64,000 bases of DNA from Mobula hypostoma (GCF_963921235.1 NC_086097.1:83702001-83766000); one strand, 5' to 3'; counted from the first letter of the stretch, positions 1 to 64,000 are shown. Translations and numbers: made by a program. The notes: generated by a model not told the origin, from the sequence alone.

Positions 1-1040
1 CATGTAACCGGTGGGTGCAGTGTCTAATTCATAAGGCTACTTGAAGGCTGTTCAACTGATGGCTTGTTCGTAAAGTGCTAATGTAAGCTAATTACAGTTG
101 CACCCAGGAGGCAGCAATTATTTTTATGGTTGCTCTCAAGACTTTGACTTCACTTCATAAAATGAATGCAGTAGGCACTGGTTGGGTTATAGGATGAAGT
201 TTTCCTAAACCAATCTGCTATTTGTCTCGGATGTAAATGCTCCCCCTGGAAATTTCAGTCAAGCAATGCTTAAGCAGTATTCACTTCTAATGCTGCACAT
301 CATATTTTGGCCCTATTTTTTGAATTGCTCTATGTTTAAAATAGAAAAATCAGTTGAATAGGAGTGTTAAATTTGCTATCATTCAGTCTGCTATCACGGT
401 ACAGCGATAATTGTATCACCCCCTCATGTTTACTTTCTGTCCTCCTGAAATTGCTGGTTTGTTCTAGGGGACTGTTACGTGGGTGGGAGTTGCCTTCCTT
501 TGCACGTGTTGCTACTCATGAAGAGCCAGTCTTCATTCCTGGTTTTCTTTTGCTTTTTGTTTGTGTCAGGGCACCCAGTGTACTGAGCCGTGGGTTGCTT
601 CCCTGTTCCCAGGGTTAAGAAGAGACAGTGCAGAAGTATACAGAAGTTTGCTTTGTGTTAGAACCAGAGCAGCAGAAAGAGGCAGAACTGAGGTCTACCA
701 AAAAAAATCTTCATACTGTGGTAGTCTATTAAGGAACTCAACCCGAAATCAAGTAGTATTGGCATTACTACATTCTAATTTATGAGACAAGGGAAGTAAC
801 ATATGTTTGTTTAGAACACGTTTAAGGACAGGCTCTAACTTGCAGGATATTGAGAGTTTTTAATCAGGTGACCATAAATTGCAGAGTATGGGTGGGATTT
901 TATTTGCATGGAGTTGGGGTTGGGGTCGGGGTCTTCAATAGGAAAGTAAGTGTTACAGTGGGAAAGTTTTCTACTAATGTGGTGAAGATACGGTTCAGTT
1001 GTGAGGTAGAAAGGGAATTCAGGAGGAGAAATGTAAAGTA

Positions 1041-1843
1041 CAGTGGATTCCCGTTAATTGGGACACATTGAGATGAGAACATATTGGTCCAATTAAGTGG
1101 CTGTCCCAGTCAGCCGAAGTTTCATGGAAATAGTTTAAAAGGTATCAAAAAGACAAGCTTCTGTTTAACTGAGTAACAAATTATGTATTTAAATGAAATA
1201 CAGAACAAATTAGAACATTACCAATGCTACTGCTGTCCTATAAAACTGTACTGTGTAGTTCCTAATAGTTGTCAATGGAGGAATTCATCCAGCTGTGTGC
1301 TGCCTTGCTCTTTTGATTGACTGTAAATGAACAAACTGCATACAATGCTTACAATGATTGCATCCTCCAAATCTTCATTTTCATTGTAACATTCAATATG
1401 ATTGTTGATACCTTCAAATTCTTATTATTTCCTAACTTGATGAAGTAGTGAAATCATTTCATTTTCACTCCAGGCTGTTCTAGTATCTCCAAACCTGAAT
1501 GCTCGAAACCACAATGAATAACGTAGTTCTGAATTGTCTCATTGCTTACTTCTCTCCAGCTATCAGTGACAAAAATTGCTTTTTGAACAGAAATACATGC
1601 AACTGATGCTATTTAAAAATTAATCACTCAAGCATGGGGTAGTGTCTAACTGCCAGACGAGTGCATGCGACTGATGCTTGTAAGAAACTGTTCATCAACA
1701 CTCCTCTCTGTTAAGTGGCACAGTGTCCCAAATAAACGACGGGATCCTTGGCTATTTCCTTTATTCGTTTTTGTTCTTTCAGCATTGCCCCAAATAAGTG
1801 GCTGCCCCAATTAACTGATGGTGCAATTAACTGGAAACTACTG
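1041..1843. mobile_element. Tigger/pogo-like non-autonomous DNA element, copy 1 (~800 bp)
   Basis: TA|CAGTGGATTCCCGTTAATTG ... CAATTAACTGGAAACTACTG termini. Colinear with copy 2 throughout. Confidence 0.8.
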
Positions 1844-2849
1844 CACTGAATTGATATACCACTAACCAAACAGCTTTGACATGTAATCACTTTCTAACTT
1901 TAGAGACCTATGGCATTGTTGATGAAACTGTGTCAAGATGAAGAGGATTTGCTAGAATGCTCAAGATTAGGAAGTCTTGTTCCTTTATCCTTTCCCAACA
2001 AGAGACTCAGAAATCAGCTATAGATTGTTCCACCACCTGTTATGCCACCCCTGTGACCTCTTAAATATGCAGTTATGGTGTAAGCTCAACAGAATTTCTA
2101 AATTCAGCACGGAACATGGAATGGAAGAAACCATTGCTTTCATCCTCTTTGTTCCTTTCAGGACTTTCCAGCATCTTTTCAACCATTTGATAAGATGGAC
2201 TTTTGGAAAGACAGAGGCAATTTGCACATATCGTAAATATTGGCTGAATCATGGGCGATAACTCTTTTCAAAGTAGGACTGAAGTATCTTTTATGGCCAT
2301 CCAAGGAAACAGGCATGACCCTGGCTGAGCAGGCAGGCTCTTGGTTTAACAATTTATTTCAGGAAATTGATTTAGCATAAAGTTCTGTGTTGAAACATGA
2401 CAATAAATAGAAAGTGAGACAAAAGTGCTGGCAACCAAGTCAGAGCAGAGACTATGGAGAGCCTCTGAGTGAGTTTCAATTCATTTTGAGTATTTAAATA
2501 TCTGTAAGTAGGCAGAGGAGGACATCATGTTCACAGATATCACTGAACGTAATCTGCCTCAGGTTATGTTCGTTGATATCTGTGAACGTGATCTATGGCT
2601 GTTTCATGTAACTGATATGCAGAATGGGTCTCAAGCCCTTAGTTTCTTCTCGTCTGATTGGGACTGAAGGGCTCCTGGTTGAGTCCTTCTTGGCTGAAAC
2701 ATACAAAGTCGTGAGGCATCTTGGCAGGTGGCTATGAAAAGGATGCTTATTTAGTTGGTAAGAACAGCTCATACACTCTCTATAACTTTGCAGATGAGAA
2801 CACTGTGTTGGTAAAATCTCAGATAGTGAGAAGGAAGTGTGCAGGATGG

Positions 2850-3620
2850 ATATAGATGGGCTGGTTGAGTGGGGTCACAACAACAACTTCTCACTCAGCA
2901 GCAGCAAGACCAAAGAATTGTTTGTGGACTTCATGAAGGGAAATTAGGGAGAACACACTCCAGTCCTCATCGAGGGGTCAGTGATGGAAAGGTTGAGCAA
3001 CTTTCAGTTCCTGGGTGTCTACCCCTTGGAAGATCTGTCCTGTGCCTAGCACATAGATGAAATCATGAAGAAGGCATGTCAGCAGCTCAATTTTTTTTAG
3101 GAGATTTTGGAGATTTGGTATGTCACCATAGACTGCTGCCCTGCATATTTCTATAGATGTGTAGTGAAGATCATTCTGACTGGTTGCATCACTGCTTGGC
3201 ATGGAGGCCCCCATGCACAGAACTTCAAGAAGCTGCAGAGGGTTGTAGACTCGGCCACCCCTATCACGTGTACAGCCCGCTCCACCATCGAGGACATCTT
3301 CAAGAAGCAGAGCCTTGAAGGCAGCATTCATCAGTAAGGACCCTCATCATCTGGGACATGCCCACTTTGTGTTACTACCATCATGGAGGAGCTTTGGGAG
3401 CCCAAAGGCCCACACAAAGATTCAGGAACAGCTTTCTCCCCTTCACCACTGGACTCCTAAGAGTCCAGGAAACCAGGATGCTACCTCATTATTCCTATTT
3501 TTTCTGTACTATTTACTTATTTTGTAATTTATAGTAATTTTATGTCCTTGCATGTACTGCCACCACAAAACATCACATTTCATGTCATATGAGACAGTGA
3601 TAATAATCCTGATTCCGATT
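2850..3620 (+). mobile_element. Rex1/Babar LINE 3' fragment
   Basis: FYRCVVKIILTGCITAWHG...LQRVVDSA C-terminal motif plus the 3' UTR/tail. Confidence 0.8.
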
Positions 3621-3649
3621 CTTCTGGCACATTCTAGAATATGTCCATT

Positions 3650-3900
3650 TAAAATGGATACTTTTTCTTTCAGATTATCATGAGTCTTGGAATTCCTCAA
3701 AGTCTGGTGGAAGCAGAGCCTTTGTATAGTTTTAAGGCAGTGGTAATGGATGCTTGATTGTTCAGGGGTAAAATTGTTCCCAGAAGGAGGCAAGGATATG
3801 GAGTTATGGTAACAATCACCTCAGCCGTGATCTTATTGAGTTGCAGTACAGGTTCAAGGGGTCAAGATGGCCACCTCCTGCTCCTAGTTCATCTGTTTGT
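3650..3900 (+). mobile_element. CR1-type LINE 3' end
   Basis: agccgtgatcttattga...ggccacctcctgctcctagttc 3' UTR. Similar ends lie near 45100-45200 (-) and 50050-50110 (+). Confidence 0.55.
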
Positions 3901-5589
3901 ATGAATTCACTGTCCCTCAGATGGGAGGAATGGAAGAGGGGGACTGTCCGCTGTGCTGGGGAAAGGAGACTAGGTAATGCAGGAGGAATCAGTGTTTCTG
4001 ACAACTCCAAAGTGGACAACCAGAAAGAGGTACTGTGAAGGCTGAGATGAGGAACTCAATTGCAGAAATTATGGTTTAGGAGATTTTGTAAATCTGGAAC
4101 TAAAGCAACTAGATCTGAGCAGTTACTTGCTTCCTATTTAGCAAGGGCAAGGAGAGACAATGGAGAAATGTAAAGAAATTTGCTCCTTGTCAGAACCAAA
4201 GAGGTGGAAAGGTCCAAATGGAACTCTACCAAATAGAACTTCATAATTTGGCCTATTAGAGAACTAAACTTGAAGCCTGATTACATTGGCATTACTGCAT
4301 TCCTATTTAAAAGAACGGGAAGGAGTATGATCTCATCAAATAGACTGCAGGAAAGGCTTGTGCTCTACAGGATATCGGGGTCATTTATTGAAAAATTAAG
4401 AAGTGTGAAAATATAGGTGGCTCATTTTCTCAGGGTTGAAGGAAGATCCTGTGAGGGGAAAATCAATTTCGCAGTATGCGACAGAGATGAAGTTCACTTT
4501 GAGGTGGAAAGGAAATTCAGGAGGAAGATATATGCCAAGTACTTGCCTTTCCCAAAGTACTTCGCTGCCAGTAAAATAACTTTGATATGTAGTAATTTTT
4601 TTTTCCAATTTCAGAACAATGGTAAGATTGCCAAACCCATTGATGTCATAGTTTAATAGTGTGCCCAGGGAAAAAAAGACGTTATGAGCCAAATTGTAAA
4701 TTCGAAAACATTGCCACCTGGGGAACCAAGTATTCTTGGTTATAACTTTTTCAACAACAATAGGGTCATGGAATAGGAGTGTTGTTAATATGCTCCCGTC
4801 TTCTCCTCCCTCCCCCCCCACAAGCCTTGATCAAACTCCTTTGTTAAGGTGGGGGAAGAGGAAGAGCAATGGTACAGTTCACTGTGACCATCCATGGGCC
4901 TCGAATCATTCATGATGGAGGGTGAATTTGCTGACTATACAGGGTCATGTTTCTAAGTTGCAGGATAGGAGACAAACACAGCCTCAGCACTGCCCTGTTG
5001 CAGCAGATTTATTTAAACAATAACGTGCTTGTGCTTGGCTCGCTCATTTAATATGTGCTTCGTAGATGTTCGACAGCATAGGGTAGTTGCAGAGTATGGA
5101 TTTGTATTGCTACCATTATCGATACAAAACGTATTTTAAGTGGATACACAGGAGGTGTTTGTTGTGGGTGAAGCCTATGTAACACATCTAAGGTGTGCGA
5201 ATGTGGCCCATTGTGCAAACAAGTTTTAAAGATTCATAAGAACAAGAACCCAGTGATATTTGACTGCAACAATTCTATAGTAAGCTCCAATGAATTACTT
5301 CTGCAATTGTAGGGTTGGGGAAAGCTCAAAAGTTAGTGATGGCTTTAATATCAATGTCCTTCCAAAATGAGGAAAGCTTTTTAGTGTCCAGTTTTGAACT
5401 TCTTTTCTGCATTTTCATACACAACTTTTTTTTAAATTAGCCTCTGCCATTTTCCAAAATTTCTGTGCATGTCCAGAAATACAAGATTTGTATGAGTCCA
5501 GGAAATGAAATAATAAAAGATCACCGATGGGAAAAGGAGGAAAATAGTTTGGAAGTAGTGACTTAAAATAGCTATGCTCAGTATAAGAA

Positions 5590-6570
5590 TCAACCAAAAA
5601 GCCATACCTACCAATCTTTAACTGCACTATAAGATCATTTATCTTAATTTCCATTCCTGCGTGCATTCAAATATAACACCTCCAGTCTTGTATTCATTAT
5701 CTTTATCAATTTTACTTCCACTGTTACACTTTAACTCATCCCACTGACTGCAATTCTGCCCTATCATCTGCCTGTCCTTCCTCACAGTCTCACTACACAT
5801 TGCATCTACTTGTACACCCTCTGTCCAAACCTCAGCCCTACCCTGCCAGATTCAGTTGAAACCTCCCCAACAGCTGTAGCAAATCTGCCTACAAGGATAT
5901 TGGTTCCTCTCGGGTTCAGGTGTAACCTGTCATTTTTGTACAGGTCATATCTTCCCTGCCCCCAATCATTCAGAAATCTGAAACCTTGTCCCTTGCACCA
6001 GTTCCTCAGCCACTCAATCATCTGCCAAATGATTCTATTCTTGCCCTCACTGGTAGGTAGCACAGGAGCAATCCAGAGATTACTACCCTGGAGGCCCTAT
6101 TTTTCAGCTTTCTATCCAACTCATGATATTCGCTCATCAGGACCTCCTACCATTTCCTAACTATATTGTTTGTACCAACAATCTCTGGCTGTTCACCCTT
6201 TAGAATGCTTTGGACCTGATCTGAGACATCCCTGACCCTGGCACCTGGGAGGCAATATACCATCTGGGTGTCTTTCTCACATCCACAGAATCTCCTCTCT
6301 GCAACCCTATCACTCCTCTTCTCCCCCTTCTTTTCTGAGCCACAGAGCTGGACTCAGTGCCAGAGTCCTGCTCACTGTGGCTTCTCCCTGGTAGCTTATC
6401 ACCCTAACAGTATCCAAAGCAGTATTTTTATTACTGAAGGGAATGGCCATGGGTATGCTGAACTGACTGCCTTTTCCTTTTCCCTCTTCTGACAGTCACC
6501 CAGAACCCGAGTCCTGCAACTTGAGGGTGATTACCTCCATGTGCAGTAGCTCCTATCTATCACCTTTTCA
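5590..6570 (-). mobile_element. CR1 LINE 5' region (ORF1 SGNH-esterase-like C-terminus and ORF2 start)
   Basis: WLRNWCKGQGFRFLNDW...YKNDRLHLNPRGTNIL, followed by a YLNAR endonuclease-start remnant near 5670. Confidence 0.75.
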
Positions 6571-7899
6571 TTACAATCATAAAGATATAAGCCTATAAAA
6601 AGGTCGCTTTCAAAAATAAACCATATGGATTATGACTTGAAATAAAATGTAATTTGAGCATCACATCTTGGGAATGAATGAAAAATCCGGTTAGGGAGGA
6701 AGAAGGCATGGTATTTTGTAGCATTTCTCGCTGATGATAGCAATCTCTTGTATGGATGAAAAAGATGTAGAGTCATCATTAGAGAAACTAGATCAAAGGG
6801 CTAAAAGATCACTAAATCTTCACTCTTTTTATCAATGCAAATTGCTGCGGGGACTGGAACATGTCAGTTGAAAACCTCTAGTCCAGTTGGAAGAGAATGA
6901 TAAATCAAATGACCTAAAAGCAATTGGGAAGCAGGGCAAAACCTTCAAAATTCACAATAATTAAAGAACAATTTTTTTAAAAAAAAGAATCAGTTATGTG
7001 TTTAGAGCCATGAGATAAAGATTGTTGAAGTGGCAAGTTAGTATACAAGAATCATCACACTACCCACAGAATCTTCCATAACATATAAAAATGTATGGTT
7101 GAAAAGGAAAAGTTGCACCCTTGTGTTAGAATCCATATGGAGTACCCTGTCCTTTAAGGCTATTTGCAAAAGGGGACCAATTGCCACACTTTTTTAAAAG
7201 TTTCAATTTACTTGCTCTTAATGCCTCTTTAATTTACTAATATGACTTCCAATGTTAGAAAATTGTGCGTTTTTGGCTGAATTTATTTTACAACGGTGTC
7301 AGGAAACAGAGATAAAGTTCTTTTAACACACCCATTGATCTGTGCATTTTTCTGAACAGATAATTGCCAGCTAGGCAACAGAAACCTAGGAAAATATGAC
7401 ACCTGGACCATTCCCACCCTTAAACATTAACTCTGCTGTGCAATTTTTTGCTAATAGCAGCAGACCGGCAGTGAACGGCCTTGTGTTGATCTGGGTGCTA
7501 TGTGTTAATGTGCTGAGTGGGGCAGTCAGCGTTTTCTGCTGAGTTTCTTTTAGAGTAAGTGGACATTGCCTGCAAGCCCAGCATTTATTGTTAATCTCTA
7601 ACCTGACTTGAAAGATACTGTATCTGTGACTTTTTCAGTTTAACGCTGTCCTGGATAGTGTCGAATTGAAAGAAAAGGTGTACAGTGTTACAAAGGTTCG
7701 TGGTAGAGTAGAGTATTTGACACTTTATAGGAATAAGCAAAGGAAACTAAAATAAAGTGAAGACGTTGAATTATGGGAGTAAACCTTAAGAGGGTAGCTA
7801 AGCAAATGTTAATCCCTTGGAGGACCACAGAGGGGAACCAATAATCGGGTCGAGTAAAATGGCAGAGATTGACTATAACTGTTTGGGATTAGTGTTATT

Positions 7900-8790
7900 G
7901 GAAGAAGACATTGGGGGAAAATTGTAATAATAATGGTAAATGAGGAATTAAGAGAAAGGAAACATTGAAGCTCTATCACCTTGAGGAAAAAGTGCCAGAC
8001 AAACAAACTGGGCTAAAGGCTGACACACCCCCTGGATCTGATGGTCTCAAGACTGGTCGTATTGGAAGTAATTGACGAGATAATGGATGCATTGTTTGTA
8101 ATGTGCCAAAATTACCTAGATGGCGGAGAGATCCTAGAGGACTGGAAAGCCATAAATGTAGCTTTACTGTTCCAAGAAGAAGGGAGACTAAAAGTAGGAA
8201 ATTCAAGGCCAGTTAACCTAGCCATTGGGGAGAATGCTGGAATCCATTATTAAGCAGGTTAGAGCAGGACAGTTAGGAAAATCATGAAGTTGGCCAATTG
8301 GCATCAATGTGCTTTTATGAAAAAGAAATTGTGAGTGACCAATTGCCAGAATTTTTGGAGGATGTAACAATGTGGTTTTTTAAAAAAGATGTACTGTATT
8401 TTGATTTTAAGTGTTTAATAAGATGTCAGGGGAAAGGTTCCTGCACGAGATAGGAGTGCATGCTGTTGGAGGTGATGCATTAGCATGGATAGGGGAGTGG
8501 CTAACTTACAGAAAATTTGTCAGGTGAAGTAGGTCTCTTTCTCATTGGCAATCAGTAACTACCGGTATGCTGCCTGGATCAGTGCTGGAACCTCATCCAT
8601 TTACAGTCCATGGTCTTGATTTATATGAAGGGACCCAAGTGTAATGCAGCAAAACCTGCTGATGATCCAAAAGTAGGTGGGTTGGCCAATTGTACGAAAG
8701 ATTTGTAGTGATGTACGTAATTAACGAGTGGAACACAGACTAGAGAGTCTGATTAGCTTACTCCTACTCCTGCTTCCGTATCTTGTTCTT
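7900..8790 (+). mobile_element. Old CR1 RT fragment
   Basis: PGSDG, EDWKAINVALLFQ-like, ggatcagtgctgg (GSVL) and gctgatgat (ADD) remnants. Confidence 0.7.
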
Positions 8791-10689
8791 GATTGATGAT
8801 GGTTAGCTGCTAGCTCAAGCTGCTGCTGTTGCACATTTGGAATTGTCAGGGTTAACTTCAGTTGCTAGGGACCTTCAGCACACTGAGTATAACTGCAGTT
8901 AGACTGGGCTGGGGATGCAGGGTCTCACCTGCAGGCTTCAGGCACAAGTGGGCCATTGAATCATAGTTGATCACCACCTTCATGCGTGCGTACCAGCTGG
9001 TCTCACTGTTCCAGTCTGGAGCAATGTCAGAGGTTTCTTTGTGTTGGGATGTGGAAAATAGTGTGATCAGAAAGACTTTTTAAATATCAGGCTGGAAAAT
9101 GGATAAAAAAAAAGGAGGAATTTAGACTTAAGACAATAAGAATAGCTTTGGTATTGCATTTCGCCAGGCTGTCTGCCTATCAGAAAATAAACACTAATGA
9201 ATGGATTTTTGCCTTAGTAGGCTGATTTATCTTGCCGTGATTGGCTGAGATGAAGGTATGCATTAAAATATGTCATTACTGGCTCCAGTCCAGCTCCCAG
9301 AGTATGTCTGGTTTAAGTAAATGCACCATTGCCTATCAGGAAGCCAGCTTCTGACATTACACAGCTGAGGCACTGCTGAACATTGCAAACAATAAGGCCT
9401 AGTGTGTTACTGAAGTACAGTACTTCTAGCAGCTAAATGTGACCTAAAGGGAGGGATGTGCAAGTGAGCTTGACTTCAATGCCCAAGCTAGGGAAAGGAA
9501 TTGGTACCTTGCAGGGGGAAGAAATCAAAACGATTATTTTCTATGAGTGCATTGGTTCGATATTTGTTTTAATTTTGAAGTTCTGTTGATGGTGAGGTAG
9601 CCTGCAGAGATCCTTACTGAGCCTAGGTCTGGTCTAATATTACTGTTGCTGGATGACTGAGAAGGACTCGGTGTTTCTTGTCATCTAATCTAATTAGTCA
9701 ACAGATCCAGTAACTTGTTCAAATAATTATTTCTCAGCTTTTTCTCGCATTCTACTAGATCGGTACTGTCTAGACTACTTCCTTAATTCTGAATCACCAA
9801 ATCTTCAGTGATTTTAGTTGTTTGATAGTTCTGGCACTATCCCATCTGGTGTATGTATTTCAGATTAAAACCTACATTGTTTCAGACTTTCTGTGGTCCT
9901 CTGGGTTCCCTTCAGCTCTCTGCAGTGCTTATAGAAGAAATGTGTCCCAGTAATTATTTGGTTATTGCAGAGCTGTACCAGTAATGTGATGCAGGCTTTG
10001 TTCAGCTAGTGAATGGCAGTTTCTGCAATTGTTGGTTCCAGCAAATGAATATAAACAAGCACATTCTGTTTTCTGGATGCTGCAGAACTATATTTATCTG
10101 ATCAAGGCAGAAAATTGCAGTCAGCGTCATGGAATTTGACTGTGAAAGCCTGAAGAAATATGCGTTTCTAATTTATTGCAAATATTTGTCTACGGCTATT
10201 GATTTATGAGATGTCTTTGGCTGTCATTGTGACCGCTAAAGTGAAATTTTCCCTGGTGAAATGAAATTCAAGGGTCCGTATAAGTTCCTTCCTTCGGATC
10301 TTTGGTTTCTTTTCCCCCACTAAACTTCAGCAAACTTTGTTTCGCCCAGATATGAAGCGAGCAGTTTTGTAGTTCCCATCTCAGTGGATCTGAGTTTCCC
10401 ATTCTCTCTTATACCTGTTGCTCCTCCATGGTACCACCCCAACCCCCCTCCCTTGCCATTCTTTCTGGGGATCCAGACTTTGGGTAAGTGATGGAGATGT
10501 TTGCTGTCAAGTCTTTCAAGACCATTGGAAACAATAACATGATCAGCTCTCAATTATCTAAATGATTCTTTGTTTTTCGACCATGTTGAGATATATAAAT
10601 GAAACTAGCTTATTTTCCTTACTGAAGGCTGCTTTCTTAAAGTTTTCTCCACCCTCTCTACCAATGGGTGAGCAGCACAAAACCTTTGC

Positions 10690-12060
10690 CACTCTGTTTG
10701 AGCCTATCCAACCATCTGTTCTCTACCAATTCCCTCTCTTACCTAAACCTTGAGCACAACATTCTCCAAGATCTCCACAGACCTAGAACCACACTCTTGC
10801 TTACCTCTCTTCCTAGCTTTTATGAACTTGTGTCTATGAGTCCCACCACTGGCTCTCAACTCCTTATTTCCACTAAATTGGTAACCACCTACTTCAATTC
10901 CTGGCCCCCATATAAATTGAATTGCTAATGCTTTCCTCTCCTTGGTAACTATATCTCTTCACCCTCCCCTTATAGCATACCATTAATATCTACCTCAGGA
11001 TAACAACCCGTAGCTATTTTCCTTGGCACACTTCTGTCGTGATTCCATCTCCCTTTCTCTCAGCAATGTACAAACACCAACAATTTTGTCTGTTCCCTTC
11101 AATTGGATCTCTCCAATCTAATTTCCACATTGGCCATTGCATTATCAAAATTACTAATGAAACTGTCTGATTGTCACAAAGGTAATTTATCCTAGCTGCT
11201 GGTTTATCCCTTTTACCTTAAGGATCCTTAGTTCTCCTCTTGGAATTCTAATCAGCTTGCTCTCTCGTATTGACATAAAGTAATAATATAGCATCAGTTT
11301 CCCTTTGTACCCTGTGAGACCTCCGTTGGTCAAGGCCGACCATGGATGAGGCATCCTAGCTGTCTGTGTGTTACACAAGCCAGGGCAGTATGACACTGTT
11401 GCTCAGGCAGCAAGCTATCCCTCTGTAAGAAACTGATGAATCCAAAGAAACAGCAGAGACTGATACAGTTTGGCACCCGTGGACTCAACATAAAACTGCC
11501 TTAGAGACTCCAGCGCCAGATTTTTCCTCAGGGTGTACTCCCAAAGCCTTCGAAGGTGGTAGAGGTTTGGGCTTAGAGTTTTCCTTCTCCTAGATGAGGT
11601 GCCAACCATGGCTACCAAGCCTTGTCTGCCTGAAGCAACTGATTTTAAGGTGCCAGTAACCTGCCTTTGCCCATTTTCCTCTCAGCAGAAATGGGTTTGC
11701 CGGGCTTCGTAGCTATGCCAGACGTGAAAGTCATGAGCTGGACTAGGCTGTTAAGAGGCACATCATTAGGAGCATTAGGTAGAGGGAACTTAGACCACTA
11801 CCACCCCCCCCCCCCCGAACTATGACTACCTTCGGAATAACTGACTCACCCAGCTTTATATCCAGTACCTGTCTTGGCTACGATGCAGCCTCTTTATTAT
11901 CAGTCTGCATGTATGACAAAGGAGAAGTATCATTAGGGACAGTCTGGTATCATCACTCCCCTTAAGAATCTTGATTCTTTGGCTGTCTTCCGCATTGCTA
12001 TTCCTGACAAGCATCTAAAGCTGAACTACACATTTCCGCCACCATGGCTTGGTATGCTGG
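10690..12060 (+). mobile_element. Highly decayed L2-like LINE fragment interrupted by the 11316-11816 element
   Basis: C/T-rich coding remnant with an atcaaaattactaatga (IKITN) motif and an SG...PQES-like segment near 11945-11970. Confidence 0.35.
11316..11816 (-). mobile_element. Short non-autonomous retroelement, probably RTE-derived
   Basis: The - strand 3' half (GGTGCCAAACTGTAT...ATCCATGGTC...ACGGA) is homologous to the tail of SINE 27661-27964. No tRNA head seen. Confidence 0.55.
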
Positions 12061-12069
12061 CTACTCTAC

Positions 12070-12510
12070 TTGAGACAGCAAGAAACTGCTGAGTGTTGTG
12101 GACACATCTCAGCACATCAGGGAAACCAGCCTCCCCATCCTTGGACTCTGCCTACACTTCTCACTGTCTCGGAAAAGCAGCCAACATTCGCAATGACCCC
12201 ACCTACCCTGGATATTATCTCTTCCCACCTACCACTATTCTCAAGGACAGCTTCTGTCCTGCTGTTGTAAGACTAATGAACAGTCCCCTTGCGCAATATC
12301 ATTGTCTCTTGATCTCGCAATCTACCACACCATGCCTTTGCACCTTTATTGTTTCGCTGCACACCACTCTCTGTATCAGTTTATTCTGCACACTTACTGA
12401 TTTCCCTTTGCACTATCTCATTGTAATGATATGATTAAAAGATCTGTGTTGATGAAACATTTTCCACTGTACCTTGGTACATGTGCCAGTAATAGACAAA
12501 TGTACCATTT
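12070..12510 (+). mobile_element. Rex1/Babar LINE 3' fragment
   Basis: KAANIRNDPTYPG...KDSFCPAVVRLMN motif followed by the characteristic 3' UTR. Confidence 0.7.
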
Positions 12511-13244
12511 GGCAAACCTGATGCTATTTTTGACAGTGTGCCTTGATCAACGTTTCTGCAGTCCTTTAATTCTCTGTATTTAGGCACTCCACTGTGGCTG
12601 CGAAGGTCCTAAATCGCTGCTCTATATTTGTACAACTCTTTGACTAAATTTCTGTCTAATATCTCCTTATGAGGCTCAACAGCAAATCTTCTTTTTAATT
12701 AAAAAAACCCTAATAAAGTTTTACTTTGTTGTAGAAAATATAAGTGGAAGTCCAGTAGTTGATGATGAAAATAAAGGGGAAAAAAAAAACAATTCTTGCA
12801 TTGTTGTGAAATTAAAAGGCCGTTAATCTTAGATGTACATTCAAGGTATCAAACTGGTGATTTTGAATTCGTCTCAAAGTTCAAAGTAAATTTATTATCA
12901 AAGTATGCAAGTATGCATATGTTACCATATACTACTTTATGTTTCATTTTCTTGTGGGAAATACAGCAGAATTTATGAAAACTGTTGCCGTTAATAATAA
13001 AATAAAATAACTGTGCCCAGAGTACAACACACTCTTTTGACTCAAACATACTTTATTTTACTTGTGCACAAGGAGAACAGCATGGCCCCTGTCACCCACA
13101 CTGTTCTGAACCAGGACAGAAAACTGCTATTTTTATACAGAATTAGCTTATCTGTTACAGATATTGACCATTTGGCAAATTGTATATGTTTGAATTGGTT
13201 TTAAGAGTCAATAAAAACCTTAAGCTGACAATCGATGATACTCT

Positions 13245-13386
13245 TCCTTCAGTTAGTCCTGACGAAGGGTCTCGGCCTGAAACGTCGACTGCGCCTCTTC
13301 CTATAGATGCTGCTTGGCCTGCTGCGTTCACCAGCAACCTTTATGTATGTTGCTTGAATTTCCAGCATCTGCAGAATTCCTGTTGT
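13245..13386 (+). mobile_element. Short Penelope-derived insert
   Basis: Same family as 15650-15780 in opposite orientation. Flanked by an imperfect 15-bp direct repeat AATCGATGATACTCT / AACCGATGATATTCT. Confidence 0.75.
13255..13290 (+). ncRNA. Minimal type I hammerhead ribozyme motif
   Basis: Stem I AGTC/GACT, CTGACGA (13259-65), stem II AGG..CCT, GAAA (13279-82), palindromic ACGT stem III, GTC cleavage triplet ending at 13286. Confidence 0.7.
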
Positions 13387-13549
13387 AACCGATGATATTC
13401 TGAAGTTTGTAAAGCAATTGTCTTTTAGCAGTTAAGGTTGTTTCACATCATTCCATTATTCCTATCTCGTCTGTCTCCAGCATCCCCCACAGTGCAGAGA
13501 AGCTCCCCTGAATGTTTTCTTTAAATCTTGTCTTACCACAACTGCCACA

Positions 13550-14062
13550 AAAGTATACTTAAACAGGCAATGCATAAAAGAAGACAAACCGCAAATTAAA
13601 AAAAAATACTGAGAACGTGAGTCATAAATAGTCCTTGAAAACGAGTCTGTTGGTTGTGGAACCAGTTCAGAATAGCAGTGGATGAAGTTATCCATGCCAG
13701 TTCAGGAGTTTGATGGTGGTAGGGTAGCAGCTGCCCCTGAACCTGGAGTGTGGAACCTAAGGCTTCTGTACCTTATGCCTGACGTTAGTAGTGAAAAGAG
13801 AACATAGCCTGGATGGTGGGGGTCCTTGATGGTGGATGCTGCCTTCTTGTGGCAGCACTCCATGTAAATATGCTTAGTGAAATGGAGGGTTATGCCTGTG
13901 ATGGACTGAGCAGTGTCCACCACCTTTTGCAGACGCTTCTATTCTTGGGCATTGTTTTTTTCCATAGCAGGCCATGACACAACCAGAGAGGGTTCTCTCC
14001 ACTGTGCATCTATAGAAGTTTGTCAAAGTTTTGGATGACATGCCAAATCTGCGCATGCTTCC
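13550..14062 (-). mobile_element. Rex1/Babar LINE 3' fragment
   Basis: RRFGMSSKTLTNFYRCTVE; IKDPHHPGYVLFSLL. Confidence 0.8.
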
Positions 14063-15649
14063 AACAAACAGGTAACAGTGGAGCCTTTGGCCTCACTGCA
14101 GAATCACTGTTTGCTAACTTACTTCATTTTAGTTCAGTGTATTGGCTGCACATTTTCCTTGTCAGTGGCAGGTAACCCAGTCACAGGATGAGAATTCTTC
14201 TGGTTGTTGTTACAGTTACTGTTTCTGAATCTACGCAAATTTATAAGAAGAGGCACTGTCATGACTTCTTTGTGATGACATTTTGTGCTGTTCTCAGGAG
14301 AGATCCTCTGACGTGATATCTCTGGTCGAGGATGAACAGTCACTTTGCAGGTGACAAATCCCATGAGTACATCTCCCAGGTGGTCAGTACTCATGTTGCC
14401 ATCTGTGCTGAGTGTGAGGTTATTTGTTTCAGTTTAATGTTGCAGCTGAGCCCAAATATGACCCTGCTCTTTGATTGACTTGCATGCTTTTGCTAGAATG
14501 TTAAACATGAAATAAGAATGAGAAACATGGAGTTTGTGACTCCCTTCCCCCCATAGCATGAGTCACAGTCCTCTTCTAACCCTCAGTATTTGGTATTGAT
14601 TAGAACTGTGATCTGTTAGCTGAATAGTTGCCAATGTTTGTTTGGCCTATTTTATAAAACCATAGTTGTTGAAATATTACTTCTAACTTAAAGACTTTGC
14701 TATCCAGAATGAAGCCAGCCTCCGCCTCCTCATGGGACTCCATGGTGTGCAATTGCAAGTGGCAGTCATGTGGCCTGACTCTTCATCTGGGAGGTGCAAT
14801 CTACCTGCAAGCCTTGGGTTGATGCTTGACCCCAACTAGTTTCTGGCACCTGGTCTTGGTGGGACCCAGCCATTGCACAGAGGATGGTTGGGGCCACAGA
14901 CTGCTTCAGCAAGCTGACAGCAATGTTGTGGAGCTTGCATGTGACTTCCCACATTTCCCCACAGGGTTCTCTGTGAGACTTAACGTGAAATAAGTGTGGC
15001 AGAGATTTTGGGGTTTAGACCTCTCAAATTTTCAGTCATGATTTTTGTGATGAACAAATTATGCGGAGTTTGCTTACAAGCACCTTGTGCATACCAGGCC
15101 TTTTTAAAAAATCTTTCTCTGAAAGAGGGGCTTGCGTAGCAGTGGGCTAGTTGAATCGTTGACTGAGCACCAGACCTGATGGAACCTGCAGAATTCTGCA
15201 GATAATTTATAACTTCAACGATCATTCATCAACTGAACCCTTGCTGAAGCTTTCAGACTTTTTCTGCTCTGTCAATAAGTCCTTTATTTTGTTTTGTTTT
15301 AATACATAGGAGTTCAGCTGTATATCTGTGCTTTTTTGACTGAGGCATTGTTGTTCGATTCAACAAACCAGAGTGCCTGACTTGTATTTTAGTTGAGTGT
15401 AATCTGTCTTATTCTAACATTAATAATTAACAACTGCCATTGAGCCGGGAACATTTTTAGGATAAAGGGTCAAGATATTTATCTGCAGTTCATGCAATAG
15501 CAATAGAAGAACTGTAGACACAGTTAGATGTTGCTTCAATGCGGTGTCAGTGCTTAATGAGTGAAGAATTTATGGTCAGTGTTTAGTTGCACTCACTTGA
15601 CCATAAGCATGAGAACCAAATCAATGGACAGCACTAACATGAGAAATAC

Positions 15650-16050
15650 TTTGGATGTTGGAAACCCTAAGTAATACACACAAAATGTAGGAGGAACTCA
15701 GCAGGTCAGGCAGCATCTATGGAAATGAATAAACGGTTGCTGTTTCGGGCCGAGACCCTTCGTCAGGACTGGAAAGGAAGGGGAAAATGCTAGAATAAAA
15801 AAGTTTTCGGGGGGGGTGGTCGGGGAAGAAGGATAGCTAGAAGGTGACAGGTGAAGCCAGGTGGGTGGAAGAGGAAGGAATCTGATAGGAGAGGAGAGTG
15901 GACAATTGGAGAAAGGGAAGGAGGAAGGGACCGGCGGGGGGGGGGGTGGGGGCGGTGTGGTGATAGGCAGGTGAGAAGAGGTAAGAGGCCAGAATGGGGA
16001 ATAGAAGAAAAGGGGAGCGGGGAGGGGAAAATGTTCTTACCGGATGGAGA
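15650..16050 (-). mobile_element. Penelope-like pseudo-LTR/3' fragment
   Basis: Homologous to 16800-17430. - strand CAGTC CTGACGA AGGGTCTCGGCCC GAAAC motif. Confidence 0.75.
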
Positions 16051-16799
16051 AACTGAAATAAATTTTGCAGATGGATACCCTTTACTTGAACTCTGGGAAG
16101 GCCATTGAATACACTGGGCTGACACAGGTCATCCAGCCTGCCCTGTGCTCGTCATGATGTTGCACCATTCAGTTGTTTTGCGCTTGCCGCTGTGTTTATT
16201 GTATTATTTACTACATTCTGCTTACTCTGTGAACTTAATAAAAACAAGGAATTACATTGCAAAAATCCATTCTAAATCTCCCATCTACCATTTCCTTCTG
16301 TGCTTACCTAGATTCCCCTCGGCTGCATCCAAGATATTCTCCATTTCTGCTGAATTGCCCACTGGCTTGATCAGTGCCCCTCTTTTAATTTTACCCGTGG
16401 CCACCCAGAACTACAGTAGAGATCAAAGTTGCATTACGATATATTTGGATGCATTTTTCAATGAAGTTTTTGTTTCTGCACTGAACAGATGAAACAATAT
16501 GGAGATTGTTTTGCAATCTGTTGTAATGCTAATTGATTGCAGATTATCTGACATTTGGAGGCATTTCCAGTAAAGCTGTGACATGCAATCACAAAGTCAT
16601 ATTTCTGCTCCAGAAATTCTGAGCTATGCTGCCTGCCAAGACATTGGTGAAGAGCATAATCTAATCCTATTTTGCCATGTACCTACTCTTATATTAATCA
16701 CTGCTGTGAACAGGTTGAGGATTCAGGCAGTTTCTTGCTCATAACCTTAGCTCTACAGGATTTATTTCAAATGGACTTTGATATGGCATGGTATTTTAA

Positions 16800-17875
16800 G
16801 ATGATTCAACACATACAAAACGCCAGAGGAACTCAGCAGGTTTATGGAAATCAATAAACAGTCAATGTTTTGGGCCGAGACCCTTCTTCAGGACTGAGAA
16901 GGAAGGGGGAAGATGCCAGAATAAAAAGGTTTGGGGAGTGAAAGGAGGCTAGCTGGAAGGTGGTATTATTATGATTATGATTATGAGGACACGCAGTCCC
17001 CTTTTATTGTCATTTAGTAATGCATGCATTAAGAAATGATGAAATGTTTTTCCAGAATGATATCATGAAAACACATGACAAAACTGACTTTAAAAACTAA
17101 CAAAAACCACATAATTATAACATATAGTTACAACAGTGCAAAGCAATACCGTAATTTGATAAGAACAGACCATGGCACAGTAAAAGTCTCAAAGTCTCTC
17201 GAAAGTCCCATCGTCTCACGCAGACGGTAAACCTCCATGGTAGGGGAAGTCATGTGGGTGGGAAAGATCAAGGGCCGGAGAGGAAGGAATCAGATAGGAG
17301 AGAAGTGTGGGCAATAGGAGGAAGGGAAGGAGGAAGCAACCCAGCAGAAGTAATAGGCAGGTGAAAAGAGGTAAAAGGTCAGAGTGGGGAACAGAGGAAG
17401 TGGGGAGGCGAAATTGCTTACAGAAGGAGAAATCAGAATTCGTGCCACCAGGTTGGAGGCAATACAGGTGGAATATACGGTGTTGCTCTTCCACCCTGAG
17501 GGTGGCCTCATCTTGGGCACAAGAGAAAGCCATGGACTGGCATGTCAGACCGAGAGTGGGAATCAGAATTAAGATGTTGGGCCACCGGGAAATCATGCTC
17601 GTGGTGGAGCTCAATGAAGCGACCCCCCCAATTTACAGCAGGTCTCGCCAATGTAGAGGAGGCCGCATTGTGGGTGCTGGACACAATAGACGGCCCAGCA
17701 GATTTGCAGACGAAGTGTTGCCTCACCTGAAAGGACTGCCTGGGGCCCTGAATGGAGGCGAGGGAGGAGGTGTATGAGCAGGTGTAGCAATTAGGCCGCT
17801 TTCAGGGGTAAGTGCCAGGAGGGAGATCAGTAGGGAGGGACGAGTGGACAAGGGAATCGCTGAGGGAGCAGTGAT
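16800..17875 (-). mobile_element. Penelope-like element 3' part (GIY-YIG endonuclease and pseudo-LTR), with a LINE-tail insert at ~16965-17238
   Basis: RQHFVCKS..., PVAQHLNSDSHSRSDM, LRVEEQHRIFHLYCLQPGG.N.DFS. Degenerate hammerhead motif at ~16860-16895. Confidence 0.8.
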
Positions 17876-18647
17876 GAATGGAGAAGGGAATTACGCCTGT
17901 ACACTGATATACCAGTGAGGGTTCTGCAAATGCCAGCTAAACCACACTTTGAGAGGAATTTTTTTTTTGTTCTGTCACTTGTTCGTATGAAAGACTGAGC
18001 CAGGTTTTACTATACAAGGGAATCCTTTCCATTGTTAAAGACAACTTATGCTGCTTTCTATTGAGTTGAAATGTCTGATACGTGTTCCAAACTATGTTTG
18101 TTGTTTCAGACTGTTGTACAAAAACAGAATTGGGTAACTTATTTCCAAAATAAGGCAGTTCATCATAAGCTGAACCTACAAATGTAAATACATGTGCATG
18201 CAGTGCATTGTGAGAGCGTGAGACAAATGACATCATTAAATAGGGAAACCACGACTACTCGTAAGTTACCTTCCAGCTCTCTTATTGAGCGATTGGTGCC
18301 ATGGGAGGAAGTGAATTAAGGTAATGACAAAAGATATACATTTGTTCTGTACAAAGTCTCTATTCTAGACCCTTATTTATGGGTTTGGAATGTTGCTTGA
18401 ATTATCTTAACAGGGTCCTTACACAGACTGCAAGATGAATTGTCGTGTTGCTGGAAATGTTTGCACCTGCTTACTCTGAACTATTTGGCTTTATATGCTA
18501 AATAATCTTGAAATATGTACAGAAATAAATAATGTTTGAGGCACCCAGTTATTCAGTGAGTAACAATACCGATGTCAAGTGTGTAGATTAATTGAATCCC
18601 ATTATCCCTTTCTCCTTTCTCCTGATTGCACGGATGTAAACAATATA

Positions 18648-20993
18648 CAGTGGATTCTGGTTAATTGGGATACTTCGGGACCTGTAAATTTTGGCCCAAT
18701 TAAGTGGCTTCCCCAATTAGCTGAAATTTTATGGAAATAGATAAGAAGGAATAATAAAGACAAGCTACCATTTAACTGAGTAGCAATTATGTATTTAAAT
18801 GAAATACAGAACAGATTTTGAAATACAAAACCCCAGGCTACTGTGGGAGGCGAGGGAGGAGATTGCTGAGCCTCTGGCAATGATCTTTGCATCACCAATG
18901 GGGACAGGAGAGGTTCCGGAGGATTGGAGGGTTGCGGATGTTGTTCCCTTATTCAAGAAAGGGAGTAGAGTAGCCCTGGAAATTATAGAGCAATGAACCT
19001 TACTTCAGTGGTTGGTAAATTGATGGAGAAGATCCTGAGAAGCAGGACTTATGAACATTTGGAGAGGCATAATATGATAAGGAATGGCTTTGTTAAAGGC
19101 AGGTCGTGCCTTACGAACCTGATTGAAATTTTTGGGGATGTGACTAAACACATTGATGAAGGTGGAGCAGTAGATGTAGTGTATATGGATTTCAGCAAGG
19201 CTTACTGAGAAAGTAAGAAGGCATGGGATCCAAGGGGACCTTGCTTTGTGGATCCAGAAATGGCTTGCATACAGAAGGCAAAGAGTGGTTGTAGACGGGT
19301 CATATTCTGCATGGAGGTCAGTGACCAGTGGTGTGCCTCAGGGATCTGTTCTGGGACCCCTTCTCTTTGTGATTTTTATAAATGATCTGAATGAGGAAGT
19401 GGAGGGATGGGTTAGTAAATTTGCTGATGACACAAAGGTTGGAGGTGCTGTGGATAGTGTGGAGGGCTGTCAGAAGTTACAATGGCACATCGATGGGATG
19501 CAAAACTGGGCTGAGAAGTGACGGATGGAGTTCAACCCAGAAAAGTGTGAGGTGGTTCATTTTGGTAGGTCAAATATGATGGCAGAATATAGTATTAATG
19601 GTAAGACTCTTGAGAGTGTGGAGGATCAGAGGGCTGTTGGGGTCTGAGTCCACAGGACACTCAGAGTTGCTGCGCAGGGTTGACTGTGTGGTTAAGAAAG
19701 CATACAGTACGTTGGCCTTCATCAATCGTGGGATTGAGTTCAAAAGCCGAGGGGTAATGTTGCAGCTATATAGGACCTTGGTCAGACCCCACTTGGAGTA
19801 CTGTGCTCAGTTCTGGTCGCCTCACTACAGGAAGGATGTGAAAACTATAGAAAGGGTGCAGAGGAGATTTACAAGAATGTTGCCTGGATTGGGGAGCATG
19901 CCTTATGAGAATAGGTTGAGTGAACTTTGCCTTGGAGCGATGGAAGATGAGAGGTGACCCGACAGAGGTGTATAAGATGATGAGAGGCATTGATCATGTG
20001 GATAGTCACAGGCTTTTTCCCACGGCTGAAGTGGCTAACACAAGAGGGCACAGTTTTAAGGTGCTTGGAGGTAGCCACAGAGAAGATGTCAGGGGTAAGT
20101 TTTTTACACAGGGAATGGTGAGTGTGTGGAATGGGCTGCCGGCGATGGTGGTGGAGGCGGATACGATAGGGTCTTTTAAGAGACTCCTGGATAGGTACAT
20201 GCAGCTTAGAAAAATAGAGGGCTATGGGTAACCCTGGGTAGTTCTAAGGTAAGGACATGTTCAACACAGCTTTGTGGGCCGAAGGGCCTGTATTGTGCTG
20301 TAGGCTTTCTATATTTCTATGTTTCTAAAATTACTAATATGAATACAATTGCTATAAAATTGTATTGGTTCCTAATAGTCATTGATGGAGGAATTCATTT
20401 GGATTATGCTGCCATATTGTTTTGATTGACTGTAAATGAACAAAATCAGTACAGGCACCTAGTGCAGATAATGGACTGCCTTCATACAATGCTTTTGACG
20501 ATTGCATCTTCCAAATTTTAATTTTCATTGTAGCATTCAAGATGATTGTCGATACCTTCAAAGTCTTTGTAGTTCCTAACTTGTTGAAGTAGTGAAATTG
20601 TTTCACTTTCACTCCCGGCTGTTTCTGTCATCTCCAAGCCTGAATGCTGGAACCACAGTGAGCAAAACAGTTTGGAATTGTCAAACTGCTTATTACTTTC
20701 CAACTATCAGTGACAAAAGTCATTGCTTTCTGAATACAAACACGTGCAACTGACGCTATTTTAAAACTTTGCTCTATACGGTGTAGTGTCTAACAGCCAC
20801 GCAAGTGCACGCAACTCATGCTAGTTAGAAACTGTTTGGCAACAAGCTCTTGTCCCAGTTAAGTGGCAAAGTGTCCCAAATAAATGAAGGGAATCCTGAT
20901 GACTATTTTTTGGTTAGTTTTTGTTCTTTAAGAGTTTTCCCAGATAAGCAGATGTCCCAATTAACTGATGGCACAACTAACCAGAATCCACTG
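18648..20993. mobile_element. Same Tigger/pogo-like element, copy 2, interrupted by a CR1
   Basis: TA|CAGTGGATTCTGGTTAATTG ... CAACTAACCAGAATCCACTG|TA. Segments 18648-18820 and 20328-20993 align to copy 1. Confidence 0.85.
18830..20327 (+). mobile_element. 5'-truncated CR1 LINE (RT and 3' UTR)
   Basis: [41 protein letters not shown]; (TTTCTAT[AG])n tail. Confidence 0.93.
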
Positions 20994-22099
20994 TATTCAT
21001 TTCTTTAATTCTGAACCCCTCTCTGTTCTCCATCATGATTTGCTGAACTGCATTTTGACCTGAAAGTTTCAACTGGAAGATAACATCCTTGGTCCTTTTT
21101 TCCCCCTTATTGGCAAATGCCTGTCCACAAGTACATGGGAATGTGTATGATAAGTCATGTAGAAGTTACTGTTCAGTGGGTGGGGTGGAGAGGCAATCGA
21201 AATGTTATACTGCGCTGCAAATGATTAACAACAAATATATTTAATCCCTGCTGTTTCATACATTTGATTTGGTGTGGTCTGATAATCTGATTTGTTACCA
21301 CGTAGATAGGGAACTATTTCTCCACAAAGTGAACTCCCAGAGTTGAATGGAATTAGTGCTGAGATACAGCAAAAAGCTTGTATTGCATACTGTTCATTCA
21401 GACCAAATCGTACACAGTGCAATGAGGTAAAACAAGGTAAAACAATGACAGAACGCAACATAAAGTGTAACAGCTAAAAAGAATGTGCAGTGCAGGTAGA
21501 CAATAAGGTGGAAGATCATAATGAGGTAAATTGTGAGGTCAGTTGTATTAGGGAACCATTCAAGAGTCTTGTAACCGTGGAATAGAAGCTGTGCTTGAGC
21601 TGGTGGTACAAGCTTTCAGGCTTTTGTATCTCTGTCAGAGTGGAGAAGAGAGTGGATGTGGTCTTCGATTATGCTGGGTGTTTTACTTAGGCAAGAAGCA
21701 TGTTCTGCTCAGTGCTTTGATAAGATTAAGTTAGCCCCAGGTCCTGTGGTTTTTGTTTTGGGTACACATACATCTTGGAAACTGTCATTTTCCTCACCCC
21801 TTCCGGCCTCTAATGTTTCACATTACTGTGGGTAGCCTAGTACTCTCTTGGTGATGGATCATTAGTTCATCTGATGCCTGGAAATTGGGGGTGGTTTCAA
21901 CCACCAATGTTGGCATAAGGAAGAGCCAGAGAATGGGTGCACAAAGTGGAAGGAAAGATGGTTGAACTTCACAGCCTGGAAATATGGCATTCTTAGAAGT
22001 TCCCTTACAATTGGATTTATTACAATAATTAAATTGTGATCAGTGGCACAGAGAGGCTCTCTTAGAGAAACGTGCAAACATTAACTTTAGGAATGATAC

Positions 22100-22420
22100 C
22101 TTATTTCTAAGTATTCCCTTTATAGAAGGAGACCATTTGACCCATGAAGTCTGTGCCTGCTGTCATCAGTCCCATTCCCTCACAGTTCTTTGTAACATGT
22201 TCTCTCCCACATGCCCACCATCTCCACCCTGATCTCACACATCTGCATAGGGGGTACTTTAAAGTAGCCAGCATCCTGCTGACCGGCATGTAAAGAACCT
22301 GAATACCTAGGAGAAACCCACAGGGGGAGCGTGCAAACTCCACACAGACACTCGAGGTCAGAATTTATCCCACACGACTGAGCTGAAAGGCAAGAGCAAT
22401 ACTTGCTGTGCTGCCCCAGA
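22100..22420 (-). mobile_element. V-SINE/HE1-like SINE
   Basis: - strand TGTGTGGAGTTTGCACGCTCCCCCTGTGGGTTTCTCC core followed by a CR1-like tail. Confidence 0.6.
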
Positions 22421-22481
22421 ACCTGGTTGCATAGACATGGTGATAGAAAGATATAATGAGCTTCAAACAAAGCATGGGAAA

Positions 22482-22484
<3 letters not shown>

Positions 22485-22522
<38 letters not shown>
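22485..22522. repeat. (AC)19 microsatellite
   Basis: Read directly from the sequence. Confidence 0.95.
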
Positions 22523-22528
<6 letters not shown>

Positions 22529-23059
22529 CAGAAGTATTTGTGGCAGTGTTGGATCCTACAACTGGGACTTCTGCATTTCAATCCACGTTAGAAGGACAGA
22601 AATGTGCCCATCTGTATCAGAAATAGGGAACTGAAATGCCCCAAAGCCAACAATTTATACACAGAAATATGTGGAATATGCTATCTTCTGCTGCTTATTG
22701 TAACATGAATCTGTACCTACCAAGCTCCCAAGTAGTTCTGTCCTGCATCACCAGGTGCAAACTCATCCCCTCTCACTTTTCACTTCTTCATTTGTTTTTG
22801 ATTTGGACTTAGTTTTATAGTTCTACCTTCATTTGATGATTAAATTGTGTCTGTGGAAAATCTTCTATACTTTTAATTGTGGAAGGACAATGCTCAATAA
22901 ATGAATGGGATACTTTCAGTGTTATACAGAGAGCAGGAACCTTTTACAAATTACAGTTTGCCTGGTGGATTGACGTGAGCTTGGCAGCTTACTGACTCAT
23001 GTTTCATTGGAAACTGCTGCCATCAAAGCATCTTTGTAAGGTGCCTGTTGTCCCTATGG

Positions 23060-23500
23060 CATTAAGTCATTCAGATTTCTGGGAACTACCATTACCAACA
23101 CTTAGAAGTGGAACAAGCACGTTGCACTGATCACTGGAAAAACCCAGAAGACACTGTCCTTCCTGTGCCAGCTTAGGAAACACCTTCACTCCTGCTGAAT
23201 TTTACTCAGCTATCATTGAGAGTGTTGTGACCACCATTTTCACCGTTGGGTTTTCTGCCACCTCCTCCCTCTCCATGTTGCAATGAGTGGGCCACTCAGC
23301 AAAGGAGACCATTGGCTGTTAGCTACTGGCATTAAAAGCCCTGTTCATTGCCAGAGTGAAGAAAAGTTACTAGTAACTTCAGCCAACCTAACAGCCACCT
23401 AGTCACCAAATTGCCATCAGGGAGACACTACAAGTCCATCACCACCAGGGCTACTCGTTATCTCTGAAGCTTCCTGCAGCTATCCAGCTTCTCAGCAAAG
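23060..23500 (+). mobile_element. Old Rex1/Babar-type LINE fragment
   Basis: ttcagatttctgggaactacc (FRFLGT), FYSAIIESV-like and LPSGRHYKS-like segments. Confidence 0.6.
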
Positions 23501-26500
23501 CTCACTCAGATGTAATACCCTGACTGTCTATGCACAACATCCATTAGCCTTTCCTGCTCTCCTTGTTCTGTTGATAGTTATTTAGTCTGTTCATATGTTC
23601 ACATTTATTTAAGTCTGATTACTGACATTTGTGCATGTGACTCTTCTGCTAATTGTTGATTGCTTGTGGCCGCTTGCACTATTGTCCTGTAAGTTGCTGC
23701 TTGCCATTCTGTTGTCTGGTATGATACTGTCCTGTCCTGTGTTTTATGCTTGGCACTGAACCACAGTCAGTTCTGGTGTGTTTCCCAAACTGGCAAAAAA
23801 GTGATTCTGAATCTGTACAATAATCTTGAGAAACTTGTAATGACTGAGATTGTCCCATCTTCATTTGACATCATTAGAGAATGGATCATGCTGACAAAGG
23901 GTTTTGCACCTGAAGTATTAACTGTTTTTCTTTCCAGAGAAGCTGTTAGACCTGCTGAGTGTTTATTATTACAGACTTCCAGCATCTGCTGTTTATATGG
24001 CTTCAAAGGATGAATTGTGTTCCGGAGGGAAATTAAACTTTCTCCTCCCTCACCAAACATGCCGGTTAATGGCCCAGCATTAACTGTCAGCAATTGACTG
24101 CATTCTCTTGACCTCAAAGAAAGCCCACTACAAAAATTAGCAATCTCTGTCACAAGATTGCCCCTTTTTCATCGCCTGCCCTCTGTCAGGTTTAGTTCAA
24201 AGGGTCCCCTGGCACTCAGGAGCTGTAATGTCATTTGGAGGATGAGCAGCCAATCAGATTAAAGAATCCTCATACGGGTTAGCATGACGCAAAAACCCAG
24301 TGAGGCGAGTTCATTGCCCTTGCTCTCCTGAACCAAATTTGAATGCCAATTCCACAGGTGAAAAATGAAACATCTGATTTTTCTTTACAACCTTACTGAA
24401 AGGTCTTCAGCCAGTAATGGGTTCATAACTCTCCTTTTAAAAAAAAATGGTAGAGGTACTCAGCAGTTCAGAAGAAAGGTTCCCAAGCTAAGATACTGAT
24501 TCTATTTAACTCTCCTCTGGGGCTGCCTGTCCTTTAAAATGTTTTTGACATTTTTCTGTTTAATTTTAGATTTTCAGCATCTGCAGTGTTTTGCTTTGCT
24601 TAACTCTCTTGAAACGACTTTACGCTTTGAGTTTCTGAGTATTTGATTAATGTTTGATAGCACAGAGGATGAGGGTACAGTCAAGGAGTCAATGTTCACT
24701 GCTGAATTTTTAAAAAAATCAAATGTTGACATTGTGGAAGAGAATTGGCTGCTGCATTGGCTAGCTCTCACTTGTTCTGCACCTGCAGTGCAAGGTTTAA
24801 GGGGTTAGGGTGTATAATGATAGCAGAAACTGCTGAGAGTTCCAGTTAATTCTATTTAAAGTCTTGAGCAGGATGCTAAAATCTGGTCATCCAAAAGTTT
24901 TTTTAAAATCTTGTGTTGTGACTCACCAGATATTTCGGCAGTTAATTTGACATTTTAATGATGGTGGTGATATCAGGCATCTTTAATACTCTCATATCAT
25001 GCTCAGGCTGTGTACTTAAGTTACTTTTCTTTGTATGTTGATAGTCAGAATTGTATTTACACAGACCTTTATTGGAATGGCGTGCATGTGGGAGAGATTT
25101 ACTGTAGATAAGTAAAGGACATGGAAATAAATCCATAAAACTCTTTACAATTTCCTTTAGTATTCGTATTCTTTCCTGAAAGGTGCATCTGAATTTGTCT
25201 TGTAAAACACTGGTGTTTTTTTTTAATTTTCTCTACTGTAACCTGTTGTAGCCAGGCTATAATTTATCAACTGTTATTCAGAGGCTAGAATTATTTTTAT
25301 ATTTCAACATCAAAACCACTTAGAAAGCCAGAGTTTAAAAAAAAACAGTGAACACAAAACAGAAACAATATAAGCTGAGAATTTCTTCCTTCAGTTGAGA
25401 GTGCAGAAGGGGAACAATTCCCAACTTAATGCTCCTGAGCTGTAACCCTCTTTCCTCTGACCAGTTTTAGCTCAGGATTGAGTTCTATTAAGAAGTCAGG
25501 GGGCGAAGGATGGGGAAGTAAGAGGAAAGTTATGCTTTTACAACCATATAAGGATCCCTGATGAACCTGTACTCAACCAAACATAAACAACTGACTTTGA
25601 CATCTATCCAGTGTTTATATCAAAGGTTGCCGTTGCTGCTCCTGAGGCCAGTCCACATATCTCCATAGATGACTGGATATTTTAGTTGTCGTGGAAATTG
25701 CTGGTAACACGATGCACTCTCAGGCAGCCCACCTGGTTTGCAGAACAGCCACGGTATTGGGGAAACCGCCTAACAGTGGCTCAAAACACTTTTAAGAGCA
25801 TCAGGAATAAAAATGCTTGCTTGATCTACTACCATAATCTTGACTAGCTTTGCCCAGCCTTTCTCAAATTAAAAGTTAAAGCACTTTAATGTCTGGCTAT
25901 ATAATGTTGTAGCCATGGCTGTGGTGTGTGAACATTATAACTGAACTATCATATTATACCGCACCCTTAAACTGCAGTTACAGTACAGTTCCAGACAGAA
26001 GGAAAGATCTCATTCCACTTGGAAACTGCAGAATTTGGAAAATGTTATTACAGGAATTACACATCTATCGTTCACCATGACTGGTGATTATTCTGCTTCA
26101 ACTTGTCATGGGCGTGTTCATTCAAGGTAATGGATATCATGCTGCCTAAAAGACTACTTAGGCTGAAAGAGACGGTTTATGAAAATGGATGAAATTAGTT
26201 CCACAGTTCCAAAGTGGGAGCTGAAAGATGTTCATTCTGGTCAGTGAGTTGAAAGTAATTTTATATCAAAATACATATATAGTGCCTATAAAAAGTTTTC
26301 ATGTTTTATTGTGTTACAACATTGAATCACAGTGGATTTAATTTGGCTTTTTTGACTCTGAACAACAGAAAAATCCTCTTTCATGTCAAAGTAAAAACAG
26401 ATCTCTACAAAGTGATCTAAATTAATTACAAATAGAAAACACAAAGTAATGGATTGCATAAGTATTCATCTGCTTTAATATGACGCACCAAATCATCACT

Positions 26501-26662
26501 GCTGCAGCCAACTGGTTTTAGAAGTCACATAATTAGTTAAATGGAGATCTGTTTTTGGAGACCTGTGTGCAGTCAAGGTGTTTCAACTGACTGTAGTAAA
26601 AATACATTTGTATCTGAAAGGTCCAACTGCTGGTGAGTCAGTATCCTGGCAAAAGCTACACC

Positions 26663-27604
26663 ATGAAGACAAAAGAACACTCCAAGCAACACTACGAAAA
26701 GGTTATTGAAAAGCACAAGTCAGGAGATGGATACAATTAAATTTCCAAGTTAATATCCCTTGGAATACACTTAAGTCAATCATCAAGAAATGGAAAAAAT
26801 TTGGCACAGCTGTAAATCTGCCTAGAGCAGACCGTCCTCAAAAACTGAGTGACCATGCAAGAAGGGGACTACTGAGGGAGGCCACCAAGAGACCTGTGGC
26901 AACTCTGGAGGAGTTACAAGCTTCAGTGGCTGAGATGGGAGAGACTGCACATACAGCAACTGTTGCCCAGGTGCTTCACCAGTTGCATTTTTGTGGGAGA
27001 GTGGCAAGAGAAAGACACTGTTGAGAAAAACTCACATGAAATCACAGCGAGAGTTTGTCAGAAGTCATGCGGGAGACTCTGAAGTTAGCTGGAAGAAGGT
27101 TCTATCATGTGATGAAACCAAAATTGAGCTTTTTGGCCATCAGTCTAAATGCGATTTTGACGTAAACGAAACACTGTACGTCATCAAAACCATTCCTACC
27201 ATGAAGCATGGTGGTGGCTGCATCATGCTGTGGGGCTGCAGGCCTTGGAGGAAAACCTGCTGCAGTCTGCAAGAGAACTGTGACTTGGGAGAAGATTTGT
27301 TTTCCAGCAAGACAATGACCCTAAGCATAAAGCCAAAGCTGCACAGGAATGGCTTAAAAACAACAAAGTTAATGTCCTGGAGTGGCCAAGTCAGAGTCCA
27401 GACCTCAATCCAATTGAGATTTTTGGGTTGGACTTGAAAAGGGCTGTTCATTCATGATCCTCATGCAATCTGACAGAGCTTGAGCAGTTTTATAAAGAAG
27501 AATGGAGAAAAATTGCAATGTCCAGATGTGCAAAACTGATAGAGACATATCCACACAGACTCAAGGATGTAATTGCTGCCAAAGGTGCATCGACTAAATA
27601 CTGA
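26663..27604 (+). pseudogene. Tc1 transposase remnant
   Basis: MKTKEHSK start, [42 protein letters not shown], ...TKY*. Contains stops, frameshifts and an internal deletion. Confidence 0.9.
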
Positions 27605-27660
27605 CTTGAAGGGGGTGAATACTTATGCAATCAATTATTTTGTGTTTTATATTTATAATT

Positions 27661-27964
27661 GTGTTGGCACATGGCCAAGTGGTTAGGGCATTGGTCTAGT
27701 GATCTGAAGGTCACTACTTCGAGCCTTGGCTGAGGCAGCGTGTTGTGTCCTTGAGCAAGGCACTTAACCACACATTGCTCTGCGACGACACCGGTGCCAA
27801 GCTGTATGGGTCCTAATGCCCTTCCCTTGGACAACATCGGTGGCGTGGAGAGGGGAGACTTGCAGCATGGGCAACTGCCGGTCTTCCATGCAACCTTGCC
27901 CAGGCCTACGCCCTGGAAACCTTCCAAGGTGCAAATCCATGGTCTCACGAGACTAACGGATGCC
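27661..27964 (+). mobile_element. tRNA-headed SINE (tail type A) inserted in the Tc1 right TIR
   Basis: A box TGGCCAAGTGG, B-box-like TTCGAGCC, GTGTCCTTGAGCAAGGCACTTAACC body. 13-bp TSD TATATTTATAATT (27648-60 and 27965-77). Confidence 0.9.
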
Positions 27965-29479
27965 TATATTTATAATTAATTTAGATCCCTTTGTAGAGAT
28001 GTTTTCCCTTTGACATGATAGTATCTTTTTTTCTGTTGATCTGTGTCAAAAAAGCCAAATTAAAGCCACAGTGTGTCAGTGTTGTAAAGCAAAAATGAAA
28101 ACTTCCAAGGGGATGAATACTTTTTATAGGCACTGTATGTCACCATATACTTCCCTGAGCTTCATTTTCTTGTGGGCATTAACAGTAACTACAAAGAAAC
28201 ACAATAGATTCACTCAAGACTGGCAAACAAATATTGTGCAAAAGACCACAAGCTGCAAATACAAAAAGAAAAAATAAAATTATATAATAATTAATAGTAA
28301 TAATAAATAATAAATATCAAGAACATGACATGAAGAGTTCTTAAAAGTGAGTCCCCACGTTACCTCTCTGTACTTAAAGACACAGTGGAAACATTGCATT
28401 TGTATGTTGGTGAGTGAAATTGCTGTTTGTCACATGGTTATTTTAGGGAAGGTTTGCCTATTGATTTCTCACTTTCTAGCTTTGAAATAATCTACAGTTC
28501 TTAGGCTGTATTTGGTACTTAGCTCTGTTTTCTTTCTATTAGGAATTGAAAGATGATTTCTGGATATTTTATAAGCATGGTTTTCTTTCATCTCTACATC
28601 TGCTCCTTTTAAATTCTGCGTGAATTCAGTTACCCAAGGCAACCAAAAATTTTGGTTTTGAACAGAGTAACAATCTACTTATCCCTTGTCGTTCAAAACC
28701 TTTATCCTGTCTGAAATTGGGCCACTTTCTCAGTGTTGGGGCCATGAGATTTGCCCAGTGCCGACCATGCCCCCCCCCCAAACTGTGTGGAAGTTCCTCA
28801 GAGTGCAGGAATCCCTCTGTCTGGGCCCTCCAGTGGAGGCATCTCCCTGCAGTACTGTCCTCTGTTATTCAGTAAACTGAGCTGCAGAGTTAGCAACATT
28901 ATCTGTCTTTTGGGGTGTTAAAAGATTCTCTGAGTGAGAATTTGAATGAAGCAGAATATACTGTTAATCTATGCTTTGTTATAAAAGTCTGAACATAAAA
29001 TATAAATGCCCAGATGGCGTTGTGAAAACAAGTGGAGCAGACAAGGAAGCCAAATGGGCAGTTTATGAAAGGAATTATGAAAAGGTTTGACAACATTTCA
29101 AAGATTCCAACCTGCTAACAATAACTTAATATTGTTTTATCAAATTTGTCGGGCCTGGTGCACAGATGAGGCAAAGAATTCCACGTGGCAGAAGAAAAAG
29201 TTGATTCTCCACTCACTTGCACCTTTCCAAAATCTTGACATAACCTCTTCATAACATCTTCATGGACAAGTACATGAGAGTAGGCTGCTGCAGAAATCAG
29301 ACTCTGATGCTCTCTCGTTGTTTTGATTTTGTTGCTGCTTTCAGTCCGCTTGCATCCTCATTGGTTGAGGCCTGTAGAGACTGTGTCCAGCTGAAGAGTT
29401 CTGCAGAATCCTGGCCTGCCGAACTGCACCCCCCCCCCCAACCTCTTCCTCCAGAGTCAAATCAAGTGTTATGAATGAA

Positions 29480-30075
29480 TGAATTGTACTGACTTTATTT
29501 CTTACATCTTTCACATACTTGAGGAGTAAAAATCTTTACGTTACGTTTCCATCTAAATGTGCAATGTGCAATCGAAGTAAGTTATAATAATTTATAATAA
29601 ATGGAACAGTCAGTGTAATATGGAGTACACTCAAATCAGCGTGAGTTCATCAGTCTGATGGCCTGGTGGAAGAAGCTGTCCCGGAGCCTGTTGGTCCTGG
29701 CTCTTATGCTGTGGTACTGCTTCCCGGATGGTAGCAGCTGGAATAGATCGTGGTTGGGATAGTTTAGGCCCCCAGTGATTCTACAGATGCGCTGGGCTGT
29801 CCGCACCATGCTCTGCAGAGTCCTGCGATTAAGGGAGGTACAGTTTCCACACCAGGCAGTGATGCAGCCAGTCAGGATGCTCTCAATTGTGCCCCTGTAG
29901 AAAGTTCTTAGGATTTGGGGGCCCAAACCAAACTCCCTCAACTGTCTGAGGTGAAAGAGGCGCTGTTGTGCCTTTTTCACCACACAGCTGGTGTGTACAG
30001 ACCACGTGAGGTCCTCAGTGATGTGGATGCCGAGGAACTTGAAGCTGTTTACCCTCTCAACCCCAGAACCCTTGA
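29480..30075 (-). mobile_element. Rex1/Babar LINE 3' fragment, relatively young
   Basis: VKKAQQRLFHLRQLREFG...FYRGTIESILTGCITAW...RDSFFHQAIRLMNS. Confidence 0.88.
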
Positions 30076-30326
30076 TGAAAATCTAATACTGTAGATACCA
30101 GTGATCTGAAATGGAAACAGAGAACGTTGGAAAATGTCAGCTGGTCAGGCAGCATTTGTGGAAAGAGAAACAACCATTAATGCTTCAGGGAAACAACACT
30201 GAAGGGTTTCTTTCTGCAGATGCTGCCTGACTTGCAGAGTGTTTCATGCATTTCCTGTTGCTATGATGTGATCTTCAGTGAGGAATTCCCACTGCTTCTC
30301 TCTGGGTTGTGGCTGGAGCCCCCAAG

Positions 30327-30875
30327 AAAGTTCAAATTGAATTTATTATCGAAGTACCTATGTCACCATATACCACCCTGACATTAGTTTTCCTGCAGCT
30401 ATTCACAACAGAACACAGAAATACAATAGAATTAATGAACAACCTCACACAAAGACTGACAAACAAATAATATGCAAAAGAAGACGAACTGTGCAAATAC
30501 AAACAAAAATGATGATAATAATAATAATACTGTGAACACGAGTTGTAGAGTCCTTAAAAGTGAGTCCAGAGGTTGTGGAAACAGGTCAGTGTTGAGGTGA
30601 GTGGTCCGAGGGCCTATTAACTGTTCCTGAACCTGGTCGTGTGGGACCTAAGGCTCTGGTACCTCCCTCCCGAAGGGAGCAGCAAGAATAGAACCTAGTC
30701 TGCACGGTGGGGGTCTTTGATGGATCCTGCTTTCTCGTCGCAGTGCTCTAATATGTGCTCAATTATAGGGATGGACTGGGCTGTAGCCACTACTTTCTGT
30801 AGGCTTTTCCATTCTCGGACATTGGCGCTTCCATACCAGGCCGTGATGCAGCCAGTCAGGATACAGTCCACTGCA
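30327..30875 (-). mobile_element. Rex1/Babar LINE 3' fragment
   Basis: aaagttcaaattgaatttattatc tail (reverse strand) and a ccataccaggccgtgatgcagccagtcagg coding remnant. Confidence 0.75.
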
Positions 30876-31489
30876 GGAATTACAAATTTACTGCAAAACT
30901 GCTTGATAAGGTTGCTTTAAAAATGCATCTATTTCCTTCCAGTTGTGTAGGGCAGAGGGAGCACAATCTTATTGTGTCTTTCAAACACATCTATGACTCA
31001 AATGCACACTTAGCCCAAAGATTAATGATCTGTGGTTTTTTTTCTGACTGTAAAACTGTTTATCTAACAAACTTGCTGAGTACTTCATGACACACTTGGT
31101 TTCATTCTGTGGTGGAGGTAATTGCCAGGACTTGTTAAATTCTTTAGCCTGTTAAAATGCTGCAGAAACTCGCAGAAACCTGAAGCTCAGAGGGAGGCCA
31201 TTTAAATTAATCTTAAATCACCTACCTTCCTTACAAGGTAATCAATGTGACTGGCTTCCACTGTCCTTTAATTTAAGGAACATTCCAGATCTCAGCAACA
31301 TATGTGGGGATGGAGGGAGAGCAGCAGGAAGGTTTGAACAGAAATGTTTCTCTTTTTCGTTGCTAACCTTTTAAAATTTATGATCCCTATTGGGTCACTT
31401 CTTAACCTCAGGAAGCGTGATGCATATGTATGTAGATCTCCGGAAGTGGTAGGACATATTGTGAGCATGCAGGATCCTACACTTGGAAT

Positions 31490-31637
31490 GTAAAAAACAA
31501 TGAGGTTCTGTTGAACCTGTAAAGCTCTGGCTGGGCCACAAGTGAAGAATTGTGCCCGGTTGTAATCACCACAAATTGGGAAGGATGTGAAGGCCCCAGA
31601 GAAAATGCAAAAAGGATTTAGAAGAATAGTTCCAGGA
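31490..31637 (+). mobile_element. Old CR1 3' coding fragment, continuing at ~32238-32252 and 36773-36960
   Basis: gggccacaagtgaagaattgtg...aggatgtgaaggcc...ttccagga. Resumes after the SINEs and the LTR element as gagaggcttgg...atttaatag. Confidence 0.55.
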
Positions 31638-31639
31638 AG

Positions 31640-32237
31640 TTAGTCATACAACACAGAAACAGACAATTGGCCCACTGCTGACCATCCAGTACTCATTTAT
31701 ACTAATCCCATTTTATTCTACTGTAGTTCCCATGAACCCTCACCTGGTTCTACCATTAGCCTGTCTACTAGGGACAATTATAGTGGCCAATCGACTTTAT
31801 TTAATACATTTTATTTAGACATATAGTGTGGAATAGTGGAACAGGCCCTTCCAGCCCAACGAGCCTTGTTGCCCAGCAACCCACCTAGTTAATAATAGCC
31901 TAATCACAGGACAATTTACAACGACTAATTGACCTACTAACCGGTACGTCTTTGGACTATGGAGGAGAGCGGAACACCAAAGGAAATCCATGCAGTTCAC
32001 GGGGAGAATGTACAAACTCCTTACAGACGACACTGGAATTGAACTCTGATCTACAGAAGGCCCTGACCCGTAACAGCGTCGTGCTAACTACTCTGCTGCT
32101 GTGGCGCTTGTACGACTCTAGGCTGGGTGCACCCATGAGAAACCTGTGTAGTCACTATGGAGAACGTGCAAACTCCACAGATTAGTGCAGAAGTTGGGAT
32201 TGAACTGGGGTGGCTGGGGCTGTGAGTCAGCTGCTCT
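31640..32237 (-). mobile_element. Cluster of V-SINE/HE1-like SINEs (one nested in another)
   Basis: GGAGTTTGTACATTCTCCCCGTG...TCCAAAGACGTACCGGTTAG core (31820-32105) lies inside a second copy (31640-31790 and 32130-32237). Confidence 0.65.
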
Positions 32238-32252
32238 GATGGATTTCAGCTG

Positions 32253-32481
32253 TGAAGCACCTTCAATTACTCCAAAAGGCTGAGGTTTGGTAAAATACTG
32301 AAAGGCTTTTATTCGCTGTACAATGTGACCTCCACAGTGAGTGTCTGCCCCCGGACTGAGGGGGAGGGGCAAGGCGAACACCTTTATACAGGACTCTGTG
32401 GGAGGAGCCACAGGGGCAGTCAGCAGAGGTGTGTGTCCAGACAGGTAACCGAGTTACAACATATATACATGGTTTACCACA
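32253..32481 (-). repeat. 3' LTR (229 bp)
   Basis: Direct repeat of 36543-36772, immediately preceded on the - strand by the polypurine tract. Confidence 0.95.
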
Positions 32482-32501
32482 TTCACCCCTCCTTTTTTTT
32501 T
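32482..32501 (-). promoter_or_regulatory. Polypurine tract
   Basis: - strand A-run + GGAGGGGTGAA directly abutting the TG of the 3' LTR. Confidence 0.85.
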
Positions 32502-32552
32502 AGAAAGAGTCCCGCGGGGTGAAGTGACTGACAATATTTACAAGAAGTATAT

Positions 32553-35500
32553 TTACAGGTTAAGTCTATCAGGCGGTCGAGTCCGTCGCTGTGATCTACG
32601 TAGCACCGGCGGTGATTGCACCAGCGATGGCGGTTGTGCTGGCTCCGGCCTGACTTCAGGTGCCAGCACGTTAGGCGTTGGTAATCCCTCGTGCGTGTGC
32701 GTCGCGCCCGGTATGGGAGTGTCGTGTGGTGTCTGTATAGGGTTTGGGGTGCACGGTGTCTCGTAGGTACATACATTGGTGGGTACGGGGTCAATAGTCA
32801 CCACGGAGTGTTCAGGGTAGGGGCCCGGAGCTCCTGCGGGTGCCAGGTCGCAGATGGAGACCGTGTCCTCCCGCCCATCAGGTAAAACCACGTAGGCATA
32901 CTGGGGGTTCGCATGAAGTAAGTGGACCCTCTCGACCATCTGGGAGTATTTATTGACCCTCGCACGTTTCCGGAGCAGCACTGGCCCCGGGGACTTCAGC
33001 CAAGATGGTAGGGTGGTCCCAGTGGTCGATTTTCTGGGAAAAGAAAAGAGCCGCTCATGAGGGGTGGCATTGGTGGCTGTGCATAACAGGGAGTGGATGG
33101 AGTGCCTCGGGAAGGACCTCCTGCCAGCGGGAGACCGGCAGTCCCTTTGACCTGAGGGCTAAGAGTGTGGCTTTCCACACTGTGCCATTCTCCTTCTCTA
33201 CCTGTCCATTCCCCCGGGGATTATAGCTCGTGGTCCTACTGGTTGCAATTCCCCTAGTCAGTAGATATTGGCGCAGCTCGTCACTCATAAACGAGGACCC
33301 TCTGTCACATGTGGACATAGCATGGGTATCCGAACAGAGTGAAGAGCTTGCGCAGGGCTTTTATAACTGAAGTGGTAGTGGTGTCGGGGCAGGGGATGGT
33401 GAAGGGGAACCGCGAGTACTCGTCAATTACGTTAAGAAAGTACACGTTGCGGTCGATGGAGGGAAGGGGGCCCTTAAAGTCAACACTCAGTCGCTCAAAG
33501 GGGCGAGTGGCCTTGATGAGTGGTGCCTTTTCGGGTCGGTAGAAGTGCGGTTTGCACTCTGCGCAGACTTGGCAGTCCCTGGTCATCATCCTGATCTCCT
33601 CAAGGGAGTAAGGCAGGTTCCGGGCTTTCACGAAGTGGAAAAGCCGGGTGACTCCCGGGTGGCAAAGGTCTACATGTAGGGCGTATAGCCGGTCGATCTG
33701 CGCGCTGGCGCATGTTCCCCGGGATAGGGCATCAGAGGGCTCGTTGAGCTTCCCAGGCCTGTACATGATGTCATAGTTGTAGGTGGAGAGTTCGATTCTC
33801 CACCCCAGAATTTTATCATTTTTAATTTTGCTCCGCTGCTGATTATTAAACATGAATGCAACTGAGCGCTGGTCAGTTAGCAGGGTGAACCTTTTGCCGG
33901 CAAGATAGGGCCTCCAGTGCCTTATAGCTTCCACTATGGCCTGGGCCTCTTTCTCCACCGCGGAGTGCCGAATTTCAGGGCCTTAAAGGGTACGGGAGAA
34001 GAACGCCACTGGTCTTCCTGCCTGGTTGAGGGTAGCAGCCAGCGCAAAGTCGGAGGCGTCACTCTCTACTTGGGAGGGAATGGCCTCATCCACTGCATGC
34101 ATTGCTGCTTTGGCAATGTCCCCTTTTAGGCGGTTGAAGGCCGTGTGGGCTTCGGCAGAGAGGGGGAATGTGGTGAACTTGACCGGGGGCAGGCCTTGTC
34201 TGCATAGTTAGAGACCCATTGGGTGTAATATGAAAAGAAGCCCAGGCACCTTTTGAGGGCTCCGAGGGTATTGGGAAGAGGGAGTTCCAACAAGGGGCGC
34301 ATACGGTCGGGGTCAGGGCCAATGACTGCATTCTCCATGACACACCCAAGGATAGCAAGTCGGGTGGTCCCAAATACACACTTGTCCTTGTTATAGGTGA
34401 GGTTGAAAGATTTGGCCGCTTGGAGAAATTTTTGGAGGTTGTTGTCGTGATCCTGCTGGTCATGACCGCAGATGGTGATGTTATCCAGATATGGGAACGT
34501 GGCCTTCAGTTGGCACTGGTCCATCATCCGGTCCATTTCCCTCTGGAAGACAGATACACCATTTGTGACACTGAAGGGGACGCGCAGGAAGTGATAAAGC
34601 CTGCCGTCCGCCTCGAAGGCAGTGTAAGGGCGGTCCTCCTGGCGGATGGGGAGCTGATGGTAAGCAGATTTTAGGTCTATGGTCGAGTACACCTTGTACT
34701 GTGCTATCTGATTGACCATATCCGCGATGCGGGGTAGAGGGTACGCGTCGAGCTGCGTGAACCTATTGATGGTCTGGCTGTAGTCCACGACCAACCTATT
34801 CTTCTCCCCGTTCCGAACAACCACCACCTGCGCCCTCCAAGGACTTGTGCTTGCCTCAATGACCCCCTCCCTGAGCAGCCGCTGCACCTCCGACTTAATG
34901 AAAGCTCTGTCCCCCACGCTGTACCTTCTGCTTTTAGTTGCCACAGGTTTACAGTCAGGGGTCAGGTTGGCGAACAGCGGTAGGGGAGGGATCCTGAGGG
35001 TAGAGAGGCCGCAAGTGGTGTCGGTAGTGTGGCAGTTGGCATGATGTTGGGTGGGATGTGCGGGTCGGTGGGTGTGGGTGGTCAGTAGCGGGGTACATGA
35101 CATATCTCTACAAAACAGGGGATTTATGACAGTAATTGGTGGGAGGGGCCCATCATACTTCATTGTCACGCTTTTTAGGTGGCTCTGGAAGTCCAACCCC
35201 AACAGCACAATTGAGGCAAGACCAGTAACATAAAGTCCCGATATTCTGTGCCCTGCACCACTAGTGTCGCTACACAACCACCCCGGATGTCTGTTGTATG
35301 CGACCTGGAGGCCATGGTGACCCTCCGACTTACCGGCCGTATCATGAGTCCACAATGCTGCACCGTGGCCGGGTGGATAAAACTCTCCGTGCTGCCTGTG
35401 TCAAACAGGCAGCTTGTCTTGTGCCCCTCCACCAGGATGTCCATCATTGACCTTGTGAGCTGGTGGGGAGCGCTTTGGTCAAGGGTCACGGAAGCCAGGG

Positions 35501-36516
35501 TGGGGTCGCTGTCTTGGTCCGGCGTGGTGGGGTGCCCCGTGAGCACCCATTGGTCATAGGCGGTGGGAGGTGGCGCTGACAAGATGGCCGCCCCCGTGTC
35601 TCGCACGTGGTGGTGGCGTGCAGGGAAGATGGCGGCAGGCAAGATGGCGACCCCCACGTCTTGCAAGTGATGGCAGTGTGCAAGGAAGATGGCGGCCCCC
35701 ATGTCTCGCACGTGGTGGCAGTGTGCAGGGAAGATGGCGACCCCCACGTCTCACACGCGGCACTGCTCAATCCCGCTCGCGGTTTTGACTTACAGACCTT
35801 GGCGAAGTGGCCCTTCTTTCCGCAGCTGGAACAGGTAGCTTGTCGGGCCGGGCAGCGTTTCCGGGGGTGCTTCTCCAGTCCGCAGAAGTAGCACTTCGTG
35901 GACTCACGACTGGCGGCAGCCGAGGTAGATTCGCCGGCAGGTTGCAGGGTCTGCGGCACCCACGAGGCCATCGGGGGATCGCGTGCCTGGAGAGCCTCGG
36001 AGTTATGCAGAGTGGCCTCCAACGTATCAGCCAGCTCCATCGCCAAACTTAGGGTAAGATCGGCTTTTCCAGCAGCCGCTGGCGCACGTACACTGACCTG
36101 GTCCCCGTGACGAAGGCGTCTCTCACTAGGAGTTCTGCATGCTGCGCCGCAGTCAGCTCCTGGCAAATGCAGGCTCGCACGAGTGTCTGTAGGGCCCGGA
36201 CAAACTCAGCACTCGATTCCCCGGACCGTTGTTGCTGTGTCGCTAAACGGTGCCGAGCATAGACGCTGTTTATCGGCCGCAGGTATTGTCTTTTGAGTGC
36301 GTTCATTGCACCGTCGTAGTTCGGCTGGTCTCTGATCAGCAAATAGACCCGTGGACTGACCCTGGAGAGTAGAACTCAGCGCTTCGCTACGGGGTTGGTC
36401 GCTTTAATCTCCTCTAGATACGCTTCGAAGCAGGCCAGCCAGAGTTTGAAAGCGTTTCCAGCTTCAGGTGTTTGCGGATTGAGGTCTAATTTTTCTGGTC
36501 TCAGGGACTGTTCCAT
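32553..36516 (-). pseudogene. Disrupted gag-pol of the Gypsy element
   Basis: ATG at 36516 (MEQSLRPEKLDL...) with an early TGA and several frameshifts. Protease LFDTGS; RT IDLKSAYHQ...YLDN; RNase H TDAS/EKEA/TDQ; integrase H-x4-H...CQVC, DFKG, DRGS, EKEN; ends LRRSQRRTRPPDRLNL*. Confidence 0.9.
35581..35760. repeat. 45-bp coding tandem repeat (~4 units) between the gag knuckles and protease
   Basis: AAGATGGC starts at 35581, 35626, 35641, 35686 and 35731. The - strand translates as repeated CETWGxPSSLHTATT. Confidence 0.85.
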
Positions 36517-36526
36517 GTTTTAAAAC

Positions 36527-36541
36527 GTACAGCGAATAAAA
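36527..36541 (-). promoter_or_regulatory. Non-tRNA primer-binding-site position, TTTTATTCGCTGTAC, complementary to the element's own LTR
   Basis: Begins 1 nt after the 5' LTR end and lacks TGG. Exact reverse complement of 3' LTR 32307-32321 (- strand GTACAGCGAATAAAA); 14/15 against 5' LTR 36598-36612. Confidence 0.75.
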
Positions 36542-36542
36542 T

Positions 36543-36772
36543 TGAAGCACCTTCAATTACTCCAAAAGACTGAGGTTTTAGTAAAATACTGAAAGGCTTT
36601 TATTTGCTGTACAATACGACCTCCACAGTGAGTGTCTGCCCCCGGACTGAGGGGGAGGGGCAAGGCGAACACCCTTATACAGGATTCTGTGGGAGGAGCC
36701 ACAGGGGCAGTCAGCAGAGGGGTGTGTCCAGACAGGTAACCGAGTTACAACATATATACATGGTTTACCACA
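36543..36772 (-). repeat. 5' LTR (230 bp)
   Basis: Direct repeat of 32253-32481. About 8 substitutions and 1 indel by eye (~96% identity). TATA-like motif and AATAAA on the - strand. Confidence 0.95.
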
Positions 36773-37052
36773 AGCTGCAAGGTTAAAGTAGAGAGGCTTG
36801 GAGCAAGGAAGGTCAAGAGATTTAATAGGGGGTTGAAAATTCATGACTTGAATGTTGTAAACACAGAGAAGCTGTCCTGCTTCAGAGAGAGTTCCAGCAC
36901 CAAGGAACAGAAAGTTAAAAGTAAAGAGTAAAAAATGCAGAATGTAATCTATGAATCTATTTATTTTAGAGTAATGACCCTCTCCACCGTATAACTATGT
37001 ATTGATCTGATGTTTGCATATGTGCATTGACCTGTTGTCTACACAATGCGCA

Positions 37053-37510
37053 TTTCTCTCTCTCTCCCTCTCTCTCCCTCTCTCTCCCTCTCTCTCCCTC
37101 TCTCTCCCTCTCTCTCCCTCTCTCTCCCTCTCTCTCCCCCTCTCTCCCCCTCTCTCCCCCTCTCTCCCCCTCTCTCCCCCTCTCTCCCCCTCTCTCCCCC
37201 TCTCTCCCCCTCTCTCCCCCTCTCTCCCCCTCTCTCCCTCCCTCTCTCCCCTTCTCTCTCCCTCTCTCCCTCCCTCTCTCCCCCCCTCTCCCCCCCTCTC
37301 CCCCTCTCTCCCCCTCTCTCCCCCTCTCTCCCTCCCTCTCTCCCCTCTCTCTCCCTCTCTCCCTCTCTCCCCTCTCTCCCCTCTCTCTCCCTCTCTCCCC
37401 TCTCTCTCCCTCTCTCTCCCTCTCTCTCCCTCTCTCTCCCTCTCTCTCCCTCTCTCTCCCCTCCCCCTCCCCTCCCCCTCCCCTCCCCCTCTCCCCTCTT
37501 CCCCCCCCCC
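37053..37510. repeat. Pure polypyrimidine tract, ~458 bp, 10-bp units CTCTCTCCC(C/T)
   Basis: No purine seen on the + strand across the interval. Confidence 0.95.
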
Positions 37511-40500
37511 AATGTGAGTACGCCAGTTAAAGTCGTCTGCTGTGTGTGCTTTTATTTATGTAAGGGTCTTTGCCCCGCTGACCCCCTGTTGCCTAGGGTG
37601 AATAGCCGTCAACCCCGCCAACAGCTTTGGTGCGGATAAGGTGTGAATCGCCCAATGATCAGCCACGACACAAATATGAAACAATATACAAAGTGCGAGT
37701 AAATAATTATACTTTATAGCAAATTTTTGGTGTTGGGTTAGTAGAAACAACTACAAGAAATGGCGCCACATAAGTAACTTACCAGTCTTGTGCACATAAT
37801 ATTTTAATCGCCTCCGATTCCATCCACAACGTCCTTCCAAGACTCTGGCCACCCTCTGAACCCCCAAGGTTCGGTGTCCGCCGCCCAGGAACCCCGTCTG
37901 TTCCTCACACGTCCGTCCTCTCTGCTCACCTCCTGAAAAAGCCCCCGCTCCTCAACTCAGCACACGTACAGGATAACAGAACATGACTTCCGTTGGCTAA
38001 CAAATGAATACAATTTCCATTATCTCCCTGTATAACCCAAACATTGCAGTTACAGAGAACCCCTTGCTTAGCAGTTAACATTACGAGAAGCCATTTTAAT
38101 ATAACAGTTCAGAGAAGCCATTTTGGTAATAAGTGATCAACAGTTAACAGTGCACCTAGTATACTGAGAGCCCTACATTTAATTGATATGTAGTTGTGTA
38201 CAGACACAACACAGAGTAATACAAGGAAAAATGTGCAACGACTGATTGCAAACTGGAATTTTGTACAACACCAATGAGATTGCCCTCAAGATATTCAATG
38301 TAACTGGATGGAAATAGATGCATTTATAAGAGACTTCAGCAAACAGTTGTGGTAGAAACCCAGCATGACTGTGAACTTCAGCCACAGCACTGTACCCCAA
38401 CTACCTGTTGATGTAGCTGAAGGGCAATATTTTCCATATTTCTTTGTGATGTAGAAGAAGGCCATTTGGCCAGTGAACAGAGCAATTAATTTGTAAGGCA
38501 ACACAAAGATGGTAGCTGAATAGGCTGCTCGGAGAGAGCCAACTTGGAGTCGATTTTGCAAATGCGCATTTCCGGTCTTGTAATGATCCTCTGTTCAGAG
38601 TGAAACATCCCGAACTTTTCCAACCTCTTTCTGAAAGTGTCGAGAGTATTCAATCCTGACTTACTCAGTCCATTACTCCTGGATATTTGTAGTTTAAACA
38701 GAGAAGTGAAATTCAAGATTCATCACTTCTGAAGTATTAAGGAGAATTGATTCTCGAGTCCGAGCTGACTGTGAAGCTAACTGTTATGAGACTCCCTCCC
38801 CGAGGGAATCGGCTTCTGGATTTTGGGCTGCATTTGCATTCCAGGCTAAACTTTATGAATCTCTGCCTGTGTTGAAGTTGAAGACAATCACGGACAACCC
38901 ACAAATTGTGGGCAAGGACGTGAAAAACCTACCTTTGTACCTGCAGGGTTGGCATGAAGCCAAGTTTCTGTCCTGCTCCGTGTGAGTTGCATTCTGTTTG
39001 TAGGTTTTGGCCCAAACCTGGGGAGTCAGTGAGAGACTGACGGCTATTCAGCTTTGGTCCTGAAGCAGCTAAATGTGTGGTGCTGGGAAAAGCTGACTGG
39101 TATCAATCTTTTTAACAAATGGGGTTCTGTCCAATGTTTGCATTAAACCACTGTAGTCTAGGACAAATAATTAATTGTTATGGAAGCAATTTGGGGCAAT
39201 TTAGCAGAATGTTATGTATAAACAAGATAGCAAATATTTCTTTATCTGAGTGTTTTTTCCCTCTCCTATCTTCTCCTGATCTAGTACAGAAATTGGAGGA
39301 GTTACATTTATGAAGTGTGTGTGTGTGTGTGTTTGGAATTGTGTGTCTGAAGGTGGCTGCAAGGCAGCCAGAAAGCTGAGTTTTATTTTAAACTCTTGTT
39401 TGCAATTCCACATCATCATAAACTGAAAGGCTTTGGTTGTCTGGTTCCAACTTTGTGCTTCCTACGTATGCTGGTATTTCAAAACACAAATGATTGCTTG
39501 CATTGTGGAGTTGGCAGAGATTTTTTTTAGAGTTTTCTTTTAAGGAAAAATTGAAAAATGATATGATCCTTCAAGAGCTAAGCAGTATAATTTTAAAGTT
39601 CAAAAGTTCAAAGTAAATTTATTACCAAAGTACAGATATGCCACCATATATAACCTTGAGTTTCCATTTCCAAATATTAATGTAAAAAATATGGTTAGTT
39701 CAGACCATCTTAATTCGAAGAACATATCGAAGAAATGAGATGAATTTAAAAGTGCACTCAATGGCAGAGATTTCACTTTAGTGCCTCTGATACTTTTTTT
39801 CTGTCAGGAGATCTGGTCATATGTTCCTTGGGTGCATCTTAGCTGCTGGCAGGGTAGCTAGGTCTACATGAAGCAGCCTGAATCATACAACTATGCACAA
39901 CAGTGCAAGAAGCTGTGCTACAGGCTATTCACTTCATACCTGCCCCCTTCTCTTGTTGCCAAGATCCAAAAGAATCTTCTATAACTTCTAGAGCAAGTGG
40001 AAGCACCAGATTTCTGTGGTACTGAGCTTCCTGACAGAGGAGGACTACCTGTCGATGGTATACTCATAAGCTGTTCCTGATTCTTCACCTGCATATCCTG
40101 AAGAGAGACATGTACACATGCTCCCTGATGGCATGTGCATGACCTTTCGACGAGAGGGACCACCATCAGGATGTCCTGAGTTCCACAGTTCTCACGGGGA
40201 GTTAACTGTCTTCTATTAGGACCCATTCAAGAGTATGGGACACACTCAGCTTTAGTTGGGTTGGTCCCCAACTGCAGAAGAAGGCATGCTGGCTATTGTG
40301 GCTGGACATGGGGACAGACCAAGTTGGAGAAGAGAAAGCCACTCACCACTGGGGCTTGTATCTGAAGACTTCAGGGATCCTATCAAAGTGTATGGTTTGG
40401 GTTCTGTGTCCCAACCCAGCTAACTGCACTGGGCTGTAATTATTAGTAAGTCACGTGCCCTTTGCATGCTGTTCTGACTCTCAGCAATGCTTTCCATTCC

Positions 40501-41499
40501 AGTCCACCACCCACATCAAGGGATCTCCCAATATGCTCTCCACTTCCTTACCTTTGTCTGCCGTCTGGACGTGTCATTGTGCTCTACTTTGCGTCTGACG
40601 TCAAGGGAGTCCTTTCTCTTTACATACAGTCTCATGCAGGGTTTTTAAGCTTGCTTGTGGTCTCCCAGGCACCCCACTTCCCGGAATGAGTATGCGTTCC
40701 ATGTCCGTACGGAGCAAGCAAGTCTGTAGCCCGTCTTTGATTAACTGCAGGGGCCATTCCTTAGGTTCTAGTTGCACATCAGTTCTGGTTTCCCTATCTT
40801 TGGACCACCTCTACAGTTTGGTTCTGCGCCTGGACAAGATGATGCAAACACTGGGCCCTCAGAGATTCAGTCCAAGCTGGTTGACTGTCCCATTTCGAAG
40901 GTTTGTTTCATGCTGGGGTGTTCCTGGTAAAGAAACTTGCTATGTCTGCTGTCTTGCTGGATGGTTTCCAAGACCACTGTGGACCACAATGGCTGGACTG
41001 CATCCTAGACAAGGAGGATAACATTTCTATTTAGGTCTAGTTGATGTTCCAAAGAAGTTATTTTAAAACAAACAGACAAGAAACATGTAATAGTCACCTG
41101 GGGATGAACTTCAAAAATAAAAGGAAGGAGAAAGCTTTGGTCACCAGCTGACATTTATAAAGCTTTTCTTGGACTGTCTTAGCCTGTCTGTCTAAGCCGG
41201 AGATAAGAGTTTCTCATTAATCCCAAGCCAACTGAGCAACTGAAACTTCCTCCTCCAGTTCTGTAGGAAATGTGTGCTTGAGTCAAAGTTTCCATTTACT
41301 TTTGAGAGTTTGAATTCTGAGATTTTTATAAGTCTAATAAGCCAAATCCAATTGTCCTTGATTTGTGCAGATATTGATTTGTTGCAAGATGACACTGGTG
41401 AACCATGGCAACATTCTGTGGGTTACGTACAATACTTCTAAAGATACGGATTATCCTCACTGCAGTCTGCAGCATGTGATTTTTCTTTCAGCAATTTGA

Positions 41500-44400
41500 C
41501 AAAGGTACATTGCCATGGCCAGAAGTGAGGCAAGAGGGGGATTTCTAAGCCAGGCTGAAACACAGAGAAATGAGACCCCCCCCTCTATCCAGCATTTTGT
41601 TAGCATATGTACAGTCGCTGGAGAACAAAATTGAACACCTGAGGGCAGGATTTGCGTATCAAAAGAAAACAAGAAATTGTGGTGTTCTGTGTTTTACTGA
41701 GACATGGCTTGCTTATTGTACACCAGATACAGCGATCAGGCTCAAAGACTTCACAATACACACAAGGGACCTGATTCAAAAAAGGCAAGTTTGTGTGTGT
41801 TTCACGACAAACTGTCTACAGTGCTCTGTTGTGGCAGTTTTGTCAAACTCATGTTCCCCCAACATTGAACACCTAATGATCAAATGCTGTCTGTTCTCTT
41901 TACCAAGGGACTTCTCCTTCGTGATCCCGACTGCAGTTTGAATACCACCAGCAGCCGACAATAATTAAGTGTTTGCAATACTCCAAACAGGTGCCATGTC
42001 CAAACAAGAAACAGTCCATCCTGATGCATTTCAAATCATAGTCAAGGATTGCAACCAGGCTTGATTGAAGAAAACCCTGCCCAATTACCATCAGCATATA
42101 ACCTGTAGCACCAGGGGTCCCAACACACTAGACCACTCTTATACTAAAATAAGGAATGTCTACTGTTCAATACCCAGACCACACTAAGGGAAATCTGATC
42201 TCTTGGCAGTTCTTCTTAAACCTGCATACAGGCAGAAACTAAAGAGCAAGGCTCCAGAGATTAGGACAACAAAGAGGCGGTCATGGGAGGCAGAGGAGTG
42301 GCTATAGGATTGGACTGTGTTCAACGATTCATCTGTGGAGCTGAATGATTACACTATGGTTGTCAAAGACTTTATAAAAACAGTTCTAGACAAGTGCGTC
42401 TACACAAAGTCATCTGAGTCTTCCCCAACTAGAAGCCCTGGCGGAACCATGAGAAATGCAATCTACTGAGGGCCAAATCAGAGGCATTCAAGTCTGGCAA
42501 CCGAGAAAGTTGCAAGAGGTCCAGGTACGGTCTTCAGAAAGCAACTCCAGATTAAACTTGAATCAATGAAGGATGCTCAACAGGGCTTGAATACTCTCAC
42601 TTCTAATGAAGGTAAATCAAGTGACATCAGACCATCATGAACTCTCACAGCCCACGATGATCCTATGATTTCGGTCTCTGAGGCCGATGTGGGAGTATCC
42701 TCCAGAAGGATGAACCCACAGGTAGCATCTGACCCAGATGGGCTACCTGGCCGAGTACTAAAGATCTTTGCTGATAGACTGGCTGGTGTGTCCACTGAAA
42801 TCTTTAACCTTTCACTTCGACAGTCTGAGGTACCCAACTGCTTCAAGCAGACTTAAGTTATACCGATGCCTAAGAAGAACATGGTAGCCTGCCTCAATGA
42901 CTATCATCCAGTAGCACTTACATCCACAGTGAGAGAGGTTGGTGATGAAACATATCAACTCCTACCCGAGAAGCAACTTGAATTTCAATCTGCCTACCAG
43001 CACAACAGGTTCACAGCAGGTGCTCTTCACCCAACCCTGGAACAACTGGACAGCAAAGATGCATACATCAGGATGCTCTTTTTTGACGATGGCTTGACAT
43101 TCAACACTACCATCATCCTCAAAACTAATCAGTAAGTTTTAAAGACCTTGGCCGCAATACCTCCTTGTGCAATTGGATCCTCAGTTTCCTCACTTGTAGA
43201 CATCAGTCAGTTCAGATGGGCAACAACATCTCCGCAATCTCCATCAGCACAGGTGCACCACAAGGCTGTGTGCTTAGCCCCCTGACGTGCTTGCTTTGCA
43301 CCTATAACTGTGTGGCTAAGCATAACTCCAATGCCAGGTTTAAGTTTGCTGATGACACCACTGTTGTAGGGTGAATTGAAAGTGGTGATGAATCAGCATG
43401 TAGGAGGGAGATTGAAAATCTGGCTGAGTGGTGCAATAACACAACCTCTCACTCAATGTCAGCAAGATCAAGGAGCTGATTACTGACCTGAGGAGGAGGA
43501 AACCAGAAGTCCATAAGCCAGTCGTCATCGGGGGACCAGAGGTGGAAAGGGTCAGCAACTTTAAATTCCTCTGTGTTATAATTTCAGAGGACCTGCCTGG
43601 GCCCAGCACACAAGTACAGTTACGAAGAAAGCATGGTGGTGCCTCTATTTCCTCAGGAGATTGCAATGATTCTATGTGACATCTAAAACTTTGACCACCT
43701 TTCAGATGTGTAGTGGAGTGTATCGACTCTCTGTACCATAGCCTGGTATAGAACCACCAATGCCCTTGAAAGGAAAATCCTACAAAATGTGGTGGATGCA
43801 GCCTAGTCCATCATGGGTAAAACACTCCTTGCTGTGAACACATCTGCATGGAGTGTTAGCGCAGGAAAGCAGCACCCATCATCTAAGACCCCCGCCACCC
43901 AGGTCCTCCTCGCTTCTCGCTGCTGCCATCAGGAAGAAGATATAGGAACTTCGGGACTCACACAGGTTCAGGAACAGTTATTACCTCTCATTCATCTGGC
44001 TCTTGAACCAAAGGGGATAACTTCACTTGCCCCAGCATTGAAATCGCCAGCCCGAGCTACCTGCCAACCTAGTCATCATATGGGAGCCCAAGCATGGGAG
44101 GATGAACCCTGGGTGCCCTCCTAAGACTATGGTCAACACGCTTCTAGAAGACAGCGGCACGGCTAATGTAGATGAACTGAACACACTGATGAGGGAGAGG
44201 GAGAAGTGGAGTGTCAGTCATCATGCCGGACGCCGGCCCCCTAGGCCTGAGTCGACGTAGTAGTAGTAGTAGTAGTAGCAGCATTGAAATGTTCCCACAA
44301 CCTATAGACTCATACCATATCAAGTCCTCAATATTCATTGCTTATTTATTATTATTATTATTTCTTTCCTTTTGTATTTGCGCAGTTTTTTGTCTTTTGC

Positions 44401-44546
44401 ACATTGGTTGTCTGCCCAGTTGGTGCAGTCTTTCATTGATTCTATTTTGGTTATTGGATTTATTGAGTATGCTGACAAGAAAATGAATCTCAGTGGAGTA
44501 TATGGTGACATATATGTACTTTGATAATAAACTTACTTCGAACTTT
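41500..44546 (+). mobile_element. Near full-length decayed Rex1/Babar-type LINE
   Basis: Endonuclease [50 protein letters not shown]. 3' end ...TGATAATAAACTTACTTCGAACTTT. Interrupted by the RTE insert. Confidence 0.88.
44045..44278 (+). mobile_element. 5'-truncated RTE-clade LINE 3' end with (TAG)7 tail
   Basis: 12-bp TSD CAGCATTGAAAT (44033-44 and 44279-90). Open 71-codon frame RQPELPANLVIIWEPKHGRMNPGCPPKTMVNTLLED...MREREKW, typical of the RTE ORF C-terminus. Confidence 0.8.
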
Positions 44547-44648
44547 CAGCCATTGAAAATGATTCAGGAGGGCTATTTTGTTGGTAAATGATTTCCTGAA
44601 GTGTATGGGATTTAGCAAGCAGTGTAAATGCTGTGTAATGAAGCACCG

Positions 44649-44880
44649 GTGTTGGGCACATCGCCAAGTGGTTAAGGCGTTCATCTAGTGATCTAAAGGT
44701 CACTAGTTCGAGCCTTAGCCGTGACAGTGTGTTTGTGTCCTTGAGCAAGGCACTTAACCACACATTGCTCTATGTCTGTGTGAGGAGTGGCGCCCCACAC
44801 AGACTTCCAGTCTGCGCCTTGTAAGGCATGAAAATGCCCGACGCAGGCCTCCCATGGTCTGAGTCAACGTTCTCTCCCTC
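44649..44880 (+). mobile_element. tRNA-headed SINE (tail type B)
   Basis: First ~120 nt match 27661-27781 (A box, GTTCGAGCC B box, ...CACATTGCTCT). The 3' part differs and resembles the RTE end at 44223-44258. Confidence 0.85.
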
Positions 44881-45094
44881 CCAGACACAGATGTTTAACT
44901 TGCCTGCCCTCCTCCAGTTTCATAGTGTGTGAATGAGTGAAAGTTATTGAGGCAGAATTTGTAACTAGGATATATCGCCCTCTTTTCTTCCTCTTGACTG
45001 AGTGACTTCCCAATTTCGATCTTTACCTTAAATATTTATGCTTAGTCATTTCACTGACCTATGTCCTAATCTTCTCCAGCTGTATAAATCCGTA

Positions 45095-45600
45095 ACCCAT
45101 ATTCATAATTGTCCTTCAATGTTGTACCTTTACTCCCACTGTCTCAAGCCTACCATGCCATTCCATATGATCATGGCTGATCTGCCCAAGGTCTTTTCTG
45201 TGCCACTCCCCAATTCCTGACATCCCCAAAAATTTATCTGCTTTCTCCTTTAATGTTCCCAATGGTCTAGCCCCTGCAGCCCACTGGGGAAAAGAATTCC
45301 AGTGATTTACCCTCTTCAGCAAGAAGAAGCTCCTATGATCACCCTGTCATCATTTAACTGTGTTCCCTTGTTTGAGACTCTCCCACTAGTGACAATATTT
45401 CAATATCTAGCACTATCATGCTTACTTAAGATCTCCCTGGGTTTCAAGGAGATCATCCCATATACTTTTAAACTCTAAAGAATACATACCCAACTTACTT
45501 AGCCATTTATGATAGGACAACCTTCTCGTCCCATGTATTAGCCTGACTTTCAGTCTGCCTTCAATGTTAAGATATTCTTTCTTAAATAATACAATCGAAG
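45095..45600 (-). mobile_element. Old CR1 3' fragment
   Basis: RVNHWNSFPQ; LSKLGMYSLEFK...DLLET; 3' UTR cagatcagccatgatc. Confidence 0.7.
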
Positions 45601-47051
45601 TGGGGCACTGTGCTCTCAAATGAACATGAGCAGAGATGATCCTATTTCTGACATTGTTATCCTTGCATCCGATATCTCTGCCGAAGCTCTGGAATGGTTC
45701 CCCAAAGCTGCAGGTTAGTGTTAAGCACTAGTCATCCCTTTGCACCCCCCCCCCTTGCAACTTCACCATCTCCACAGGCAATGACAGTTCTGAAATGGGC
45801 ATTGTCTCTTCAGTTGCTGTTGGTGCACGCCTCCCCTCTCCCACAAACCCATCTTGAGCTTGAACCTTCCTCTCATTTATTTTCTTGTTCCTCTTCTCCA
45901 GCTTTGTTCTTTTCAAGAGATTTACTTTCTGCTCCTTTACCCTGTTCTGCTCTGAAACCTAGTTTAATTTGAGGGCAAATGCCTTGATGGTGCTGTTCTC
46001 TCTGTGTACCAGTCCAGTCTTGTGTCTCACCATTCAGCAGCAATGGTGGTATACCTTGAACATTGCAAGGTTAGCTGTCTTTGCTACTGGATCATTTACC
46101 TTGTGCTGTGAATTACGCTGATTCAGCAAATGGAGTCTTGCGTTAAGGTACCTAATTGAAAACCTGATTTGGACTAGTTTGCCACAGATTGAAGGTACTT
46201 CATTTCAGAAACTTAATCCCCCAAGAGCTGCTTTATTCTTCAATTATGTTGAAGTTTAGCATTTAAATTGTCTTTTTTTTCTATTCCTATGGTAACAAAC
46301 CACTTAGATATCTTTGCATCTGAACATCAGCAAATTTCCTGTTACGGTGTTTATTGGCATAACAAAAATATGAAAATGCTGCTGCAGTCGACTAAACCTT
46401 GCACAGTTTTCTACAGCCCAGGAGGCAGTTCAGCCCATCGAGACGTGCGTGCTCCTTTTGAAGTGCAACCCAGCTGATTTCACACTCCACCTCTTTCCCC
46501 TTCATTTTTGCTTTTCTCTAAATAATCCCCCAGTTCACACACAAAATGCCCTGTGGAATTCCAGCATCTGCAGAATCTCTTGTGTTTTTCATTTATACAA
46601 ACTGTTTTTCAGAATGATTTCATCATTCCAAATCCTAATCCCCATTTTCCATTTAAAGTAGATCTGTTTATCTTCTGATTCTCACAGTTCTTTTCTCATG
46701 GCTTTAATTTGCACATCCTTATTATCAACCCTTCAGCCGCTGTTTCTCTTTAACTGTCTAAACATTCCATGATTTGAAACACCTTGTTTAAACCTCCAGT
46801 ACTTCTCTGATCTAGTGAATAACTTGAACAGCTCCATTTTATCTTCTGATGTAGTCCAAGTATGTCTTCCCATGTAACTGCTCTGCGCTTTTCCAAAGGC
46901 TTCAGGTCCTTCCCTAAAGGTGGAACACTAGCTGAAGCTGTCTTAAGCACATAGACTCTATCCCCAATTATAAAGCCCTGGATTTCTTAGATCCCTTCTA
47001 CAGTAAGAGCTGTGTTGTACACTGCCCTTTGCTCCTCCAAAAATTTGTGTA

Positions 47052-47684
47052 CAGTTGGCCCTCCTTATCTGCGAGGTATTGGTTCCGAGACCCCCTGCGG
47101 GTGCTCAAGTCCCTTATTTAACCTGGCTCAGTGCGGGTGGACTTTAGGACCCAGGGCAGCACAGGACCCACTGCCCGCAATGTTTCTGTTCCGTTGACTG
47201 ATAATACCTAATACAATGTAAATGCTATGTAAATAGTTGTTATACTGTATTGTTTGGGGAATAATGACAAGAAAAGAAGTCTGTACATGTTCAGTACAGA
47301 CGCAACCATTGTAGCTCTGCTGGGAACGCTGGTGCCGATCTTCTCATGATCTTTAAGTTCTTGAGGCTGTAACGCTTTACATAGCTAGCCAGCCATCCCA
47401 AGCACTAACACTTCCACGAACTTCAGCTTCTTTCTGCTTTATTGTGTGAATGCTTGATTCGTCCTGACCAACCTTACGGCCACTTCGGAACTCTTAGCCT
47501 TTGCTTTGACCACATAATTGCTTTTTAGGAGCTATTTTTTCACAGAAACAAAGTAGCGAACGAACGAGACGCGAGGCGATTAATGCTCGAACAACGAGTG
47601 CTGGAGAGAGAACTTCTGGGTTTTCCCGATTCGCGGTTGGTTAAATTTACGCATGCGGGACTTGCGGATAAGGAGGGCCGACTG
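47052..47684. mobile_element. Tigger-family MITE, MER2-like
   Basis: TA|CAGTTGGCCCTCCTTATCTGCGAG ... CTTGCGGATAAGGAGGGCCGACTG|TA; 21/24 TIR match. Confidence 0.88.
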
Positions 47685-49789
47685 TACGAGCCTTGTGTCA
47701 CAAAGACATAGTCACAGTGAAAATAAACGTGTTCTGTTCTGAACACTGGTGTTATTCCCACAGCAGAGTTCTATCAAAATTTGTGGGTCCTGCTTTGATT
47801 TCATCCATTCAAACATCCAAAGTACATTTATTATCAAAGTATGTATTCAGAATACAACTCTGAGATTTGCCCTCCAGCAGGCAGTCACTAAACAAAGCAA
47901 CACCATGGAACCTGTTCCAGAAAACATCAAGCAGCCAATGCACGAGAAAAGAACAAATTGTGCAAATGGTAAAAAGTGAGCAAACAACATATGGAATATC
48001 AAACTTCAAGCCAGGAGTTCAGGAATGTTTAGTTTAGTTCCGCGGCGCATTATCAGCCCACAGCGTGCCACAGGGCCGTTCTTCACTGAAGCACCCTGGT
48101 CCGCATTGGTTGCGCTGATCAAACTGCTCAAAAACAGCACAAAAGAGAGTAACCAGGATCCAGAAACACATGCAACACGAACCTCAAAGGCCCCCAAAAT
48201 GAGTCTGCTGACTGGCTGATCAGTCATTGCAACGTGGATCCCAAGAGTATTGCACTTGCCTTTGATGGCAGCTAAGGAGAAGGAGAGGAAGACCGGTCAA
48301 ATGTGGGCAAACAATGCTGTCCTCCGCTCTCATCCTCGTCGATTTCACCCTTGCTCTGACCCTCAGTCGCAGTGGAGTCAGGCACGGGATTTCACCCCTT
48401 TTCCCGGCATCCAGGCTGCGCACTCAGCTTCACTGCTCCCCACACTCTCTCAGAGACAATAAAGCACCAGATTGTTTATCGGCCCAAAGCCACACCATCA
48501 TATTGTAAACCATAGGTTCCAATCGTACGCAGCTTAGTCATAGAGTGGTACTTGAAAGAAGAAGTAAAAGAAGTAGTTTTGTGAACTGTCCACAGGACGT
48601 TGCTGTTCATTGCATTGTTTGCTGGCGCCGCCTTGAACCAATGAGCACCATCTCTAGTCTCTGCTTCCCCCGGTCATTGAACCTGTGGTATTTCCTTACT
48701 CTCATGCTTGTCCCTGAAGTTTGATATGGAGTCACGTTTAACAGTAGAGCACAGGAACAAGCCCTTCAACCCATCATGTCTGTACTGACAATGGTGGAAG
48801 TCAGACTAATTCCCTCTACCTGTATATGATCTATTTCTCTCTATTCCCTGCCTGTTCATGTATTTAGCATCTGCTTCTCCATTTTCTCCTCCCTCATTTT
48901 TTTTTATCATTTCCTCGCCCAACCACCCATCTGCAACCTCCACCTTTCCCAGCAGTGCACTTTCTGTTTTCAAAATTTGTGGGTACTTTTTTTTTGTTTG
49001 AACTAGCAGCTGTGGTGATTTCCAGGCACCCGTTAACCACACTTTTCTGGCTTCGTGCCTAGACTGGCTCAAGCGAGCTGATGACACAGTCGGTTCATAT
49101 TCCCTTATAGAGTGTTGCCATTCTGATGAACACACAAAAAAAAAGATCGGCAGTCGACTACTGGACCCCTCAATACTGTTCTGCCATTCAATGCAATTGT
49201 GATTGAGCTGCTTCAGGCCTTAACTCCTCTCCTGTGCCGTTCCCCATAGCCCTCAGTTTTTTGGATTTTCAAAAATGTTTTCACTAATTTTCAGCCCCAT
49301 AAACCACCTCTGCTGTTTATTTATATACAGTAATGACGATATGAATTTCTCTTCACCTTTTATTCCATATCTCTTGCTGCTGTTACCTGACTAAACTCTT
49401 ATTACTGAAGTTGTCCCAGCATCCAGAGGGGAAGTCAGTTACCAAGTTCGATAGGCCTAATTGTTGTAAAAATGCCTCCTGATTTTTGCTTGGCTCTGAT
49501 TTCAACGTCGTATCCCTCACTGTGGATATTACACCATAGGAAAGAGATTTTTTTTGTATCAACCCTGAGGATTCTCTAATCTTTAAAACATTTCAGTTAG
49601 TCACTTGATTTGCCACCACCAGCTCAATGGCTGTGACTTTGTGTCCTGTTGATTTGACATATTGTTTTGTCACCACTAACCTGTACCTAAAATCCAAGCA
49701 AGCAGTTAGGAAGCATACTTGGCTGATCTGAGTAATTGGATTCAGTGTTACGGTGTTTGGAGGGGATTCTTGGTACTGCCCAAAATCCA

Positions 49790-50110
49790 GTCTGTTTTCT
49801 ACAAGATTCTAACATGACTGGACAGCTTAGATCCTGGAAGTATCTCCCCAAATGCTGGGGGATTTAGCAGTCTAAGGATAAGGGATAAGACTGAGATGAA
49901 GAGAAATTTCTTCTCATCAAGAGTGGTAAACATATGGATTCTCTAGCATAGAAAGCAATTGAAAATAAATCATTCAATATATTCAAAGAGAACTTAGATG
50001 CTTATTTATAAGGACTAGAGGGACCGGGGAAATAGGGTTGTGAATCTGGATGAAGAGCCATGATCATGTTGAATGTTGGAGCAAACTCCAATGGGCTACT
50101 ATTTTTGCTG
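49790..50110 (+). mobile_element. Old CR1 3' fragment
   Basis: gactgagatgaagagaaatttcttctc...agccatgatcatgttgaatg. Confidence 0.65.
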
Positions 50111-50989
50111 TGTATATGAAGTCAGCGATGTGGGCAGAACATGGGTTGAGGGAGCAAGGAGTTAAGACAATGAGCCTGCCACTCACATAGTGTATCAGTC
50201 CCTAATTTGGTACCATATTATTTGTCATATAAATATGAAGAGGAAGTTGATGTCTAGCGCTGTTTGAAACAGATAACAGAAAGTGGCATGCATTAAGAAC
50301 CTGTTGTAGCTGAGGCACACAGATAATGCAGTAGCTTTATTCTGAAAGATAAAGCCTATAGCTGCCTCTACAGAAAATTTATGGTGACCATGCAATTTTA
50401 TTGCAGGATCTGACTTTGTGTTACTAGATGAATATTTATTTATTTATCAAGGAAATGAATAATGCTGAGAAAATATGATACCACTATCTCTAAGTGGTTC
50501 ATAAGTGGTTGACAGGTTTCTCTTGTAATTTCATCCCAGTGTTTTTTTTTGTACCCAAAGGCCAAGAGATTGTGGAAGGGTCCAGTGTTCAGGAGCAGTG
50601 AAACAGAATATTTAAATGAACAATAGGGCAGGCTTTCTCCTGAGGAAAGGCAAGATGTTTATTAGCAAAGAATCACCAGCAGCCTGCAAACTTGCACTGG
50701 AGTGGCCCCTGTTTTGAAATGTAATTGAGGACAAGGGAGTTTTCTTTCTGCAGAAATAGGGGAGGAAACAAGCGACATGATCCAAAAAGTCCTGCCTTTC
50801 GCTGGAATGAAAAGCAGAATGGACTTATCCAGTTCTTACAATTCGGTGGTAACTCTTGCAGGGCATGCCAAACTCTTTTTTGCATGATGGAAACCTCTCA
50901 AATATTTTACCAGATTAAAGGAAATCCCATGTAATAAAATTGGAATGTACTCATTTAGTCGCCAGAGACCATTGTTGTTGAGCCTTAAA

Positions 50990-52847
50990 TTGAGACAGTC
51001 AGGGTGAATGCCAGTGCCTGGGAATGGAAAAAAGCTATAGAAAGTGGGGGCACAACCCGTCCATCACAGGCAAAGCCCTCCCCACCATTGGGTACAGGTT
51101 TCCGCCGCCATCTGAAGGTAGAGCGTTCCTATGAAACGGTTCGTAAACCGGAATGTTGTAAAGTGAAGAAGCAATTGCCATTTATTTATATGGGAAAAAT
51201 TTGTGAGCATTTTCAGACCCAAAAAATAACCTACCAAATCATGCCAAATAACAGATAAAACCTAAAATAACAGTAACATATAGTAAAAGCAGGAATGATA
51301 TGATAAATACACAGCCAATATAAAGTAAAATTATTTTCTGCAATCATTGCATTGTCCACCGTAGCGAAAATCTCACGCAAGGTCTCTCGGCAGAAACATT
51401 CTCTCCAGTAACCTTTAAGTCATGAAGCTGCCAAATCATACCAAATAACACATAAAAATACACAGCCTATATAAAGTAGAAATAATGTATGTACAGTGTA
51501 GTATCACTTACCGGAATCGGGAAGACAGCGAGCACACTGATGATGGTGTGATAGGCTGAGTTGTCTGAGTTTGGGGTGGTGGGACACTGGGGTGCCATCT
51601 TATCGTCGTCTGTTTCCATCAGGGCAGGCAGGTCATCTTCTTCTGTGTCTGCCTGCCTTGATGTCGAAGGTCGAGGTTTATCATCTGCTGTGGCTGATGT
51701 GGAAGGCTTGAAAAACGACGGTATGCTTGACTGCTTAGCCTCGCACATTTTTCTATCATACAGTTCTTTCTAAGCACTCAAACCATCCTGCAAATATGCC
51801 CTAAACCTACGTATCCTTTCAAAAATAAAGTTGTACTTTTCTGCAATCATTGTTGTCAGTTGCAGCGAAAATCACACGCAGTTGCTTCACGTTCAGTTCC
51901 TGGACGACTTCACTTTCGGTCCGTTCGCTACTGCATTCGGTTTCGATTGTTATCCTTTCCTCTTCCAATTGTATCAGCTCTTCATCTATCAGTTCTTGGT
52001 CATGGGATGCCAAACCTCTTCAACATCATCTTCATCAACTTCCACAAGCCAAACTCACTTTGTCCTTACTTCATTCACCACAATCAAAACGCTTAATTAC
52101 GTCTAGTTTTACGCTATGTGTAACACCCTTATAAGCTCTTTTAGGCTTTTCTGATACCTTAGAACTCATCTTGCTAACGGATGCTCCAAATAAATCAACA
52201 TAAAGCACAGATGCTCACAGGCACGTGTTTAAGCAATGCTGGCTAGAATGCAGTTCCGGGGAGGAGCTTGGCTGCTCGGGGCGTGCTGCCTTTTTTCACA
52301 TGCTGCCTTTTCTCGTAACAGTGAAAACACATTCTGTCAGCGAAAACAGGTAACTAATGTAGGTCTTAGGTAACAGCGAGGTGTCGTAAAGCGAACATTC
52401 GAAAAGCGGGGGACACCTGTATATTTACATGGAGCACTGCCACAAGAAAGCACCTTCCAGGTCATGCCCTCTTCTTGCTACTGCTATCAGGCAGGAGGTG
52501 CAGAAGCCTCAGGTCCCACACACCACTGGGTTCAGGAACAGCTATCACCTAACAGTCATCAGGTTCCTGAACCTAGGTGCAGACAATTTCATTCACCACT
52601 ATTCTGAACTGATTTTACAACTTAAACACTCACTTTCAGGGACTCTTTACAACTCTGCTCTCAGGATTAGTTTTACTTGCACAGTTTGTCTTCTTTTGCA
52701 CATTGGTCCTTCGTTTGCCAGTCTTTATTGATGTATAGTTATTTTGTGAAATTCTGTTGTATTTCTTTTTTCCTGTAAATGCCAACAAGAAAAAGAATCT
52801 CACGGTAGTATAGGGTAACATATAGGTACTTGATTAAACTTTGAACC
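50990..52847 (+). mobile_element. Rex1/Babar 3' fragment split by a Tigger insertion
   Basis: ...ggcaaagccctccccaccattggg[TA insertion]tatttacatggagcactgccacaagaaagc rejoins into the motif seen in other copies. Tail ...taaactttgaac. Confidence 0.75.
51095..52419 (-). mobile_element. Tigger/pogo deletion derivative with a transposase C-terminal remnant
   Basis: TA|CAGGTTTCCGCCGC ... GCGGGGGACACCTG|TA. Acidic SHDQELIDEELIQLEEE and KQSSIPSFF tail. Internal direct duplication at ~51234-51330 and 51431-51485. Confidence 0.82.
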
Positions 52848-54061
52848 AAATGCAAAGGATGTCAAGCAGCACAAGTAGTGGACTAGAAGCTTCTTTGGCC
52901 CTGTTCTGCCTTCCATCCTGCAGTCCTTCCTCCTCACTTGAAAAATGCACTTGTGGAACACGTAATCAGCTTTTTAATGTATACCTACGACAGCCTACTC
53001 CACCCGCCTCACGTCATACTTGCTCTTTAAGCAAACAGTCCCTTCCACGTGACTGGCCCACAACAAGTCCTAGGTCTGCATGAACTAGACTCTGTTTGGA
53101 AGTGATATGAACATAGCCTTATTAAGTTGATGTGTGAGAACTGAAACCTTAGCCTCCAGGGATGTCTCTCTGATGGTTTGTGTGGATGAGCCAGATGCAG
53201 CACAACCTCCATGCCTTAATTGATGCAGTGTTTAGCTTCAAACAGTTCAACGTAGCTGTCACCAGAACCACAAGTTTCCATCTGCACAATGGGTTCTTCT
53301 TCCCTTATCCTAAATGCCATTGAAATAGTACTGCGCATCCTTAACAGAACTCAATTACGTGAACGTGCTAGTTGCTGCCCCGTGAGCCTTGCCCAGTAAA
53401 CAGCACAATTCATTCCAAGCTGCATGGCTGCTAAATTGCTTCGGGCAATAAAATTTATTCTCCAACAACTTGGAATTGCCCAGTACAGGAAAACATTCCA
53501 AGGCACTTTGCAAAAACACAGCTGAACAAACTTTGGCCTATTGTCAGTTTTCTAATCTTGATATTTAATTCGCATTTTGTTCTTCCATAAAAGACCCAAG
53601 CTATCCAATATTGCAAATTAAGCAATGCATCGCACTTGAATTAAAATGAAAGTCATCAGATAATTTCACTTCTGAGGCTCTGAACATACTGTGGATGCAA
53701 AAGCAAGTTATTGGTTCTTGCTTTAAATTTCCTCCCGGCAGCCCTGAACATAAACAATAATTAATTCCCAAACAGAAACTAGGTAAGTGTGTTTTTTTTA
53801 CAATTAGTAGCAATTTAATGTGATGCAGAGTGCAGATCTCGCCCTATCCTGTTTTTCCACAACACCCTTAACATATCTAAATGTACCAATGTACTTCATA
53901 AGAGCTTTATGATAGATTTTAGAGCACTTTAAAGGGTTAAGGAGAGGATGAAGGGTCACGCCCAAAATGCTGTCTGTTCATTCTGCTCCATAGATGCTGA
54001 CTGACCTGCTGTGCTCCTCCAGCATTTCTGTGTTGGTTCTTCTGGATTCCCACCACTGCCT

Positions 54062-54262
54062 GTCAGGAGTTTGTACGCTCTCCCTATGACCGCGTGGGTT
54101 TCCTCCAGGTGCTCTGGTTTCCTCCCACACTCCAAAGACCTACCGGTTGGTAGGTTATTTGGTCATTGTAAATTGTCCAGTGATTAGGCTAGTGTTGAAT
54201 TGAGGATTGCTGGGCGGTGCAGCTTGAATGGCCAGAAGAGCCTATCTTAATAAATACTTCTA
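54062..54262 (+). mobile_element. V-SINE/HE1-like SINE fragment
   Basis: GGAGTTTGTACGCTCTCCCTATGACCGCGTGGGTTTCCTCCAGGTGCTCTGGTTTCCTCCCACACTCCAAAGAC core. Confidence 0.75.
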
Positions 54263-54576
54263 TTTTTATAAATAGCTGTATCTTAATAAATAGTTTTGTT
54301 TAATCATCTGTAGAATTGCTTGTGCTGAGGAAATTCTAGAGCTTAGCATCTGGAGGCAGGAATATCAGAGGCGAAGCAATTGAATTTAAGAATGATCAAG
54401 AGGCCACAGGTGGAGGAGTGTGGATATCTTGGAGATTTGTTGGGTTGGAGAAGATGATCATGGAGATTAAGGAAGGGGAAAGGCGAAAGAGAGTTCACAA
54501 TACTTCCACGTGAAAGAAATCACATGGTCTTCTCGCTCACCCACATTACAGACTCGCTCTCCTTGTGCATGTATAG

Positions 54577-54798
<222 letters not shown>

Positions 54799-54964
54799 TG
54801 AATATCACTGAAATCATACTGATTGAGTTCATCCAGGCACTGACTTAACTGCACTGGGATTGAACGACCATCTGCTCAACCAGCACATCCTTGCATCACT
54901 TAGTGAAATTATATCGGGCTTTATAGAGGGTTTTACTCAAGGAATTCCATGCTGGCATCAAATG

Positions 54965-55420
54965 CAGAATCAGAATCAGGTACATCACCAGCACATGTGA
55001 AATTTGTTAACTGTGCGGTAACAGTACAATGTAATACATGATAAATATAGGAAAAACCCTGAATTACAGTCCTATACATATATATGTATACTAAATGGTA
55101 AGTTAAAATAAGTAGTGTAAAAACAGAAATAATGAGAGTAGTGAGGTAGAGTTCACGGGTTCAATGTCCATTTAGAAATCGGACGGCAGAGGGGAAGAAG
55201 CTGTTCCTGAATCACTGAGTGTGTGCCTTCAGGCTTCTGTACCTCCTTCCTCATGGTAACAATGAGAAGAGGGCATGTCCTGGGCGATGGGGGTCCTTAA
55301 TGATGGACGCCACCTTCCCGAGGCATCACTCCTTGAAGAAGTTCTGGATATCTTGGAGGCCAGTACCCATGATGGAGCTGACTAATTTTAGAACTTCCTG
55401 CAGCTTACTTCGATCTTAAT
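54965..55420 (-). mobile_element. Rex1/Babar LINE 3' fragment
   Basis: cagaatcagaatcagg tail (reverse strand) and a ggggaagaagctgttcctgaa...gggtccttaatgatgg remnant. Confidence 0.75.
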
Positions 55421-55775
55421 TAATTGGAATGATTTCTGCCCAAAGCTTGACAAAGCTATGGAGCGCAAATATTGTTTTAACAATTAGCTTAATCTTTTAA
55501 CGAGTGGCCTGACTTATAACATAGACTTCCACATGTGTGAATCCTGGCTACCGGCATTTGAACATCACAACGGCTCTCAGTTATCCTCAGTGCAGTTCGG
55601 ATGGCTTTGTTCAGTAGCTAGTCTCCTTCATGCAGTTGATGCCGTGTTAGGTAAAGTTCATACAGTCGATGCTTTTTGGTGCTTTTTATTCATATTTCAA
55701 GTATAATGAGCTTCTTTGAAGATTCAGTTGCTACATGAGTAACACTGGGATCTGAATTTCAGCTGACATGCTGTA

Positions 55776-56256
55776 TGAGGGGTGATTGATAAGTTCGTGG
55801 CCTAAGGTAGAAGGAATCAATTTTAGAAACCCTAGCACATTTATTTTTCAACATAGTCCCCTCCTACATTTACACACTTAGTCCAGAGGTCGTGGAGCAC
55901 ACGGATCCCTTCTTTGTAGAAGTCGACGTCTTAGTGGCCTACAGTAGAAGGAGATGAGTTATACAGCTCTCGTTACATGCATGTGCAGGTCAACTCTTTG
56001 AGTGATTATGCAGAAAGTTTGAAGTTAATAACTCATCTCCTTCTACCTTCGGCCACAAACTTATCAATCACCCCTGCTGTGGACCACTTCTGGAGGTCCA
56101 AGACGCCGACTTCTACAAAGAAGGGATCCGTATGCTCCATGACCGCTGGACTAAGTGTGTAAATGTAGAAGGGGGATATGTTGAAAAATAAATGTGCTAG
56201 GTTTTCTAAAATTGACTCCTTCTACCTTAGGCCACAAACTTATCAATCACCCCTAC
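55776..56256. mobile_element. Palindromic mariner-derived MITE, copy 1
   Basis: TA-flanked TIR GAGGGGTGATTGATAAGTTCGTGGCCTAAGGTAGAAGGA. ~155-bp inverted arms encode the mariner C-terminus DFYKEGIRMLHDRWTKCVNV.G.YVEK*. Confidence 0.88.
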
Positions 56257-57429
56257 TACGGAGATGTACTAAGGGGACAGTGGAAGAGTAACATTTGTGC
56301 ATCATATTGAACAAATTCACATTATTTAATTCCTAATTTAGATAGATGGACATTTTTAACAAGGGAAACAATAATTGGTTTGAAGGTCTGGGTACAAGCT
56401 TGTGAATTTCCAGGTATTCTGCTCTGACTCCATCTGCAAGTTTGCAGATGATACTATCCAGATAGAAAGCCTGTTGTGCTGGGGGCAGCCCCACCGGTGT
56501 CACCACGTGTTCTGGCACCAACATAGTAAGCCCCGCAATGTTCAGCAGAACAACATAGGCAACAACAGCAGCAAAACAAGTCCCTTTTCCACCCACTCAC
56601 ACATATAGACAGGCCTCCACACTCCAGGGCGGGTTGCCTCCAGGACTCTGACCTTCTGTCCTTGGCCCTGGACTTTGGATTCTTGCCACACTGGGTTTCC
56701 AATCTCCAATCCCTGGACCAGATTTGCAGACAGCAGGTCCCCAACTTCCAGACATGCTGACTTTTGGGCCTCAACATCTGGACTCACTGTCATTGGTCAT
56801 CAACATTTGGGCTTCAACCTTTGGTGTCAACCCCAAGACTCGTTGATCATGGGAGTCTGAACTCGGGGCCTCGACCACCAGGTTCACATGGACTTCTAAT
56901 TCTGGGACTCGCTGACTTGGCGGGTCACTGGCCCTCATGCCTCCTGCTCATGTGGACCTTTCACCCTGAGACTCGGCAACACGGGGGTGGGGTTACCCAC
57001 CCTTCTTCTCAGGGCCCACTTCTCAGGTTGTTGACCATGGGGATTGCTGGTCTTCATCCTCAACACCCTGAGATTCATTTGTTTGTAAATGCCCACAAGA
57101 AACTGAATCTCAGGGTAGTATGTGGTAACATATATATACTTTGGTATTAAATTTACTTAAGACTTTGAACTTTTTGTGACCTGATCCCTGGAGATCACCC
57201 GGAGGAACATTATGTCCTGGATTCAGACCACTGGCTCCTACCTATGTCTTTTCATTAACTGCTCCCCCTCATCCCTGTCCCCAAATCTTAACCTCACCCC
57301 TAACTCCCGACGTTGTCCCCAAAACCATTCCTACAAACCTGAAAAATCAAGTCTGAGCCACGACCTCGATGTACAATTCAGCTTGGTGCCATCTTGAGCA
57401 TGTAGCATCACCAGAGTCGGCCCTGGAGG

Positions 57430-58070
57430 CTGTTTCATCATGGAAGCCAACCTGTCCTCGGTCTTTGTCTATACTCCATGCTGCCTCAGTAAAGCAGCCT
57501 ACACATAATCCAAAACCCATCCATCCTGGGCATTCTCTCTTCTCCCCACTCCCATCAAGCAGAAGATATAAAATCCTAAAAACACATGCCACCAGGCTCA
57601 AGGACACCTTCTGTCTCACTGATGTACGACTAGTGAACGGTTGCCGTTCCTCTGTCTGCTTTGTGATGCATCAGGGGGGCAACCTTGCTGTATCTTTAGC
57701 ATATGTCTGTTTTTTACGAGGCTGAATTGCCAGCTCAGAGCTCAACCCAGCACGGCTGGAAAGTGTGCAAGGATCTGGCTGGATTTGAACCTGGAACCAT
57801 TCCCCTCAAAGTCCCCTCCGCACATTGTACGGTTCCCTAGTAAGATATGATGGACGCTTGATTTCACTATATACCTCGTATGATCTTTCATCTTATTCTC
57901 TACCTGCAGAGTACTTTCTCTGCAATGGTAACACTTTATTATTTCAGTCTGTTATTGTTTTGCCTGATACTGCCTTGATGCACTGTTGTAATGAATTGAC
58001 CTGCATTAATAGATGCAAGTTTTTCCACTGCCTCTCAGTACATGTGATAATAGTAAACCAATTTACCAAC
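57430..58070 (+). mobile_element. Rex1/Babar LINE 3' fragment with an internal insert
   Basis: HPGHSLFSPLPSSRRYKILKTHATRLKDTF. 3' UTR is similar to 12300-12510. Confidence 0.7.
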
Positions 58071-58175
58071 TGAGCTGTTGGATGCAAAATTGCACTGTCC
58101 CTTTATTTGTTTGAGGTGTGGGCTAATGGGGAGGAAGGATTAAGAGAGAGTGGTTTGGAAAAGGGTACTGTGACC

Positions 58176-58370
58176 CAGTGGTTCCCAGCCACTGGGCCAC
58201 AAAGCATGTGCTACCGGGCCGCGAGGAAACAATAAGATTTGGCGATTTGAGACGATGTGAGTCAGCTGCACCCTTCCTCATTCCCTGTCATGCACGGTTG
58301 AACTTGAACAACACCCCCCCTCCGCCCCCCCATCAGCCGGTCCGCAGTGCAAAAAAGGTTGGGGACCCTG
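58176..58370. mobile_element. hAT (Charlie-like) MITE, 195 bp
   Basis: CAGTGGTTCCCAGCC ... GGTTGGGGACCCTG termini. Imperfect 8-bp TSD CTGTGACC / CTGTAACT. Confidence 0.75.
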
Positions 58371-58569
58371 CTGTAACTTGATGTACAGGCACATGAAATT
58401 TACCATCCTGACATCCTTGACCTAGTGGTGTTTGTCAACCATGTTTCACAGCGGTGTGCACTGGACTGGTTGTCCTTGGTAAAGAGAGGTAATGAGATTG
58501 GGGAGAGTTCAAACATTTCAGTGAGTTGAAGAGAATATTGTAACATGGTTATTTGTATATCATTAACAG

Positions 58570-58689
58570 GTGAACGGTTGCCCAAACCAGAAAGAGGAAA
58601 GATGCGTGTACATAAGATATCCAATGTCAACAAAGCACTGGATTTTATTGCCAGCAAGGGAGTGAAACTTGTTTCCATTGGAGCAGAAG
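58570..58689 (+). CDS. ACTN1: Alpha-actinin coding exon (equivalent to exon 3), (G)[39 protein letters not shown](E)
   Basis: ttaacAG acceptor (58568-69) and GTagg donor (58690-91). 120 nt, phase 1-1, splices in frame to the previous exon. Absent from the ORF track; read directly from the sequence. Confidence 0.95.
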
Positions 58690-59569
58690 GTAGGAATGTG
58701 AAAAGTACACTTTCCTGATTTCTGATGTCACCTTGAATGCCACATATATCCGGTAAAAGTATCGCCAGGCAATTGTTACAGGTGCTCAAGTACAGTCCTT
58801 GTCATTCCAACTTGGCACTAAATCTCCAGAAAAAATATTTTCAATACCTCAGCACAGTTGTGCAGTAACTCATCTTTGGGGTAGATTCGGCCAGGAAAAG
58901 TGGTAGCGGTGGTACTTGTAGTTGTGTAATCTGCATGTCATTGCCTGAAATGTTGTACCAATTTGCTTTAGTCATGTTTCCCCAAAGCTGACCTGACTCC
59001 CACTGTAATTTAGACCCACTGAGAACCCATAGCATGGTGAGCAACAGAGTCTACTTACAACTGTATTTTATATTTCCAGTTATTGTCATCGTGAGTGGCT
59101 CATTCTGTTTCTGATTCCTCTCTCTCCATTGATGTCATACCGTGCTTGTATCCAACTTTAAATGGATTAAGTGAATCACAATGACTGTTTTCTATAAACC
59201 ATGTCACAGTATTACATTAATCTGCCTGAACTTTGCCACCTTGTTCTAGTACCTTAAACACAGTTATTGTGACGATCGCCTTACTTGACAGGAAGAAGAC
59301 AGGCGTGTTATTGCATTTCCACTGCTGTGTGTGGATGCTTTTTACTTGCTGTTGATATTTTCATGGTGGCTCCAGCTCCGGGGATGGGCCAGACATGTCC
59401 ATTTGGTGCTATTTCCTGCTGATTAGAAAATGCAAACCCTTAGGTGGTAGTAAGATGGAGAACAGTCCATGACTGTGACAAGTTTGCAGCTTTGAGTGCC
59501 TTCAACTGCTGCTGTACTCCTCCCAATCATGCCACAAACATTTGGAATTAGTTATCAAAGAGAGGCAAA

Positions 59570-60235
59570 ACTGAGGAAAGATAGATGGAGCTGAGGAATA
59601 AGAAGGCGAAGACCATCTTAATGGGTGTATGTTATAGACCTCCCAAAAGTCAGCATGATTTAGGGCAAACTTGATGAGAGATGGCAGACAATTGGCAAGA
59701 GAAACAAGGCTGTGATAGCAGATGATTTTAAACTTTTCTCATATTGACTGGGACTCCCATAATTACAAGGACTAGACCAGATGGAGTTTGTTAAATGTGT
59801 TCAAGAATGTTTCCTTAATCAATATGTAAAGGTCCTGAATTAACAGGTCAGGTGACAGAAGTGTGTGTAGGGGAATGCTTTGGATCTAGTGATCATAATT
59901 CCATTGGTTTCAAGATAATTATAGAGGATAGGACTGGTCCTTGGGTTGAGATTCTAAATTGGAGAAAAGACCAATTTTGATGGCATCAGAAAGGCTCTGG
60001 AAGGTATGAATTGGATTAGGTTGTTTCCCGAGAAAGGGATGCTTGTTAAGTGGAAGGCCTTCCAAAGTGAATTATTGAGAGTACAGAATTTGTATGTTTC
60101 TGTTAGAAGAAAAGACAAGGCTAACAGGTTTAGGGAACCTTGCTCTTCAAGGGATATTGAGGCCATGGTTAAGAAGAAGGAGGCGCATATCAGGTATAGG
60201 CAGTTTAGATCAAAGGAGGTCCTTTGCATGTAAGG
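59570..60235 (+). mobile_element. CR1 ORF2 endonuclease/linker fragment
   Basis: ELRNKK...MGVCYRPP; gatctagtgatcataatt (SDHN). Confidence 0.75.
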
Positions 60236-60249
60236 AGGAACATGTAACA

Positions 60250-60569
60250 AGAGCGTCTTGGATCTCCCGGTGGTCCACAGCAGGGGTGATTGATAAGTTC
60301 ATTACATGCACATGCAGTTCAACTCTTTGAGTGATTATGCAGTAAGTTTGAAGTTAATTCATCTCCTGCTACCTTAGGCCACGAGCTTATCAATCACCCC
60401 TGCTGTTGACCACTTTCTGGAGGTCCAAGGCGCCGACTTCTACAAAGAAAGGATCCGTATGCTCCAGGACCGCTGGACTAAGTGTGTAAATGTAGGAAAA
60501 ATAAATGTGCTAGGTTTTCTGAAATTGACTCCTTCTACCTTAGGCCACGAACTTATCAATCACCCCTTG
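60250..60569. mobile_element. Palindromic mariner-derived MITE, copy 2 (left arm mostly lost)
   Basis: Aligns to 55920-56256 and ends TTATCAATCACCCCTTG|TA. Confidence 0.85.
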
Positions 60570-62019
60570 TAAGAAGTAGAAGCAGGAGTCGTCCTTTTGT
60601 TCCTCTAGTCTGCTCTGCCGTTCAATATTACTGCGCCTGACCTTCCTCCATTTTCTTCTCCTAATCCCATATCTAATAACCCCTCTAAATTTGTCTTATT
60701 TCTTAGCATCCATTTTAAAAGGTAGAAGGACCATTGCTCTGACAGACTATCATTCTGATGGTATTTACTCCCACAGATATGTATAAAGAGTTTGCTTAGG
60801 CAATGACTGTGAGACCCGTGGTATGGGATCAACCCATGACAAACCAATAGAGGTGGGGTACTCATGCACAGAGAAAACATTGACCATATTCATCTCCCAA
60901 AAGCGTTCTGGTAAATTCAAATGGAAAAACTGTAATGTGGTCTTCGCACACACAGCTAGGTGTTCTGTATTGGGTTTCAGTGTGTTTTGGTGGAAGCCAC
61001 ATATGATATAAAGGGATGAGATCCTATCAAAAGTTGACAATTTTAGTGTCAATCATCAATGTCCCTAGACCAAGCATCAGTAACTTACATTTATGCTTTT
61101 AACTATTTTAAAAGTAGTCTTTCATTGAGTCATGGAGAGAACATGGAAGCAAGCATTTTGGCCCAACAAGTCCACACGAGCCATTATCCAGCCAATTATA
61201 TTAATCTGACAAAAATCCTTTTTTGCCCCTCCCCTTGTTCTCATCAATAAGACCCAGACTGTACACGCAAGGGATAATTTAGAGTGACTAATGAACTTTC
61301 TCAACCTTGGGATGTGGGATGAAAGCAGGCCAGTCAGGGGAAACCTGCAATGTGTTAGCGAAACAGTACAATTCCACATAGTTGGCAGTGGAGGTCAGGA
61401 GTGAACCCAAGTTGTTGATGTTGTGAGGCAGTAGGTCAACTAGGATCATTTGACAGAAAGCTATTTAAAAAACATATCTAATTACCCAATACGCAGCAGG
61501 CATTTCAATGTGAAAATGAATGAAAAATGTCATACTGTTCAGCAATTGTTTGAATTAGGGCGTGCTGTGAATACAAACATTGTCTTCGTATGCTGAGACT
61601 TATTTTGAAAGTTTCACATGGTATAAAACATTTGAGTTTGTTTTCCCCATAACGGATCATTTTAATTTTTCCTGTGCTAGGCCTGTAACCTCGCCATCTG
61701 AACAAGCAGTAATGTAGGTTGACCCCTTGTGTTCTATTTTACCCCCATTTCCTCTTCTGTTCCGGAACAACGTGTCTATTGCCAAATTGAGGCCATTGAG
61801 GGATGATCAATTGGAACGTCTGTTTCTGATGGCAATATGTCACATTTAACTGGCTCTTCTCCAGTCTCTATCTCTTGTAAGCTCCTGTCCCTTTGCTTCG
61901 TTAGTGTTACTATAATTTTTCTAGTAGGCATTGACATTCCCCAGTGATGGGTCCTTCACAATACAAATGAGATTGTGAAAAATAGCCTCTTTTTATTCAC
62001 TTTTATCCATTTCTCTTTT

Positions 62020-64000
62020 TAGAACATAGAATAGTACAGCACAATACAGGCCCTTCGGCCCACAATGTTGTGCTGACCCTTAAACCCTGCCTCCCATATA
62101 ACCCCCCCCACCTTATATTCCTCCATATACCTGTCTAGTAGTCTCTTAAATTTCACTAGTGTATCTGCCTCCACCACTGACTCAGGGAGTGCATTCCACG
62201 CACCAACCACTCTCTGAGTAAAAAACCTTCCTCTATATCCCCCTTGAACTTCTCACCCCTTACCTTAAAGCCATGTCCTCTTGTATTGAGCAGCGGTGCC
62301 CTGGGGAAGAGGTGCTGGCTATCCACTCTATCTATTCCTCTTAATATCTTGTACACCTTTATCACGTCTCCTCTCATCCTCCTTCTCTCCAAAGAGTAAA
62401 GCCCAAGTGTGGCCTAACCAGAGTTTTATAGAGCTGCATCATTACCTCACGACTCTTAAACTCTATCCCTCCACTTATGAAAGCTAAGTTTTCTTAACTA
62501 CCCTATCTACCTGTGAGGCAACTTTCAGGGAACTGTGGACATGTACCCCCAGATCCCTCTGCTCCTCCACACTACCAAGTATCCTGCCATTTACAGATGT
62601 TTGTACTTTGTACTCTGCCTTGGAATTTGTCCTTCCAAAGTGTACCACCTCACACTTCTCCGGGTTGAACTCCATCTGCCACTTCTCAGCCCACTTCTGC
62701 ATCCTATCAATGTCTCTCTACAATCTTCGACAATCCTCTACACTATCCACAACACCACCAACCTTTGTGTTGTCTGCAAACTTGCCAACCCACCCTTCTA
62801 CCCCCACATCCAGGTCGTTAATAAAAATCACGAAAAGTAGAGGTCCCAGAACCGATCCTTGTGGGACACCACTAGTCACAACCCTCCAATCCGAATGTAC
62901 TCCCTCCACCACGACCCTCTGCTTTCTACAGGCAAGCCAATTCTGAATCCACCTGGCCAAACTTCCCTGGATCCCATGCCTTCTGACTTTCTGAATAAGC
63001 CTACCGTGTGGAACCTTGTCAAATGCCTTACTAAAATCCATGTAGATCACATCCACTGCACTACACTCATCTATATGCTTGGTCATCTCCTCAAAGAACT
63101 CGTTCAGGCTTGTTAGACATGATCTGCCCTTCGCAAAGCCATGCTGACTGTCCCTGATCGGACCATGATTCTCTAAATGCCCATAGATCCTATCCCTAAG
63201 AATCTTTTCCAACAGCTTTCCCACCACAGACTTAGGGTTCACTGGTCTATAATTACCCGGACTATCCTACTACCTTTTTTGAACAAGAGGACAACATTCG
63301 CCTCCCCCCAATCCTCCGGTACCATTCCCGTGGACAACGAGGACATGAAGATCCTAGCCAGAAGCTCAGCAATCTCTTCCTTCGCCTCATGGAGCAGCCT
63401 GGGGAATATTCCGTCAGGACCCAGAGACTTATCCGTCCTGATGTATTTTAACAACTCCAACACCTCCTCTTCTCTCAATATCAACATGCTCCAGAACATC
63501 AACCTCACTCATATTGTCCTCACCGTCATCAAGTTCCCTCTTATTGGTGAATACTGAAGAGAAGTATTCATTGAGGACCTCGCTCACTTCCACAGCCTCC
63601 AGGCACATCTTCCCACCTTTATCTCTAATCAGTACTACCTTCACTCCTGTCATCCTTTTGTTCTTCACATAACTGAAGAATGCCTTGGGGTTTTCCTTTA
63701 CCCTACTAGCCAAAGCCTTCTCATGCCCCCTTCTTGCTCTTCTCAGCCCCTTCTTGCTCCTTTCTTGCTACTCTATATTCCTCAATAGACCCATCTGATC
63801 CTTGCTTCCTAAACCTCATGTATGCTGCCTTCTTCCACCTGACTAGATTTTCCACCTCACTTGTCACCCATGGTTCCTTCACCCTACCATTCTTTATCTT
63901 CCTCACTGGGACAAATTTATCCCTAACATCCTACAAGAGATCCCTAAACATCGACCACATGTCCATAGTACATTTCCCTGCAAAAACATCATCCCAATTC
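62020..64000 (-). mobile_element. CR1 LINE ORF2 fragment, runs off the window end
   Basis: [30 protein letters not shown]; 3' tail GTACTATTCTATGTTCTA. Confidence 0.93.

Follow-up and report, generated by a model that had tools for sequence, protein, structure and literature searches.

Structure and state of the element

The window analyzed here, a stretch of 64,000 nucleotides from Mobula hypostoma (GCF_963921235.1 NC_086097.1:83702001-83766000), carries on its minus strand an element bounded by two long terminal repeats (LTRs) of 229 to 230 bp with TG...CA ends. All the features of the element described below lie on this strand. The two LTRs, recovered as direct repeats (D1 and D3), are 96 to 97% identical. 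The 5' LTR (TGTGG...GCTTCA) occupies 36543..36772 and ends in ...GGTGCTTCA at 36543, and the 3' LTR occupies 32253..32481. The target-site duplication CAGCT is read at 36773..36777 on the 5' side and again at 32248..32252, in the five bases right after the 3' LTR. A polypurine tract, AAAAAAAAAGGAGGGGTGAA (32482..32501), stands directly ahead of the 3' LTR.

The domain order is gag, followed by protease, reverse transcriptase (RT), RNase H, and integrase. The 5' part of gag (36049..36516) opens with an ATG (36514-36516) and contains one in-frame TGA. Its 3' part lies in another frame (35486..36205), in an open reading frame (ORF) that encodes two CX2CX4HX4C knuckles (zf-CCHC match), as the first-pass annotation of this sequence had stated. 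The reading frames further include an aspartic protease with the DTG motif (35175..35750; Pfam gag-asp_proteas, E = 1.5e-08), an RT ORF (34126..35400; RVT_1, E = 8.4e-22) whose motif C is YLDN when aligned to the YLDD of Ty3, RNase H and the integrase core in three frame pieces (33055..34207; matches to RT_RNaseH, RT_RNaseH_2, and rve), and an integrase C-terminal region with a proline-rich tail (32553..33158), which matches no Pfam family and has no chromodomain. The LTRs, the duplication, the polypurine tract, and the domain order all fit a Ty3/Gypsy (Metaviridae) LTR retrotransposon, and the best solved relative is the Gag-Pol of Ty3 (E = 1.1e-51). The coding region is broken by the in-frame stop and several frame changes, and this copy is a dead, decayed element.

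Two repeats were also recorded in this region. At the gag-pol junction (35581-35739), a 54-nt unit is present three times in tandem (80 to 91% identical) and encodes a repeated peptide rich in proline, arginine, and histidine. About 220 bp from the 5' LTR, a long GA-rich microsatellite made of GAGAGGGAGA-like units extends from about 36995 to 37555.

A primer site complementary to the LTR of the same element

There is no TGG right after the 5' LTR and no tRNA-type primer site. A single spacer A (36542) separates the CA end of the LTR from a 15-nt primer-binding-site tract, TTTTATTCGCTGTAC (36527..36541), and the same arrangement (...ACA, then A, then TTTA) is found in relatives. The repeat search paired this tract with GTACAGCGAATAAAA in the 3' LTR (32307..32321) over 15 nt and with 100% complementarity (inverted pair I5). 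The equivalent tract of the 5' LTR, GTACAGCAAATAAAA (36598..36612), is a candidate self-primer that contains AATAAA and departs from the exact complement by one CpG-type change (CG>CA). The LTR tract complementary to the primer site ends in AATAAAA. By simple arithmetic, the chance that a 230-nt LTR holds the exact reverse complement of a given 15-mer is around 2 in 10 million. The gag gene starts close by: the A of its ATG (36516-36514) is the 27th base past the LTR, and ten bases lie between primer site and ATG. These observations agree with those of the first-pass annotation, which had described the missing TGG, the 15-nt reverse complement 1 nt past the LTR, the perfect 3' LTR tract and the single change in the 5' LTR tract, and the 27-nt distance to gag.

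The predicted fold gives a pair probability of about 1.0 to 13 of the 15 pairs. The loop between LTR tract and primer site (36543..36597) would consist of the rest of R and U5, and within it an inner stem is predicted between GCCUUUCAGUA (36587-36597) and UAAUUGAAGGUGC (36547-36559). Further upstream, reading and alignment place a TATA-like box at 36674..36679 with the sequence TATAAG; other copies have TATAAA or AATAAA instead. It precedes the start of the LTR tract by 67 nt, close to the 65 nt or so first estimated. The motif CTCAGTCC (36644..36651), which we take to be Inr-like from the Inr consensus, follows the TATA-like box by 31 nt and is kept in all the aligned subfamilies.

A search for sequencing runs with this sequence listed nine, all as Logan contigs and none recorded as RNA, and contigs from four of them were compared over 36380-36830 of the window. 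Every contig covering 36674 has another letter there than the window copy. The contigs are short and break off in varied ways at 36543 and 36772, the edges of the LTR, as genomic DNA would, and no start site, poly(A) tail, or informative joint is visible in them. In three of the runs, the summed contig depth over the LTR (36543-36772) was roughly 10 to 50 times that over the gag leader (36380-36540), an excess that would fit many solo LTRs, contig depth being a poor measure.

Compensating changes among copies in the Mobula genome

The M. hypostoma assembly (3.48 Gb) was searched for further copies. A query made of the LTR and primer site gave at least 2242 candidates, the 40 scored ones being 97 to 100% identical, and the RT ORF gave at least 24,879. 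All 30 of the 5' LTR junctions that were fetched carry LTR tract and primer site in one register. The 15-nt match within a copy is perfect in 20 of them and one base off in the other 10, 8 of these at CpG sites, as expected from decay after insertion. A normal TGG primer site, which the first-pass annotation had proposed to look for in other copies, is absent from these 30 and from the relatives described below. At one locus (L032), extra LTR copies in both orientations surround one element, probably as a nested or rearranged insertion.

A further 20 copies were picked for their lower RT identity (81 to 92%). Subfamilies differ here by changes made on both sides of the helix together, with ACAGCG facing CGCTGT, ACTGCG facing CGCAGT, or ACTGCT facing AGCAGT, and another subfamily change turns the first pair from G:C to T:A. 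Among 31 distinct sequences that were aligned, the long helix has two-sided changes at 4 of its 15 pairs. The covariation score of this helix was 0.061, versus 0.040 for shuffles, and was reached by none of 500 shuffles. Pairing amounted to 95.6% and dropped to 36 to 51% when the partner was slid out of register. Counting the patterns over the whole genome gave 469 loci with ACAGCG and CGCTGT, 39 with ACTGCG and CGCAGT, and 56 with ACTGCT and AGCAGT, against mixed combinations at 3 loci and 10 loci. These counts alone do not prove selection, since linked sites in related copies are inherited together. What counts in the subfamily comparison is the complementarity of the paired changes.

These subfamilies bear on the possibility that a host RNA (a tRNA, a tRNA fragment, or a small RNA) containing the tract is the primer and that the match to the LTR is secondary. 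LTR elements are as a rule primed by tRNA, and priming by half-tRNAs also occurs, as a passage of PMC6317226 reports. Nevertheless, such an RNA would have to end in ...AAUAAAA-3' and not in CCA. Moreover, three subfamilies of one genome have three versions of the primer site, and distinct families have about 22 different tracts (see below), each fitting its own LTR, changes that a conserved host RNA cannot track. From this comparison of tracts and LTRs, we consider a host primer very unlikely.

Pairing is retained in distant relatives with unrelated tracts

Homologs were searched with the 1021-aa open pol of a genomic copy (L037), and 1393 proteins matched it at E <= 0.001. Identity to the query is 56 to 91% in the best 120 of these 1393, most of which come from contigs of about 4 kb. 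Their named sources are rays, sharks, a sea anemone, a whipworm record, and two bacterial bins. The two proteins of the clade in such bins (P0015 and P0058) are filed as DDE-type integrases under "Rhizobiales bacterium" and "bacterium" and probably represent eukaryotic DNA binned with bacteria.

An alignment of 14 homologs led to 80 metagenome loci with 39 to 66% protein identity. The start of gag was located in 37 of them, and the 43 others, with no detectable gag start, were left out. One more (L063) was dropped because its gag start lies too near the contig end, leaving 36 testable loci (37 rows). An exact reverse complement of 11 to 19 nt to the LTR is present in the 60 nt before gag in 32 of the 37 rows, which represent 31 of the 36 loci. 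When 200 same-sized internal windows were used as a control, none reached that length in 29 of the 32 matching rows. Of the three remaining rows, two had 2/200 and 12/200 such windows, and the third lacked a control. Five rows fell short of an exact 11-nt complement: L074 has a deletion inside the primer-site tract, L122 and L127 have an 11-bp pairing that includes one G.U, L089 has a match of 9 nt only, and L064 has no complement in the 60 nt before gag. LTR pairs were also looked for in the most distant metagenome relatives (L113, L117, L118, and L107), and none was found.

The letters of the tracts are almost wholly different between families, and the pairing is retained. Over the first 12 positions of 25 tract types, 99.3% of cells are paired, whereas 2000 shuffles of the partners averaged 63.5% and never exceeded 75.3%. 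The high pairing in this set and in the set of 22 families used below is partly by construction, since families were chosen for having a match. The real test of chance is the internal-window control and not the shuffling of the 25 tracts. Each of positions 4 to 12 shows three or four pair types across the 25 tract types. The first-pass annotation had proposed to examine whether tract and primer site covary among family copies and relatives. Complementarity is kept with compensating changes in the former and with unrelated letters in relatives as diverged as 39 to 66% protein identity.

Pairing aside, position 10 from the 3' end of the tract is G in 21 of the 25 families, and position 11 is A in 16 of the 25. 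The distance between this conserved A-G and the presumed cut, 11 nt, equals the Tf1 primer in length, and the A-G might be a start-site mark or a recognition element.

These comparisons leave little room for a complement due to chance or to a passive event without function, such as a rearrangement that left part of the LTR in inverted form. Short inverted matches are indeed common, with 19 pairs in 9 kb, but the other pairs are imperfect or derived from a microsatellite, while that of the primer site is exact and lies at the primer position. The compensating changes in hundreds of copies and the unrelated letters of the distant relatives contradict this explanation, which is extremely improbable.

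Position, poly(A) hexamer, and adjacent hairpin

In the families examined, a single base separates ...ACA from the primer site. Most of their LTR tracts finish in TAAA or TAAAA, and a canonical AATAAA or ATTAAA overlaps this 3' end in 12 of 22 families. These 12 have no second canonical hexamer, either within the loop or over the 150 nt upstream. The other families mostly have variants that differ by one base, such as GTTAAA, TTTAAA, and GATAAA. Hence the statement of the first-pass annotation that the paired LTR tract holds an AATAAA resembling a poly(A) signal is correct for the focal family and extends to most families when variants are counted.

The three bases after the tract are GCC or ACC (RCC) in 18 of the 22 families. 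In minimum free energy folds of 27 sequences, a prediction with no shuffle control, the long stem runs straight into a hairpin opened by RCC in 19. Examples of the stacked hairpin are ACCU/AGGU, GCCUAU/GUAGGC, and ACCAU/AUGGU. A stem-loop resembling the U5-IR is thus predicted to adjoin the primer duplex, and the loop between tract and primer site measures 24 to 68 nt across families. In the predicted fold of the focal family, the pair probabilities of the long stem are near 1, and the inner stem (GCCUUUCAGUA with UAAUUGAAGGUGC) has 97.9% of cells paired with no two-sided change.

The gag gene starts 0 to 32 nt after the primer-site tract. In several families, the tract adjoins the gag ATG or extends into it (distance of -1 to 5 nt). 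This proximity, together with the canonical hexamer at the tract end in 12 of 22 families and the lack of any other canonical hexamer nearby, would also be expected if the duplex were a regulatory hairpin only, which hides the 5' poly(A) signal, controls gag translation, or acts in RNA packaging and dimerization, with reverse transcription primed by something else. Yet there is no alternative primer site, as no TGG follows the LTR and gag begins within 0 to 32 nt of the tract. Besides, the tract lies one base after the CA of the LTR in all families, a register that masking would not need, and the tracts of L111 and L094 still pair with no hexamer resembling a poly(A) signal. A purely regulatory role is therefore unlikely, though less so than a host primer or a chance match.

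Placement of the clade

The focal clade is non-chromoviral by domain content. No Chromo domain (PF00385) was found in the 1021-aa open pol of L037, in the window copy, or in the best 120 homologs, in line with the first-pass annotation, which had seen no evident chromodomain. SH3_Tf2-1 and Integrase_H2C2 were not found in the L037 pol either, nor were Retrotrans_gag and Ty3_capsid in the gag of copy L034. Two CCHC knuckles are present in the window copy and in 83 of the 120 listed homologs, a trait that is presumably typical of Mag.

The LTRs of the clade are about 150 to 270 bp long. In relatives, they start with TGTAGTAT or TGTTGTGA and end in ...ATACAACA or ...TCATAACA. The LTRs of the Mag C clade are described as short (training length of 174) with the motif TGTNATRT...AYANAACA in Table 3 of PMC3601003. 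Several relatives fit the 3' motif of Mag LTRs, but the focal family (TGTGGTAA...GTGCTTCA) is only a loose fit. The Mag lineage (Mag, SURL, and Jule, with clades A, B, and C) is widespread in metazoans, including vertebrates, according to passages of PMC6238403 and PMC8556966, and it shares with the focal clade this wide spread and the lack of a chromodomain. Taken together, short LTRs, end motifs, knuckles, lack of a chromodomain, and metazoan spread suggest that the focal clade probably belongs to the Mag lineage and resembles its C clade. The literature passages on the Mag lineage that were covered do not state its mode of priming.

Among the 116 homologs with a readable RT motif C, 91 have Y-x-D-N and 25 have YxDD or FLDD. 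The YLDN of the focal element aligns to the YLDD of Ty3 and of a sushi-like element of the same genome. Judging from these alignments, a very active clade carries asparagine in place of the second catalytic aspartate of RT. The literature search returned no paper for "YLDN", and the motif is absent from the supplement sequences of PMC6238403 and PMC8556966 that were searched.

Comparison with known self-primed elements

In Tf1, Tf2 (Schizosaccharomyces pombe), and Tj1 (S. japonicus), Ty3/Gypsy elements whose self-priming was demonstrated by experiment or deduced, a stretch of the mRNA derived from the LTR pairs with a site after the LTR, is freed by RT/RNase H, and primes the minus strand, as described in passages of PMC4600332 and PMC5341516. 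The focal clade resembles these elements in having no tRNA primer site and an LTR RNA that complements the site after the LTR, and a stem-loop adjoining the duplex is predicted here too. A U5-IR stem-loop is reportedly required for self-priming in Tf1. In Tf1, the primer consists of the initial 11 nt of the RNA, whereas the complement of the focal clade measures 11 to 19 nt and ends in a hexamer resembling a poly(A) signal. Unlike that of Tf1, the tract of the focal family lies 67 nt after the TATA-like box, and the proteins lack Chromo, SH3_Tf2-1, and Ty3_capsid.

Self-priming has been proposed for the Tf1/sushi group of vertebrate chromoviruses, sushi-ichi and its relatives (passage of PMC6317226, citing Butler 2001). 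Sushi-like elements of the same genome (L131 to L138, on other contigs) were found by their Tf2-type SH3 domain. One base past their LTR, AACGAACTGGC matches GCCAGTTCGTT in the middle of the LTR (11 nt in L135 and 10 nt in L134), and a TATA-like box, GATAAAAA, precedes the LTR tract by about 30 nt. They carry Chromo (L131, L134, and L137), SH3_Tf2-1 (L131, L132, L134, and L137), and Integrase_H2C2, and the only sushi-like gag ORF scanned, that of L134, has Retrotrans_gag and Ty3_capsid. The RT of a sushi-like element is 29% identical to that of the focal clade. Their LTRs are about 350 to 430 bp long and their 11-nt tract has no poly(A) hexamer, while the LTRs of the focal clade are shorter and the hexamer, or a variant of it, lies in the tract of most families. 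The same analysis thus finds the published Tf1/sushi signature where it is expected, showing that the method recovers the known case. Both signatures together mean that two Gypsy lineages of this genome have self-complementary primer sites, which differ in geometry.

Self-priming has also been predicted for plant Tcn1 and TAR Copia (passage of PMC6317226). They share with the focal clade the tract after the LTR that complements their own LTR, but they belong to other superfamilies or clades, and no link to a poly(A) signal is reported for them. A full-text literature search found no self-primer linked to a poly(A) signal, and it did not link Mag, SURL, Jule, or the C clade to self-priming. The original papers on these elements may contain an earlier description. 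The RCC hairpin and a primer that overlaps the poly(A) signal appear to be clade-wide features, and the literature searched yielded no description of them.

A model for self-priming at the poly(A) signal

We consider it likely that the focal family primes its own reverse transcription in the manner of Tf1, with a primer that overlaps the poly(A) signal. In the genomic RNA, the R-region tract GUACAGCGAAUAAAA would fold back over a loop of about 55 nt, formed by the rest of R and U5 and itself a hairpin, and would pair with the 15 nt starting one base after the LTR. The RNase H of the element, or another nuclease, would then cut the RNA where the duplex ends on its 3' side, between ...UAAAA and the conserved RCC. 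The freed 3'-OH would be extended through the spacer A, the LTR end with U5, and the short remainder of R. The resulting strong-stop DNA, of about 55 nt (approximately the loop length), would jump to the 3' R.

The LTR usually has no poly(A) hexamer other than the one in the tract, so that the tract must lie within R. The duplex of tract and primer site would probably keep the 5' poly(A) signal silent; at the 3' end, no primer site follows, and the signal would be free. A duplex confined to the 5' end of the RNA would be a simple way to ignore the poly(A) signal there, and such masking is plausible. Retroviruses whose signal lies in R likewise have it at both RNA ends and must ignore the 5' one, by means of promoter proximity or, in HIV-1, the poly(A) hairpin. 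The likeness is that an RNA structure would silence the 5' signal; the difference from the HIV-1 poly(A) hairpin is that the partner strand in the focal clade would be the primer-binding site, tying silencing to priming. The first-pass annotation had proposed a variant self-priming mechanism, a hairpin masking the poly(A) signal, or both. The first part is strengthened by the covarying pairing, the lack of a TGG site, and the lack of a chromodomain, and the second, masking, is one that we infer.

The place of the RNA 5' end affects this model. In the focal family, the conserved TATA-like box and the Inr-like motif predict that the RNA starts 36 nt upstream of the tract, which would support the variant geometry suggested by the first-pass annotation. 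However, a 36-nt tail at the 5' end of the primer would be copied into the plus-strand strong-stop DNA and so hinder the second jump. Either the start lies 36 nt upstream and an extra step is needed, or the start lies elsewhere. No TATA box at a consistent distance was found in the relatives, some having a TATA-like sequence about 30 nt before the tract and others none. Given the problem of the tail, the pairing that is retained out to the first base of the tract, and the TATA-like sequence about 30 nt before the tract in some relatives, a start at or near the tract is no less likely.

It is tempting, although clearly more tentative than self-priming in the focal family, to extend this model to a pan-metazoan clade of non-chromoviral Gypsy elements, from sea anemones to rays. 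The poly(A) signal of these elements would be the 3' end of the self-primer, the duplex would silence it and then be cut, the geometry would be distinct from that of Tf1/sushi (of independent or older origin), and the RT would mostly have YxDN.

Implications for LTR elements and their hosts

So far, self-priming has been associated with chromoviruses of the Tf1/sushi group and with a few lineages of Copia. If it were the rule in a second, very successful clade of animal Gypsy elements, the view of how primer use evolved in LTR elements would change. The clade is large, with about 25,000 RT candidates in the Mobula genome, and is abundant in marine metagenomes. Its members would be under-called or mislabeled by annotation pipelines in which a tRNA primer site is required. 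The natural YxDN motif makes their polymerase a ready case for the study of the second catalytic aspartate. A primer that overlaps the poly(A) signal gives a simple and testable answer to how very short LTRs distinguish the 5' from the 3' poly(A) signal. Finally, if self-primed, the clade would escape the host defenses in which tRNA fragments are aimed at primer sites.
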